In this document: positions 1 through 61,067 of the stretch, piece by piece
How positions within the stretch are numbered: the stretch's first letter is position 1
How the letters are laid out: each line of letters starts with the position of its first letter
Virus record (IMG/VR): IMGVR_UViG_3300042882_001139
Location: 62,001-123,067 of that record
DNA: 61,067 nucleotides
Reading direction: 5' to 3' (one strand)
Source of the DNA: an uncultured virus (IMG/VR IMGVR_UViG_3300042882_001139)
Lineage: Duplodnaviria > Heunggongvirae > Uroviricota > Caudoviricetes
Translations under genes and position numbers: made by a program
Notes under the pieces: model-generated
Told to the model about the DNA's origin: nothing
What the model saw: the letters and a program-made list of their open reading frames with translations, nothing else
Databases searched by the model: none

Positions 1-288
1 TCCGGCAAGTTACGCTTTGATATAGCTCCGGGCAGCGTCATTAAAATTAAAGCACCCACAGAAAACATGCCGCAGTTGTCAGATAACACGGACATGATAG
101 CAACTGTCGTGCAAGTTTCGTTCTCCATTAACGCTGAAAACGCAAACGCAGGTACGGCGTTTTCCGTATCACATATTCGTTCACCTGCTGAAAACGACGA
201 TCGTTTAATCGCTGGGTCCGACACGCCGCCGTTATACAATGAACGCTGGGCCGGCGGCCCGCTCTCCTCAAAAATTAAATACACATGA
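1..288 (+). CDS. C-terminal part of a probable baseplate hub/tail protein (5' truncated by window)
   Basis: Frame 1 is open from base 1 (SGKLRFDIAPGSVIKIK...VVQVSFSI); resembles hub/gpD-like C-termini; ATGA overlap with next gene. Confidence 0.45.
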   Translation, partial: SGKLRFDIAPGSVIKIKAPTENMPQLSDNTDMIATVVQVSFSINAENANAGTAFSVSHIRSPAENDDRLIAGSDTPPLYNERWAGGPLSSKIKYT

Positions 289-1109
289 AACCAAACATGC
301 CGCAAACGAATAGCCCAAAAGGTATGCCGTCCATTCTGGGCGACGTCACGCCGCCATATTCGGCACCAAGATCTATTACCGGCGTCGCGCCGGAATTTGA
401 TGACCTGTACACGACCTGGCAAACGACAAAGACGCCAGAAAACAACACCAAGGTGCTAGCCGCATTACAGCCGGTTATTGACACCGCTGTTTCGTCATAC
501 GGTGGCGCCAACGCTACTCCAAATCTTAAGTCTCGTGCCAAACTCATGGCTCTTAAAGCGCTTGACACATATGACCCCAAACGAGGCAATGTGCGCACGC
601 ATTTGTTGTCTCAGTTGCAAAGCCTGCGGCGGCTGTCAGCAAAAGAGCAACACATCATTAGCCTGCCAGAACAAGTAGGGCTAGATTTTCAAAAATTGAC
701 GCTAGCTGAAAGTGAGCTTACTGATGCACTTGGCCGCGATCCGACAGACGACGAACTAGCCGATCACACCAATTTGTCTACACGGCGAATTCGTAAGATT
801 CGTGCGTTTAATCAGCCGCTTGCAGAAGGTTCTGTTTCTCGTGTCACAGAAGAGTCAGCCGGTGGCGATGTTGCAAGTCACATCCCAGGCAGCAACCGTG
901 GAACAGATGCGTGGATGAACTTCGTATACGACGATCTCGGACCGACCGATAAAATGATCATGGACATGACGCTGGGCAGGAACGGTAGACGACGTGCGTC
1001 GACGCAAGATATCGCAGCGCGATTAAAAATAACGCCCGGGGCGGTCAGTCAGCGTGCGGCAAAGATACAGCAAATGCTCGATAAACGTTTTGACTACGGA
1101 GGCTTTTAA
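285..1109 (+). CDS. RNA polymerase sigma-70 family factor (FliA/SigF-like)
   Basis: Region 2 ALDTYDPKRG, region 3 LGRDPTDDELADH, region 4 HTH STQDIAARLKITPGAVSQ. Confidence 0.85.
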   Translation: MKPNMPQTNSPKGMPSILGDVTPPYSAPRSITGVAPEFDDLYTTWQTTKTPENNTKVLAALQPVIDTAVSSYGGANATPNLKSRAKLMALKALDTYDPKRGNVRTHLLSQLQSLRRLSAKEQHIISLPEQVGLDFQKLTLAESELTDALGRDPTDDELADHTNLSTRRIRKIRAFNQPLAEGSVSRVTEESAGGDVASHIPGSNRGTDAWMNFVYDDLGPTDKMIMDMTLGRNGRRRASTQDIAARLKITPGAVSQRAAKIQQMLDKRFDYGGF

Positions 1110-1570
1110 TGGCAAACGGCGTTTCCCGTGCGAGCATAGACAGCACATTTGAAAAGCGCATTCGGCATTTAGAAGAAGCGGCGCAGGCGTCAGCGGACGC
1201 TTTTCGCGATGGCTACTCTACGTATTTAAAGTGGTGCACGCCAAAAGAAGTGAAAGATCTTCTAGACGTGCCATCGCTGCATAACCCTGCTTGGGACCGC
1301 AACAAATTAAACGAGATGTATTGCTCGCAGGTGCTCGCGGGTCCGGGTGATGCTGGCGGTACCGTAGCTGACTGCATCGGTGTCAAATCGCAAATCGATT
1401 TCATGGCCGTCGAGGAGCGTGCGTTTAGATTACGCCACGCAACTTACTCCCGATGTGCTGCTATGGCACATGGCCGCTTGGACGGGTACGGCAAAAAAGA
1501 CCGCGGCGTGTTTTCGTTTGTTTTAAACTCAATTGACAGCATTATCAATGCCGGTCGTGTAAGCAGTTAA
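1109..1570 (+). CDS. hypothetical protein
   Basis: 153-aa ORF, TAATG-coupled to the sigma gene. Confidence 0.7.
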   Translation: MANGVSRASIDSTFEKRIRHLEEAAQASADAFRDGYSTYLKWCTPKEVKDLLDVPSLHNPAWDRNKLNEMYCSQVLAGPGDAGGTVADCIGVKSQIDFMAVEERAFRLRHATYSRCAAMAHGRLDGYGKKDRGVFSFVLNSIDSIINAGRVSS

Positions 1571-1578
1571 GGTGAGCT

Positions 1579-2043
1579 ATGGCAACAGCATATGAAGGAC
1601 GAAAATACGACTTTCTAGGTTTTAGAAACGTCGCCCCGCGAGGCGAGCGGCAACTGGGGCTGGCGTTGTACAGCGAAGATAGTTCCGGTCAGATTTGCGT
1701 TGGCGTACAAAAACTGGCGCAGCGCTGGGCACTCGAGTTTCTTACAGAGGTGGGGTCAATGCCCGGCCTGCCCGAGCGCGGCTGCGAGTTCATGGCAGCC
1801 GTCCGAACGCAGACGGCTCGTACAGAGCAAGAAATAATATGGGCGTTTTTATCGGCTGATATCGACATTACACGCAATTTGAAAAACGAAGAATACGCCG
1901 ACATGCCCGACGACGAAAAGTTTAAATCGGCGACGCTCACGTCTGTTACATTTTATCCGGGATATTTATCGTTACATGTTATGATTGAGAGCGTTGCAGG
2001 CACGTCGCGGGCCGCAATTATGCCGATCAATACCCTGCCGTAG
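1579..2043 (+). CDS. gp25/GPW-like baseplate wedge protein
   Basis: GVQKLAQR..EFLTEVGSMP..PERGC pattern; size and position directly before baseplate J. Confidence 0.6.
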   Translation: MATAYEGRKYDFLGFRNVAPRGERQLGLALYSEDSSGQICVGVQKLAQRWALEFLTEVGSMPGLPERGCEFMAAVRTQTARTEQEIIWAFLSADIDITRNLKNEEYADMPDDEKFKSATLTSVTFYPGYLSLHVMIESVAGTSRAAIMPINTLP

Positions 2044-2051
2044 GTGCCGCC

Positions 2052-3695
2052 ATGGCTATTGAAATTACAAGTCTAAAAGAACTGGCTCCCGAAAAAATCG
2101 AGGCCATGTTTAACACTTTGAGCCAGTTAATGCAGGAGCGCCACCCGGAGGTAGAATTAACTCGGGGTGTATTTCACGACTTAGTGCTGTATTTTAATGG
2201 CGTACTTAACGCGGCCATCCAGGAAAACGTAGACCGCGTCCGACAAAGCAATAGTTTACTCAGCATATCGGCCAACCCGGCCTTAGCCGAGCCGGAACTT
2301 GTCGACCAGGTGCTGTCTAACTACGGGCTCTCGCGGGATCAGGGGCGTGCAGCGTCTGGAACCATAACGCTCGTCCTGCCTCTCGCTGCCCAGACCACTG
2401 TTGCCGTTGAGACGCGCATGACTGCCGGCGTCGCCATATTCCGGCCAACAGCCACATTCATTATTTTAGCCCCGGGCAGCACAGCGTCGCTTGCCACAGA
2501 GCGCGTAATGCAGCCCGTCGGTGACGGCACATATGTAGCGACAATAACGGTGCAGGCTGAAGAAGTTGGCACCAGCGGCAACATAAATAAGGGCACAGAG
2601 TTAGTACCAGATTTTCAACCTGTTAACGTTAGCAAAATTTACGCCACTGTAGATTTCGTAAACGGGCGCGATGTAGCGACAAACGAAAATTACATTTCAA
2701 AACTTGCTCCGGCCCTAGCAGCGAAAACAATCGGCGGGCGGCAGAGTTACGTCGCCGCAATCAGGGCCAATGCAGCGTTCGCAGATATCCAGCACATTTC
2801 AATTATCGGTGCTGGCGACGTTGAGCAGCAACGTGATCAGCACGGTTTGTTTCCAATATCGGGCGGCGGCAAAGTTGACATTTATTTGCAGAGTTACCCG
2901 TACCCGCAGACACAAACACAACTGCTGGAGGCGACGTACATCGGTCCCGGTGTTACAGGTGGTCGGTGGCAGATCATACTAGATCGCGATACGTTTCCCG
3001 CGCTGTACGAGATTTCACGCGTAGCGAAGCCGAACGCGTTAACAACGACAGGCTACAAAATTGTTAACGAGTACCGCGGCGTCAATTTTTCAGAATTAGC
3101 ATTTGTGCCGTCAATCAAATACATGCATGAAAGCGCATACACGCGGTATCAGACCGTCATGATTCAGTTTGAGGACACCGATACATCGATTATTAATCTT
3201 GTGGCTAATCAGAGCAAAGCAAAGTACGACGTAGAAGCCGTGTGCATGCCCCTGATCTCAGATGTGCAAGACATGTTCAGTGCCCGCGAAAATCGTTCAC
3301 GTACAACTGACGTGCTTGTGCGTGCCGCACTGCCGTGCTTTACAAAGATCTCGTTTCAAATTCGCAAAGATGCGAACGACTTAGATCCAGATATCGCGGC
3401 CATTCAGCAGGCGGTCAGTAATAAAATCAGCACAATTGGGTTTTCCGGGCAACTGCACGCATCCCACATTTCATCTGTTGCACAGCAGTTATTGTCTGGC
3501 AAACAGGGTCTAGGCCCCATCGACATGTTTGGCCGGATTAGACGGCCTGACGGTAAAAACATCTACGTGCGTGATTCGGCGATCCTGCAGATCCCCAATG
3601 ACCCCGGGCATTTAATAACAGGCCGCACAACCGCATTCATGACGCGACCCGAAGACGTCACCGTATCTACTGTTGTTGCGGGCTTTGCTTACTAA
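2052..3695 (+). CDS. baseplate J-like protein
   Basis: NYGLSRDQGRAASGTITL, VQAEEVGTSGNI, FVNGRD..TNENY and GGKVDIY are typical of Baseplate_J/gp6. Confidence 0.8.
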   Translation: MAIEITSLKELAPEKIEAMFNTLSQLMQERHPEVELTRGVFHDLVLYFNGVLNAAIQENVDRVRQSNSLLSISANPALAEPELVDQVLSNYGLSRDQGRAASGTITLVLPLAAQTTVAVETRMTAGVAIFRPTATFIILAPGSTASLATERVMQPVGDGTYVATITVQAEEVGTSGNINKGTELVPDFQPVNVSKIYATVDFVNGRDVATNENYISKLAPALAAKTIGGRQSYVAAIRANAAFADIQHISIIGAGDVEQQRDQHGLFPISGGGKVDIYLQSYPYPQTQTQLLEATYIGPGVTGGRWQIILDRDTFPALYEISRVAKPNALTTTGYKIVNEYRGVNFSELAFVPSIKYMHESAYTRYQTVMIQFEDTDTSIINLVANQSKAKYDVEAVCMPLISDVQDMFSARENRSRTTDVLVRAALPCFTKISFQIRKDANDLDPDIAAIQQAVSNKISTIGFSGQLHASHISSVAQQLLSGKQGLGPIDMFGRIRRPDGKNIYVRDSAILQIPNDPGHLITGRTTAFMTRPEDVTVSTVVAGFAY

Positions 3696-5407
3696 TGTAC
3701 AAGCGCACTTTTATTTACCCGGGATCAGATATTGATCGCAGCAGAAACATGCTGGCGATGCTGGGTAGTTTTTGGTCCCGCATTTATTCCGCCAAAGATC
3801 AACTGACATCTTATGCGGACGCGACTGCGACGCTCGTAGCACAGACGTATCGAAATATTCTAGAGGCTGTCGCCGCGGTTAGCCGTTTTGACGTGCCAGT
3901 GTTCCACAGCGAATACTGGGTGCCGATTGTCATTAAAAAATCTGACATCAACGGCCAGCGCTTAGTTAATAATTTTTTTGATGGTACTGCAGATAAGTTT
4001 AATCAGACAACTGCGGTCTTTGACGGATCGGCACAGACTGAGTTGTTTTACGCCCCGGCGCCAAAAAACTTAGTCGGTGTCGGGCAAATCTTCAACAAGA
4101 TTATTTTTCCGACTGTCGCCCTGCTCGAACACATCGACTACATCATTGATACAAAATCTAGTGCTATCGTCTTCTCTGAAAACCCGTTCGATAACCCGGC
4201 TATTTTGAAACGTGCTGCAGTCACCAGCGGACAGCCGGATGAAGAAATTGTACTGTGGGGTTTCTGCGGGCAGTTTGATTATAACTACGTTTTTGAGCAG
4301 TTTGCGTACGCACTGGGTATCCGGCTAAAGAGCAGTCAAGGTTACAAAGATTTAATGAATGCCGTTTTCAACGGCTTAATTAATGGCGGTGCGTCTGCCG
4401 CAGATTTGGATCTGGCACTATCTGCTATCTGCGGAATTCCGGTAACGCTCGATAACCACGAGACAGTAGAAGTCGTTGACAGTGATACGCACGGCGTATT
4501 CATAAGCACGGATAAAAACCTATACCGCTTTGCCGCAACAGCAGTACCTGTTGTAATCGTCGGCCAAAAACTTAAGGCCGGCTCACAGTTGGTGCGCGGC
4601 TTTGAGATTGACGAGTTTTTTGTAGGTAGCACGTATGGTCCGCCGCCAGACGATGAACTGATCTGCTGCCCGGCACCAAATCTTTTACTGGCTACCAATG
4701 CTTACCACGACTTGCTCACTGAAACAGACGAAGATCTTTTACTAGACCCAAATCTGCAGAGCTGCTACGGCCGAAAGGCGTTAGCGGCTTTGAGTCTTGA
4801 TCGTGGCTTTTTGTCTGCCTGCTTTTACGGCGACCTAGTATTTGAGAACAAAGAAGTGCCGGTACATGTCAACACAAATCATGTAACAGATTACACGTAT
4901 GTTAGTTTTCCAGTCGTCGGTTTGCCGGCGGACGTAGAGCGGTTTTTTGACGAGATTCACTACCGGGGTGTTCTCGCGGCACAGGCAGCGGCACCGTGTC
5001 CGCCAGGATATAAAAGACACACGCTTGCCCAGTGGCTCGACCGGCGTAAAAACCCGCTAAGCGAGCCCGATGCGACACATCTGCCGAAAACTATAAACCC
5101 CCTGAAATTTGTTGTTGAAAACGTGCTCCGTAACAATGTTTTTGTTGTCAGAATCAACATAAGCGCCCTAGGGCAAAATAGGCTGGGTTTGTACAATATT
5201 AGACACCTGCGTCAGTTGCTGCCGCCTGGCACCGCAATGTTGTTGGTATTTGAATTAAACGCACCAGAAGACAGGATTCGCGGCGATCGGCAGTTGACCG
5301 AGGGTACTAGTTTTTTTACAGGTATGGCACCCGTAAGCGATACAATCAGCAATCAAATTAACGATCGCGGCGTAACCGTCCGTCTGATATCCGGCACGTG
5401 CCAATAA
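3695..5407 (+). CDS. baseplate wedge/structural protein
   Basis: 570-aa ORF TAATG-coupled to baseplate J; C-terminal LRQLLPPGT resembles gpI/gp7-like wedge ends. Confidence 0.55.
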   Translation: MYKRTFIYPGSDIDRSRNMLAMLGSFWSRIYSAKDQLTSYADATATLVAQTYRNILEAVAAVSRFDVPVFHSEYWVPIVIKKSDINGQRLVNNFFDGTADKFNQTTAVFDGSAQTELFYAPAPKNLVGVGQIFNKIIFPTVALLEHIDYIIDTKSSAIVFSENPFDNPAILKRAAVTSGQPDEEIVLWGFCGQFDYNYVFEQFAYALGIRLKSSQGYKDLMNAVFNGLINGGASAADLDLALSAICGIPVTLDNHETVEVVDSDTHGVFISTDKNLYRFAATAVPVVIVGQKLKAGSQLVRGFEIDEFFVGSTYGPPPDDELICCPAPNLLLATNAYHDLLTETDEDLLLDPNLQSCYGRKALAALSLDRGFLSACFYGDLVFENKEVPVHVNTNHVTDYTYVSFPVVGLPADVERFFDEIHYRGVLAAQAAAPCPPGYKRHTLAQWLDRRKNPLSEPDATHLPKTINPLKFVVENVLRNNVFVVRINISALGQNRLGLYNIRHLRQLLPPGTAMLLVFELNAPEDRIRGDRQLTEGTSFFTGMAPVSDTISNQINDRGVTVRLISGTCQ

Positions 5408-5416
5408 GGATTACTT

Positions 5417-6049
5417 ATGCTTGCTGACAACATTAGCCCAGAGCAGTTCGGCGTGCGTGGCCATGTGACGCTGTGGGCTGTCGATGAGGCGACTGGTTTA
5501 AAACTGCCTGTCTGCTCGCAGCTAAACCAGATTCAGTATTCATGGGGGTTTGTTGCCGCCAAGCAGCTTGGTCGTCGTGCTCAGCCAGATAGGCCTGACT
5601 ACAGTATCTCCGCAATGTACATTGAATATGAGAATCAGTCAGATCCTGAACTTGCGGTATCTGAGGCGTCAAATTTCCCCCGCACACTTAGTGTCAATTA
5701 CTATAACTCTTTAGGTAGTTCTACAAATCGTGACTTCTTACGTGTACCAATCATTGTTGAACCGGCCATCGGTGTCTCGACCGGTTTTGAGTCATATCTG
5801 GATGTTAATCAACAAGGCAACAAACTAACGTTTTTCGTGCAGACGTCTGGGGCCGTGGGCGCACACGGACGTGCGTTTAATGACACGGTAAACAGCAAAG
5901 TGTTTGCCGCGGCACTGGTAGCCGCACCTGTGTTTAGTGACCGCACCAAAGACGTAATTTTTGCCAGAACAGTTTTTTCGTCGGCCAACCAAGTAACAAA
6001 AGAGGCGTCGTCGCAAATCGGCATCACGTGGGACATCTCGTTCGAATAA
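5417..6049 (+). CDS. putative tail/baseplate structural protein
   Basis: FARTVF..VTK..SQIGITWDISF C-terminus typical of tail-fibre attachment proteins; operon context. Confidence 0.5.
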   Translation: MLADNISPEQFGVRGHVTLWAVDEATGLKLPVCSQLNQIQYSWGFVAAKQLGRRAQPDRPDYSISAMYIEYENQSDPELAVSEASNFPRTLSVNYYNSLGSSTNRDFLRVPIIVEPAIGVSTGFESYLDVNQQGNKLTFFVQTSGAVGAHGRAFNDTVNSKVFAAALVAAPVFSDRTKDVIFARTVFSSANQVTKEASSQIGITWDISFE

Positions 6050-6074
6050 TCGCCCGTCTGACTGGAGGACAAGG

Positions 6075-7979
6075 ATGTCCGAAAATTGGCTGTACAACAT
6101 TAAACATGTGACGCCGGGCGAGCCGGTACAGGCAGGCGTCGTAAGTCGACCTGACCAGGCCCTGCAAGACAGAACTGAATATTTGCGGCAGCGCTTAGAC
6201 GCCGCCGAACTTGGCAAAGCCATTTTCGACACGGGTGCCACCGTTGCGCCCGACGTGCAGCCCGGCCACGCCGTGTACTGGAACTACACAACAAAACAAT
6301 ATGAGAAGGCACTGGCCGCCGTAGAGTTAAACGAAGAAAGCCAGACGTATACCGTACTGCCATCGTCTGATTGCGTCGGGCTGTGTTGCCGCAAAATCAA
6401 CGAGACGCTCGGCGATATTGTGTTAAACGGTATCGTCACTTTGCCGGAAATTGCTAATAGCGTGGTCGGCACACTCACGCCGGGCCGCTATTACTTGTCG
6501 GCCGCTGAGCCCGGAAAACTCGTAAAACAAAAACCGGGCGTTACTGTCAGCGTGTGCTATGTGCAGGGTGCTACAGACACGTGTAACCCAGCACCGCGCG
6601 TCGTTGTTATGCCGAACACGCGCGAGTTAATTGACGAGCACACACATTATCGTTTTGAATTAGTTGCCCGCCCGGCCGGTAACAATCAAATCGTCGTAGA
6701 TGGTGACAGCAATGAGCGCCACGAAATCGGCAACGCCGACAGCGATCTGCCCGGCTGGCTTCCATTTGATGATGCCGTGTTTAACGGTAAGGCTCCGGCT
6801 GGCGCTGTTTTTGGTTACAACTTGTCTCGGCACCCGGCACTGAACAGCGTGTGGCCGCCACTGCCAGTGCAATCAGTGGCCGTGCTAGTCGATAAGGCAA
6901 CGAGTTACGCCGGGGCTACTGAGGTCCCAACAGGTCCCGACGGCCTCGTTATTTGCGATCTGCACGGCATCTGGTGGATGAGCGATTGTCGCGGCGATGT
7001 GCCCTGGCCTGAAAACTACAGCGGCACACCGGAAGAAGACACTGTTATTACGGAAACAGAATGTCCGCGTGCCGAGAGCATGCGCGTCGTCGTGGTATTC
7101 ATCCGAATGCTCGTCGGCAACGATCGCAGTTTGGTGACTAGTTTAATTCCTGGCACAGACAGCCCCGTGCAAATCATTACGTGCGCCACAGGCCTGCCGG
7201 CAACCGCGGCAAACCCAGGCACAGGCGACCTTGAATTAAATCTTAGCCTTCAGTACGCCGTGGATAACGACGCACGCGATGACGCTAACACGCCGGCAGA
7301 ACAAGGTTTAATTGTTACCGGTAAGACGCCATCTGGTCGGCGGTTGCAGCGCGGCTGGGTGGCCGGCGGAATTGTCGCCCACAATTTACCGCAAGTGTCA
7401 GTATCAAGTACGAATCAGCGCAACTTGACGACGGCTGAAAAAACAGCACTCGCCCTGCCTACCGGGGCCACTGTGCAACTACATCGCGGCCTCGTGAAAT
7501 TGAATTTTGACGTGTTAGCAGATAAAGAACTGACGCCTCAAATTATCCGCCTGAACGACACAGTTGAACGCCTTTACAATGACATTCCGTATCTGGGCTT
7601 TCCTGCCGGGCAGGCGTCGTCTATGCGTTTGCGATTTAATGTACCGGACGCAAACATCGGCACGGGTGTTTTAATGCGTGTGCGGCTGCAATTGTTTGGC
7701 AAGGGCACGCAGACCATGCCAGCGCTTTATATGTCGTACCGCAAACTGCAGAAACCCGGCACTACACCGACGACGGCGATATCTCTGCTGAATACTGACA
7801 CGCCGCTTAACATTGATACAGCATTAGCAGTCAGTGCGAACGCCGCCATTGTTCGTGATAGCGAGGCGTTTAGCGTAACCGCTGGCGACACAGTGCTTGT
7901 CACTATCGGCCGCACAGCAGGTGACACATATCCGGAGGTTGGCGTTTTACGTGTAGCCGGAATCTTATCGCTTACATAA
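6075..7979 (+). CDS. putative tail fibre/virion protein
   Basis: SRPDQALQDRTEYLRQRL N-terminal motif and LTPGRYYLSAAEPGKL domain seen in tail-fibre-like proteins; GGAGG RBS. Confidence 0.55.
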   Translation: MSENWLYNIKHVTPGEPVQAGVVSRPDQALQDRTEYLRQRLDAAELGKAIFDTGATVAPDVQPGHAVYWNYTTKQYEKALAAVELNEESQTYTVLPSSDCVGLCCRKINETLGDIVLNGIVTLPEIANSVVGTLTPGRYYLSAAEPGKLVKQKPGVTVSVCYVQGATDTCNPAPRVVVMPNTRELIDEHTHYRFELVARPAGNNQIVVDGDSNERHEIGNADSDLPGWLPFDDAVFNGKAPAGAVFGYNLSRHPALNSVWPPLPVQSVAVLVDKATSYAGATEVPTGPDGLVICDLHGIWWMSDCRGDVPWPENYSGTPEEDTVITETECPRAESMRVVVVFIRMLVGNDRSLVTSLIPGTDSPVQIITCATGLPATAANPGTGDLELNLSLQYAVDNDARDDANTPAEQGLIVTGKTPSGRRLQRGWVAGGIVAHNLPQVSVSSTNQRNLTTAEKTALALPTGATVQLHRGLVKLNFDVLADKELTPQIIRLNDTVERLYNDIPYLGFPAGQASSMRLRFNVPDANIGTGVLMRVRLQLFGKGTQTMPALYMSYRKLQKPGTTPTTAISLLNTDTPLNIDTALAVSANAAIVRDSEAFSVTAGDTVLVTIGRTAGDTYPEVGVLRVAGILSLT

Positions 7980-7988
7980 CGAATTATC

Positions 7989-8933
7989 ATGCCAATCGGT
8001 AACTGGAATCTACAGTGGCTTAACCACAACTCGCAGCGATCTTATCCGCTGACAGAGGCCGCTACCAAGACGGACATTACGAACACCGTCATAATTCCAG
8101 ATAACTTTATTGTAGGTCTTTATTTTCCTACGCACGCCGGCGGCAATTTTCTGCCAACAAACTTTTTTATTAAGAGTTTGATGATTGCACCAACTGGCTT
8201 TGCAATCACGCTCGGCTACAGCGACGGTATAAGCAATATTGACGTAGCCAGTGCTAACGTCGTGCGTGGCACACACGTGCCAAACCGTTCGTACGCCCTT
8301 GGCGGCATAGACGAGTTTGATGATTCTATTGGAACTATTGTGCTCGGCGTGCTTGACGATATCGACCGCTTGGCCCCCGGATTTTATACCTTTACACCAG
8401 CAGGCGGCGCCGTAGAGCCCGACGCCATACGCCCGATGCTGCGTGCCGTGCAGCGTCTGCAAATTTTAAACAACAATGAATACAGTGACCCGATTTACGG
8501 CCATGTCACGTTAGTAGCCGGCACCAATGTACGTATAGACGTGCAGACGAGCGGCAATCAAACAGAGATCGTGTTCAATGCCATCTCTGGTGCAAATCTA
8601 AATCAAGACTGTCTTTGCAACGTACCGCCAAGCGGAGAATGTATTCGTTGCATTAACGGTGTCTGCTCGGACGACGGGACGTTCACGTTTGCACAAGACG
8701 CATGCGTAGAAATTTCACAGATCACAAACGGCTTATCATTTACTGACACGTGCGCGTCGCCGTGCTGTGGTTGCAATGAGTTAGACGCAATCAACACGCA
8801 GATTGACCGCTTTGGCGATGGCGTGACCACGCTCCAAAACTTTGTAACGCGCCTGGGCTCTGAGGTCACGCAAATGAGCCTGGTCGTACTGGGTAGCCGC
8901 TTTTCCGATTACGCAGCCTGCACACCGGAGTAA
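7989..8933 (+). CDS. Cys-rich virion protein, paralog 1
   Basis: N-terminal NSQRSYPL, CIRCING and CASPCCGC motifs; coiled-coil-like tail. Confidence 0.6.
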   Translation: MPIGNWNLQWLNHNSQRSYPLTEAATKTDITNTVIIPDNFIVGLYFPTHAGGNFLPTNFFIKSLMIAPTGFAITLGYSDGISNIDVASANVVRGTHVPNRSYALGGIDEFDDSIGTIVLGVLDDIDRLAPGFYTFTPAGGAVEPDAIRPMLRAVQRLQILNNNEYSDPIYGHVTLVAGTNVRIDVQTSGNQTEIVFNAISGANLNQDCLCNVPPSGECIRCINGVCSDDGTFTFAQDACVEISQITNGLSFTDTCASPCCGCNELDAINTQIDRFGDGVTTLQNFVTRLGSEVTQMSLVVLGSRFSDYAACTPE

Positions 8934-8936
8934 CCC

Positions 8937-10496
8937 ATGAGTTGCCCCGGTTTCACATTTACACCGCATGGCCGTGAAGGTATCGGGATCTGCCAGCCGC
9001 AGAGCGGTCTTGACTACCCATTCGTGGCGCCGTCGGAGGATATCCGTTTTCTTGTTGCTGACCTGCATGTAGCGTTTGACGACCCGGCAGTGGCCGTGCC
9101 AGGCACAGCCGAGCGGCAGCCGCCATATCGTGTGAAGTATTTATACAACGTCGGTTGCAATCCGAATGCCTTGCCTGCTGGGGCGCCCGCCCCGCGCGGC
9201 AACGAGGCTGACATTGTCATTGTTGACATAAATAACAACGTGGTATTCGACACCACTGGTGCGGCGACGGTAACTTACACCGCAACACCGTGGAACACAG
9301 ACTACACGATCTATAAATGGACAACTGCCGCTGGCACGTGTCATCTCGTCGCTCACACAAACTGGAAGACTGGTGAACCAGCCCCTAGGCATTATGACCG
9401 GTATATCGCGCCGGCAAACGGCACGCTTGACGCCCGAGTTGTGTATAAGCTGCCAAAAAGATTGCTTTCCCTGCGCGTAAAGCAACGCAGCGGCACAACC
9501 GTGCTAGGCCCGTACACCGGTAACGTAGTTTTTAAAAACGGCTACAACACAGAAATAACTGCGACGAGCAGCGTTTCAAATTACCTAAAAAATACAGAAG
9601 TTAGATTGTCTGCTGTCGCAGGTTCCGGCGCTGGCTATTACCCGGTTTGCGGTGACGGTTTTGATCAGGGCATCGGCCCGCGCCCGCCGCAACCAATCAG
9701 GACAATTAACGGCGCGGCGCCCAACGCATCCGGCGACTTCCTGCTGTCGGCTGGCGATTGTTTGTATCTCCGCAGACCGACTGTGCGGCCTACAGCGAAC
9801 AGTCTTTATCCAGATCCAGTGCATAAACAGCAAATGGGCGCCGACTGTCCGCCGTGCTGCGAGTGCGACGATTATGTGGCAGCCGCACTGTACATGAATA
9901 GCGTTGGTAGCCGCTATCAACTTGTCGGCACTCGTGTAGAAAACATAAAGGGCATTCACGAATCTAACATTGACCGATGGCTCGACAAGCGTGATTGTTC
10001 GCTGGGTAACCCATTAAAACTTATTTTGGTTCCGCAAGGTTGTCCGTTTATGGACGTGGTTGCCATGATTTGCAACCCATGCGATAGCTGCCTTAGCGGA
10101 AGCACGTTACAGTTAACTTTAACCCCAGTGAATCAGCCGGGCACGGTATCAGCCGAACTTGTTTGCGGTTACACGGCGTTGTTCGCACCAGGGATCAACG
10201 GCCAGTCAGTCGGTATAACTGTGACCGCAAACGGCAATGTTACGGCAGCAACTTTTAAAATGCCGTCAATTAATTCAGGCTCGTCTGCTTATTTAAAATT
10301 TAGGCTCAAGTTTTCACCGAGATTGAATTTCGCCATAAAGGGCGTACTCACGGGTACACTAGATTCGCCGGTCGGGGCACCGCTAAAAACAGGCTGTGCT
10401 GCCGAAACACCAGAAGCTGACCGTATCGTAGCAGTAGCCGAAACGACACAGGCACTGTACTGCGACGATAACGGCGATACAGATATGCCGTGTTAA
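8937..10496 (+). CDS. Cys-rich virion protein, paralog 2
   Basis: GLDYPF, IRTINGAAPNASGD and DCPPCCEC motifs. Confidence 0.6.
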   Translation: MSCPGFTFTPHGREGIGICQPQSGLDYPFVAPSEDIRFLVADLHVAFDDPAVAVPGTAERQPPYRVKYLYNVGCNPNALPAGAPAPRGNEADIVIVDINNNVVFDTTGAATVTYTATPWNTDYTIYKWTTAAGTCHLVAHTNWKTGEPAPRHYDRYIAPANGTLDARVVYKLPKRLLSLRVKQRSGTTVLGPYTGNVVFKNGYNTEITATSSVSNYLKNTEVRLSAVAGSGAGYYPVCGDGFDQGIGPRPPQPIRTINGAAPNASGDFLLSAGDCLYLRRPTVRPTANSLYPDPVHKQQMGADCPPCCECDDYVAAALYMNSVGSRYQLVGTRVENIKGIHESNIDRWLDKRDCSLGNPLKLILVPQGCPFMDVVAMICNPCDSCLSGSTLQLTLTPVNQPGTVSAELVCGYTALFAPGINGQSVGITVTANGNVTAATFKMPSINSGSSAYLKFRLKFSPRLNFAIKGVLTGTLDSPVGAPLKTGCAAETPEADRIVAVAETTQALYCDDNGDTDMPC

Positions 10497-10497
10497 C

Positions 10498-12309
10498 ATG
10501 AGCGTTAGAAATCACAATTGGTATAACCTGCAGTCGACTCGGCGATATCCGCTAGATGAAAATAGCACGGGTATCTCTGACGACGGGCAACTTATTCGAG
10601 ACGACATTCTCGTCGACTGCCATATAAAGTTTCCAGCCGCAGTCGGGCGTTATTTATATGTGCAAGGCATTACTGTTTCGACTGGCATTGTAACAGTGCT
10701 CTTCGGAGCGGTGAGCGAACTAGCCGCGGCAACTGGCCCAACGGTCGCCGTGCTGTCGCTACCGAAGCCCGTAGTGCCGTATGTTAATTACCCTGTCACG
10801 GCTATGTTGCCAGGTGTAAGCGGCTGGGTCGTTTTTGGTCCTGGTATTTTGACAAATTTTACGGGGCGTTACGGCAGCCCGCGCCAAACACTGGTCGCAC
10901 CGAGGAATGGCCGCGGTTATCGACCAATCGGCGTCACATCTTTGCGGAAGGATGGTGTCAGTGCAGGGCTTGAGGGCGTTATTAACATTGTAGGCGACGT
11001 GCCCATAAAAGTTAGCCGCGTTGCCAACGTCGGTCGAATCGTCGACATGACGTCTGGCACAAAAACAGTTGTTAAAAACGCGGCAAGCGGAATTGTCATA
11101 GAACTCGACACTACTCAGATCACGACAGAATACAATCCGTTAAAACAGTTTCTTGGGCCGTGCGGGCAGCGACCAGAAAGCGGCACCTGCGACAAAACAC
11201 CCATTGAAAGTATTAACGGCATATTGCCTGATTGCAACGGCAATATAGCCATCGACTTTGGCGGGCTTACTGGGAAATTATTTGACGCGTGCGGCGGCGT
11301 CGACGTGCTTACCGACGTTGACTTGCCGTCAGTGTGCGGCACAGTTAATCCGCCGCGCAACTTCAAAGACAATTGCTGCAGTCCAGATCTTGAGGTGGAG
11401 CGGGAAGCCGACATTTACACAATACCGTCTTCCAATCGCACCGCCGGAATGCTTGTAAAAACTAAAGACACAAACAATCGATTTACGCTTAATGCAGATT
11501 TGATCACATGGACAGCCGCCGAGTCGGAAGAGTACTGCGGGTGGCCCGATCCCACCGATAAAATACCAGACATTATCGCAGAGGAACTTCCGCCCATCGC
11601 GAACTATCCATGCCTTACCGTACCATTTTGCGTCGACTTCAACACGTGTAACGGCGCCGCACCTGCTTTTAACACGCAGTCCGGTACATTTTTTGCTGCC
11701 AGTATTGCGGCACCTCCGCCGTGTGCCTACTGCGACGCAAGCGGCAACCCGCTTCCCCCAAACCCCGCTAACTTTTTATCAGACAACTACACACTGTCTG
11801 CGCACAATACCTATGCCGCGACTGACAGCGGCAATGTAAATATAGCCACGCTAAAAAATTGTGCGACTAACTGGAACATCGGGCAGACGGTCACAACTGA
11901 ACTACGAATAAGTTCAGCGGGCATAGAGCGTAACGGCGGATTAATCTTAAACTTTCGTCGTGATTTAAGCGCTCTGCAACTCGTCTATACGACATACATT
12001 GCCATCGTCATAGATGCATCTAAAAGCCAGTTGCGCGTACTGCGGTACACTAATAATTCAGTTACGGTAGAAAGCACCGTAAATGTCCGCATAAAAACAA
12101 ATACGTGGTACCGGTTATCCGCCACGCCCAACATCAACGGTAATAACGTCATTATCAACGCTATTGTCGAGGAGATGACGCTGAACAGTCCGGCAACCGC
12201 GAACATTGTTGTGAATATTAGCGCCGCAAATTACGGTGCATTTACCGGGGCGGCGGGCTTATTTACAAGCCGAGCGTACACCTACTTCAATAAATTCACC
12301 ATTACGTAA
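10498..12309 (+). CDS. Cys-rich virion protein, paralog 3, with a beta-sandwich/lectin-like C-terminus
   Basis: STRRYPL and IESINGILPDCNGN motifs; C-terminal beta-rich domain (NTWYRL...GAAGLF...FNKFTIT). Confidence 0.6.
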   Translation: MSVRNHNWYNLQSTRRYPLDENSTGISDDGQLIRDDILVDCHIKFPAAVGRYLYVQGITVSTGIVTVLFGAVSELAAATGPTVAVLSLPKPVVPYVNYPVTAMLPGVSGWVVFGPGILTNFTGRYGSPRQTLVAPRNGRGYRPIGVTSLRKDGVSAGLEGVINIVGDVPIKVSRVANVGRIVDMTSGTKTVVKNAASGIVIELDTTQITTEYNPLKQFLGPCGQRPESGTCDKTPIESINGILPDCNGNIAIDFGGLTGKLFDACGGVDVLTDVDLPSVCGTVNPPRNFKDNCCSPDLEVEREADIYTIPSSNRTAGMLVKTKDTNNRFTLNADLITWTAAESEEYCGWPDPTDKIPDIIAEELPPIANYPCLTVPFCVDFNTCNGAAPAFNTQSGTFFAASIAAPPPCAYCDASGNPLPPNPANFLSDNYTLSAHNTYAATDSGNVNIATLKNCATNWNIGQTVTTELRISSAGIERNGGLILNFRRDLSALQLVYTTYIAIVIDASKSQLRVLRYTNNSVTVESTVNVRIKTNTWYRLSATPNINGNNVIINAIVEEMTLNSPATANIVVNISAANYGAFTGAAGLFTSRAYTYFNKFTIT

Positions 12310-12314
12310 AACCA

Positions 12315-13145
12315 ATGTCTAGCGCACGTATTCTATTCCCACAGTTTCGGGACGAGCAGGCGGATTCAAAGTATCCGTTTGCCGATCACGTCACACTGCT
12401 TGCAATAAACACCGGCATTAGACTGCCGACCGATTTGTTTTTAGACGCGTCTTTTTTTGGTATTGGCACGAACGTCGGGCTGTATTTATCTGCAGTAATC
12501 GTTACGACGCAAACAGTCACCGTCACAATAGGCGACAGCGGTGCTGATAGAAAATTTACTGCGACCTATGCCTCTGCCTCGCCACCGGACAGCGGGGTAT
12601 TAAATTTTGTCGACACGTACGGGCGGCCTGCGGGCTTGCTCGTGGCGGCACCAACGGTTCGTGACGCGGCCGGCACCATAAAAGAAGTGACGCCACTTGT
12701 AGACCTCGCGGCGTGGCCGGCTGGCGAGCACAGGTTTAATGCCGCAACAGCAGAGTTTGTTGCCAGCGTATCAGTGCCGGCACAAGAACCCGGCGTACGG
12801 GCTATCACAGCGTCGTCATCACCCGAGATAAGCACTGGCGACGTATGGCTGATTGGTAACGCTGGCGTTGTACTGCGTGTTGAGGGTGCTAACACAATTC
12901 GTGTTGATGTCGTAGGCGTGCCGTTATTTAAACGTTTTGTGTGTGCCCCGCTGACGTCTTTTCCGCCAAAAAAGTTTTTACGCACTATCAACGGTTGCGG
13001 CGCTGACGAGTACGGTAATTTTACGTTTACAGCCACGGGTAATATCTCGCATGTGGCGAGCGAGAAAAACCCGCATACAGTTGTTCGGATATACCCCACG
13101 GGCGACGCCATTAATTTTGACACCGTTGGTCCGCAGGTGAGCTAA
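12315..13145 (+). CDS. virion protein, paralog 4
   Basis: DSKYPF and LRTINGCGADEYGN motifs. Confidence 0.6.
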   Translation: MSSARILFPQFRDEQADSKYPFADHVTLLAINTGIRLPTDLFLDASFFGIGTNVGLYLSAVIVTTQTVTVTIGDSGADRKFTATYASASPPDSGVLNFVDTYGRPAGLLVAAPTVRDAAGTIKEVTPLVDLAAWPAGEHRFNAATAEFVASVSVPAQEPGVRAITASSSPEISTGDVWLIGNAGVVLRVEGANTIRVDVVGVPLFKRFVCAPLTSFPPKKFLRTINGCGADEYGNFTFTATGNISHVASEKNPHTVVRIYPTGDAINFDTVGPQVS

Positions 13146-14059
13146 TGCCGCAACCAGGTTTTTACAACGACAACGAGCATCGGGCTTACCCATTTATTTT
13201 TAGGCCCGGCGAACCCAGGCTGCCGGAAAGTGCAGTCGTTGATGCTGGTTTTATCATGAGAATTGATAGCCAGTTCGAAGAATCTTTGCATACTGTGTGG
13301 CTCGCCCAAGTGGCCCGCACCGCAATGCAGTTTACGTTTACGTTCCGGACGAACGCGCATGCCACCCCACTAACGTTCACATGCCCGAGCAGCAGCAACG
13401 AGTGGGCTATTGTGTACGGAGAAAGTGCGAGCTTGGCCCGCACGGCGGACAACGCCGTATCGTGTGAAGAAAATTATGACCCAGTCTGGGAAGGCTTTAT
13501 CGTTACGGGGCCGTTGCAAGCACTCGCGGCCGATGTGCCCGTCGATAGCGTTAAAACATTTGCACAAAACGAACAGCAAATAGAGCCCGCGCGAATACAG
13601 AACTTAAACAAAGGTTATGTCCGCACAATAAACGTCGGGAACTACGAGCGGACATTTATCCCGGCGTGCGGCGACGACGATACCGCGCCTGTCCCGGACG
13701 TGGTACTAAATAAACTCTGCCTCACCGGAGATGTAAAATTTAAAGAGGGTTACAATTGCAGCATTCGTCAGCCGAGCTGGACTAACGAGTTAAGAATTGG
13801 TGCCGCCATAGGCGCCGGAATGCCGACAGACGCAGAGTTATGCGCTAACGGCAGTGAGTTGCCGCTTTTCGCGGGCGAGATAGCCACAGGTAAGTTTTTT
13901 ACTAATGGCCCGGCGTGTGACGATTTGATTTTTACTTTAAACGGCCTAAGTGGTCCCAACGTGACACTTCTTGGTGGGCAAGGTATAAATATTGCCACGC
14001 AAACTGATCCACCAAAAATTACGATCACAAGAAATATCAATAACGCCGGCAACTGTTAA
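13145..14059 (+). CDS. virion protein, paralog 5
   Basis: NEHRAYPF, FKEGYN and IFTLNG motifs; TAATG coupling. Confidence 0.6.
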   Translation: MPQPGFYNDNEHRAYPFIFRPGEPRLPESAVVDAGFIMRIDSQFEESLHTVWLAQVARTAMQFTFTFRTNAHATPLTFTCPSSSNEWAIVYGESASLARTADNAVSCEENYDPVWEGFIVTGPLQALAADVPVDSVKTFAQNEQQIEPARIQNLNKGYVRTINVGNYERTFIPACGDDDTAPVPDVVLNKLCLTGDVKFKEGYNCSIRQPSWTNELRIGAAIGAGMPTDAELCANGSELPLFAGEIATGKFFTNGPACDDLIFTLNGLSGPNVTLLGGQGINIATQTDPPKITITRNINNAGNC

Positions 14060-14062
14060 ATC

Positions 14063-17000
14063 ATGGCTGACAACACATCCGACAATCTTTTTGTAGAGTC
14101 TGATCCCGACTGCCAAGTGGCGCCGGTACCAAAAGTCAATTTTGACTTTATTCAAGATTGTCGTATCGCGCCGACACCGCCGCCGATCTTTGAGTGCGTG
14201 TTGCCAATCGTGCCGCGTACGCCTGATTTCCAATGCCCAGAATTTACAGCCGAATCTACGATTCGCGTCGCGACCGCCGCAGCTGGGTGCGACAATACTC
14301 CGCGAGCTTTGCTCACAATTACGCGACCGAGCAAAGAAACAAATCCGTGCGAATATGAAATTAACTTAGACATCAATGTTCCGGTACCAAACATTCCGTG
14401 CCCGCAGATTAATATCGCTCCCACGTCGCAGTCGGTTTACTTCGTTGACAACTCAAATTGCCCGGCTAAGACAAGCACGCTAACAATTAACCGACGGCAC
14501 ACGCCTCCTACCTGTAGCGACCCCGGGCAATGCACGTTCGACATTGTGTTGGACATCAACATACCTATTCCGCGTCTCAAATGCCCTGAGTTCAGTTTAA
14601 ATCGGTTCAGGGTCAATACGTATTTTGAAGACGAAAATTCTGACGCCTGCAAAATTAATAACGTCTTCTTTATTACGCCGCGGCATGAAGAGCCGCAAAA
14701 CTGTAACGACCCGGGTCGATGTATTTTTGACGTTGAGCTCGCTATCAATATCCCGGTTCCGAGAATTAAGTGCCCGATAATCTCGGTCACAGAGTTCAAC
14801 GTTGACACATATTTTTATGACCCGAACGACCCAGACGATATTTGTGGTAGCGGCGCTAACAACAACAAATTTCGAATCATTCCTCGGCACATTGAACCGC
14901 AAAATTGCAACGACCCCGGCCAGTGCATATTTGATGTCGAACTGGTCATCGAGGTACCGATTCCGCGGATACCGTGCCCTGAGTTCAATCTTCTTGATTT
15001 CGGCGTCAGCACATATTTTGTCGGTGATGACTCGGTTACTGGTTGCACGATTAAAGAAAACAAATTTAGCATTGCACGCCGCAATAGCGGCTCAGCCGCC
15101 ACCGCGACACCAGTTAAAGCAAAAGATAGCGTCTACCTGCTTAATAATGTCACCAATAAAATAACGGCCGATGGCGTTGTTTTAAATCAAGACGAAGTGT
15201 TTATCTGGACGCCAAAAAACACAAACCCGGGCGGCGCGGGCACAGTCGTTAGCGACAACCACAGAGCCGGCGTATACGTTGTCGATTATACAAAAGCAAC
15301 TGGCGGTGATCCGTTTAACGTCATAACACGTGTAGAGTATTTAAATAGTTCAGCAGATTTTCTAACGAACAACTATCGCCAGTTTTTAGTCGCTGACGGA
15401 CTGACGAACAAATCAAAATTGTTCGAGTTAAACGTTGTTGAAAACTTTACGCTCGGGACAGATGCCGCCACGTTTAGTCCAGCAACTGCCTCAAGTTGTA
15501 AAGATCCAAACGCGTGCATCTTTGATGTCGAAGTCTACATCAACGTACCAATTCCACGCATCCCGTGCCCCGAAATAACCGTTACAGAGTTTACTGTAAA
15601 TCCGCATATAGACCGGCCAGAGTGCCCGGTAAGAGAAAACAAGTTTCGCATTTATCCGGTCCGGCAAAGTCCGGCAACATGCGACGACCCGGGCCGTTGC
15701 GATTTCGAGGTCGAGCTGGTCATCGACATTCCGATACCGCTGCCGCCATGCCCGCAATTTAATGTCTTGCCCGCCAAGGTAAATTCGTATTTCAATAAAC
15801 CGGGTTGCAAAAAAGAGAACACTAAATTTTCAATTACACCAAGACACACTGAGCCCACGTGTGATGGGCCGGGTCAGTGTACGTTTGACGTCGAACTTAT
15901 TATTGACATACCTATTCCGGTGCCACGATGCCCGCAGTTAAACGTCAAAAAATTTAGCGTGGACAGCGGCTACGTAAATTACGGCGGCTGCATTACTAAA
16001 CAAAACAAATTCGCGATTACGCCAAACCACACTGAGCCCACCTGTAATGATCCTGGGCAGTGTATTTTTGATATTGAATTAGAGATATACATTCCGCTGA
16101 TCGGGCCGGTGTGCCCCGCGTTTGTAGTGTCGTCAAACTTTGCCGCCGGTGCATATGCAGGCTCAACATGCGCGGCGGCAAACCAATCAGCGGTTATGTC
16201 ATTACCGAATGCCAGAAGTTTTGGCAACGGTAATGCTTCAGCGTTTTACATCGTATCCCGCAACATTCCCGCCACGTGCAAAACACCGCCGATCTGCGTA
16301 TTTGAATTTGGTCTAGGTGTATCCATTGCCTTGCCAAAACCACCGTGCCCGACGTTAAACGTTATTTCAAGTCGGCTTAACGCGTCGTATGAAAATAACA
16401 CAAACCTAGACTTTCGAATTGTCAAACGACCTATCGTCAAAGACTGCGAAGTAGACGAATGCAACTTTGATTTCTACTTGTCGATAGACATTCGCATTCC
16501 GAAGCCGCCGTGCCCGACTATCTCGCCGGGGCCGGTCATAATCAGAAAAATTGATCCGGACCAAAATCCGACAGGCCAGTTGACAGTAACGTCAGCCACC
16601 AATCCAGGATATTACTGCAACTACAACATTGGTCTGCAACTTAATCTGCCGTTTTGCAAAACGACAATTGAGTACGACTTCACAGGGCAGAAAACCGGCG
16701 TCGGGCCAGAGAACCAGCGCGTCGTTATTTGCTATCACAAAAAAGGCTCGGCGTCTCCCGGCGGGCAGCATAAAGCGGCAATCGCCGTCGTGCGTGACCA
16801 GTATGACAAGTGCAAATACTGGATTGCGCCGTACATCAGATTAAATATTGAACTTCCAGTTTTTGAGCCGCAAGAAACTGAATATGTGGGTTACCAGATC
16901 GGCGGCGGGACGGGGCTTGTCGGCGGCGTTTACAACCCAGTCGAGTACATCAAACTAGAGGCCACGACTGATGGCGGCGGCTGCGGCAGTGGCGGCGGCA

Positions 17001-18175
17001 ATTCGTTAACGTATAAGCCAAAGTTAAAAATTAAACCAAAGGCATTACGTGGCGGGAAAGTCACAATAACTCCAGAGGGTATCGGTACTGGTGAAATAAA
17101 ATTTGTCGAAGAAAGCGGCATGACTTTCATTGACTTAGATTTAAATTTTCAAACTACGACTTGCCCGGAACCTGACAGCGACACCGGTGGCGGTAGCGGT
17201 GGTGGTAGCGGTGGTGGTTCTAGTGGCGGCGATTGTCCGGAGCCGATTACGGGACCGACGGGGCCGAAGGGAGAAAAAGGTGAGCAGGGCGACAAAGGTA
17301 TTACCGGCGTTACAGGTCCGACTGGTATTACCGGTGTAACCGGCGTAACAGGTTTTCAGGGGCCACCCGGGCAGCCGGGTAATAACGGCTTAGACGGTAT
17401 GACGGGCATGACCGGCCCGAGCGGCATGACAGGTGTAACGGGCGCTACAGGTCTTAGCGGCCCCAGCGGCCCTATTGGTCTGGGCGGCCCACGCGGTTTC
17501 GACGGCTCTCCGGGCCTTATGGGGATGACGGGGGTTACAGGCCCAACCGGCGCCGAAGGCCCGTCAGGAGTCACGGGTGTTACAGGTATTACAGGCGTCA
17601 CAGGTCCAACTGGACCTACGGGGCCAGACGGCCCAAGCGGCGCCACCGGCGGCACAGGCCCAAGCGGCGGGCGTGGCCCGAGCGGCGCCAGCGGCGGTAC
17701 AGGCCCAAGCGGCTCCAAAGGCGATAGGGGTACAAAGGGCGACAGGGGCGAAAAGGGTGTTACTGGCAGCACCGGCCCAACTGGTCGTACAGGGGCTACA
17801 GGCCCATCTGGCCCGCCAGGGTCTACAGGCCCGTCTGGCTCGCCCGGGGCTACCGGACCGTCAGGATTAGGCCTGCAGGGTGTGCCTGGGCTGACGGGCG
17901 TTACAGGAGCCACAGGGCCTGCAGGATTAGGCGTAACGGGCGTAACAGGGCTGACGGGTCCAAAGGGCGACAAAGGCACAACAGGCGTCACAGGCTTAAC
18001 TGGCGTGACTGGGCCGACAGGTTTATGCGGGCCTCCCGGTGCCCCAGGCGAGCAGGGTATTACCGGGTCTACAGGTCCCACCGGCGGAGCAATGTTAACA
18101 GCGGATTTCTTGGCGCAGTTAATTGTCGCAATTAATACGAATGCGGCATTACGGACTGCTATCCGCAACGTTTGA
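14063..18175 (+). CDS. long fibre protein: Cys/Pro repeats plus collagen-like domain
   Basis: About 10 repeats of CxxPGxCxFDxELxIxIPIPxxxCP, a Gly/Ser linker, then about 90 Gly-X-Y triplets. Confidence 0.8.
17252..18085 (+). repeat. collagen-like Gly-X-Y (mostly G-X-T) coding repeat
   Basis: [10 protein letters not shown]...GVTGPTG in frame within 14063..18175. Confidence 0.95.
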
Positions 18176-18228
18176 TGCGGCTGCGTTGACAGGCAGGCAA
18201 ATTGCCGACAAAATTTGATCCCCACTAG

Positions 18229-18612
18229 GTGCCAAAAATGTCACACATAACCACAAGCATTTCTATCTCCCGCGACAACATTTTACGGTATTTACTGGAT
18301 GACTCGTTCTACGAAAAAAATCCAGGCTTCCAGCCATTGTTGCCAGATGTGGCAACTTGTCGCGAGCAATACGCGCAGTCAAAACAAAAAAGTAGTTGTG
18401 GCTGTGGCGGAAACATTCAACACATGCTGCCGTGCATTGAACAGTTTATAATGCTTTTAGAGCAGGCAAAAACCACAGACGTCGGCGTGGTGCAAACATT
18501 TGTAGAATATGTTAACGGTCGGCCGGTGCTGCCCGGTCAACAAACATGCGTCAGCATCTATTTTGCCAAAGCCGGCGAAACTAATCCGCAAAAATACGAG
18601 TTCATAGCCTAA
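18229..18612 (+). CDS. hypothetical protein (CGCGG motif)
   Basis: 127-aa ORF in operon orientation; start could be the ATG at 18238. Confidence 0.6.
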   Translation: MPKMSHITTSISISRDNILRYLLDDSFYEKNPGFQPLLPDVATCREQYAQSKQKSSCGCGGNIQHMLPCIEQFIMLLEQAKTTDVGVVQTFVEYVNGRPVLPGQQTCVSIYFAKAGETNPQKYEFIA

Positions 18613-18614
18613 CG

Positions 18615-19034
18615 ATGCCTACAGCACGCAGAATTAAATTAACGTGGCAGGTGAGCCGATATTACGCCAGTTCTACGGACGGCAACGGTATTCGCGTACG
18701 CATTACTGCCAGCAATGCGAACCTTATGCCAACAAAGATATTCGCTTACATGCTGATGCCAGTTCGGCCGGGCGACGATTTTCGCGTCGGGGCGTTCGAT
18801 CATGTGTGCTCGGCTGTGGATCTGGAAGAGTACCCCGAGGATGACCCGATCCCCAACGTGCGGCCAGCCTGGTTTCGGCTGCCGTACGTAGATGTGTTGT
18901 TGCGGTCTAGGGAAGAAGTAGACGCCTTTATTCGCGACGTCACGGCCGACGTAAACGCGTTGAAGGATACACTGGACGTCTCGGATAATTTGTTACCGGG
19001 CGGAATGACGTGGATCGGAAACCCGCCACCGTAG
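18615..19034 (+). CDS. hypothetical protein
   Basis: 139-aa ORF, closely spaced. Confidence 0.65.
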   Translation: MPTARRIKLTWQVSRYYASSTDGNGIRVRITASNANLMPTKIFAYMLMPVRPGDDFRVGAFDHVCSAVDLEEYPEDDPIPNVRPAWFRLPYVDVLLRSREEVDAFIRDVTADVNALKDTLDVSDNLLPGGMTWIGNPPP

Positions 19035-19044
19035 GATTCAACAC

Positions 19045-19347
19045 ATGCGCCCGCTCGTTGTACTCGACGACAGTCTGATTATGTCATTAGTTAATGACGT
19101 AGAGTTTTCTACGCAGATTCCGTGCTTATACAACAAGAGAGAAGTGTTCAGGCCCGGAGCCGGCGGGTGCAGTTCGTGTGCTCGTAAAAGACAAGAAAAA
19201 TACCGCCGAGAAATGGCAACGATAAAAACGTGCCTTTCAGGTTTAAGCCCGGATAAGAAAGCACTTATCCGGCAAAAGTTAGACGCACAGCAAGTGCGCA
19301 TTCTTTACGTCAACGGTGCCGGGCAAACCGTGCAGTTGACCTTCTAG
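19045..19347 (+). CDS. hypothetical protein (GCSSC motif)
   Basis: 100-aa ORF with AGGA RBS. Confidence 0.6.
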   Translation: MRPLVVLDDSLIMSLVNDVEFSTQIPCLYNKREVFRPGAGGCSSCARKRQEKYRREMATIKTCLSGLSPDKKALIRQKLDAQQVRILYVNGAGQTVQLTF

Positions 19348-19443
19348 TACGCCGCTAAATTTCTCCCAGAATCGCGGCATATTAATTGTTCCCGTTGTTC
19401 GGTATCAACGGGCATTGTTCGGTTCTCATCTCACTGGGAGAGT

Positions 19444-19851
19444 GTGATGTCTCATCTCGTTTTGGATAACAGGGAAGTTGAACAGACCTGGGCGGCGATT
19501 CAAGGACGAATCGGCCGACATCCGACCTTTCAGGTGGTGGCGGAAGATGCCATCCATACCATCGAAAGCGTCATTATGCTCAATCACGACGAAGCGTTCG
19601 ATCGCTGGTCGACGAACTCTCTCGCCGATAAGAAGTGCCGCGTGCACTTCTGGAAAGAGCAAGTTCTCGAATCGGTCGAGAACAACAAACGCGGTCTCTT
19701 CGCCGTGTACTTTCACGAGTACGTGGCAGCCTCTATCCGAGGCGAGATGGCGATGTCCGATGACGACGACAGCCCCACGATTCCGTTGTACGGCGGCCAC
19801 GCGCGAGCAGCCTACGACGCCTACGTGGCGTCAGTTGCGTCTTTGACGTAG
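19444..19851 (+). CDS. hypothetical protein
   Basis: 135-aa ORF with GGAG RBS. Confidence 0.6.
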   Translation: MMSHLVLDNREVEQTWAAIQGRIGRHPTFQVVAEDAIHTIESVIMLNHDEAFDRWSTNSLADKKCRVHFWKEQVLESVENNKRGLFAVYFHEYVAASIRGEMAMSDDDDSPTIPLYGGHARAAYDAYVASVASLT

Positions 19852-19857
19852 AACAAT

Positions 19858-19935
19858 CCCTGTCTAGTGGCGATGACGCCCGGACACTCCACCCCAAAAA
19901 GGTGCAGTGCTCTGGTCGTCCGCCACTAGGTAGGG
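19858..19935 (+). other. long imperfect intergenic hairpin
   Basis: CCCTGTCTAGTGGCG...CGCCACTAGGTAGGG outer arms; inner GACG/CGTC, CACT/AGTG and CACC/GGTG. Confidence 0.7.
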
Positions 19936-19978
19936 TATGTGTGTTTAACTATCGGGCCTTTTCCTTAGATATCAGCAA

Positions 19979-20461
19979 ATGAAAAAGCATACGCTCAAAA
20001 AGAAAGACGCAGAAAAAAAGCCGGCAGCCGCATACGTTATGCCGCCACCCAACGATGATGCAGAGGCGTTCGGCTGGTCACTGGGTAAACTGCGGCACAA
20101 AGACCCGAACGCAGATCCAAAAGATACCGACCCGTGGCCAGGGCCGTATGTGTTTACCGTCCCGACAAGTTTAGAGACGCGAAATATCTACGGGCACAAT
20201 ATAGACTTCATATGCACTGGTTACGTGCAGATGCTGCTCGACGCAGAGCCGGCAATTCGAGCAGGCGCGGAAAAAGTAAAGAGTGCTGGTTACTCGACCG
20301 AAGCTATTAAAAAGTTCAACAAGACCGTTATGGCCGTATTCGAGCAGCGGGTTATGACTGATATTTTAGAGCGGTTCCGTGCCGTAAGCGGAATGGTAGC
20401 GGAATTTTATGCTGCCCGGCTAGCTCACATTGAAAAGTTTGGAGCAGAAGAAAATGAGTGA
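19979..20461 (+). CDS. hypothetical protein
   Basis: 160-aa ORF. Confidence 0.6.
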   Translation: MKKHTLKKKDAEKKPAAAYVMPPPNDDAEAFGWSLGKLRHKDPNADPKDTDPWPGPYVFTVPTSLETRNIYGHNIDFICTGYVQMLLDAEPAIRAGAEKVKSAGYSTEAIKKFNKTVMAVFEQRVMTDILERFRAVSGMVAEFYAARLAHIEKFGAEENE

Positions 20462-20648
20462 CAGCAAACGACAGTGGGCCAGGTGCGACGAATGCGGCGG
20501 CGAGGTGTGGTTCGATGCATGGGTTGATCTCGGCGGTGCTGTTGCCGGCGGCCCGTACGACAACACCTTCTGTGAGGAATGCGGCGGAGAGGCACGCTAC
20601 ACAGTGGTTGATAGCGATCCGCTTGAGGAGGAAGACGATGAAGCGTAA
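20454..20648 (+). CDS. small zinc-ribbon protein
   Basis: CDECGG...CEECGG; ATG at 20454 overlaps the upstream gene end. Confidence 0.6.
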   Translation: MSDSKRQWARCDECGGEVWFDAWVDLGGAVAGGPYDNTFCEECGGEARYTVVDSDPLEEEDDEA

Positions 20649-20979
20649 TCCGACTACAGACGGCGATACGTATGCCGTAGGCGTCGAAATCACTGCGACT
20701 GATTGGCTTGCCACGTTGCAGTTAAACACAAAGATGTCAAACAGCATCGTGGCTAGAAAGATGCGCCTTACAACCAAGCACATCGAAGATATCATGGGCG
20801 GTAGTCCCACGCTCTTCGACATCGCCAAGATGTTTCACGCTCTTGGCTACAAGATGCATATCTACACAGAGAACATCGAGACGGGCAAAAAAGAAATGCA
20901 GCCGCCCGCACTTCTGCCGCACGCCCTCAAGCATCCCCACATTCGGGCGCAACTTGAAAAACAGCGGGCACAAAAGTGA
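20638..20979 (+). CDS. XRE-like HTH DNA-binding protein
   Basis: SNSIVARKMRLTTKHIEDIMGGSPTLFDIAKMFHALG. Confidence 0.55.
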   Translation: MKRNPTTDGDTYAVGVEITATDWLATLQLNTKMSNSIVARKMRLTTKHIEDIMGGSPTLFDIAKMFHALGYKMHIYTENIETGKKEMQPPALLPHALKHPHIRAQLEKQRAQK

Positions 20980-20984
20980 GGCGG

Positions 20985-21260
20985 TCAGATCGACGCGAGC
21001 ACCACAAAGTCCCGGCGATAACCACTGATCGGACCACGCTTGCCCATTAACAGGTCATCGTCGGTCTTGCCGGCGGCGTCTACCGGGTACGGGCCACTTG
21101 CGCTAGAAACGCCGGGACGATTTAATCCAAGCTCAGCCGCTTTCTGCAGTACGATGTGTGACGTGTCGCCGGCCATCAGTTCCTTGATGCTGGCGCCCGA
21201 CACAACAAATTCTGCTCGCCCGTTCGTGACGACCGAAATATCCTCGAGAATTGAGACCAT
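20985..21260 (-). CDS. hypothetical protein
   Basis: ATG at 21260 preceded by a GGAGG RBS on the minus strand; 91 aa. Confidence 0.6.
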   Translation of the reverse strand: MVSILEDISVVTNGRAEFVVSGASIKELMAGDTSHIVLQKAAELGLNRPGVSSASGPYPVDAAGKTDDDLLMGKRGPISGYRRDFVVLASI

Positions 21261-21372
21261 GGAAGAAACCTCCAAAGAAAGAAACAAGTTAACTCTGGGT
21301 ATGGTAACAGCTGGTTTGAATTTCAGCAAGTTACAGGTGAGGACTATTTTCACGACAATACTACAAAAGTCA

Positions 21373-21786
21373 ATGCCTGCCGATACCAGCGAAATAGCCC
21401 AAGAAGACTTGTTTTGCCTGCTCGTGGCTGACGCCTTAGAACGGATATCCGCTCTGCAGCCGGAACAGCGCACGCTGCTTTTAACAGAATTGCGTACGGT
21501 GTTTAATGCTGACCCGGCTACGGATTTAATACACCTGCTGTTTGCCGACAACCGGTACAGCACGTGGACCGGCTATACGGGCTTTCTTGACCTGCAGAGC
21601 GGCGAAAACGTTACCTGTATGCCCGCCGTGCCCGTCATCTCAATCGGGTACAATTTAAGCGAGCTGTATAGGCAGGGTGTTCTAATGCTCGAAAACAGGA
21701 ACGGATTCCATGGTCAAAAATATAATGCAGGAAGCGTGGACAAGTCAGGAGACGTTTGCAGCCGTTCTGCTAACGCTGTTTCTTGA
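21373..21786 (+). CDS. hypothetical protein
   Basis: 3' part of ORF 21040..21786 that does not overlap the minus-strand gene. Confidence 0.45.
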   Translation: MPADTSEIAQEDLFCLLVADALERISALQPEQRTLLLTELRTVFNADPATDLIHLLFADNRYSTWTGYTGFLDLQSGENVTCMPAVPVISIGYNLSELYRQGVLMLENRNGFHGQKYNAGSVDKSGDVCSRSANAVS

Positions 21787-22390
21787 CGCCTTCGGGACCG
21801 AGGCACTCACCTGGGACCCCGCGACCATCGCGCTTGAGGTCGAAGAGGAGTTTAACGTCGACTTGCCGCAAGAAACTTTCGACAAGTTAATTGCCGCAAT
21901 TCAGATCCTGACTACCGACAGGTTCTACAAAAACCTGCCCGACTTCATCATGTTCTGCAACGTCCTGAGCGGCGACGAGTACCGCCCGGACGTGTTCAAT
22001 CCGGCGGATGCCGAAGAGGTGGCGTGGGGGATTACGGAAAGTGTCCTCATCAGCCCGCCTGACGACGACGACCCAGAGCCGTTCACGGACGAGATACGGG
22101 CCTACATCGGTGCCGTGCTGGATAGCGAGGGCATCATCAATCCGCCTGATGTCTTGCGGATTGCCCTCAGAGCCGCCCGAGTCTCGCCGACAATTGGCGA
22201 CTTCTCGGACGACCCTACAATGTTCAATGCCGTCTACGATTTGGAGACGGGCAAGACAGAAGACATCAACCACACGATTGTATTGCGTACAAAACTGCTG
22301 GCCGCGCAATTAGCAGCACTGCAACTTAAAAACGGCAAGACAAAGCAAGTTGCAGAACTACTGCAAAATAGTCTCGGCCGCTCAGCCTAA
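21710..22390 (+). CDS. hypothetical acidic protein
   Basis: 226-aa ORF with protein-like composition. Confidence 0.7.
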   Translation: MVKNIMQEAWTSQETFAAVLLTLFLDAFGTEALTWDPATIALEVEEEFNVDLPQETFDKLIAAIQILTTDRFYKNLPDFIMFCNVLSGDEYRPDVFNPADAEEVAWGITESVLISPPDDDDPEPFTDEIRAYIGAVLDSEGIINPPDVLRIALRAARVSPTIGDFSDDPTMFNAVYDLETGKTEDINHTIVLRTKLLAAQLAALQLKNGKTKQVAELLQNSLGRSA

Positions 22391-22399
22391 AGGTGCTTT

Positions 22400-22693
22400 A
22401 TGGGTTGGAACGATCGACTGTTTGAAGATCCGTATTGGCCTGAACAGAACAACGACGATCGCGACTCTTACGAAAACTGGTGCGCCTACCTTGAAAGCCA
22501 GTTAGATGAAGCAGAAGCCAATGCGGGCATCTCGTCCCAGAATATATCAAAAGACGACATTCGACGACTGACCGACATAGTCGATGAGAGCAATGAGAAA
22601 GAAGCGAACGATAATTCACGTCAACCAACACATCATCAAGAAGAATGCGACAGCGGGACAACTGGAACCGCCGCTGACTGTCAAGACGTATAA
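22400..22693 (+). CDS. hypothetical acidic protein
   Basis: 97-aa ORF with AAGG RBS; 3' end overlaps the next ORF. Confidence 0.45.
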   Translation: MGWNDRLFEDPYWPEQNNDDRDSYENWCAYLESQLDEAEANAGISSQNISKDDIRRLTDIVDESNEKEANDNSRQPTHHQEECDSGTTGTAADCQDV

Positions 22694-22940
22694 CAGCAAC
22701 ACTAAATGCCACGAAGTCATAATCTCTGGCCCGTGTAGGGTCGTATACCAGCCCAAAGAGCCGCTCGACTGCGGCGCTCGTGTATGGATTGAAACACATG
22801 ACGAAGTCAAGACGATCACCCACCAAAAAGAAGACCGCAAAGAAAACCGCAAAGACAGTTGTAAAAAAGAAAGCAGCAAAAGCCCCGGCTGTGCCGCCAG
22901 CCCCAACACCGGCCGACTTTTTCGCTGCTGCGGAATTTAA
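22593..22940 (+). CDS. conserved phage hypothetical protein
   Basis: IIHVNQHII...TVKTY...VVYQPKEPLDCGARVWIET, a pattern common in large phages. Confidence 0.65.
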   Translation: MRKKRTIIHVNQHIIKKNATAGQLEPPLTVKTYNSNTKCHEVIISGPCRVVYQPKEPLDCGARVWIETHDEVKTITHQKEDRKENRKDSCKKESSKSPGCAASPNTGRLFRCCGI

Positions 22941-23322
22941 TCTAAACGAAGTTAGTCGGTATTGCTGGTCGTGCTACGGCCCAAAGGCGTCATTCTTTGA
23001 CGTTGATATAGCTTTAAGCCTTGGCTCTGCGCAGGCGGTCATTAGCCTTACCGACCAGCAAGTCTGCGAAATAACGGCCGTAGATAATCGTGAGTCTCGG
23101 CGGCAGCAGGCATATCGCTGGATAAATCCAAAGTACGCTCGCAAGCTGCACGCCGAAGCCGGCAGGCGCAACGTTGACGAGCGTATTGCGTGGGATAAGG
23201 TTGCATGGCATGACGTTCCGGCCGCAACTGTTTTAAAGCGGCTCAAGAAACTGCTTCGCGATACGGCGACACTTCGCCGGCCGAAGACTGTAAAAAAGAA
23301 ACCCGCCGGGGCACGCTCGTAG
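22798..23322 (+). CDS. hypothetical protein with Lys-rich N-terminus
   Basis: KKKTAKKTAK N-terminus and AYRWINP motif; overlaps the previous ORF. Confidence 0.5.
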   Translation: MTKSRRSPTKKKTAKKTAKTVVKKKAAKAPAVPPAPTPADFFAAAEFNLNEVSRYCWSCYGPKASFFDVDIALSLGSAQAVISLTDQQVCEITAVDNRESRRQQAYRWINPKYARKLHAEAGRRNVDERIAWDKVAWHDVPAATVLKRLKKLLRDTATLRRPKTVKKKPAGARS

Positions 23323-23337
23323 CCACACCCGGCGGGT
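23301..23337. terminator. hairpin between convergent genes
   Basis: ACCCGCCGGG...CCCGGCGGGT perfect 10-bp arms. Confidence 0.55.
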
Positions 23338-23364
23338 CAAGGTTAGTCCCTATCGGGACCAAGG

Positions 23365-24534
23365 TTAACTGTTAGCCAGTTCGTACAGTTTGGCCAACGG
23401 AAGCAGTGAATCTTCAGAGGCTTGTTTCACGACGGCCGTCGCACCGCTTTCTTGCAGCAGCCGGTCTAAAGTCATGGCCATGCCGCGATCAAGTGTGGGG
23501 ATAATCGCCGCGAGCTTGTCGCGGTCCATGTACACGCCACCAGCACTGACAGCGTCTACGAAGTCATCACCCAGCCATTCCCGGACGTCCTCAACCGCCA
23601 GTTTCTCAAGATCGGATAACGAGTAAACATTACCAGTTGTGGTTTCGACGTTGTCGGCCATAAACGCCCGAGCGACCTTTTCCGTGATAGCAAAGAGCAC
23701 CTCTTCAGGCCTGGACAGCCCGCCCGAATCGTACAGGCGATTAAGATGCGTATTCCTATCAAAAGTGTCGACCGCGCTCGCCAACTTAAGACGCACCTCG
23801 ACCGACCGGGCCCGTTCAGGGTTTTGGTCGATAGCGTCGGCTAACTTGGACAACTCACCCGCCAAGTCATGATACTTGCGCTGAGTAAGCCTTACGCGAT
23901 CTTTGAGCATGTCACTGGCAACCTTGGAAGCACAAACCCCCAGGCCAGCCGCGAGTGCCAGCGTATCGTCGGCCTCGCTAACGTCGGCGTCATACTGCGC
24001 CGCTTTGTTTAAGATTTTTGTGGCAATAACGTGCCGGTCGTTAAACGTAAACTCGTCACGGTACTTTTTAAAATGCGCCGCGGCAAATTTAACTTCAGTG
24101 GCGTTACGCAGCGGCCACTGGCGAACAGCCCCGCCCTCGCTAGCCCACACAATAGCGAAATCAGAATCGGGCAGCGTTGTCAGATCGGAGGCGTTCGAGG
24201 CGGCTACCTTCTCTTCCAGCCCGCGTACCAACCCGGCAATACCGAAGTATTCTGCGGCGGTATTAATACGTTGCCGGATCTCACCCGCAACCTTTTCGTT
24301 AAACTCAGCCTGCTTGTCCGCGAAGAATAACGCAGACATCCATGTTGCGGGACCGGTGTGACACGGGTAAAGTTTATTGTGCTGGTCAGCGTATAAATGA
24401 CGCGGAAGGTCTGTACCGACCAGTCGATCCTCGGATGCATTTTTAACAAAGTCGGGCGCGGCATACAGCGACGTTAAACGGTGCGTTTCGCGACCACTGA
24501 CGTCGTGTGCGTGATCCAGCGGAATATTCGTCAT
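23365..24534 (-). CDS. hypothetical jumbo-phage protein
   Basis: 389 aa from the ATG at 24534; two related blocks (YADQHNKLYPCH and FAIVW...WPLRNATEVKFAAAHF). Confidence 0.7.
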   Translation of the reverse strand: MTNIPLDHAHDVSGRETHRLTSLYAAPDFVKNASEDRLVGTDLPRHLYADQHNKLYPCHTGPATWMSALFFADKQAEFNEKVAGEIRQRINTAAEYFGIAGLVRGLEEKVAASNASDLTTLPDSDFAIVWASEGGAVRQWPLRNATEVKFAAAHFKKYRDEFTFNDRHVIATKILNKAAQYDADVSEADDTLALAAGLGVCASKVASDMLKDRVRLTQRKYHDLAGELSKLADAIDQNPERARSVEVRLKLASAVDTFDRNTHLNRLYDSGGLSRPEEVLFAITEKVARAFMADNVETTTGNVYSLSDLEKLAVEDVREWLGDDFVDAVSAGGVYMDRDKLAAIIPTLDRGMAMTLDRLLQESGATAVVKQASEDSLLPLAKLYELANS

Positions 24535-27163
24535 GGGTTTACCTACCTGTTTAATTCGCCGACATAACCACATTCGCGCCCTGTCGGCTCTTGGGGTAGC
24601 CCCGGAAACTCCTGCGTTTCCGGCTGTGGTTCTATGTCCATTATGTCAGGAAAATACCCTACATTTGTTTGACGATATTGTCACTGACGGTATCTGGCTG
24701 CACTGTAATTCGTGTTTAGCCCATGGAGATATCATAACCTTTGGGGCTCAAATCTGGAATACAAGTTTACCGCATGCCCTGTCAAAAATGGCGGAACTAG
24801 GGGTAATAACGCCGTCCGAAGCCGACAAAGCAGCGGCTGATTACGACCGGGCGTTTAGTCGTCAAAAAGCGGCTGAAACATTCTGGACGGCAGCGGCAAG
24901 TCAACTCTGGAATCACAGCGACGATTTGCTAGCCTGCCGGATCTACGACATCGGTTTAAAACCAGAGTATGACGTAACAAACCTTGTCGGAGCCGCACAT
25001 CCTGATCAAGTATTAAAGTTGTGTCGCGAACTCGGGCGAGCAAAGCCACGTCTAGCCCGTAAAGACGGCTCTAGTCTTGTGCTGCCGTATTACACGCTTC
25101 CGGGCCGCCTGTCTGGTTTCTTATTGCTCCATTACTCCGCTGACGCAGAAATGCGTAAAACATTTATCCCGGTCAGCGGGTATGACCGCCAACGCGTTGA
25201 TGCCGGTTATTGCTTCTTGCCGAATCTTTTATTGCCGCCACCGACCGTGCTAAAAAACAAACAGTTTGTCGTAGAGGACCAGCTGTGGGCATTAAAAGAG
25301 CAGTGCCGGCAATTTAAGTACGGCCTACCCGCACTGCCCATCGTCGCCGGGTACGCCGGGCCGGAGGCGATTAGTTACGGCACTAATTGGAGCGCCCTGC
25401 CACCCACGCCCAGATTTTTTCAGGGCAATGCCGCTACACCAGAATTACTGAGTCAGGCGGCCAATGGAAAAGGCTACGTAAGCGTCGTGGCTCCTGACGT
25501 CGCGGCCCGGCCTAGTTGCCGGTATACGCTGCAGTGTCTCGCAAAAATATGTAGTGCCGCGGATACTTGGCAAAGCGTATTGAATAAAACGCTCGCCGGG
25601 CACAACGAGATGACGTCGTACTCATTTGCGACAAAACTGGCTATCGAACATAGCCGGCTACAGTTGTTCTTTAAAAACCACGGCGATCAATTCTCTGAAG
25701 ACTTTGTGAAACGCGTACTGCAGACAATAGATCTGGCCCCGACAGCGCCGACAAGAACGCATAAAAAATGGGTTTTGGTCGAGCAGGACAATGCGTGGTG
25801 GAACCATGTCGGGCAGCAGGTGTGCAATGCCCGCGTGGTAATCACGCAAATTATGCAGGCAGACGACGGTGAAAAAATTTACGCCGGGCGTGTCTGCATG
25901 CGGGATTGGGAGATAACGTTCACAGAAAACGCACGACGAATCGAGCACATGGGGCTTCTTGCTTATGCAGCCGCCATCGCCGCCCCTCACGGGAAACTCA
26001 TCACCTACGACAGGTCCTGGAATAAGCGCAGCCACCTTATTTCTATACAACTGCACAGCCCCGTGCTCACGCTTGTTTCCACAAAAACAGGCTGGGACGA
26101 GCAGGCGAGCATGTTTCGTTTCCGTGACTATGCGTTCACCAATGCCGGGGAAACTATAAACACGCCGGCGATAATTAAACAATCACAGGCGGTTAGTTTC
26201 CCAGAGCCGCTCGATGCCGGCCCGATTGGCGTGCGGCGCTTTCTAACAGCAGAAAATAAGAACGCGTTTGTCTGGGGCGTCTTTGGCACCATAGCCGCTA
26301 ATTTAATTGCACCAATTGTCAGAAAAGATTGCGTCGCCACGGCTATATCTGGAGTCGCGTTTAATACCGCCGCTCGAATCGGGGCAGCACTTGGTTGCCA
26401 GCAGCGGGTGACATCCACACTGCACCGCGCCAGCGTCGCCGACTTCTTGCGTAAAAACTCGGCCGATTTACTCTGGCCGGTGTTTCTAGCCAGTGAGTTC
26501 AACGACGCCGACACAGCACCTAGCATTACACATATTCATAACAGACCGGTAATCGTGCGCATGCCAGAGTCCGGGGCGGTTGCCGCACTAGGTTACGGCT
26601 GGAACAAAATAAGCACCGGCGTAGCGCCCGACACGCTAAACGATTTTAGCGATTTGCGTTATGTACTGCCGGCCTATATCCGCCATACCCTGCTTAGCCG
26701 CATGAATCTGGTCGCCAAGTCACCAAATTTGGTCATCAGCGTTTTAACAGATTTGCACACATGGCTCGACGAGGTTTACGGCGCCACGTTTCATTTACCC
26801 CAAACGCTCCAGCAATTTGGCGTGTCGGAACGTGCCCACGAGGCTTTAATCCAAGAAATAGTTCGCGGCGTGCACCACGAAAAATTAGACGTAATTCCTA
26901 GGCCCCGGCGAAAAATGCAGCCAAAAAATTACCTGCTCCGCCGCAAAGAGTTTTGGTGGTTAAATCGCCGGGCCATAGATAACTATTTCACAAACGATAA
27001 AAATATTCCGCCAAACTGGCTCGGTGTTATAAACTTGCTAATTAATGACGGCGTGTTTGGCGGAGAAGAAACCGTCCAAGGTATGCCGGGCATTTTAGTC
27101 AGTACGCCGTGGTGTGATAACTACTGGACAAACAACGAGATTCCTGCAAGAGAAATTGGATAA
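24533..27163 (+). CDS. primase-like protein with N-terminal zinc-binding domain
   Basis: CPLC...WLHCNSCLAHGDII (CHC2-like) and LVLPYY..PGRLSGF (DnaG-like N-core); catalytic TOPRIM acids not clear. Confidence 0.5.
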   Translation: MGLPTCLIRRHNHIRALSALGVAPETPAFPAVVLCPLCQENTLHLFDDIVTDGIWLHCNSCLAHGDIITFGAQIWNTSLPHALSKMAELGVITPSEADKAAADYDRAFSRQKAAETFWTAAASQLWNHSDDLLACRIYDIGLKPEYDVTNLVGAAHPDQVLKLCRELGRAKPRLARKDGSSLVLPYYTLPGRLSGFLLLHYSADAEMRKTFIPVSGYDRQRVDAGYCFLPNLLLPPPTVLKNKQFVVEDQLWALKEQCRQFKYGLPALPIVAGYAGPEAISYGTNWSALPPTPRFFQGNAATPELLSQAANGKGYVSVVAPDVAARPSCRYTLQCLAKICSAADTWQSVLNKTLAGHNEMTSYSFATKLAIEHSRLQLFFKNHGDQFSEDFVKRVLQTIDLAPTAPTRTHKKWVLVEQDNAWWNHVGQQVCNARVVITQIMQADDGEKIYAGRVCMRDWEITFTENARRIEHMGLLAYAAAIAAPHGKLITYDRSWNKRSHLISIQLHSPVLTLVSTKTGWDEQASMFRFRDYAFTNAGETINTPAIIKQSQAVSFPEPLDAGPIGVRRFLTAENKNAFVWGVFGTIAANLIAPIVRKDCVATAISGVAFNTAARIGAALGCQQRVTSTLHRASVADFLRKNSADLLWPVFLASEFNDADTAPSITHIHNRPVIVRMPESGAVAALGYGWNKISTGVAPDTLNDFSDLRYVLPAYIRHTLLSRMNLVAKSPNLVISVLTDLHTWLDEVYGATFHLPQTLQQFGVSERAHEALIQEIVRGVHHEKLDVIPRPRRKMQPKNYLLRRKEFWWLNRRAIDNYFTNDKNIPPNWLGVINLLINDGVFGGEETVQGMPGILVSTPWCDNYWTNNEIPAREIG

Positions 27164-27168
27164 CGTCT

Positions 27169-27510
27169 ATGGCATATGATCGTCGACGGGCTGAACAATC
27201 CATTTTTAGCAAAAAAGACCACGACGACGGGTTGGACGACGATTTCATTGAAGAAGAGTGGCAGTTCGTCAGCGACAACGATGACGATGACGATGACGAC
27301 GATGACGACGTCTTATACAAGCCAAATGTCGACTGGTACGCCGACGAAGATGACGAAGACGAAGATGAGGATTACGAAGACGAGGATTACGAAGAAGAAG
27401 ATGACGAAGAGTCATTTAGCTGGAATGACGAAGACGAAGACGACGAAGACGAAGACGAAGAAGAGCCCGAGTACGAGCACGACTTTGATTCCGACGATTA
27501 CGATGACTAA
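27169..27510 (+). CDS. extremely Asp/Glu-rich small protein
   Basis: Long D/E runs with interspersed Y/W/F. Confidence 0.65.
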   Translation: MAYDRRRAEQSIFSKKDHDDGLDDDFIEEEWQFVSDNDDDDDDDDDDVLYKPNVDWYADEDDEDEDEDYEDEDYEEEDDEESFSWNDEDEDDEDEDEEEPEYEHDFDSDDYDD

Positions 27511-27515
27511 TTAAC

Positions 27516-27977
27516 ATGCAAACATTTCTGCCCCTGCCGAGTTTTCGGCGGTCGGCGGCGGTGCTGGACAATAAGCGTCTAGGCAAACAGCGCGTAGAGT
27601 GTAAACAAATACTGCTGTGCCTAGGCGTGCCGATTGGTGCCCATATGCCAAGCGTCTCTCGCTGGCGTAACCACCCGGCGGTGCAAATGTGGGCAGGCTA
27701 TGAAACAGCCCTGCTTGTTTATAGCATCGTCATGTGCCGTGAGTGGCGCCGCCGCAAGTTTACAGACAATCTATGCCGGGAATTTGAACATCGGTACTCA
27801 ATTATTAGACCGACAATAAAAGCAAATAATTACCCGCCGTGGTTTGGCGACGATGACTTTCATGCGTCTCACCGCGGCAATCTCTTGCGTAAAGATTACG
27901 CGCACTATTCCAAATTTGGCTGGATGGAAGAGATCTACCTGCCGTACGTATGGCCTACAAAACTGGAGCCCGTATGA
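27516..27977 (+). CDS. pyrimidine-dimer DNA glycosylase (DenV-like, MSMEG_6728 family)
   Basis: MQTFLP...LDNKRLGKQRVE...HPAVQMW...PPWFG...HASHRGNLLRKD. Confidence 0.8.
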   Translation: MQTFLPLPSFRRSAAVLDNKRLGKQRVECKQILLCLGVPIGAHMPSVSRWRNHPAVQMWAGYETALLVYSIVMCREWRRRKFTDNLCREFEHRYSIIRPTIKANNYPPWFGDDDFHASHRGNLLRKDYAHYSKFGWMEEIYLPYVWPTKLEPV

Positions 27978-28339
27978 CTGCTGAACACAAGGCTGTCCTG
28001 ATTGACCCGTACAAAGAAGAAGTCACAGACGTCACGTATAACGGCGACTACAAGCAAATCTATGAGCACATCAAGGTCGATTGTTTTGCGTTGGTGCGTC
28101 TGGCTGATGACGATGACGTCTTTGTTGACGACGAAGGCTTACTCAAACTCGAGCCCAGCACTAAGTTTTTTGCACTGCCCGACTACCCGCAACCGCTGGC
28201 GGGTTACGGTTTAGTTCTTGGCAATGATAACGAGGGCGAATCAATCAGTGCTCATCACGACGCGGCTTTTTACCGCGAACGCGTTAAATTCATGACCATG
28301 CGACAATTTGCGGCTATTAGCGCCATCGATTTTGGGTAA
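27974..28339 (+). CDS. DUF3846-like protein
   Basis: AVLIDP...VFVDDEGLLK...LAGYGLVLG; ATGA overlap. Confidence 0.6.
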   Translation: MTAEHKAVLIDPYKEEVTDVTYNGDYKQIYEHIKVDCFALVRLADDDDVFVDDEGLLKLEPSTKFFALPDYPQPLAGYGLVLGNDNEGESISAHHDAAFYRERVKFMTMRQFAAISAIDFG

Positions 28340-28351
28340 ACTGTGCGGATC

Positions 28352-28424
28352 GCCGGCGTGGCACAATTGGCAGCGCAACTGATTTGTAATCAGTAGGTTG
28401 CGGGTTCGACTCCCGCCGCCGGCT
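28352..28424 (+). tRNA. tRNA-Thr(UGU)
   Basis: GCCGGCG/CGCCGGC acceptor, ctgat-TTGTA-atcag anticodon arm, GGTTCGACTCC T-arm; no encoded CCA. Confidence 0.93.
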
Positions 28425-28447
28425 ATAGTTAAACTCGTGTGCCAGGT

Positions 28448-28909
28448 ATGGAGGCCTATATGGACGAGATTAACATTTACATCAAAGACATCAATCAATT
28501 GCGGCCGGTTGATGTCGCTGCTATTTGTTCGCGGCTTTCGTGGCCAGACTCAGGCAGTGCGAGCTCTATTCAAAAAGAACTGGATAAGCGTTACCTCAAC
28601 CCGCAGCCAGGCCCGCACCCCAACATGGCAATAGCCTTCGTGTGGCTTAAAGGTGTTTTAGTCGGCTGGGTGGGCACACGCCCATGGCGCGAGCATGTAA
28701 AAGACACGTTTGTCGCTGTGCAGACGGTGGAATGCTTTGTCGACCCGGCGTTCCGGCGGCGGGGCTTTGCTCGATTAGGCTTGCAGGCACTTATCAGCAC
28801 TGGTTATCTCGACAAAGAGAAACTAGTCGCGGGCTATGCAGATGATGTGCTTCCTCTCGCAACATCGTGCGGCTGTCGCAACGTCATTCTTGGCGACAGC
28901 GCTAAATAA
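28448..28909 (+). CDS. GNAT family N-acetyltransferase
   Basis: Acetyl-CoA motif A VECFVDPAFRRRGFA. Confidence 0.75.
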   Translation: MEAYMDEINIYIKDINQLRPVDVAAICSRLSWPDSGSASSIQKELDKRYLNPQPGPHPNMAIAFVWLKGVLVGWVGTRPWREHVKDTFVAVQTVECFVDPAFRRRGFARLGLQALISTGYLDKEKLVAGYADDVLPLATSCGCRNVILGDSAK

Positions 28910-28918
28910 CATACTTAT

Positions 28919-29728
28919 GGTCGGCTGGCGTAAGGTCAGGTCCGGCTCGGTATGGCGGCGTAAGGTTAGGTTTTTTCTTTCAAAACTTTATCGTTAGGTC
29001 GGGTCTGGTGACGTGAGGTGTTGTAACGTTCGATCGGGTATGGTTTTTTCTTTCAAAACTTTGTGGTTAGCTTCGGTCGAATGCCGTCGGGTTAGGTTTG
29101 GTACGGTGTGGCAGGGTTTTTCTTTTTCAAAACTGTAGCGTGGGGCAGGGTAAGTTGGGGTTTGGTCAGATCTGGTTTTTTCTTTCAAACATATAAGGTG
29201 TTGTAACGTCGTGTAGGGTCTTGTCCGGTACGGCATGGTACGGTATGGCGGGATCAGGTCAGGTATGGTTTTTTTCTCAACAAGCGTACGGCAGGGTATC
29301 GTTAGGCTCGGTTTTGTTTGGTTTTCTCTTCTCAAAATTTTGCGGTCAGGTCCGGTATCGTTGCGTTTTGTCCGGTAGCTTTCGGTATGGTTTTTTCAAA
29401 TAATTTGCGTTAGGTCCGGTACGGTTCGGTAGTGTCTGTTTTGGCAACGTTTGATTTCGTTCGGTAACGCATGGCGCTATTGGGTTTGGTTCGGTTTTTT
29501 CTTTCAAAACAATTTAGGGTGCGGTCTGGTTCGGTAGCGTAACGTCAGGCACGGTAAGGTCTGGTTTTCTCTTTCAAACAAAATAGGGTTTGGCTCGGTG
29601 GGGTGGCATAAGCTGGGGTTTGGTCAGGTCTGGTTTTTTCTTTCAAACAAAATATGGTCCGGTAAGGTCGGGTAACGTCCGGTAAGGTAACGCAGGGTGA
29701 CGTTGGGTTTGGTTTTTTCTTTCAAAAC
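28919..29728 (+). repeat. non-coding array of 11 units: (GGY-NN)7-17 pentamer tracts separated by a constant T-rich linker; putative guide-RNA array
   Basis: Linker GGTTTT(T/C)TCTTTCAAA(A)C-type starts at 28969, 29042, 29115, 29174, 29267, 29320, 29389, 29493, 29563, 29632 and 29711; the preceding tracts parse exactly into 10,10,10,8,14,7,9,17,9,9,11 pentamers. Confidence 0.9.
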
Positions 29729-29744
29729 AATTAGGGTAGGTTGC

Positions 29745-29777
29745 GGTTTTATGTGCTGCGGAAACTACACATAAACC
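29745..29777 (+). other. hairpin closing the array
   Basis: GGTTTTATGTG...CACATAAACC, between the array and the HNH start. Confidence 0.55.
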
Positions 29778-29788
29778 AGGGGTAACAA

Positions 29789-30106
29789 ATGGATTCAACG
29801 ACGTTAAATTATGCCGTGCGCATGGCCAGATATGACTGGTGTGAAAAGCGCACGCAACGTCTAGTGATTGACAACTATGAATGCCAAACGTGTTTGCACG
29901 ACGGATCTGTATATCAGCTCGAAGTGCATCACAAGACGTATGAACGGTTTGGCGAAGAGGATGTCGAAAAAGATTTAATTACGCTATGCAGCGAGTGTCA
30001 CGAAGCAATAACAAATGTAATACGAGCTCGTCGCTACAAAAACAAAGACTTGGGCTGTAATTACATTGTTCCCACGATTCATCAACGGAAGGACATAGAT
30101 CAATGA
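29789..30106 (+). CDS. HNH endonuclease
   Basis: CQTC...LEVHHKTY...DLITLCSECH; ATGA overlap with the next gene. Confidence 0.85.
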   Translation: MDSTTLNYAVRMARYDWCEKRTQRLVIDNYECQTCLHDGSVYQLEVHHKTYERFGEEDVEKDLITLCSECHEAITNVIRARRYKNKDLGCNYIVPTIHQRKDIDQ

Positions 30107-30795
30107 GTTGGGTTAATGTTGATTACAAGATCACCGGGGACGGCCCGATGGTTGTGAAAAACGTTCAGATGGCAAACCCGCTGAACAAGTTCTCTAAGGC
30201 GCTCAAGAGCGTCAGTTCGAAGCGCGTCAAGACCGACGCCGACCACATCGAGATGGGGCATATTGAGTTCCTCGGCAGCCTGCATATGCACGAGGAGTTG
30301 GGTCCCGTACTGCCCGGTGCGACCATCGTAGCAGCGATTAACGCCGCGGCTCGAAAGACCAAGGAAGGCCAGCTCGCCAAGTGCGCTGTGTTCGCGGCGC
30401 CCCCGGGATTCTTTAAGTTAGAGTACGCCGGTCCGCGCGAGCCGGAAGCAATGTTTGAAGACACGTCGCCCCGCCCGACTCCGGAAGCCGAAGGTTTCCG
30501 GTTCACCACGCTGGTGGCGCGGCAGCAGTCTCGCGTCGTCTCGACTCGGCCAATCTTCCATGACTGGTCGGCTGTTGTGTCGATTTCGTTCGAGGACTCA
30601 ATCATCAATTTTGCCCAACTTGATCGCTGGATCAAGAAAGCGGGCACGATGTGCGGCCTGTGCGAGTGGCGGCCTAGGTTCGGGCGCTTCACGGCTGATT
30701 GCCTCACGCCTGGCATGAGTGCCGTGTACGGCGAAGAGCCCACTGAGGCTGCGATGAAGAAGCGTCGTGCTTCGAAGTCGCTCGTCAAGGTCTGA
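30103..30795 (+). CDS. stand-alone RAMP/Cas7-like RNA-binding protein
   Basis: N-terminal strand YKITGDGPMVV, PVLPGATIVAAI (Cas7 PxIPG-like), thumb-like RVVSTRPIF and C-terminal G-rich loop GTMCGLCEWRPRFGRF. Confidence 0.7.
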   Translation: MSWVNVDYKITGDGPMVVKNVQMANPLNKFSKALKSVSSKRVKTDADHIEMGHIEFLGSLHMHEELGPVLPGATIVAAINAAARKTKEGQLAKCAVFAAPPGFFKLEYAGPREPEAMFEDTSPRPTPEAEGFRFTTLVARQQSRVVSTRPIFHDWSAVVSISFEDSIINFAQLDRWIKKAGTMCGLCEWRPRFGRFTADCLTPGMSAVYGEEPTEAAMKKRRASKSLVKV

Positions 30796-30844
30796 TTCCC
30801 GCGTGTTACAATAACTATGTAGTTACTTGTACACGGAGTTAAAA

Positions 30845-31090
30845 ATGAAACGCTATCACGAAGAAAAGCACATTCTAGAAAATCGCGCTAAGTTGCGCCG
30901 GCACTTACTTTGGTCTTTAATCGGAAATTGGCCAGAAGTAGAAGCCGGTCGATTCAGAAAGTCTTTACGTTGTGCTGGCTGCGCCCGAGCTCGTTGTCAG
31001 GTATGCCACCCGGAAAAATACCCCAAACGGCAACTGACTATTAAAGAACAGAAGTCAAATTACGACTTCAAAGATTACGAAACCACTTAG
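30845..31090 (+). CDS. small Cys-cluster protein
   Basis: CAGCARARCQVCHP; GGAG RBS. Confidence 0.55.
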   Translation: MKRYHEEKHILENRAKLRRHLLWSLIGNWPEVEAGRFRKSLRCAGCARARCQVCHPEKYPKRQLTIKEQKSNYDFKDYETT

Positions 31091-31098
31091 AGAAAAAA

Positions 31099-31413
31099 AT
31101 GACTGATTTTGTGCGTAACATCGAAGTAACAGCCTCTAATCTCGCTGATGCCACGCTCGCTGAAATGCGACTCGAAGATAACCGGATCGCGGTAAAGTTG
31201 GCGGCTATTGAAAGAATCATGGCTAGCGGCGACAATGCACTGACGGGCAAGCCGCACTCGTATTCGTCTGCAGAAGCGATCGTAAACACTGACGTGCAGT
31301 ATCAGGATTACCTTGCCGACATGCGTAACGCTGTCCGTGCCCGTATTCTTGCCCGCGGTAACTACGAGGCCAGCCTGGCCGCGGCCCGACTGCAGGAGGA
31401 TTCCCGTGTTTGA
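31099..31413 (+). CDS. hypothetical helical protein
   Basis: 104-aa ORF. Confidence 0.65.
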   Translation: MTDFVRNIEVTASNLADATLAEMRLEDNRIAVKLAAIERIMASGDNALTGKPHSYSSAEAIVNTDVQYQDYLADMRNAVRARILARGNYEASLAAARLQEDSRV

Positions 31414-31918
31414 CGAAGACACCAGCCCACTAGACGAATTTTTCCATCGTAGTTCTGACGGGCAGCCGGACTTTGAAAACCCAGGCGCCCCAGTTCTGCC
31501 TATGGAATGTTTGCGAGACTCAGCGATCAAGTTGTTCGATCACTACATTGCCGAGCAAAGCGGCATAGCAGTCGATGCCAACAGCGCGTCGTTTGAAGAA
31601 AAATGCGCGTTTCTGTCGCTGCAGGAAACCGAAACCATCGTGCGCGACTTCAGTGCCGCGGATAACGGAGCGCTGTTTGCTGTCGGTGGCAATTCCAAGA
31701 AGGCAGCCATGGAGCAACTGCATAAGTTGATGGAAGCACTGTTTACGCGAATCATGTCAAACGTCATTTCAGCAGGCGTCAGCAGAGATCTTATTGATGT
31801 CTCTTTCGATTCTGACAATGATAGTTTTGCGTTTTCCGTAAACGACAATGGCCGTCAGTTTGTTGCCAACCACAGAAGTCTATTTGAAAAGGACGATGAC
31901 GATGTACAAGCCGGGTGA
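31406..31918 (+). CDS. hypothetical acidic protein
   Basis: GTG start after AGGAGG. Confidence 0.6.
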   Translation: MFDEDTSPLDEFFHRSSDGQPDFENPGAPVLPMECLRDSAIKLFDHYIAEQSGIAVDANSASFEEKCAFLSLQETETIVRDFSAADNGALFAVGGNSKKAAMEQLHKLMEALFTRIMSNVISAGVSRDLIDVSFDSDNDSFAFSVNDNGRQFVANHRSLFEKDDDDVQAG

Positions 31919-32135
31919 CCGCATTCGCATGGTTTTTATGCCTAATGACCCACAGCCAATCCCGCCCGGCACCGAGGGTACTATCGAAGATGTGACACAC
32001 GTTAACGCGGGCTGGGCACGAGAGAAGTTCACGCAATTGCACGTAAAGTGGGATAACGGTCGCGGGCTGTCGTGTATCTGCCCGCCTGATATCATTGAGG
32101 TTATTACGCAGCCAGTCGCCGCTGCAGGCACTTAA
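31902..32135 (+). CDS. DUF4314-like protein
   Basis: PGDRIRMVFMPNDPQPIPPGTEGTI...LHVKWDNGRGL. Confidence 0.7.
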   Translation: MYKPGDRIRMVFMPNDPQPIPPGTEGTIEDVTHVNAGWAREKFTQLHVKWDNGRGLSCICPPDIIEVITQPVAAAGT

Positions 32136-34102
32136 TAGCCGAAAAAACGATCTGCCGTAGCGTCGTCTGCCCAGTGGTCGTCTTCAAGTTCGTTTTTGGC
32201 CTGCTGCTGCGTAATGCGGCCGAGACCGGCCAACTGGGCAAAGTTAGGCCAGGCTTCGTTGATGTGCCACAACGCGGCACAGCCGATGTTTACAGCCTGC
32301 GCGAAATCATCGCTAAGAAGCGTGTTTCGCGTGATGGTGTAAATGTCGCCGCCCATGCGTGATTCTGCTTTGTTCTCTACCAGCGCTAAAAAGTCAGAAA
32401 TCAAACCAGGCGAGTCCTGCGAAGCCCAGTCGTACTGGAAAAACCTGACTTGTTTTAATTTGATAGCCTGACACGTGTAAAGAATAGAACGTGTTTTATC
32501 TAGGCTGTAATGTGCGCGGTGGTTGATCGCTGTCGGCGGTTTGTACACCATAAGATCCTGCGACGCTGACCGCACCAAACGCATCGCTAGCACGCGGTCT
32601 AGGTTAAACCCCGCCTGCACCATAACGGTTTCACGTACCGTGCCGGCCCCGGTGTAATCGTGAGCCACAAATTCGCACTGAAATAAATCAGAGTATTTCA
32701 TGCATTCAACGGCTTCTGCTAAGTGATCGCCGCCGATGAGCAGACGTTTCCCCCAGAGGACGTCAATTGTGCCGTCGTGACGAAAACCAAGAACCGTCAA
32801 CACAGTAAACGAAATACCCTCTTCGCCACCGCCGCCCCAGTCGATGGCCAGCACGCGTGAGCGGTAATCATTCAAATTTTCAAACACTTCACGTACGGGT
32901 TCTTTTTTGTTTTCCCATGGCAACAGGCACGCCGCACGTAGTTCTGTTTCGCTAATAAGTTTTTGACCGGCGTCGATAGATTCGCCCATGACTTCGTTGT
33001 AGAACTGTGCCTGCGTCATGTTGCCGTAACCTTCGCGCTTCAGTAGCAGCGTGTTCCATTTTTCAGGATCTGAGAAGTGCAGCGGCAAAATTAATTGCGG
33101 CACGTGATACCCGGCAAATTGCCAGCGGCGGTCAGGGTGTCTATGCACCCACCGCCCATGCCGCGGGCTAATCGGTTTGCGACACTTTGCACATACAGTA
33201 CCAGGGTTTTTCTCGCTGATGTGAATGTTCATGGGCCCGATCATGGCATCAAGATCGTGCTCGATAGACGGTATGTTCCACTTGCCGCACGAGTAACACG
33301 GAATGAACCACTCGGCTTGACTGCTCCTTTTATACAACCCCTCTAACGGGTTATCAGTCGATTTTGGCGTCCCCGTAAAATGAGAAATCGCGTAACGCGA
33401 ATAACTCATCGTCTCTTGAATAATTGGAATGTGGTCAGGGTCCATGTCTTGAACTTCGTCGATGCACATTCGATCAGACGACACACCGCGGACACGGTCA
33501 GCGTCAAGCAGTGCAAAAGAAAACAGCATTAAAGACTTGTTCTTGAAGCTGCGCTGCAACACAGAGTTCTCAGTCTCGCTGCTCGACCACTGAGACTTGA
33601 CAGGCGACTGGTCGATAAACGGTCGCACGTAATTGTTGGAAAAACGGCGAATCTGCTCGTACAGCGGCGTGACATACAACGTCTTAAAAAATGGAATAGA
33701 GTTAGCGACTACAATTCCATGCGCCGCGAGCGACGTAGATTTACTTAACTGACGCCCGGTTTTCCACACTTGATTTTTGGGTGTTAATACTCTGAATAAT
33801 GGGCCGAACGGGTAATGATCTTTAATACTGTACGGCTTACCATTTAAATTCAATACAAGCGGAAGAATTGGCTCAAGCGACGGAAACGCGCATCTTGTTG
33901 CCAGTTCTTTCAACACAGCCGTCCGCGATGTAACGGACGCTTGGTCGGCCGTGTTAATTGACAGCAGTTCTTGTAACAGCGATTGAACTCCTGCGTCTGG
34001 AATTTCAACCGCTGTTGATTCGTGCAGGCTACCATCCTGCATTATTTTTTCTGGTGCCATATGTGCAAACGTAGGCGTAGGTTTAATCGGTCGTCTCGGC
34101 AC
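32132..34102 (-). CDS. terL: terminase large subunit (GpA-like)
   Basis: Walker A-like KTGRQLSKST, RVRG..DRMCIDEVQD (Walker B), GTPK coupling motif, CxxC pairs and RNase H AIDWG; exact start uncertain. Confidence 0.85.
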   Translation of the reverse strand: MPRRPIKPTPTFAHMAPEKIMQDGSLHESTAVEIPDAGVQSLLQELLSINTADQASVTSRTAVLKELATRCAFPSLEPILPLVLNLNGKPYSIKDHYPFGPLFRVLTPKNQVWKTGRQLSKSTSLAAHGIVVANSIPFFKTLYVTPLYEQIRRFSNNYVRPFIDQSPVKSQWSSSETENSVLQRSFKNKSLMLFSFALLDADRVRGVSSDRMCIDEVQDMDPDHIPIIQETMSYSRYAISHFTGTPKSTDNPLEGLYKRSSQAEWFIPCYSCGKWNIPSIEHDLDAMIGPMNIHISEKNPGTVCAKCRKPISPRHGRWVHRHPDRRWQFAGYHVPQLILPLHFSDPEKWNTLLLKREGYGNMTQAQFYNEVMGESIDAGQKLISETELRAACLLPWENKKEPVREVFENLNDYRSRVLAIDWGGGGEEGISFTVLTVLGFRHDGTIDVLWGKRLLIGGDHLAEAVECMKYSDLFQCEFVAHDYTGAGTVRETVMVQAGFNLDRVLAMRLVRSASQDLMVYKPPTAINHRAHYSLDKTRSILYTCQAIKLKQVRFFQYDWASQDSPGLISDFLALVENKAESRMGGDIYTITRNTLLSDDFAQAVNIGCAALWHINEAWPNFAQLAGLGRITQQQAKNELEDDHWADDATADRFFGY

Positions 34103-34252
34103 GACTCAGATCCGGTCGAACTACAGTGGCTCGAAAACATAGCCACCGAACTATGCATAATAACAGGAGGCTTAATCCTGACCGTGCTTTTCGGTGTGCT
34201 TATGTTGCCGGTGTATGCGTACCGAAGTTTGTGTAAGCAGTAGACCGAGTAT

Positions 34253-34299
34253 TTAAGTAGGCGGCGGGTATACTAAACGGTGACCCGCTGCCTACTTAA
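34253..34299. promoter_or_regulatory. 17-bp inverted repeat in a divergent intergenic region
   Basis: TTAAGTAGGCGGCGGGT...ACCCGCTGCCTACTTAA. Confidence 0.55.
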
Positions 34300-34314
34300 T
34301 CGAAGGAGTATAGC

Positions 34315-34557
34315 ATGGCTCAAGTTGGAAAAAGTGCACGTCTATATCAGGATCGCCGGCAGGCCGAGTTTCCGGGAACGTCCCGTGGCCCGAAACCTCA
34401 AGTGTACCTCCCTGATAATCCGGTGCATCACATTACGCTGACGGCGCCGTATCCGGCACCTAAACCAGTAGAAATAGACTGCGTTACCGACAGCCCGATT
34501 GTTAATACTTCAAACCTAACTGAAGCCTGGCCAAATGGAGATGCCAATGCGCCCTAG
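34315..34557 (+). CDS. hypothetical protein
   Basis: AAGGAG RBS, 80 aa. Confidence 0.55.
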   Translation: MAQVGKSARLYQDRRQAEFPGTSRGPKPQVYLPDNPVHHITLTAPYPAPKPVEIDCVTDSPIVNTSNLTEAWPNGDANAP

Positions 34558-34567
34558 GACAAATTAA

Positions 34568-34756
34568 ATGAGCTCTAGTCCCACCAATTCGTTTATTACG
34601 CTCGCTGGTCTAATGCTGCTGGCGTCTTTGGTGTGCGGGCCGGTATTTGGTGCTGGTGCTGTAATTCCTATTTATGTCGCCATGTACTTCATGCTTACCG
34701 CCACAAACGCTATCAGCCGCGGCGAAAAGAAAGCCCGGCAAAAGAAACGCCAATGA
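34568..34756 (+). CDS. small membrane protein
   Basis: Two hydrophobic segments and a basic tail; ATGA overlap with the next gene. Confidence 0.55.
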   Translation: MSSSPTNSFITLAGLMLLASLVCGPVFGAGAVIPIYVAMYFMLTATNAISRGEKKARQKKRQ

Positions 34757-35148
34757 CATTCACACTTCTCGATTTTATTGCTGTCATTTTCGCCACTGGT
34801 GCGGTGATCGAGGTCTGGCACAAAGGCTCGATATTCGACCATTTGCGGGCGTACTCGCAGGCTGTGCAAGACGTCACAGCGCCAGACTCGATAAAAGGCA
34901 AATTACTTGAGTTGCTGAATTGCCCGTTTTGCAAGAGTTATCACGTACCATTCTATTTTTTCATCGCCCTCTTGGCGGGAGTCTGGCTCGGTGATACGAT
35001 GGCCGCGGCGGCACGATTAATTATCTACAGCCTCGCCGCAACACGCGTGAGCAACATCGTAGACGGCTTATTACCAGCCCGTATGCGATATGTACAAGAC
35101 CCTTTTGGAGACAATCATGGACAGTCAGCCGACACCCGATCAGAGTAA
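34753..35148 (+). CDS. DUF1360-like membrane protein
   Basis: Hydrophobic segments flanking ELLNCPFC. Confidence 0.55.
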   Translation: MTFTLLDFIAVIFATGAVIEVWHKGSIFDHLRAYSQAVQDVTAPDSIKGKLLELLNCPFCKSYHVPFYFFIALLAGVWLGDTMAAAARLIIYSLAATRVSNIVDGLLPARMRYVQDPFGDNHGQSADTRSE

Positions 35149-35521
35149 TCAGATAGAACCAGCCCGTCTGCCTTTTGACGCCGAATTCTATAAGCGTTGC
35201 GATGATTTTTGTGTCGAAGCCCTCACGGCAGTGCCAGAACTTGCCGGCGTGGCGATCATTCCAATCTGGACAAACCAACCCGAAAACTTGCCCGCGGGTC
35301 TGTTGCGGTTGCGGCAGCAACAGCCGCCGTACATCGCAGGCCTCTTAGCGTTATTAAAACGCATTGCAGCGTTCAGCGTAGACGTGCAACGCGACTTTGT
35401 AAATCAATTGCAAATGTTCGATCGGTATGCCGCCGAGCTCGCAGAACGCATTAAAGATCGAGTCGATCAATTAAATGCATTAAATCAGCCCACTGACGAA
35501 CAACAGCGTAATGAGCAATAA
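35117..35521 (+). CDS. hypothetical protein
   Basis: GGAG RBS; coiled-coil-like C-terminus. Confidence 0.6.
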   Translation: MDSQPTPDQSNQIEPARLPFDAEFYKRCDDFCVEALTAVPELAGVAIIPIWTNQPENLPAGLLRLRQQQPPYIAGLLALLKRIAAFSVDVQRDFVNQLQMFDRYAAELAERIKDRVDQLNALNQPTDEQQRNEQ

Positions 35522-35819
35522 AAAATGTCCGGAAAAAATATCTATTCCGTTCACCGGTTCTCGCGAGGCACTTGTAACTATACTGGCGCATCAATACGGC
35601 AGGTATGAGCGCGGCGAAATACGGACACTGCTGGAAAACGCGTACGCCGATGAAGTGTGGACCGACGAAGAACTGCTAAAAATATTCGAGGTCGCCTTTT
35701 TCGATGCACCGTACGTTTACGTAATCCGTAAAAAAGACGGCCAGCGTGGTACAGTGCTGTTTCTTGATACACCCAGGTTTTATTTCTCCTTCGTCGCAGA
35801 GACTCACGATGAGCAATAA
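35511..35819 (+). CDS. hypothetical phage protein
   Basis: APYVYVIRKKDGQRGTVLF..PRFYFSF. Confidence 0.6.
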   Translation: MSNKKCPEKISIPFTGSREALVTILAHQYGRYERGEIRTLLENAYADEVWTDEELLKIFEVAFFDAPYVYVIRKKDGQRGTVLFLDTPRFYFSFVAETHDEQ

Positions 35820-36288
35820 TCGTCATGAATACGACACCGGCGCTGTTCGAAGTGCTGATTGCGATAACGTACGCTACGATTTGATTTCGCCGATTGGGCT
35901 GCGGGCTCTAGCACGCACGTATGCTGAAGGTGCGGAAAAATTTGGGGCCGGCAACTGGGAGAACGGCATGCCGGTTACTGACATGCTGAATCACGCAATC
36001 GCACACATATACAATTTTCTTGGCGGTGACCGCAGTGAAGAACATTTGGCACATGCAGCCTGGAATCTGCTCGGGGCGATCCACTCAATGGAACTGTGGC
36101 CGCATCTGAACAAAGACTTGCTGCGTACAGAAAATTGCGGTGCCCCGCCGAATGTCGCCGCCAGTCGGGCACCGACGGCGTCTAACCTTCCGGTACCAAC
36201 GCCCGTACCGCCACCGCAGCAACAAGTAGTGCAAACGACCAGTACGTTTGAAGCACTTAGAGCCCTTGTTGCTGCTTCAAATCGCTAA
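35809..36288 (+). CDS. dATP/dGTP diphosphohydrolase domain protein (DUF5664-like)
   Basis: TGAVR...RYDLISP...GAEKFGAGNWENG...HLAHAAWN. Confidence 0.75.
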   Translation: MSNNRHEYDTGAVRSADCDNVRYDLISPIGLRALARTYAEGAEKFGAGNWENGMPVTDMLNHAIAHIYNFLGGDRSEEHLAHAAWNLLGAIHSMELWPHLNKDLLRTENCGAPPNVAASRAPTASNLPVPTPVPPPQQQVVQTTSTFEALRALVAASNR

Positions 36289-36380
36289 TCTAGTCGGCAA
36301 AATTTGTCGGCTATTGATTTCTGTTTTTCTGGGTCTATTGTAGATGTTGTCGGCATTGCCGACGGCAACAAGGAGTAGTC

Positions 36381-37160
36381 ATGTCCAAAAAGGTAGAAGC
36401 CGGAGAAATTATTAACCCGGCAAATCTTTGGGGAAAACCGCTTGGCAACCGCCCGGCGCCAGCCCTAAAAACTTCAAAGGAAAAGGAAACACGGATGTTG
36501 CCTGATGATGAGATCGACTCGGACGTCGACGCGGAACTCGAAGACGAGCCCACTGATGCTGAGCTTGTTGGTTCCGCGGTAAGTGATGACGTTGAAGACG
36601 ACAGCGCCGATGACGACGCTGACGGATTCGATTCCGAAACCGGCGACGACGCCGACGAGGAAGATGACGAAGAGGTCGACTCCGCTGTGGACGCCGACGA
36701 AGAACCAAGTAAGACCACGAGGGTAGTTACTGCCATGGCTGATAAGAAGAAGAAGAGCATGTCCGATTACGTCCGTGACGAGATTGACCGGCGCAACGCC
36801 GCTGGCGAATCTCTCCGCGGCGTTGACATTGTTAACGCACTCACGAAGAAGGGCGTTAAGGTTAGCCCAGCACAAGTAAGCCAGCTTTTAAAGAAGGCGG
36901 GCGTTAGTGCCAAGGGTCGTAACCCGCGGAAGACCAAGGCGGCTGAAACCGCCGAGCAGCACCGTGCTGCCGTAAGCACACGCAAAGGCGTGGAACTGAA
37001 GCGGCCAGCCAATAAGGTGCGTCCCGCGGCCGACACCACTGACTCCCTGCCTGTCGCTCATCTGCGAGCGGCAAAGGCATTTATCGCCGCCTGCGGCGAT
37101 TCGTACGAAGAGGCACGTAACGTCTTGGAGCTGCACCAGCAGCTGACCGACGTTCTCTGA
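36381..37160 (+). CDS. acidic/basic nucleoid-like DNA-binding protein
   Basis: AAGGAG RBS; D/E-rich N-half, then SMSDYVR...ALTKKGVKVSPAQVSQLLKK. Confidence 0.55.
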   Translation: MSKKVEAGEIINPANLWGKPLGNRPAPALKTSKEKETRMLPDDEIDSDVDAELEDEPTDAELVGSAVSDDVEDDSADDDADGFDSETGDDADEEDDEEVDSAVDADEEPSKTTRVVTAMADKKKKSMSDYVRDEIDRRNAAGESLRGVDIVNALTKKGVKVSPAQVSQLLKKAGVSAKGRNPRKTKAAETAEQHRAAVSTRKGVELKRPANKVRPAADTTDSLPVAHLRAAKAFIAACGDSYEEARNVLELHQQLTDVL

Positions 37161-37278
37161 GCCTCTTAGCCCAAAGCCGCGTCGCTGGTCGAGGCGTTTA
37201 TGCCCGGCCAGCACGCGGTATTTGAGGTTCTCTCTCGCTTCGGCTATGCTGGCCGATGCCGGCCGTGCCGCCCATTAA

Positions 37279-37587
37279 ATGAGCACAGACCAAAAATACG
37301 TCGAGGACAAAGAACGTATTTTGGACGCCTTAGACGCATTATTTCAATTGCGTGAGGCGTACAAAGACGTTGTCGCTATTCCAGAGGTCGTGACCCTCCA
37401 CGACATCACCGAATACCGCCTGGAAACCGCCAGCGGTGTAAAGTTGTTTAAAGACATGTTTGACCGAGAAACGGCACAACACGTCTTAGATTATTTCAAC
37501 GGCGCCGACTACATTGCGCCGGAAGATTTTGAAAACACTATTGTTTGTGCCATTCAAGAGCATAAACAAAACAAGAAAAAGAAATAA
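37279..37587 (+). CDS. hypothetical protein
   Basis: 102-aa ORF. Confidence 0.6.
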   Translation: MSTDQKYVEDKERILDALDALFQLREAYKDVVAIPEVVTLHDITEYRLETASGVKLFKDMFDRETAQHVLDYFNGADYIAPEDFENTIVCAIQEHKQNKKKK

Positions 37588-37590
37588 CGC

Positions 37591-39054
37591 ATGTACCTGT
37601 ACGTGAACGAAGACGCTGACGCTGTTGGTTTTATGCCGAGCAACCGTGGTCGTATGGCCGCGAATCACTATAACCGCGAAGATATTGAAGTGGCTGTCAG
37701 CGTTGTTCCAAACGAACTTATCAGCGCTGAAGGCACGACTGCCAAGAAGTTAAAGGACTGGGTAATCGAGAACGGGTCTGCCTCTGATAGCGACGCAGTG
37801 TCCGGCGAATCGGTCGCCTATGGCGTGCTCGTCGCGATGATCGATACGCTGTCCGGCTCGATGTGGGAGAAACAGCGTAACTCCCTTCAGGCACTTGTAG
37901 ACGAATTCAACGCTGCCGACGGCTGCCCAGGTTCTGACTGGATGGGTCGTGCAGTGGCTGTTATTAACTTGAACAAGCGGGCTGTGAACTCGATCATGAA
38001 CGAGCGAAAGTACGGCTGGTTCATTAACGGTCACCCCAAGGCAATTGCCGCCGCAGAGAAGGCGGCCGAAATGTCGTTTGGAACGCCGGTTGCGGGTAAC
38101 GATTACGGCTTCGCCCGGATGACCAAGGAGTCTCCAAAGCTCGGTGTGGTTAGTGCGGAAGCCGAAAAGGAAAAGGACGAAGAGCACGGCGTCTTTTATC
38201 CGAAGTCTGACACGACGTACATCATTAACCCGCAAATCGAGCGCCTGTTTGGAATTCTGGAAACGTCCAGCAAAAAGTGCCCGCAAAATGTTAATCTTAT
38301 CGGACCACATGGTTGCGGTAAGACTGAACTGGCCATCCAGTTTGCAGCCCGACACGATCGGCCGCTGCTGATCATGGACTGCGCTAATCTCCGTGAGGCT
38401 CGCGACTGGTTCGGGTACAAGTCTGCCCGCGAGGGCACCGTGTTCTGGCATGAGTCGCAGTTTGTGCGTGCGGTGCAGAACGGCAACCACGTCATCCTGC
38501 TCGACGAGCTTAACCGTGCAAATCCGAATCTGCTCAATACGTTGATGCCGATTCTGGACGCCCGCCGGTTTACATACCTTGAGGAGAAGGGCGACAAGAT
38601 CATCGTCGGGCCGGGTACGGTGTTCTTTGCGTCGATGAACGAGGGCGCCGGCTATACCGGTACGTCGGCACTCGACCGTGCGATTCGAGATCGTTTCCCG
38701 CGTGCCGTCGAACTGACGTATCTTGCCGAAAGCGACGAGGTAAAGTTGCTTGTTAACCGTACTGGCGTAACCAAGGACATTGCGTCGCGGCTCGTACAGA
38801 TGGCTAACAAGATCCGGCAAGATTCGACTGGACTGTCGGCTACGCTGACGGAAAGCCTGTCTACCCGGCAGTTGATCGCGGCAGCCCACGACTTTGTGCT
38901 GGGCGGCGTTGACACCCTGCAGTTTACAATCACAAACCATTTCTCTCCCGAAGGCGACGACGATTCCGAGCGCGTCAAGGTGCAGAGCATTATTCAGGGC
39001 AAGTTTGGTGACCTGATCGCGGCCCAGGCGGCGGCGACCAGCAAGGGAGCCTAA
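37591..39054 (+). CDS. MoxR/CbbQ/CobS-like AAA+ ATPase
   Basis: Walker A GPHGCGKT, Walker B ILLDELNRA, ASMN sensor, LDRAIRDRF and STRQL. Confidence 0.9.
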   Translation: MYLYVNEDADAVGFMPSNRGRMAANHYNREDIEVAVSVVPNELISAEGTTAKKLKDWVIENGSASDSDAVSGESVAYGVLVAMIDTLSGSMWEKQRNSLQALVDEFNAADGCPGSDWMGRAVAVINLNKRAVNSIMNERKYGWFINGHPKAIAAAEKAAEMSFGTPVAGNDYGFARMTKESPKLGVVSAEAEKEKDEEHGVFYPKSDTTYIINPQIERLFGILETSSKKCPQNVNLIGPHGCGKTELAIQFAARHDRPLLIMDCANLREARDWFGYKSAREGTVFWHESQFVRAVQNGNHVILLDELNRANPNLLNTLMPILDARRFTYLEEKGDKIIVGPGTVFFASMNEGAGYTGTSALDRAIRDRFPRAVELTYLAESDEVKLLVNRTGVTKDIASRLVQMANKIRQDSTGLSATLTESLSTRQLIAAAHDFVLGGVDTLQFTITNHFSPEGDDDSERVKVQSIIQGKFGDLIAAQAAATSKGA

Positions 39055-39057
39055 TTA

Positions 39058-42000
39058 ATGGCAGATAAAAAGTGGAAGTCTCTGTGGGGCAACTACGAAG
39101 CCGAAAAGGATACCGACGAGGCTAAGAAGCCTCGCGGTCCTCGGCCAAATCCAGATTATCGATCTATTGAAGACGACGGCGACGAACACGGACCAATTGG
39201 TTTTCACACTGAAAAGTCAGGCGGTTATTCCTCTTACGGCGATTATGCTGCCGATGATCGCGCGGGTTCTGATTACGGCGGATACGGATACAGCGGCTAC
39301 AGTTACAGCGAGTCGTTTGACGATTCGGACATGGACTGGTATCGCCGAAACAGTTTTCGATATAGTCGCAATGTCGATTACTCGCCTTCTAGCTTGTTTC
39401 GTTCGACGTTTTCTAGTCGTACGTCATTTGCTTACGGTACAGACAGCGACGCACAGAACAAGGCGATCCGTGCACTGCGCAACCTGACACGCAGTGCCAA
39501 TACGATTGTCGATAAGACTGGTCAAAATAAGACGTCATTTGCTGTGCAGTTTAGCCAGGGCTCTGACAGCAACGGCGTCACCGACGCATTAAACGACAAC
39601 AAACAGCGTGTCGTTTTTGTGTCGCCCGACGACCTGCTGGCGAGCGATACGGCCGAAGTCGAAGACGCGATTGTCGACGCACTTACAGGGTTTGTATTGC
39701 TTCGTGTGCAGATTTCGCAGGATATCACTCCTGACGTGCTGGGACCAATTAACGGCACAGGTCTGCAATTGATTGGCTTTCACGCGGCCAAAGAATTTTT
39801 CGCAAATGACGCAAATTTTAGCAAGTTAGACGCCAAGAAAATGGCACTCGCTACAACCGAGTACTACCTGGCTGGAATGCTTGCAAAAAGCATGCTCACG
39901 CGGCTGGCTCGCCGTACGGTGGTGTCAGACTGGGGTGGTTTCGCGCCCTACTTCGTGCGTCACGCGAAAAAGTTTATTACGGTACGTGAAAACCTGGAAA
40001 AGGCAGAACCGTCGTTAGAAGCGATTGTAGGCCGGCTGGCTTACAACATGATCGCTGATGAGGACCCGCTAGCCATTCCAGAGCAAGTAGCCGAACTCGC
40101 GTCAAAGCATTTGGGTGCCGAGGTCGAGCCGGCAAACTTGCTTGAGACGTGTCAGAAGCTTGTACACGACATCAGCGATTTGTTGCATAAAGAAAACGAA
40201 GATGCCCCCGCAGGCGATATTGAAAACGCCCTGCAGGATATGTTCAAGCAGGCACAAGAAGAGCAGAGTAAGACGAGTACTGGTGCCAGTGCAATGAAGG
40301 ATATGCTGACCTGTCTCGGCGAGGGTATGGGCGATATTGCAGAGCAGCAGCGCAACGGGTTGGCAAAAAGCAACGAGCAAGAAGAATTGTTGGCACGGGC
40401 AGGCAGCAAGGCGCGTGGTGAGCAGTCTATTGAGCAGTTAATCAAAGCGATTAAGTCGCTCGATAAGCAGCTTGAAAGTGTTAAGTCTAGTTGTGCCGAC
40501 GAGCATCTCACCCCCGCCGCCAAGCGTTCAACCGTTGACACGCTGCGGCATCAAATAGCCTACGCGCTGCAGGCTCGGCCGCAGGCAATAGAGGCTTTGG
40601 AAAAAGCGGGTGTGGCAGAAGCTCGCGAGTTTGTACCGAATCTCGATAAACTGCACGCCGAATTAATGAGTACAGCGCCGACCGAAAAGGACGTCGAAAA
40701 AGTCCAAAGCCTGCTAGAAGATCTTGTTAAAAAGGCAAAAGCCGCAGCTAAGACGCTTCACGGCCCAAACAAGACAGAAGTTCAAGAGGCAATTCACGGG
40801 GCAAAAACTCATTTTGAAACCCAGCGAGAAAAGTTCGTAGAGATTCAAGCAAAACTTGAAAAACTGCGAAATGACGTTGCGGCCGGCCCCACGTTACACG
40901 GCGAAAAAGTGTGTGCAACAGCGTTGTTAAATAAACTTATTGAGGGTGTTTCCACTTATATTCAGACAATCAAAGACAATCTGCCGCGCATCGAGCATTC
41001 TGAGAATCTTGTCGCGGAGTGTCGTACGTCAGACAAACTGGTAACACAGCTTAACGCAGTCAGATCCGTAATGTCGGCACTTAATAGTCGTGCTGCACAT
41101 ACGTTTTATGACAACTATGAGTTGCACACTAGTGGACTGCTGCGGAACTTGGTTCGCGAGTTGAGCCAGGCGATGCAACATGATGACCTGCCTAAATCAG
41201 CGGCTGTGCCCGTGGCCGTAGAAAATACCATGGGCCACGAGGCAATCTCCGACGTTGGATTTCTCGCACAGTTGCTTGAGACGCTGTCGGGCGGCTTTCT
41301 GTCAAAGTTAAGCGGGCTGGAACCGATAGAGCGCCGTAACGCGATAGCCGCGCCCAAGCTCGACCTAGATACGATGGAAAAGTTAATTCGGGCATTGAAT
41401 ACGCTCAGGGGTTCCGCCAAAGACAGCAGTGCTGCAGAAAAGACCGCGGAAAACGTTAATGAAAAGATGGGGGCCGCACATGCGGCATTTAGTCCGGTTG
41501 ACGGTGGTTTGTTCGGCGAAAAGGTTGAGGCTAAGACCAAGGTTTTGACTGGCGACGCTATCGGTCACGTTAATGACGAGGCCAGCAACGCCCAAGAAGA
41601 AGAGTATGTTGCGTATTTAAACAACAGCGATTCTACAAAACCAAAGGCACGGGTGCGCGAAGAAAGTGGTCGCCTCGGTGACAGCCAAAAGACTGTGCAA
41701 ATCGTACGTACGAAAAACAAAAACGCTATTGCACGTATTCGGAGTGCATTGCAGTTCCAGGCGGGCCGCCGCAGCGTTGAAGTTCACGGCTTATTGTCCG
41801 GCGATCTCGACGAGGGCAGCCTGCATAAGTTGGATTACGACTGCGAACATATCTGGTCGCAAAAGACGATAAGCAAACTGCCCGACGTGGCAGTCGGTTT
41901 ACTCGTTGACCAGTCTGGTAGCATGTCAGGCCCCAAAATCAACAGTGCCCGTGACATCTGCATTATGCTCGCCGAGGCGGTCAGAAAGATCGCGGGAGTG

Positions 42001-42480
42001 CGTTTGTATGTTTACGGTCACACTGCTAATGAGTTTGGTGCCGACTCAATGACTATTTTTGAGCACTATACGCCGCGCGACGGTGAAAATTTAACCAGGC
42101 TCGGCGGTATTCGTGCACATTCCAACAATTACGACGGCTACGCTATCAAAGATGTAGCAAAACGGCTGTCAGAGGATCAGGCTAAAAAGAAGTACTTGTT
42201 TGTAATTGCCGACGGTTTGCCAGCTGGTTCTGGCTACGGCGGTGAAACTGCTGAAAAGCATGTCACGAGCGTGTGCAAATTCACACGTGAGCGCCTCAAG
42301 ATCAGCACATATGCGTTCGCTGTTGGCGTGCACGGTACGCAGCAGGGTGCTTTTAAGCGACAGTATGGCGACAAGCACGTTGTGTTTGTCAACGATGTCG
42401 CGAAGTGCTTGCCGCAAATTGTGCGTTTCCTCAGAAACGCAATGCAGCAAGAACGGAAGTTGGTCGGGATCGGAGACTAA
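39058..42480 (+). CDS. large VWA-domain (CobT/NorD-like) partner protein
   Basis: SGDLDEGSL, MIDAS LVDQSGSM, NYDGYAI and IADGLP; adjacent to the AAA gene. Confidence 0.85.
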   Translation: MADKKWKSLWGNYEAEKDTDEAKKPRGPRPNPDYRSIEDDGDEHGPIGFHTEKSGGYSSYGDYAADDRAGSDYGGYGYSGYSYSESFDDSDMDWYRRNSFRYSRNVDYSPSSLFRSTFSSRTSFAYGTDSDAQNKAIRALRNLTRSANTIVDKTGQNKTSFAVQFSQGSDSNGVTDALNDNKQRVVFVSPDDLLASDTAEVEDAIVDALTGFVLLRVQISQDITPDVLGPINGTGLQLIGFHAAKEFFANDANFSKLDAKKMALATTEYYLAGMLAKSMLTRLARRTVVSDWGGFAPYFVRHAKKFITVRENLEKAEPSLEAIVGRLAYNMIADEDPLAIPEQVAELASKHLGAEVEPANLLETCQKLVHDISDLLHKENEDAPAGDIENALQDMFKQAQEEQSKTSTGASAMKDMLTCLGEGMGDIAEQQRNGLAKSNEQEELLARAGSKARGEQSIEQLIKAIKSLDKQLESVKSSCADEHLTPAAKRSTVDTLRHQIAYALQARPQAIEALEKAGVAEAREFVPNLDKLHAELMSTAPTEKDVEKVQSLLEDLVKKAKAAAKTLHGPNKTEVQEAIHGAKTHFETQREKFVEIQAKLEKLRNDVAAGPTLHGEKVCATALLNKLIEGVSTYIQTIKDNLPRIEHSENLVAECRTSDKLVTQLNAVRSVMSALNSRAAHTFYDNYELHTSGLLRNLVRELSQAMQHDDLPKSAAVPVAVENTMGHEAISDVGFLAQLLETLSGGFLSKLSGLEPIERRNAIAAPKLDLDTMEKLIRALNTLRGSAKDSSAAEKTAENVNEKMGAAHAAFSPVDGGLFGEKVEAKTKVLTGDAIGHVNDEASNAQEEEYVAYLNNSDSTKPKARVREESGRLGDSQKTVQIVRTKNKNAIARIRSALQFQAGRRSVEVHGLLSGDLDEGSLHKLDYDCEHIWSQKTISKLPDVAVGLLVDQSGSMSGPKINSARDICIMLAEAVRKIAGVRLYVYGHTANEFGADSMTIFEHYTPRDGENLTRLGGIRAHSNNYDGYAIKDVAKRLSEDQAKKKYLFVIADGLPAGSGYGGETAEKHVTSVCKFTRERLKISTYAFAVGVHGTQQGAFKRQYGDKHVVFVNDVAKCLPQIVRFLRNAMQQERKLVGIGD

Positions 42481-42499
42481 GGAAACTAGGTAGTCTGGG

Positions 42500-42523
42500 G
42501 TGGGCTGAAATTTTTCAGCCCAC
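42500..42523. terminator. inverted repeat/hairpin after the VWA gene
   Basis: GTGGGCTGAAA-TT-TTTCAGCCCAC. Confidence 0.55.
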
Positions 42524-42615
42524 TCTGGACCGCCCGGTGTGTTTGTGTTAGAAGATCGGTTCACGCAACGGACGCGTGCACCTTGTTGTTCGATTTTTCA
42601 AGGAGATTTCTAGTA

Positions 42616-42942
42616 ATGAAGACCTGTATTGCTTCTTTTGCGTTCGCTCTGTTCTGCGCTTGCGGCCTCGCCGGCGAGGAAAGTGTTCTCGTCAAGACGC
42701 CGGAGCCGACCCCCGTGGTCGTCGCTGCTCCAGCTACAGACTGCAATGCTTGTGCTCAAGGTACGTGTTGTGCGGAAAGTTCGACCCGTGCTACGTGCCG
42801 TCCAGGTCTGTTCGGTCGCACGATCGAGCGGACGCGTACCGTTACGCGTGCGGTTGTTGAGGTGCCTGTCAAGGTTGTGACGGCTCCGGCTCGGGCGGTT
42901 CGCGTTCGTCGCGGCTGCTGTGCTGCCGGTCGCTGCCAGTGA
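42616..42942 (+). CDS. small secreted Cys/Arg-rich protein
   Basis: AGGAG RBS; signal peptide MKTCIASFAFALFCACGLA; ends GCCAAGRCQ. Confidence 0.65.
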   Translation: MKTCIASFAFALFCACGLAGEESVLVKTPEPTPVVVAAPATDCNACAQGTCCAESSTRATCRPGLFGRTIERTRTVTRAVVEVPVKVVTAPARAVRVRRGCCAAGRCQ

Positions 42943-42975
42943 TCTCGGCGGGCAACTAACAAGTTCGCGCTAAGG

Positions 42976-43012
42976 AGGGCGTCGAGTATGTACTCGACGC
43001 CCTTTTTGTTTT
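42976..43012 (+). terminator. Rho-independent terminator
   Basis: AGGGCGTCGAGTA-TG-TACTCGACGCCCT followed by a T-tract. Confidence 0.85.
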
Positions 43013-43040
43013 ACACCCACAATGTTAAGGATTTTGAACA

Positions 43041-43292
43041 ATGAAGTACTACCATGTCCGCGTCAGCAACCAGAACAGCCAAGAACTTGTTGTAATCGCG
43101 GCCAACGCTGACGACGCAAAGCGAGCAGCCGCTGAACGACTCCACGGCGGCACACCCGAAAATGTCAAGTTTCTACGAGAAGACGTAGGTGCGTCTGTAG
43201 ACGTGAGCGAGGCGACGCGCGAAGGCTGGCTTGAGGCCTGTGCCCGCGAAACTGAAGCCAAGAATAACGAGGGCAAAACTGATGGGAATTGA
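43041..43292 (+). CDS. hypothetical protein
   Basis: AAGGA RBS, 83 aa. Confidence 0.6.
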   Translation: MKYYHVRVSNQNSQELVVIAANADDAKRAAAERLHGGTPENVKFLREDVGASVDVSEATREGWLEACARETEAKNNEGKTDGN

Positions 43293-43812
43293 CATCTATT
43301 TAAAGTGGCCCGGTATGACTGATGAAGAGAAGCAAAATCAAATAACGGGCTACTCCACAACTTCTGGCAACGTCGGTTACCTGCGAGAGGCCTATCACGG
43401 CGGGCCATATGCGACAAAGATTTTGGTGCGTGAGGCGTTTGAGGCTAGCGAATGCGAAGCCCAGATCCCTGCCGCCACGATGCGGATGCGGCTCAAATGC
43501 GTCACAGAGCCAGCCCGGGGCGTCGAGGGCGGTGACATGCTAGCGATGCTGCTTCCGGAACTGCTCAAAAAAATACACAACGGCAGCGAGGATAAAGAAC
43601 CGGTAACAATCTCTGGCGCCCACAGCGGAAACGTACACACCGCACCTATGTCTGTCGAGGAGGCGATTCGCCTGCGCTGCAATTCGCTCTACCCGGAAGA
43701 CGGGGAAGACTATATTTACGAAGTTACAAAATCGTTTAGGGAGTTTGTCGCACTTGCCGAAAGAAAAGAAAAAGAAACTGGAGAGCCCTGCACCGTCCTC
43801 GCCTCCTACTAA
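43282..43812 (+). CDS. hypothetical protein
   Basis: MGIDIYL...GNVGYLREAYHGG. Confidence 0.6.
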   Translation: MGIDIYLKWPGMTDEEKQNQITGYSTTSGNVGYLREAYHGGPYATKILVREAFEASECEAQIPAATMRMRLKCVTEPARGVEGGDMLAMLLPELLKKIHNGSEDKEPVTISGAHSGNVHTAPMSVEEAIRLRCNSLYPEDGEDYIYEVTKSFREFVALAERKEKETGEPCTVLASY

Positions 43813-43831
43813 AAAGGGCACCGAACGGGAT

Positions 43832-44218
43832 ATGGAGCTTGAACTGCGTAAAATAATCGGCAAAGCTCCGGCTATAGACCACGCGCAGAAAATCAAAAAA
43901 TACTGCAAAGAGCTGTACGCTGCCGGATGGAAAAGTATGTGCGTAACATACTCAGGTTCCGGCGACAGCTGCAGCGACTTTGAATTTTCTATCGCCAACG
44001 AAGAAGAAGAATTTCATTTCTCGGACGTGACGACCGTGTTCACCGGCGGTTTTACGCTTAAAGACGTCGAGCGTGAATTGTGGGAACTGCTGCCCGTTGG
44101 ATTCGAAAACAACGAAGGCGGCGAAGGCACTATCAAAATTACAACTAAAACAGGCCGGATAGTTGTTGACCATACGACCTATTACACCGAGTCTAGCCGT
44201 GATGTGAGGCGTTACTAA
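43832..44218 (+). CDS. DUF6878-like protein
   Basis: VTYSGSGDS...GFENNEGGEGTI. Confidence 0.6.
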   Translation: MELELRKIIGKAPAIDHAQKIKKYCKELYAAGWKSMCVTYSGSGDSCSDFEFSIANEEEEFHFSDVTTVFTGGFTLKDVERELWELLPVGFENNEGGEGTIKITTKTGRIVVDHTTYYTESSRDVRRY

Positions 44219-44607
44219 TGGGGCTATGTGTTTTTAAAACAACAGCCATACGCCGATGTGTTGAACACGCCTTGATGTCAAAACACTGGAACATGGCGTG
44301 GTCGGACGCACCTGCCCAGCCAGGCTTTCTGTTCGTGCACGACCAAGGCGTTTATTTAATGTCGAACGGCAACCCGCGAGATCTAGTTGCCGGCACTGAC
44401 TCGTCCTACTGTGCTTACGCGCAAGACTGCAATCCGGCAATTGACGAAGAGTGGTGGGAGACTGCCCGAGCCCTCGTCGGCGGCGATGATTTTGGTGAGT
44501 TTATCGCCGTGCCAAAGAACTGGAAAAGTTCTCTAGAAAAATATGAAGAGTTCTGTATCGACGTGAGCGACGCCGCGTTCGACATTTATTTCCGGAAACC
44601 GCGATGA
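44218..44607 (+). CDS. DUF3085-like protein
   Basis: FVHDQGVYLMSNG...AYAQDCNP...VGGDDFGE. Confidence 0.7.
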   Translation: MGLCVFKTTAIRRCVEHALMSKHWNMAWSDAPAQPGFLFVHDQGVYLMSNGNPRDLVAGTDSSYCAYAQDCNPAIDEEWWETARALVGGDDFGEFIAVPKNWKSSLEKYEEFCIDVSDAAFDIYFRKPR

Positions 44608-45083
44608 CAAGTAAAACAAAAACTACCTTAGATTTTCTACTGGAAAAACTGCGGTATCACGAAATCAAATACGCCATTGCGTATTTTGACGGCTCAGGTG
44701 ACAGCGGCTGCGTGTCATCTGTGCACGCTAAAACTATTGACGACGTTGAACTGTCGCACCAGTCACTAGAAACAATTGTGTTTACAGACGTCGCCAACGA
44801 GGACCTGTCGCACACCTATTTCGACGACAGTTACTTGGGCGGTGCAATCAAACCCCGCGATTTCAAAAAGAAACCGCTAACGCTCGTAGAACTTGTGGTT
44901 GACGTAGCGGAACTGCTCCTAGAAACAAAGCACGCCGGCTGGGAAATAGACGCCGGCGCGTATGGTCACATTACATTTACGCCACTGGCTCAGTACCACA
45001 AAACAGATCCCGTAGTTATCGATTTCAACGAGAACTACAACGATCACGACGACTACGAGTCAGAAGAATACAACGACAATTAG
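44604..45083 (+). CDS. DUF6878-like protein (second copy)
   Basis: FDGSGDSG...HAGWEIDAGAYGHITF. Confidence 0.6.
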   Translation: MTSKTKTTLDFLLEKLRYHEIKYAIAYFDGSGDSGCVSSVHAKTIDDVELSHQSLETIVFTDVANEDLSHTYFDDSYLGGAIKPRDFKKKPLTLVELVVDVAELLLETKHAGWEIDAGAYGHITFTPLAQYHKTDPVVIDFNENYNDHDDYESEEYNDN

Positions 45084-45102
45084 TTTTAATTACGAGGATG
45101 CT

Positions 45103-45684
45103 GTGCCAAACTGGTGCGATAACGTAGTCACATTCACACATTCCGACCCCACGCAGATTAGACGCGTAGCAGAGGCCTGGAACAACAACGCACTTATGGA
45201 GACATTTGTGCCGTGCCCAGAAGATGTAAAAAATACGCCGTCAGCCCACTATCCCAGCAATACCCCCGAGAAATTTATTCAAGAGCAGCGCGAAAAAATA
45301 AACGTCAAACTTTACGGTCATGCGAATTGGTACGACTGGCAGGTCGCTAACTGGGGCACTAAATGGGGCGTTGCACGACATGAGGGAGCACCTGATGTAG
45401 TTGTCACAAATAATGACAAGAAAATTACGCTAAGTTTTCGGTCTGCGTGGTCACCGCCAGTTGAGTTTTACTCAAAAATGACGGCACTTGGTTTTGGTGT
45501 TGCTGCCACATACTGCGAACTTAGCATGGGCTATGTTGGTGAGTTTAATTACGGGGTGGACGTAGAGTGGTCACTAGAAGGTTTTGACAACACCGTGCAG
45601 TGGCTCGAAGAGCACATCCCCCACAAAATCTGCGAAGACTTTAATTTGTACGAGCAGCTCTGTCATGAGGAAGAAAATGAGTAG
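45103..45684 (+). CDS. DUF1281/Api92-like protein
   Basis: MPNWCDN...WYDWQVANWGTKW...FRSAWSPP. Confidence 0.75.
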   Translation: MPNWCDNVVTFTHSDPTQIRRVAEAWNNNALMETFVPCPEDVKNTPSAHYPSNTPEKFIQEQREKINVKLYGHANWYDWQVANWGTKWGVARHEGAPDVVVTNNDKKITLSFRSAWSPPVEFYSKMTALGFGVAATYCELSMGYVGEFNYGVDVEWSLEGFDNTVQWLEEHIPHKICEDFNLYEQLCHEEENE

Positions 45685-45904
45685 GCCTGTCCTAGACGAA
45701 GAATCAGACGCCGTTATAGACGACCTGGCTGAAAGCACCTGGGTCGGTACGAAAGACTTTTCTGTTTACATTAAAAAGACAGACGAGGGCGTTATTGTCG
45801 ATATCTACGCCGTCGACTGCGAGGATTGCGACGCGCTGGCTAGTTGCTACGCGTTTGACGCTGATGCCGCATTCATGCGCGAGGCTGTAGAAAATGACGA
45901 TTGA
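45677..45904 (+). CDS. hypothetical protein
   Basis: FSVYIKKTDEGVIVDIY; overlaps its neighbours. Confidence 0.55.
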   Translation: MSRPVLDEESDAVIDDLAESTWVGTKDFSVYIKKTDEGVIVDIYAVDCEDCDALASCYAFDADAAFMREAVENDD

Positions 45905-46118
45905 CGAAGCCATTAAACTACTAGAAGCTGAAAAAGCCGCGGGCGTAAAAAGCATTATTCTTGCGTGGTGGAACGCTGATATGTTTGACCGGCAAGACGA
46001 CGAAGCGTGGGCTGCCGACGTCGAGCAAATTGACGACAAGTTTGACTGGTCTTCTACGCACGACGACATTCTTTATTGCCTAGAATCTCTTTTAACAGAC
46101 GAGAAAAACGGGGATTAA
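45894..46118 (+). CDS. hypothetical acidic protein
   Basis: 74-aa ORF in a tight operon. Confidence 0.55.
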   Translation: MTIDEAIKLLEAEKAAGVKSIILAWWNADMFDRQDDEAWAADVEQIDDKFDWSSTHDDILYCLESLLTDEKNGD

Positions 46119-46514
46119 ATGGCCCACCCTTACCATCACGCACTTTCAAGCGTCAAAAAATGGGGCGGCAAACCCGAAGACTATCAAGCCATTCACGACT
46201 GGTTCGATGAGTCTAAAAGCCACATGGCAGATTTCCGGCATCGAGCCCTGCGGCACCATTCAGAAGGTATCTTTATGGCGGAAAGGATTTTCGGCCACAC
46301 TATTACAAATTCTGCCGGACGCGAGGTAATGGTTCGCTATATCGGCGAACAACACGTACAAGAAGATTTGGGGCGTATTCCGTCGATCAACGACTGGTTT
46401 CGCCACATCGCGGTTCAGAGTTGGATGTACGGCAACCGTAAAAGCCTTGAGAAAGAATTGCTTGAACCGCCGACACCCGAGAACGACACGAAAGAGATAG
46501 AACTCGTCGCGTAG
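46119..46514 (+). CDS. DUF6915-like His-rich protein
   Basis: MAHPYHHALSSVKKWGG..DY..IHDWFD...HRALRHH..G...EQHV.EDLG. Confidence 0.7.
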   Translation: MAHPYHHALSSVKKWGGKPEDYQAIHDWFDESKSHMADFRHRALRHHSEGIFMAERIFGHTITNSAGREVMVRYIGEQHVQEDLGRIPSINDWFRHIAVQSWMYGNRKSLEKELLEPPTPENDTKEIELVA

Positions 46515-46544
46515 CGGCGGGCGCTGTTGTAAAGGAATTTTACA

Positions 46545-47228
46545 GTGCTGCAGTTATTAGATTTATTTTGCTGTGCCGGGCTTGCTTCTGACGGCTATGC
46601 AGCCGCAGGTTTTAAAGTCACCGGAGTGGATATTCGCCCACAGCCTAATTACCCGCACAAATTTATACAGACCGACGCACTAGAACTTTTAAAAGACAAA
46701 GAGTTTCTTAAGCAGTTCGACGGTATTCACGCCAGTCCGCCGTGCCAAGCCCATACCCGGGCCAAGCATTTGCGGGACGCACAAGGCGGCAAAAGTAAAG
46801 CAGGCGACCTGCTTACTCCCGCACTTGCTCTGTTGCGTGAGTTGAAAATTCCATGGGTAGTTGAAAATGTTCCCGGCGCTCCAGGAATGGAGGCCGCGGT
46901 TATCGAATGCGGATCTTCACATGCTTTGAAGGTTCGCCGGCATCGCCTGTTTCTTTCAGACGCCGTACCCCTCGTGCGGCTCCCGTGCCGCCACAAAGAG
47001 CAGGGAAAGCCTATTGGCGTGTACCACGTCATGGGCGACACATGCAAAGGCGTGTGCAAGAAAACAGGCAAACTGGTCATTGGCGGCTCAACAGCCAAGA
47101 CGTTGGAAGAAGGCATGTGGGCTATGGGCGTTACACGTAAAGTAACGTGGAACGAACTTAAAGAAGGATTGCCGCCCGCGTATACGCAACACATCGGCGA
47201 ACAACTGGCGGCATTTATAACGAGGTAA
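46545..47228 (+). CDS. short C5-cytosine DNA methyltransferase
   Basis: LLDLFCCAG, HASPPCQ, VVENV and RRHRLF. Confidence 0.8.
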   Translation: MLQLLDLFCCAGLASDGYAAAGFKVTGVDIRPQPNYPHKFIQTDALELLKDKEFLKQFDGIHASPPCQAHTRAKHLRDAQGGKSKAGDLLTPALALLRELKIPWVVENVPGAPGMEAAVIECGSSHALKVRRHRLFLSDAVPLVRLPCRHKEQGKPIGVYHVMGDTCKGVCKKTGKLVIGGSTAKTLEEGMWAMGVTRKVTWNELKEGLPPAYTQHIGEQLAAFITR

Positions 47229-47236
47229 CAGTTTTC

Positions 47237-47488
47237 GTGACGGAACCAAAAGAACCCGAACACGTTTTACAGTGGTGCCGAAATTTAACGCAAACGCTGA
47301 AAGACGGCGGTGTATGGGGCATTCCGCGCTCAGGGATAGCCTTTAAAATTGACAAAAAGAATCAACGTCTTATTCTCGTCACCGGCACCGAAACTGACGA
47401 AGACTACATAGCCACAAAGCGTGTCTTTGCACAAATTGGCTGGGACGTTATTACGAAAGAAATGCGCGATGGCGAAGACCATTCTTGA
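47237..47488 (+). CDS. hypothetical protein
   Basis: LKDGGVWGIPRSG; GAGG RBS. Confidence 0.55.
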   Translation: MTEPKEPEHVLQWCRNLTQTLKDGGVWGIPRSGIAFKIDKKNQRLILVTGTETDEDYIATKRVFAQIGWDVITKEMRDGEDHS

Positions 47489-47690
47489 GTTCGACAGCAG
47501 TGAAGACCACAGCGAAATGATGGCCGCCATACATGGCATGGACTGGAAGCTGACTGTCGAAAGTATTGACCTGTGGTTACGAAACGCACTTAAGTACGGG
47601 CATGAATATACAACACCTAACGAAGCCCTTGAAGCCGCACGACGACACTTGCATGACGAAATGGTGGGAAGAGGCATTGATATTGTTTGA
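47469..47690 (+). CDS. hypothetical protein
   Basis: MAKTILEFD...DLWLRNALKYG. Confidence 0.55.
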   Translation: MAKTILEFDSSEDHSEMMAAIHGMDWKLTVESIDLWLRNALKYGHEYTTPNEALEAARRHLHDEMVGRGIDIV

Positions 47691-48222
47691 AGACCATTGG
47701 TTCTTCAAGCCGTTTCGCGCCGTGCGTAATTGGCAATACCGCACCCGAAAACAAGTGCAGCGTATGTGGGCGTTTGCAATGTTCGGGCGAGAAAATTACG
47801 ACTTTGACGGCGCATATTTAATTGCGTTGATAGTGTTTAAATTAAAACGCATTCAACGTTGTTTAGTTAACGACTCTGTGTGCAAGCACGACGCAAAGAC
47901 TTTGCAGGCTTTACGCGTCGCCATTCGCTTGGGCGAACGCCTTAGCCGCGAGAACTACGACCAAGCAATGAACTGCCACAACAAAAAGTGGGGCGAACCA
48001 GAAACAACGTTTGAGCCAGCCGGAAAGTTTGAAAACGGAAAGTTTGCTGGCCGAGGCGGGGCCGTAATGGTGACCAAGCGACAAAACGTGACACCGGCCA
48101 CCGCAGAACAAGAACGACAAGAATTCATGGCGGCAATTGACGCCGACGAAGCCACGCAGGCCAGAGAGGCTCGTTGGTTTTTTGCCATCATAAACCAGCA
48201 CTATCCGATGTGGTGGGACTGA
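47677..48222 (+). CDS. hypothetical phage protein
   Basis: YDFD..YL...KLKR, ending WWD; start uncertain. Confidence 0.55.
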   Translation: MILFEDHWFFKPFRAVRNWQYRTRKQVQRMWAFAMFGRENYDFDGAYLIALIVFKLKRIQRCLVNDSVCKHDAKTLQALRVAIRLGERLSRENYDQAMNCHNKKWGEPETTFEPAGKFENGKFAGRGGAVMVTKRQNVTPATAEQERQEFMAAIDADEATQAREARWFFAIINQHYPMWWD

Positions 48223-48245
48223 TTTCAAACGCAGAAAGGACAATC

Positions 48246-48518
48246 ATGACAGCACAAAATAACGGAAATAACGGCGGATTTTGGGTGGTACTTGCCATCG
48301 TATTTGGCATTGCTATGCTTGGCCAACTAGTCGGCGGTGGCGGCAGCACGAGCTCCAACTCGAGCTCTACAACGCCACCCGCAAGCAGCGGTTCTTTCGA
48401 GCACAGGTATGTGCAAGAGCGATTCAAGCAAGAAGGCTACAACGCCGCTGAATCTCGCCAAGCGGCTGACGCAGTGATGCGGTTTCACGAAGCACAACAG
48501 CAACGAAAAAACAGGTAA
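48246..48518 (+). CDS. small membrane-anchored protein
   Basis: AAGGA RBS; one transmembrane segment. Confidence 0.6.
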   Translation: MTAQNNGNNGGFWVVLAIVFGIAMLGQLVGGGGSTSSNSSSTTPPASSGSFEHRYVQERFKQEGYNAAESRQAADAVMRFHEAQQQRKNR

Positions 48519-48520
48519 AA

Positions 48521-48832
48521 ATGATTCGACTCGCTGACAAAAAGCTCCTGGCAAAACTGAACGAGGCTGCAAACCACATGAACTACAACCGGCAAGTCGT
48601 GCCGGAGGCAATAGAACGATTGCCCGATGACGTCATTGTGGCTGTGTCGCCAATCATGATTCACGAACATGCGGCCGGAAAACCCGTAGATCCGCACCTC
48701 CGATGCTCGTTGCAAATTTTGCATCCAGCGTCAGACCTATTTCGCGGGCTGTTTCTCGACATCCCGTGCGAGTTGTTCGAAAAATTGCCGCCGATGCCGA
48801 CGCGGGAAGTTGTGCCCGCTGCGGTCGACTAG
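48521..48832 (+). CDS. hypothetical protein
   Basis: 103-aa ORF. Confidence 0.6.
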   Translation: MIRLADKKLLAKLNEAANHMNYNRQVVPEAIERLPDDVIVAVSPIMIHEHAAGKPVDPHLRCSLQILHPASDLFRGLFLDIPCELFEKLPPMPTREVVPAAVD

Positions 48833-48846
48833 TATCACAACGCTCC

Positions 48847-50196
48847 ATGAAAGGACACGCAAAGCACGTGGACGCTATTAACGACGAAAACGACGACAAC
48901 ATCATCCCGCACGAAGAAAGCACGTCCTCGGACGAGCACGAGTCCGAAGGCACGGCAACAAAGTCGCGACCGTTTACCGTTGCGACTAGAAACACCAAGC
49001 AGAAGTATACGTTCAAGAACTTTACTTCTGCCCGCCAAGGCCCGGACATGTTCACCGAGAGCGAAGGATCGCTCAAGGAAAAAAGCGACCTGTACGACAT
49101 GGTTGCTTACGAACTGGAAGAACTTAACGAAGCGCTGCTTAAGTTAGAGAAAGAGCAGGGCATCAAAACCAACGGCGGCACAATTATTGGGCTTGTGCCA
49201 ATCAGTTTCATTACAGTCGATGAGGCTTGGTGCCGGCAACGAAAAGTTGACTGGAATCACGTCGCACAGATCGTGGTGGACTTTAACCCAGGCTCGCTGT
49301 CGCTGCCGAAGATTACGTTCCGTAAGGTTTTTGCGGCAAACGGAAAACTGCAGTCCGTAGTTATTTCTTTAACGGACGGCGTACACCGCACCGTAGCGTT
49401 AAAGGAACTGGGCTTCACGCATGTACGGGCCACCGTGCTCATCGTGGAAGAAATGCGCGACGAAGCACAGATCTACAAGGACGAAAACTACAACCGCCGT
49501 GCTCACGCAAAGCGAGATATTTATCGGGCCCGCATCGCCGAGAAGGACGAGCGGCTTGAGGAAATCGTGAAGCTGGTGGAGCATCACGGGTTCAAGTTTT
49601 CCACGCACGCCGGCACTCGCAGTAGCCGCTTCGAGATTACGGCGATCCAGACGGTCGAAAAGCTCTATTACCGTTACGGGCCGGAAGTGCTCGGGCGTGT
49701 GCTAGAGTTGCTTGGCGATCCGGCCTACCCCGAGTGGAACGGCCATACGTCGGCAATCACGGCTGACTCGCTGGCCGGCTGGTGCATGTACGTCGACGTG
49801 TTTGAGCGGCCTGGGTTTATTCACAGCAGCATGACCGGGCATCTGCTGAAGACCACACCGCCTGAGCTGATCGAGAATCTCGCGTCAGACATTAGCCGTG
49901 AAGCGTGCGACGGGCTGATGGGCTTTGAAGTATGCCCCGGCTCAAAGGGCTTTACGTCGCAAGAGGCTCGGTTCGTCAAGAACTGCTGTGCGGTTGTGAA
50001 GATGGTCAAGGAGTTGTTCAAGCCGGCTAGGCGGCCGTCTGAAAACTTCTCCCCGAAGTTCAAGGACGCCCTGGACCTGTACTACTCCAAGGACGAGCAC
50101 AAAGCGTCTGACCTCATGCACCTGCGGAAGTTCTTTGCTAAGAAAAAGATGGCGGATTACTGGTTTGCCAAAACCCACTCCGACATCGTGCGTTGA
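48847..50196 (+). CDS. ParB/Srx-fold (DUF6551-like) protein
   Basis: CRQRKVDWNHV..IVVDFNP...LTDGVHRTVAL...EAQIY...N. Confidence 0.6.
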   Translation: MKGHAKHVDAINDENDDNIIPHEESTSSDEHESEGTATKSRPFTVATRNTKQKYTFKNFTSARQGPDMFTESEGSLKEKSDLYDMVAYELEELNEALLKLEKEQGIKTNGGTIIGLVPISFITVDEAWCRQRKVDWNHVAQIVVDFNPGSLSLPKITFRKVFAANGKLQSVVISLTDGVHRTVALKELGFTHVRATVLIVEEMRDEAQIYKDENYNRRAHAKRDIYRARIAEKDERLEEIVKLVEHHGFKFSTHAGTRSSRFEITAIQTVEKLYYRYGPEVLGRVLELLGDPAYPEWNGHTSAITADSLAGWCMYVDVFERPGFIHSSMTGHLLKTTPPELIENLASDISREACDGLMGFEVCPGSKGFTSQEARFVKNCCAVVKMVKELFKPARRPSENFSPKFKDALDLYYSKDEHKASDLMHLRKFFAKKKMADYWFAKTHSDIVR

Positions 50197-50247
50197 TTTT
50201 TGTCGATATTACGCCGCTATGTAGCGGTATTCCTTGGAGAAAAGAGA

Positions 50248-51171
50248 ATGGTCGCAACAACTGCTCGGTTAAAGTCGTCGCCCGTTGTCCACTCAAAAAT
50301 ACTGGGTGTTAATACTCGGGTTGAGAATATAGACCTAACAACGGTGCAATTTTGCAGGGATTATATCTTTGACGACAAACATCCAACAAGAATTGGAAAA
50401 GTGTATCAGCGGGTTTTAAAACCCAAAGTGATTAACGAGATCGTAGCGAACTATTGTCCGGTGTCGTTCGGCGCACCGATTATCGGCGTACGGGAGGATG
50501 GGACACGGTGGGGTGTTGACGGTCAACAGCGCATTACGGCCAAACAAATTATGGCTGAAAAAGACCCAGAAAACGCCGACGAGCACAACATGGCGCGTTG
50601 CATTATGTTTGAGTCGAAAGGGGTTGCTCATGAAGCCGAGGTCTTTGTCCGCATAAATAAAAACCGGGTTAACGTCGGGGCTCAGGAGTTGTTTATTGCC
50701 GACTTGGCAAAAAAAGACCCGCACGCCATATCGGTGCTCAAGACTGTGCGTAGTTGTGGCTTTGATTTTACATGCCTGTCGAACAAGACGGGCTACCCGA
50801 ATTTTCGGGCCGTGAAGGCGGTGCAAAACATCGTCAGCGACGGCGGGATTGCACAACTTAAAACCGTCTTAGATCTCATTCACGACGCGTGGCCCGGAAA
50901 AAAAGAAGCACTGCAGGACGATATTCCGCGCGGGCTGTCGTACTTCTTGACAGTTTTTGATGACCGCGTAAACCTGCATCACCTTTTAAAAAGAATGAAA
51001 CGAGTTACGCCCGAAAAGGTGGTCGACGCTATCGAGGGGCAGTCAAAGACAAGCCTAAGAAAACTGAAAAGCGGCGACCGTTACAAAGTAGCGGCGAAGT
51101 GTTTTCTTGACTTGTACAACAACCGCGTCGGTAGCAAAAAGTTTTTAACGGGCAATATTCCAGGTCTTTGA
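50248..51171 (+). CDS. ParB/Srx-fold (DUF6551-like) protein
   Basis: YQRVL...IIGVREDG...VDGQQRITA...EAEVFVRIN. Confidence 0.7.
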   Translation: MVATTARLKSSPVVHSKILGVNTRVENIDLTTVQFCRDYIFDDKHPTRIGKVYQRVLKPKVINEIVANYCPVSFGAPIIGVREDGTRWGVDGQQRITAKQIMAEKDPENADEHNMARCIMFESKGVAHEAEVFVRINKNRVNVGAQELFIADLAKKDPHAISVLKTVRSCGFDFTCLSNKTGYPNFRAVKAVQNIVSDGGIAQLKTVLDLIHDAWPGKKEALQDDIPRGLSYFLTVFDDRVNLHHLLKRMKRVTPEKVVDAIEGQSKTSLRKLKSGDRYKVAAKCFLDLYNNRVGSKKFLTGNIPGL

Positions 51172-51569
51172 GTAAAAAGGATAGTGTTGTGTCTACCAAG
51201 AAAAAGTTAACTAAAGCCGAACGTGAAGCTAGTTTAACGTTGATGCGTAAGCATATTGACGCCGTTGCCAGTGCAATGGGCGCCAATACGCTGCTCGAAG
51301 TCGGCATTGCTGACAACGACAAGTTATTTGACGTCTTAACCGGCGTTGAACTTCTTTACGCGGCTGGTCCGGCGGTCCCCAGCGATCACTGGCCGTATAC
51401 GCCGTTGATGGATAGGACCGTCAATCACCTAAACTCAATGCACAACCTGCATATGACGGGTTTTCACGTCTGGCAGTTGTTGCACAGGAGCCGAAAGCAC
51501 GGTACGCTGCCGCATTCGGGGGCCGCTGGTCGGCGCCCGTTCGCTACCGGAACCAAATTCACCCGGTAG
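51168..51569 (+). CDS. hypothetical protein
   Basis: 133-aa ORF, TTGA overlap. Confidence 0.5.
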   Translation: MSKKDSVVSTKKKLTKAEREASLTLMRKHIDAVASAMGANTLLEVGIADNDKLFDVLTGVELLYAAGPAVPSDHWPYTPLMDRTVNHLNSMHNLHMTGFHVWQLLHRSRKHGTLPHSGAAGRRPFATGTKFTR

Positions 51570-51590
51570 TACCTATGCAAGGAAGCACCC

Positions 51591-52595
51591 GTGATCACTA
51601 TCGAGCCGAAGAAAAGGTTTCTGCGTAACGCTACGTTTATAGACCTTTTTGCCGGGATCGGTGGTTTTCGATTCGCCTTGGAGTCGTTTGGTGGGAAGTG
51701 TGTATTTTCTTCTGACATCGACGCCAACGCCCGGGAAGTGTATTTAAACAATTTCGGTGAGTGCCCGTCGGGCGATATCACCAAGATTGCGGCCAAGGAA
51801 ATCCCAGCACACGATATCCTGTGTGCTGGGTTTCCTTGCCAGCCGTTCTCTATTGCAGGCCAACAAGAAGGCTTTGCAGATCTGACCCGCGGCACACTCT
51901 TTCACGAGATAGTGCGCGTAGCCAAGCACCACAAGCCCCGCTTGCTGTTGCTGGAAAACGTCAAGAACCTTGCGGCCCACGACAACGGCCGCACGCTGAC
52001 CACGATCCTCAACACGCTGGTTGGCATTGGGTACGACGTAACGTGGCGCGTGTTAAACGCCAGCCATTACGGCGTCCCGCAAAAACGAGAACGTATTTAC
52101 ATCCTGGGCTTCGACCGAAAGCGCCCGTTCCGGTGCCATCGTTACGAATGGCCAGAACCTGTTAATAAAACAATTCGAGTCCGCGACATCCTACAGCCCG
52201 CAAAGTTTCCGGGCGTAGAAGACATGCATATTGACGAGGTTAAATACCCGCCAGTCGTCAACGTGCTTACCAAGGTAAAACCCGGCACCCCAAAACCCGT
52301 CAGGATCGGCCAGGTTGGCCTAGGGCGGCAGGGAGAGCGGATATACCATGTGGACGGCCACGCGGTCACCATATCGGCCTCTGGCGGCGGCGTAGGGGCC
52401 AAGACGGGCATGTATTACGCTCACAAGGCTGTCCGCCGGCTGACGCCCCGCGAGTGTGCCCGCCTCAACGGATTCCCAGAAACATTCGAGCCTCACGCCC
52501 GCACTACCGAAGCCATAAAACAATTTGGCAATAGCGTCGTTATTGACGTCATACAGCACATCGTACAAAACGCACAAGGAATGTTCGATGAGTAA
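51591..52595 (+). CDS. dcm: C5-cytosine DNA methyltransferase, M.HhaI-like
   Basis: FIDLFAGIGG, AGFPCQPFS, ENVKN, QKRER, RRLTPREC and QFGNSV. Confidence 0.92.
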   Translation: MITIEPKKRFLRNATFIDLFAGIGGFRFALESFGGKCVFSSDIDANAREVYLNNFGECPSGDITKIAAKEIPAHDILCAGFPCQPFSIAGQQEGFADLTRGTLFHEIVRVAKHHKPRLLLLENVKNLAAHDNGRTLTTILNTLVGIGYDVTWRVLNASHYGVPQKRERIYILGFDRKRPFRCHRYEWPEPVNKTIRVRDILQPAKFPGVEDMHIDEVKYPPVVNVLTKVKPGTPKPVRIGQVGLGRQGERIYHVDGHAVTISASGGGVGAKTGMYYAHKAVRRLTPRECARLNGFPETFEPHARTTEAIKQFGNSVVIDVIQHIVQNAQGMFDE

Positions 52596-53088
52596 AATTC
52601 CCGACTACTATCAAGTCAAGTTTCAATTGCCGGGTGTTGCCGGTCACACGGTGTACGGCATTCTGGATCGCTACGGCGGTGCAGCGATTGCAAACTACAA
52701 CGACCATAAATTGTTGACAATTTCAGACGCTATTACCGGCAAGACGTATCTTGTAAAAGAAACAGACGTCCGTGAAATCCCTACGAGTTTTGGCAGCGAA
52801 TACGACAACTACGTAAACAATGAAGCCGAAGCGGCACGGACGTTGTCGGACGCACTTCCCGACGGGCTGTTCGTCGGCAAACTTTTTAGTATCCCGCGGG
52901 GCGACGGCTACGCGTGGTATGTCGTTACCAAAGTCAACAAAAAGACTGTCGTAATCGCCTGGCGCGGCTACAGCCTCGATCGCTGGTTTGACCCGCTGCT
53001 GGGTTATGGCGGGAAATTCGACCGGGCCCTTATTGAGCCTTATGTTTTGCGGCGTGATGCTGTCCGCAAGCTATTTGCCAAATGCTAA
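52588..53088 (+). CDS. hypothetical protein
   Basis: GDGYAWYVVTK motif. Confidence 0.6.
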   Translation: MSKIPDYYQVKFQLPGVAGHTVYGILDRYGGAAIANYNDHKLLTISDAITGKTYLVKETDVREIPTSFGSEYDNYVNNEAEAARTLSDALPDGLFVGKLFSIPRGDGYAWYVVTKVNKKTVVIAWRGYSLDRWFDPLLGYGGKFDRALIEPYVLRRDAVRKLFAKC

Positions 53089-53423
53089 GAATAATTAACG
53101 ACTATTGGCCGACCAGCATCAAGTGGTACTGGCCTATTGCGTTTGTCGGTTTCCGTACGTACGGCGATGTGCGTGAGTACGGGTTTCGATTTCAACCGAC
53201 CACAGAATGCACGTATTACACGTACGAATGGGGCTGGGGATTCTCGTTTGTAATCCTCGGCGCCGGATTTGAAGCCGTGTTTTTACCGTTTCACAAAGAG
53301 GAACAAAATGCCCACGAAGGCAAAAAAGAAGAAAGCCAGCCCCAAGCGGGTGGCCAAAAAGGCGGCCGTAAAAAAGCCAGCAAAAAAGCCGATCGACGTC
53401 GCGGCCGAGGTCGCAAGGCGTAA
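53082..53423 (+). CDS. hypothetical protein
   Basis: Aromatic-rich ORF; 3' end overlaps the next gene. Confidence 0.4.
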   Translation: MLRIINDYWPTSIKWYWPIAFVGFRTYGDVREYGFRFQPTTECTYYTYEWGWGFSFVILGAGFEAVFLPFHKEEQNAHEGKKEESQPQAGGQKGGRKKASKKADRRRGRGRKA

Positions 53424-53973
53424 TAGACTGTTCGCAAAAGCCACGCCGGCTGGAAAGCGTGTGCTGATCGCTGAAGACATCATTGCTCAGATCAAAGCCA
53501 AGCGGTTCAGGCCCAAGGCTGGCGTCTGGGTAAATCCCGTCAACGAAAAGAACACAGAGAACATAGAACTGGATATCAAGTTCAACGGCACAGCGCCGGT
53601 CCGGGAATTATTCCTGGAAAAGAAGATCCCGGCCTGTGAGTGCTGTGCCCTTGGGGCGCTGTTTATGAGCTGCACGCTCTACAACAATCAAACAACCGTA
53701 AATGATTTCACGAAAGAGGTCATTCTTGACTTTCAAGAAACAGTTGAGGACGGTAAGTTTACAAACGGGCTGACCGGCTTCTTCTCGCGTGCGCAGTTGA
53801 AGCTGATCGAGATTGCGTTTGAAGGCGGTTACGGTGCATTTGATACAGATAGAATGTCCAATACGAAAGCCCTTAGAGTCGTTTCCTGGGAAGAAAAGCT
53901 CCCTGACGACCAAAAGCGCCTTGTTGCGATCATGAATAACATCATCAACAACAAGGGCACGTTCGTCCCTTAA
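53308..53973 (+). CDS. hypothetical protein with Lys/Ala-rich N-terminus
   Basis: GAGG RBS; CECCALGALF...IEIAFE...IMNNII.NKGTF.P. Confidence 0.65.
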   Translation: MPTKAKKKKASPKRVAKKAAVKKPAKKPIDVAAEVARRNRLFAKATPAGKRVLIAEDIIAQIKAKRFRPKAGVWVNPVNEKNTENIELDIKFNGTAPVRELFLEKKIPACECCALGALFMSCTLYNNQTTVNDFTKEVILDFQETVEDGKFTNGLTGFFSRAQLKLIEIAFEGGYGAFDTDRMSNTKALRVVSWEEKLPDDQKRLVAIMNNIINNKGTFVP

Positions 53974-54069
53974 TTCACAGTGCTCGTTACGCAGCCTCTT
54001 AATCCGGTAAAGCGTGACTCACTTGTCTGTTATACGTGCTGGCCTAAGTCACCAGAAAACAGACTAACA

Positions 54070-54135
54070 TCCCGGGCTTAGTGCCGCTGTGGGCTCATAA
54101 TCCACGGCGTATCTGCGCAAATCGGATGGCGGGAT
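54070..54135 (+). pseudogene. tRNA-like element with CAU anticodon and truncated D-arm
   Basis: GTGGG-CTCATAA-TCCAC anticodon arm, 5-nt variable loop, ATCTG-CGCAAAT-CGGAT T-arm, TCCCG/CGGGA acceptor pairing. Confidence 0.5.
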
Positions 54136-54206
54136 CTCAAGGAAGAGTGCATTTAACGATGCTATAATTGTGCCAGAACAACTGGCCTATGTAAACAGGA
54201 TTTACA

Positions 54207-54506
54207 ATGATTGACACAATTTATCACTGGCAGAACGCCTTTTTATTTTGGGTCGCCACACTTTGCGGAGTACATCATGAAACCGTCAGCAAACACGTCT
54301 CAGTCTGCGTTTGCCTTAGTGTTCTTGCGTTGCTTGGTACTGTTATTTACCAAAAACGACAAGTAAACAATTTGCTTAAACAGCCGGTACGTATAGCGCT
54401 TACACCCGCAGAATTATTGCGGGCAAGTCTGTTAAATCAACAACGCGATCAAAAGTATGGCGGCTACAAAGTCAGCAAAAAGTCGACAAAAATCTGTAAA
54501 AATTAG
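54207..54506 (+). CDS. membrane protein
   Basis: AGGA RBS; hydrophobic segment. Confidence 0.45.
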   Translation: MIDTIYHWQNAFLFWVATLCGVHHETVSKHVSVCVCLSVLALLGTVIYQKRQVNNLLKQPVRIALTPAELLRASLLNQQRDQKYGGYKVSKKSTKICKN

Positions 54507-54906
54507 CACATGGAAACAAGCGGCAAAACTAAAATTGCTGCGCGTCTCACCGCTTACAGGGCAGTTAGAAGAACTAGAACGCGGTGTAAATTTCTTTGTG
54601 CTAATGATCGAAAAACTTGGCGGAAAACCACAATTCAGCTGCGAAGGACACCCAAATGGTTTTTACGTATTGTTCACAGGTAGTTACAAGCTAGCCCAGC
54701 AGATTAAAGCCTGTGGATTTTTTACTGTAGAAATAGAGGGCACCAATAGGTGGAGTATTCGAATGAATTATCCCGTTATAGAAACACAACACCACAGAGT
54801 TTTAACTTGGGCAGCAGAAAGTTGGAATAGATCTTTTGGACCAATGACCGTCAAAACAAATCTGTTGAACCAAAAATCAGTCACTACCGTGCTTGAAAAT
54901 GTTTAG
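54457..54906 (+). CDS. hypothetical protein
   Basis: FSCEGHP motif. Confidence 0.55.
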   Translation: MAATKSAKSRQKSVKISTWKQAAKLKLLRVSPLTGQLEELERGVNFFVLMIEKLGGKPQFSCEGHPNGFYVLFTGSYKLAQQIKACGFFTVEIEGTNRWSIRMNYPVIETQHHRVLTWAAESWNRSFGPMTVKTNLLNQKSVTTVLENV

Positions 54907-55141
54907 TAACGTACACCCCGACTCAAAAAATCTTCACTACACTCCTTGTATTTCCGAAGGAAATACACATGGATAGCGTACTTCGGACAAGATTTTTTTT
55001 GTGGCTTGTCAGATCTCATTGTGGTGCAATGGTTTGCGTCAAATTTTTGTCGCTCAAGGGGGTATGCAGTTTTGGGCCACTTGACGTTTTTGAGCGACTG
55101 GATATGCTTTCGTCCTCTCAACGACCGGCAAGGAGGCCAGT

Positions 55142-55648
55142 ATGGTTGCCAATCCCCGCGGCGGCATGATCGTTCGTCGCAATGACCGTTGCCCCTGCAA
55201 CAGCGGCAAGAAGTTCAAGTTCTGTTGCTCGCCAGAAGCGCCGGCAATAGTGCAGGCGGCCCCCCGACGACCGCTGTTTATTGACTCTGGCGAGAGTCCT
55301 GTGCGCTGGGTAATTTGCGATCCAAGCGGCGTTCGTTTTTTTGCTGACAAAGACAATCGGGCATTGTTATTTGATACTTACGAAGACGCACTGCAGGTCG
55401 CCAGGCTTGAAGACTTTGCCGACCAAAACCCTGGCGAAATTAATGTGGCCGGAGTTGGCCCGACAAAACTTGAATTGCTTAAGGAAAAAATTCCGTACGT
55501 TGAAGTTGATGTTGAAATAGCAACGCAGCTTGTGCGCGAGCGTATCGAGTACGGACGTGCTGGCGAGTTAACTCCGGCACAGGAAACGCTGGACGCCATT
55601 CAGGGCGGTCAGGAAACCACTAGCCAAGGAACAGGCGAAGACCATTGA
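55142..55648 (+). CDS. SEC-C metal-binding motif protein
   Basis: RNDRCPCNSGKKFKFCC; AGGAGG RBS. Confidence 0.8.
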   Translation: MVANPRGGMIVRRNDRCPCNSGKKFKFCCSPEAPAIVQAAPRRPLFIDSGESPVRWVICDPSGVRFFADKDNRALLFDTYEDALQVARLEDFADQNPGEINVAGVGPTKLELLKEKIPYVEVDVEIATQLVRERIEYGRAGELTPAQETLDAIQGGQETTSQGTGEDH

Positions 55649-56700
55649 CGTTTGAATTTGATTTCCCGCAATACGTCAAAAATTTTAGGTATCGTCGGTG
55701 GCGGATAGACAGGGCGGGCACACGCATCAGCAAAATTTTTGCTATGCACTTCGTGCTCGGAATGAAGAGCAAATCGCTTTTTACCCTGTCTCGTAGATTA
55801 AACCGATTTCGGCGGCTATGGATTTGGCGTCTGCAAGAGATGACCACCCGCGAAATGTGGTTGCCTACAAAGCAGCGCTGGTTGTCGCCGTACGATCCAA
55901 ATTTTGACTTGAAAAAGTTTAAGAGCGCGTATCGGCGGTGCATGTTTTGCCGGCCGTCGTGTGCTCATTATCAGTCGCCTGATGGGCATCAGGTTGAGTT
56001 ACGGCCGTGCTGGCGTACGCACATTTGTCCGTTTTGCACGGTCAACCTAGTAACGGCACACTATGTGTACGTCAAACACGCCATCAATAGGTTGTTAAAA
56101 CATGATTCCAATTTTGTGGGCGTATGTCGCGTTGTTCGCTGGTATGTACCCGCTCCTGGTTTTAATCCAATACGTGGAACAGACCACAAGCAAATCCAAG
56201 AACACGCCCGGCTGCTGCGACGAGTGCTTGTTAAACAAAAACAAAACTACCGTCAATTAATTGATGGCAAAAAATTAGCACGATCGACGCGTGGATCATT
56301 GTGGCGGCTGGTTGTTATTCCTGACGCAGCAGGTTGGAACATTGAAGTGCGGCAGTTTTTCATTTGCCGGCCTAATATCCGATTGCCGGTTGTGCGTATT
56401 CGAGGTGCAAAAGTAACGTACTTAAAGAGCGTAAAATTGGACGCTACTCGGCCTGATTTCGCTACGGACTTTTTCGAACTCTTCGGAGAGTTTTGCCGCT
56501 ATCCTCTGGAGTTGCTTACTGGTTACGCGGAACTAACGTCGGCGTACCTGCATGCAGCACACGGTTTGCGGTTGGTGAGCGGCACAGGGTTGCTGGCAAA
56601 AACCGGCCGGGCACTCATACCATACATGCGCGAAATAAAAAACGATGCCCTCGCCAAAAAAACTCTCACTGGCCCGGCAGGTGCAACGCCTGCTGTCTGA
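55645..56700 (+). CDS. basic Cys-containing hypothetical protein
   Basis: CMFCRPSC...CWRTHICPFC; very Arg-rich. Confidence 0.55.
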   Translation: MTFEFDFPQYVKNFRYRRWRIDRAGTRISKIFAMHFVLGMKSKSLFTLSRRLNRFRRLWIWRLQEMTTREMWLPTKQRWLSPYDPNFDLKKFKSAYRRCMFCRPSCAHYQSPDGHQVELRPCWRTHICPFCTVNLVTAHYVYVKHAINRLLKHDSNFVGVCRVVRWYVPAPGFNPIRGTDHKQIQEHARLLRRVLVKQKQNYRQLIDGKKLARSTRGSLWRLVVIPDAAGWNIEVRQFFICRPNIRLPVVRIRGAKVTYLKSVKLDATRPDFATDFFELFGEFCRYPLELLTGYAELTSAYLHAAHGLRLVSGTGLLAKTGRALIPYMREIKNDALAKKTLTGPAGATPAV

Positions 56701-57757
56701 GTCGTCGGTTTACCGTGCTCGCGTGCAGCACGTTGCGGACGTTCTTTTTGGTGGCAGCCTGAAACAACTGGCCGCCACCACAAATGTGAACTACAGGCAC
56801 TTGTACGTATGCATAAAGTTTAAAAAAACCATCACGGTACGGATGCTGGCACAAATAGCCGCACATACGAATGTGCAAGCAGAGTGGCTCTTGCTCGGTA
56901 TAGGGCCGATGGTTCTTGAGCCGGAGCAGTTACCGGCCGGGCTACCCATTACGTTTCCGGCAACGCTTGCTAGTTCGTTTCCCGTCTTTGACACGTTAAC
57001 TGTTCCGGCCGTCGCTAAACCGTGCAAGCGTCGTGCCAGTAAGTCCCCGAGCAATGACGCACACACCGCCGGGACTGCGATTTACAGGGCCCGGCTTGCC
57101 GGGAAACCGGTGTGCTTTTTCTTAGGTGTCGACGGCGTAGCCGATTGCGGCACCAAAGCCGTGCGCGAGTTTATGCTGACAGATTACGTGACTAGTTTGG
57201 CTGTCACGCTTTCGGCGGTGGCGACCGCAGCCCCTGACGTGGACTTAACCGACATGGCGAAGTTTGCGGCGGCACACGGCATCGGCTACGGCGAAGCCAT
57301 TGGGCGCTGGGCTGACGATTATCTCATGCATACGTGTTTTCACGCCAGGAAGCCGCTTACCGTGCAAGCCGAGATTGGTGAGATTGCGGCGCACACAGCA
57401 CCGGCAATCCGCGGCGCTGAGTTAGGGGCTTCGGTCGGCGCAGCAGCGTACGTGGATCTGTTAGTGATGACCGAGCAGTTGCGACAGGCATGCTTACCGC
57501 CTGGCGGCGTGCTCGTCGTGCTTGGTGAGCCACACAGGGCTTTGCGTCTGCTACACAAGACCGTACGCACGTTACAGTCTTGTATGCCAGACAATGCGGC
57601 CGGCGGAATGGTTGTTGTGCTTGGGGCACAGCAACACTCTAAAGAATTGTTGGCATCTATTCCGTCTGGCTGGCAGACCGTATTTATTGATGGCACATAT
57701 TCAGATGCTTTTTGCAAATTAGTGTCGGCGTGCGACGCCGCATACATAGGAAAATAG
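56645..57757 (+). CDS. XRE-type HTH fused to a degenerate deoxyhypusine-synthase-like domain
   Basis: LAQIAAHTNVQAEWLLLGIGPM; GIGYGEAIGR...PLTVQAEIG...GASVGAAAYVD. Confidence 0.45.
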   Translation: MPSPKKLSLARQVQRLLSESSVYRARVQHVADVLFGGSLKQLAATTNVNYRHLYVCIKFKKTITVRMLAQIAAHTNVQAEWLLLGIGPMVLEPEQLPAGLPITFPATLASSFPVFDTLTVPAVAKPCKRRASKSPSNDAHTAGTAIYRARLAGKPVCFFLGVDGVADCGTKAVREFMLTDYVTSLAVTLSAVATAAPDVDLTDMAKFAAAHGIGYGEAIGRWADDYLMHTCFHARKPLTVQAEIGEIAAHTAPAIRGAELGASVGAAAYVDLLVMTEQLRQACLPPGGVLVVLGEPHRALRLLHKTVRTLQSCMPDNAAGGMVVVLGAQQHSKELLASIPSGWQTVFIDGTYSDAFCKLVSACDAAYIGK

Positions 57758-57760
57758 GTT

Positions 57761-58876
57761 ATGTCGGAGAAAAATCTTGTTTCTGACCACGTAACGAAAC
57801 TCATTAAAAATATTCAAACCAACGAGTTGCAAAAAAAGGTATTCGTTATTGCGGCGGTAATCGAACTGCTGCGTCGGGCACAGTTGCTGGACAAACGGGC
57901 CGCCACGGCTATTGCCAATTTTGCGTCCAAGGTCCCCGACGTCGCTTGGGAAAAACTGCAGTTCTCTTTCACGCAGGCTGTGAGCACAAGTTGTCAGAAG
58001 GCAATAGCACAGCACGTAAAAGAACCCGCGGACGCCGACAAACTTATGCTCGTCTTGTTAAAGGCTATTGCTGTCTTTAGTGACATCCTTGCAGACGCAC
58101 CCGAAGAAGCGACGGCCGAAGTATTTGAAGCTGTAGTGAGCGAGCTAATAGAGACGCATTGGAACGCGCCGGCTATTGAGGGTACAGCAACTGCATTGTT
58201 TCAGCCGCAGAACATCAGTAAGATCTTCAAAGCAAAACCGCTCGATGAAAAAATTTGCCGCAGTCTGGGTATGCGGCTTGTTCTGTATAAGGCGCCGCAT
58301 GGCCCGCAAATTCGGGGTGCTTCGTTCGGGTCTGACCCGCAGCACATAATCCTCGAGACCGGCGAATATCTGCAACTTCCGCAGGCTGAGGCCGGTATTA
58401 CGTCGCTCACAACGCCCGAGGATTACACGTCTGTACCGGCAGTACTGCTGGCATACGTCTACCTGGCGTTTGCTCATTTAGAAAATGTTGGGGCTGTAAT
58501 TGACCCAGAAGGTGTTGTAATCGGCGGTGCACTTGGTGCGTTTTCGGGCGACGTCAAAGTTATTCCTTTTTCAACCTTTGCCGCGAAGCCGCCAGTTAAC
58601 TTTTTACAGGCAATAGTTGACACGTCTAAAACAGCAGATAGCATGGTGGCACATGTCACCGCGGCCACGACGGCACGGCTCCCGGTTCCTGGTACGAACA
58701 TGGCAGTAGCCCTGCACGCCGACTACGGCCATACAGGTGGCTACATAGTTTCTCGGCTAGTTGATCAGCAGACAGACGAGGTGCTGCTAAGAAACGACCA
58801 ACCGCGTGAACTCGCGGTACAAGGCATTTATTTATTTCCGACTCAAGATAAGCTCATTGCATTAAGGATATTTTAA
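57761..58876 (+). CDS. hypothetical protein
   Basis: 371-aa ORF, TAATG-coupled to the next gene. Confidence 0.65.
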   Translation: MSEKNLVSDHVTKLIKNIQTNELQKKVFVIAAVIELLRRAQLLDKRAATAIANFASKVPDVAWEKLQFSFTQAVSTSCQKAIAQHVKEPADADKLMLVLLKAIAVFSDILADAPEEATAEVFEAVVSELIETHWNAPAIEGTATALFQPQNISKIFKAKPLDEKICRSLGMRLVLYKAPHGPQIRGASFGSDPQHIILETGEYLQLPQAEAGITSLTTPEDYTSVPAVLLAYVYLAFAHLENVGAVIDPEGVVIGGALGAFSGDVKVIPFSTFAAKPPVNFLQAIVDTSKTADSMVAHVTAATTARLPVPGTNMAVALHADYGHTGGYIVSRLVDQQTDEVLLRNDQPRELAVQGIYLFPTQDKLIALRIF

Positions 58877-59136
58877 TGACGCCCAACTTTGATTTTGAAG
58901 GCCATATCGACGACGACAACCGATACGAGATGACAGATGATCTTGGCGGTGTCGAGAAACACTTGACGGTTTTTGGTTTCCTCTCCCTTAAATTCGGAAA
59001 AAAGGGTAAAACTATCTACCGGCAACTTGAGCGCATTGCAATGCGGGCGGCTGAAACGAACGGCGGTTCTCCTGGCATTCTGTTCGACAATGACGGCGGA
59101 CAATTTGTCAGTTTTCACCCAAACGAATTCGAGTAA
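58876..59136 (+). CDS. hypothetical protein
   Basis: 86 aa, AAGGA RBS. Confidence 0.55.
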   Translation: MTPNFDFEGHIDDDNRYEMTDDLGGVEKHLTVFGFLSLKFGKKGKTIYRQLERIAMRAAETNGGSPGILFDNDGGQFVSFHPNEFE

Positions 59137-59138
59137 GC

Positions 59139-59720
59139 ATGTATCTGTTTTTCGACACGGAAACTGGCGGGCTGACTCCTGACTACAGTCTGCTTACGCT
59201 GTCGGCAATTGTCACGGATGGCAAGTTCAACATTGTGCCAACGCACGGGTTTGACCCAGGTGTGTACCTGCGGTTCAAACACGCCGAATACGTGACGCAT
59301 CCGAGAGCCATGGAAGTTAACCAGATCAAACTGGCTGACAACGATGAGCATGGTTTTACGGTGGCAGAGGCCCAAGAAATTTTTCTGGCGTTTGTCAAAG
59401 AAGCCATTTCTATGAGCGGCGTCAAAAAACTTGTGCCGGCAGGGCATAACGTGCCTTTTGACATGAAGTTCATGCATGCCTATGTGATGCCGGACAAGGC
59501 GTGGCGCGACTACTTTACTCACCCGCCGCTCGACACTTGTGCTGTGGCCCGGTTTTTAATGACAGCACGTATGATTTCCGGCGGGTGTGGTTTGCCGCAT
59601 TTGCGCACGCTTTTCAACATTGAAACCGGCACGGCCCATAACGCAGAAAACGACAACCTTGCTACGATCGCTGTCGCCAAGAAGTTTCTGGAGTTATTGC
59701 CAAATGAAGTCAGAACTTGA
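59139..59720 (+). CDS. DEDDh 3'-5' exonuclease (DnaQ-like)
   Basis: ExoI FFDTETGG, ExoII GHNVPFD and ExoIII HNAEND. Confidence 0.88.
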   Translation: MYLFFDTETGGLTPDYSLLTLSAIVTDGKFNIVPTHGFDPGVYLRFKHAEYVTHPRAMEVNQIKLADNDEHGFTVAEAQEIFLAFVKEAISMSGVKKLVPAGHNVPFDMKFMHAYVMPDKAWRDYFTHPPLDTCAVARFLMTARMISGGCGLPHLRTLFNIETGTAHNAENDNLATIAVAKKFLELLPNEVRT

Positions 59721-60096
59721 GCACGAACTTGTAATGTCGTATCCCGAGTTGTTCGCGACTACGGAATTACCGCCGACAGAAAGCCTGATGTGCTTCGGCT
59801 GCGAATGCGGCGACGGCTGGTATGGCCTGATTAACGCCACGTCAGAGTTAATCAGCCTGCACATGAATAAGGTGCAGCAGGAAAATCCAGACGCAAAATT
59901 TGTCTGGGCTCAAATTAAAGAGAAGTTTGGCGGATTGCGGCTCTACCACGACGGATATTCTGACGAGTATATTTTTGGCGTGCTAAGCATGGCCCACGAG
60001 ATGTCATTAGTTACTTGTGAGGTATGCGGCAACCCCGGCAAGCAAAGATCTGGTGGTTGGATTGTGACGCAGTGCGACAGTTGTTGTAAAAAATAA
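59704..60096 (+). CDS. conserved phage hypothetical zinc-binding protein
   Basis: CGDGWYGLI...QIKEKFGGLRLY...TCEVCG...GWIVTQCDSC. Confidence 0.7.
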   Translation: MKSELEHELVMSYPELFATTELPPTESLMCFGCECGDGWYGLINATSELISLHMNKVQQENPDAKFVWAQIKEKFGGLRLYHDGYSDEYIFGVLSMAHEMSLVTCEVCGNPGKQRSGGWIVTQCDSCCKK

Positions 60097-60101
60097 GCGG
60101 T

Positions 60102-60174
60102 TGCCCGGTAGCTTAACTGGCAGAGCAAGGGATTTTGGTTCCCTCGGTTGTAGGTTCGAATCCTACCCGGGCAT
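60102..60174 (+). tRNA. tRNA-Gln(UUG)
   Basis: TGCCCGG/CCGGGCA acceptor, AGGGA-TTTTGGT-TCCCT anticodon arm, GGTTCGAATCC T-arm. Confidence 0.9.
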
Positions 60175-60177
60175 TAA

Positions 60178-60267
60178 GCCGATGGTGTTCTAAACACGGT
60201 CCCGTCTAATGACTGACACCCTACTGGCGAAATACGTGACGGCGGTGATGGTAGGGCAGTTCTCGGC
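60178..60267 (+). ncRNA. candidate structured RNA between two tRNA genes
   Basis: GCCGA/TCGGC closing stem; GTGTT/AACAC, ACTG/CAGT, CCCTAC/GTAGGG; possible CCGTC/GACGG pseudoknot. Confidence 0.4.
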
Positions 60268-60270
60268 ACA

Positions 60271-60340
60271 ACTAGTGTAGCTCAGTGGTAGAGCGCCGGA
60301 TTGTATCGGCAGGTCGCGGGTTCGATTCCCGCCACTAGTT
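60271..60340 (+). tRNA. tRNA-like gene with a non-canonical, shortened anticodon arm; identity undetermined
   Basis: Perfect ACTAGTG/CACTAGT acceptor, canonical D-arm and T-arm, but anticodon region GCCGGATTGTATCGGC gives a 6-nt loop. Confidence 0.7.
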
Positions 60341-60469
60341 TTCGGAGGCTGACGTTTTAGTTATGATCGCGAGGCATATATGACATTGGTTGACGTGACG
60401 CACTGCTGTATCTCAGCGGGCGGGCTGTTAGTGATACTGTGGCTTTTGAACAGGAAATAAAAAGCAACA

Positions 60470-60658
60470 ATGAATGACAAAGAAAAACTGATTGTCGAAG
60501 CGCGCGCGGGTTTTTTTTTCGCCGAAGTTGAGCGTTTGCGGCTCACAGACGAGGAGCGGGCGGCGGTGGAGTGGTGCGTGGAGATGGCCTTGCACTCAGC
60601 CACCGATTGCGTTGCCGAGATACGCACGCTGCGGGGGCTGCTGGAGCGAATGAAGTGA
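60470..60658 (+). CDS. mini-ORF ending in the LTDEER..AVEW..TLRxLLERxK module
   Basis: 62 aa; module shared with 60684..61013. Confidence 0.55.
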   Translation: MNDKEKLIVEARAGFFFAEVERLRLTDEERAAVEWCVEMALHSATDCVAEIRTLRGLLERMK

Positions 60659-60746
60659 GAACACGCAGGATCAGGAGCATCGCATGAGTGACGAAACTAC
60701 ACCGCAGGACGACAAGGCGATGTCTCCTGCATCCGCTGGTTCTCAC
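60655..60746 (-). mobile_element. attC-like imperfect palindrome (92 bp), inverted relative to the genes
   Basis: GTGAGAAC...GTTCTCAC ends, an unpaired spacer, and paired arms with two extrahelical bases 6 bp apart. Confidence 0.55.
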
Positions 60747-61013
60747 GGGGAATCCCAACTGGAGCGGGGTGCCGAAATCGTCCACTGCGCCATGCGGTGG
60801 TATCGCGAGGGCACCACAAAGAAGTGGCAGGGCGGCAACAGTTACGCCGAAGACAGGGCGAGGCTTGCGGCGCGGAGGATTGCGAGGATTTTTCAGCCCA
60901 CGCTCACCGACGAGGAGCGGGAGGCGGTGGAGTGGGCGGAAGAACTCGCTGGAAACTGCGAAGAGTTTGATCGCGTTGACACGCTGCGCAACCTACTAGA
61001 GAGAACGAAGTGA
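60684..61013 (+). CDS. mini-ORF starting inside the attC-like element and ending in the LTDEER module
   Basis: AGGAG RBS lies in the left arm of the palindrome. Confidence 0.6.
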   Translation: MSDETTPQDDKAMSPASAGSHGESQLERGAEIVHCAMRWYREGTTKKWQGGNSYAEDRARLAARRIARIFQPTLTDEEREAVEWAEELAGNCEEFDRVDTLRNLLERTK

Positions 61014-61067
61014 CTAAAACACAATGTCAAGTTCCGTCGCAAATAAACGTGACGCTCACAGACGAGC
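61010..61067 (+). CDS. third LTDE-module ORF (3' truncated)
   Basis: GTGA overlap; MTKTQCQVPSQINVTLTDE. Confidence 0.45.
   Translation, partial: MTKTQCQVPSQINVTLTDE

Follow-up and report, generated by a model that had tools for sequence, protein, structure and literature searches.

VIPR is a CRISPR-related phage weapon that was first described in 2026 (10.64898/2026.04.26.720920). Filament assembly, gapped pairing that skips every third base, and silencing are shown for the system of Escherichia phage SUSP1 in preprints (10.64898/2026.04.26.720920, 10.64898/2026.04.26.720927, 10.64898/2026.10.15.759431). According to four preprints (10.64898/2026.04.26.720920, 10.64898/2026.10.15.759431, 10.64898/2026.04.26.720927, 10.64898/2026.10.21.760802), the one-base skip, its alignment with the wobble position and the absence of a PAM are established for VIPR, and the reported targets are satellites or prophages, including an excision recombinase. 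Since the skipped base is the wobble base, a guide reads positions 1 and 2 of the target codons. The first preprint assigns 18 of 20 guides of the SUSP1 clade to a satellite and 48 of 66 Pseudomonas fulva guides to prophages (10.64898/2026.04.26.720920), and another describes satellite-borne solo guides against host REP repeats as well as orphan guides against early vipr codons (10.64898/2026.10.15.759431). The NNx code (two bases read, one skipped) and an anti-satellite or anti-phage role of VIPR are therefore already in print. The words 'primase' and 'AlpA' are absent from the main texts of two of these preprints (10.64898/2026.04.26.720920 and 10.64898/2026.10.15.759431), whose supplementary target tables may list such targets, and a literature search returned no paper combining 'vrRNA' and 'primase'.

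Here we describe a VIPR system in a stretch of 61,067 nucleotides (the window), which makes up the latter half of a virus record of 123 kb; the record is 60% complete and is contained in a 168-kb record (G001) at 99.99% identity. We propose, with a probability of about 0.7, that it is a phage VIPR in which units 3 and 10, and probably also unit 4, have as targets two primase or primase-polymerase families of other phages and small integrated elements.

The locus and its guide array

The locus, with its repeat array, HNH gene and Vipr gene, is a VIPR system (Table 1). It combines a RAMP-like Vipr with thumb and G-loop, guides built of GGY/NN pentamers, and a minimal gene set in which a vap lies beside vipr and a CRISPR array is absent (no CRISPR-type repeat family was found in 27500-31500 of the window). 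The array is followed by the HNH gene and then by vipr, the start of which overlaps the 3' end of the HNH gene; an HNH gene is also found between array and vipr in a relative (L006). No sigma-70-type promoter was found in 28340-30900, and no Rfam family over the array. G-loop residues W189, R190, P191, G194 and R195 and thumb residue R149 of Vipr are invariant in 11 homologues.

Table 1. Features of the VIPR locus (positions in the window)
Feature	Position	Strand	Remarks
VIPR guide (vrRNA) array, 11 units	28917..29725	+	NN+GGY pentamers, U-rich linkers
Unit 1, 11 NN	28917..28971	+	target not found
Unit 2, 11 NN	28990..29044	+	weak fit, first AlpA helix
Unit 3, 11 NN	29063..29117	+	E-x-Y-x-x-x-R-Y-F-T-V-[TS]-G motif of NrS-1/SaPI-type primase-polymerases
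Unit 4, 8 NN	29137..29176	+	last five NN identical to those of unit 10
Unit 5, 15 NN	29195..29269	+	target not found
Unit 6, 8 NN	29283..29322	+	weak fit, AlpA recognition helix
Unit 7, 10 NN	29342..29391	+	target not found
Unit 8, 18 NN (longest unit)	29406..29495	+	6/6 viral matches at chance, 23-25/36
Unit 9, 10 NN	29516..29565	+	target not found
Unit 10, 10 NN	29585..29634	+	spells F-S-G-G-K-G-F-H-L of second primase family
Unit 11, 12 NN	29654..29713	+	N-terminus-like composition, target not found
HNH nuclease gene, 105 aa, vap-like accessory	29789..30106	+	PF01844 E 2.6e-08; PHROG HNH families
vipr gene, 230 aa	30103..30795	+	SUSP1 Vipr (PDB 36pp) E 2.6e-26

The 11 units are in pentamer register, with 8-18 pentamers per unit, and each ends with GGT and a T/C-rich linker (a pyrimidine run of 11-16 nt, the end of which is CAA). 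GGY pairs at 5-nt spacing number 48; in 2000 shuffles such pairs averaged 2.0 and never exceeded eight. Among the 124 fixed trinucleotides, 83 are exactly GGY, 111 are NGY, and all 124 have the 3' pyrimidine; the loosest position is the first G (92 G, 23 C, 8 T and 1 A, i.e. 32 of 124 differ), followed by the second G (13 of 124), and the pyrimidine never differs (0 of 124). Both residues that read the first G in SUSP1 are substituted in the window's Vipr in an alignment of the two proteins (H17 to K19 and D177 to E188), and the second-G contacts are kept.

With type II VIPR (phage SUSP1 and the P. fulva prophage) the locus shares the Vipr protein, the GGY/NN guides and the one-base skip at the wobble position. 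It differs in four respects: type II guides have a structured 3' tail of about 40 nt (a pseudoknot), whereas the window has 11 short units with U-rich linkers; the type II vap is DNA-binding, whereas the accessory gene here encodes an HNH nuclease; the first G of GGY is relaxed here, with both SUSP1 contacts substituted; and the decoded targets are primases. Types III and V resemble the locus in their nuclease accessory gene and in guides against viral sequences: the first preprint gives them a predicted nuclease vap (HNH Vap, legend of fig. S21), and describes them as enriched in cellular defence islands (10.64898/2026.04.26.720920), whereas the system in the window is carried by a phage that encodes RNA polymerase.

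The same array is found, identical, in two other records (L003 and L004). In two relatives (L006 and L007, with Vipr 67% identical to that of the window) the linker is the same and the NN differ. Some guides are common to these two arrays (L006 3248-3610 and L007 3244-3574) with one or two pair changes and others differ, i.e. the guides turn over. Seven of the 20 guides in the three arrays begin with AT (24 of 219 pairs overall are AT), several of them duplicates (units 1, 2 and 11 of the window; L006 3270-3501; L007 3314-3356); such a start could be a mark of start-codon targeting or a part of the scaffold.

The original prediction had decoded the array by an NNx rule, which is right and is also a published property of VIPR, and its NN lists for units 2, 3, 6, 8 and 11 match the sequence; unit 1 lies upstream of the point at which it began. 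The five peptides that it derived are all compatible with these lists, but they are chosen readings and not unique ones: the NN list of unit 3 allows four peptides, those of units 2 and 6 allow 32 each, that of unit 11 allows 512, and that of unit 8 in reverse allows 8192. Matches of at least 80% to conserved but irrelevant genes occur by chance, which limits decoding by eye.

Guides compared with primase genes

Unit 3 had been read as a Prim-Pol motif, and this reading is borne out at the level of the family. A 14-base sub-pattern of the unit has at least 123 matches in at least 121 viral loci. Neither of the residues flanking the motif is part of this pattern; among the 123 matches listed, a Glu is found before the match in 78, a Glu before together with a Gly after in 74, and 77 matches lie in open frames of at least 130 codons. 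Out of ten such proteins scanned, nine have a Pfam domain of primase/helicase type (PriCT, NrS-1 HBD, D5_N, VapE-like, DUF5906 or DUF3987; in one of the nine below the cut-off only), and the tenth is VG15. Against a profile of 119 primase-polymerase (prim-pol) sequences unit 3 scores 26.8 bits, which was exceeded by none of 100,000 random strings and none of 5,000 shuffles, whereas the other 21 unit/strand tests gave p > 0.08; the query of this profile is itself a unit 3 match, so the profile is not fully independent. The last NN of the unit stands for Ser or Arg, which the 119 sequences never have at this position (Thr in 100%), and Ser is found in some of the viral matches.

The interior 18 bases of unit 3 gave two metagenome matches, one of them due to chance and the other (L306) agreeing with the unit at 20 of 22 bases, in sense orientation and with the wobble base skipped. 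The L306 gene, on a 1.9-kb contig, encodes an NrS-1-like prim-pol (E 2e-26 to PDB 7rr3/6k9a), and a HTH_17 excisionase gene lies upstream of it. The exact full 22 bases had no match in metagenome contigs and none in genome contigs, so L306 stands for the family and is not shown to be the actual target. Other searches with this unit were at the level of chance: the middle 16 bases gave nothing in viral contigs except one chance match, and at up to three mismatches 201 genomes of one phylum gave one match, compared with two for the control. A further candidate, L307, was rejected as a chance match with a stop codon.

The predicted target family of unit 3 is that of the NrS-1/SaPI PriRep-type prim-pols (PDB 6K9A, 6A9W, 7RR3, 7OLA), which have E-x-Y-x-x-x-R-Y-[FM]-T-[VI]-T-G in the primase domain; it is not a VIPR component. 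SaPI PriRep5 and phage NrS-1 are described as closest structural homologues (PMC9371898). A literature search on whether the unit 3 motif is catalytic gave nothing relevant. We take the motifs of units 3 and 10 to be both catalytic AEP motifs.

Unit 10 points to a second primase family. An 18-base scan of viral contigs with this unit gave a single match (L308), where a phage contig of 25 kb carries a primase-DnaB gene that agrees in frame at 18 of 20 bases. At the same site unit 4 agrees at 13 of 16 bases, too short a stretch for significance alone; given the NN that it shares with unit 10, unit 4 is probably another version of that guide, directed at one and the same motif. No other remaining unit matched L306 or L308 above shuffles (shuffles were made for L306 only). 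The near matches of units 3 and 10 are both wobble-aligned and in frame, at 20/22 and 18/20 and at family level. The protein motifs dictate the bases on either side of both sites, the two that were considered for a PAM. As the primase families of units 3 and 10 are not the same, at least two elements would be targeted.

With skips of zero to three bases no self-target above shuffles was found in the own genome, to which skip lengths other than one base were confined, and with the one-base skip the 20 guides of the three arrays had no self or sister-phage target above shuffled controls in four related records (G000, G001, G003 and G004); the records behind the self-target test are 60% and 82% complete. 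Unit 3 was found in none of G001-G004, and the guides had no match above shuffles to 29 Vipr homologues. The system is like those of SUSP1 and P. fulva in that it has no evident self-target and that a guide apparently reads conserved codons in an essential gene which another element carries.

AlpA-like guides and the remaining units

Units 2 and 6 had been called excisionase or AlpA-like, a call that is no more than suggestive. On a profile of 112 AlpA sequences unit 2 is placed at column 11 (8.4 bits) and unit 6 at column 25 (9.5 bits), with p values of 0.007 and 0.009 (0.010 and 0.024 in shuffles) among 22 tests with the family picked post hoc. The site of unit 6 lies three codons after that of unit 2, in exact register and without overlap. 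Unit 2 disagrees with three AlpA columns (Leu in 83%, Pro in 76%, and Thr/Val in 92% of the sequences), and a HTH_17 profile of 14 sequences gives p values of 0.16 for unit 2 and 0.10 for unit 6. Joint patterns of the two units match AlpA genes in four of six viral loci and four of nine genome loci, as expected by design, since the patterns were built on AlpA positions; in AlpA genes unit 2 agrees at up to 18/22 and unit 6 at 8-10/16, and the free positions do not follow.

Searches with unit 2 alone behave like chance. Its 14-base pattern gave no AlpA by inspection among the 120 viral matches listed, and in 401 genomes it gave 10 matches, none of them AlpA, compared with nine for the reversed-pattern control. 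The unit reaches 19/22 in unrelated conserved genes as often as the reversed control does; the genes matched in genomes are presumably GapR-like (five), Lon, a release factor, a response regulator and others. No AlpA gene is found in the own genome. It may be that units 2 and 6 together tile a single AlpA-type regulator gene in an element such as those that carry the primases, a suggestion that we make tentatively and at somewhat less than even odds.

Unit 11 was expected to be a protein N-terminus. Its composition gives a weak hint of this (under a model from 170 genes it has the lowest p of 13 guides, 0.028), but the target was not found among 29 viral matches, the best of which is 20/24 and none of which begins with the first three NN of the unit. 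Six of the 29 matches have one phage protein motif in common, the D-F-K of which does not fit these three NN; we assume that it is a phage PD-(D/E)XK exonuclease motif. The reverse-strand reading proposed for unit 8 finds no support, as all six viral matches are at chance level, and the idea of a serine-recombinase coiled coil for this unit was dropped on the same six matches. Units 1, 5, 7 and 9 were compared with the retrieved loci and with the prim-pol, AlpA and HTH_17 profiles, and matched none of these.

Target class, alternative readings and genomic setting

In the mechanism that we propose, the array would be transcribed and then cut or terminated at the U-rich linkers, giving about 11 guide RNAs. 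By homology, Vipr subunits would coat each guide, one per pentamer, hiding the GGY and pairing the NN with dsDNA. Units 3, 10 and probably 4 would direct the complex to conserved primase or primase-polymerase motifs in other phages and small integrated elements, where it might block transcription of the replication genes or recruit the adjacent HNH nuclease for cutting. The original prediction had placed the array in warfare between elements, with replication and excision genes of phage satellites or rivals as targets. The family matches of units 3 and 10 support replication genes of other elements as targets; the parts of the prediction on excision genes, and on satellites in particular, stay conjectural.

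The targets could be mainly full-size competing phages and not satellites, a possible reading that we lean against. Many unit 3 family matches are on IMG/VR contigs of at least 30 kb, the unit 10 match is a phage primase-helicase gene, and six of the 29 unit 11 matches share one phage protein motif; however, scans of viral contigs return viruses only, the best unit 3 match has a small-element layout with Xis, and unit 11 misfits the D-F-K of the shared motif. The family of unit 3 is present in both phages and satellites, so it does not separate the two.

Two other readings are unlikely, to about the same degree. In one of them a single small satellite-like element (with AlpA/Xis, prim-pol and recombinase) is the target of most or all guides, as the original prediction implies and as in SUSP1: adjacent parts of AlpA are fitted in register by units 2 and 6, their joint patterns are found at AlpA loci (4/6 and 4/9), and L306 has Xis followed by prim-pol, but the unit 10 match comes from a phage contig of 25 kb, three AlpA columns disagree with unit 2, and the joint-pattern matches were expected by design. 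In the other, some of units 1, 5, 7, 8, 9 and 11 are decayed guides or are directed at genes of the host, at gene starts or at non-coding DNA. These six units have no family fit, the array includes units of 8 and 18 pentamers (outside the typical 9-16), and guides against host REP repeats or early vipr codons have precedents, whereas the guides had no match to the 29 Vipr homologues above shuffles. It is very improbable that all the motif likenesses are chance picks from ambiguous two-letter codes, even with up to 8192 peptides per unit and a unit 2 that matches unrelated conserved genes at 19/22 as often as its reversed control does, as unit 3 has only four readings and a profile p of at most 1e-5, and units 4 and 10 independently point to primase.

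If the targeting of two primase families is right, it adds two families of replication primases to the natural targets of VIPR, which so far comprise recombinases and regulators of lysis and lysogeny, and the setting of this primase-directed VIPR is a large phage that encodes RNA polymerase, with an HNH partner. Should guides work at 85-90% match across a family, the wobble-blind code would allow broad, escape-resistant targeting. A bolder version, which we regard as speculative and quite unlikely to hold as a whole, is a nuclease-coupled phage VIPR that acts as motif-level immunity: it would read codon positions 1 and 2 of near-invariant primase motifs, use variant guides for one site (units 4 and 10), act by cutting or silencing on entire families of phages and satellites that are unrelated, rather than on one rival, with a few guides, and tile one AlpA gene with units 2 and 6, and the relaxed first G would be tied to the changed Vipr contacts.

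The virus encodes RNA polymerase subunits and a terminase; searches with its RNA polymerase, methylase and peptidase led to no clear host taxon. We made several other observations on the genome. An 876-aa ORF at 24533-27163 of the window has no Pfam or PHROG match and is also found in the sister locus. A tRNA-Thr(TGT) is at about 28352-28424 (position mapped via alignment to the 168-kb record), upstream of the GNAT gene, which in turn lies before the array. The 168-kb record (G001) has a phage tmRNA (L301 1221-1577, minus strand; Rfam RF00023, 102 bits) and a tRNA cluster. An actin homologue of the Volactin family (PF25216, E 1.9e-61) is encoded at L129 8250-9284, and RNA polymerase genes are at L130 449-4822 and 5709-7595, one of them combining beta-type and beta-prime-type domains.
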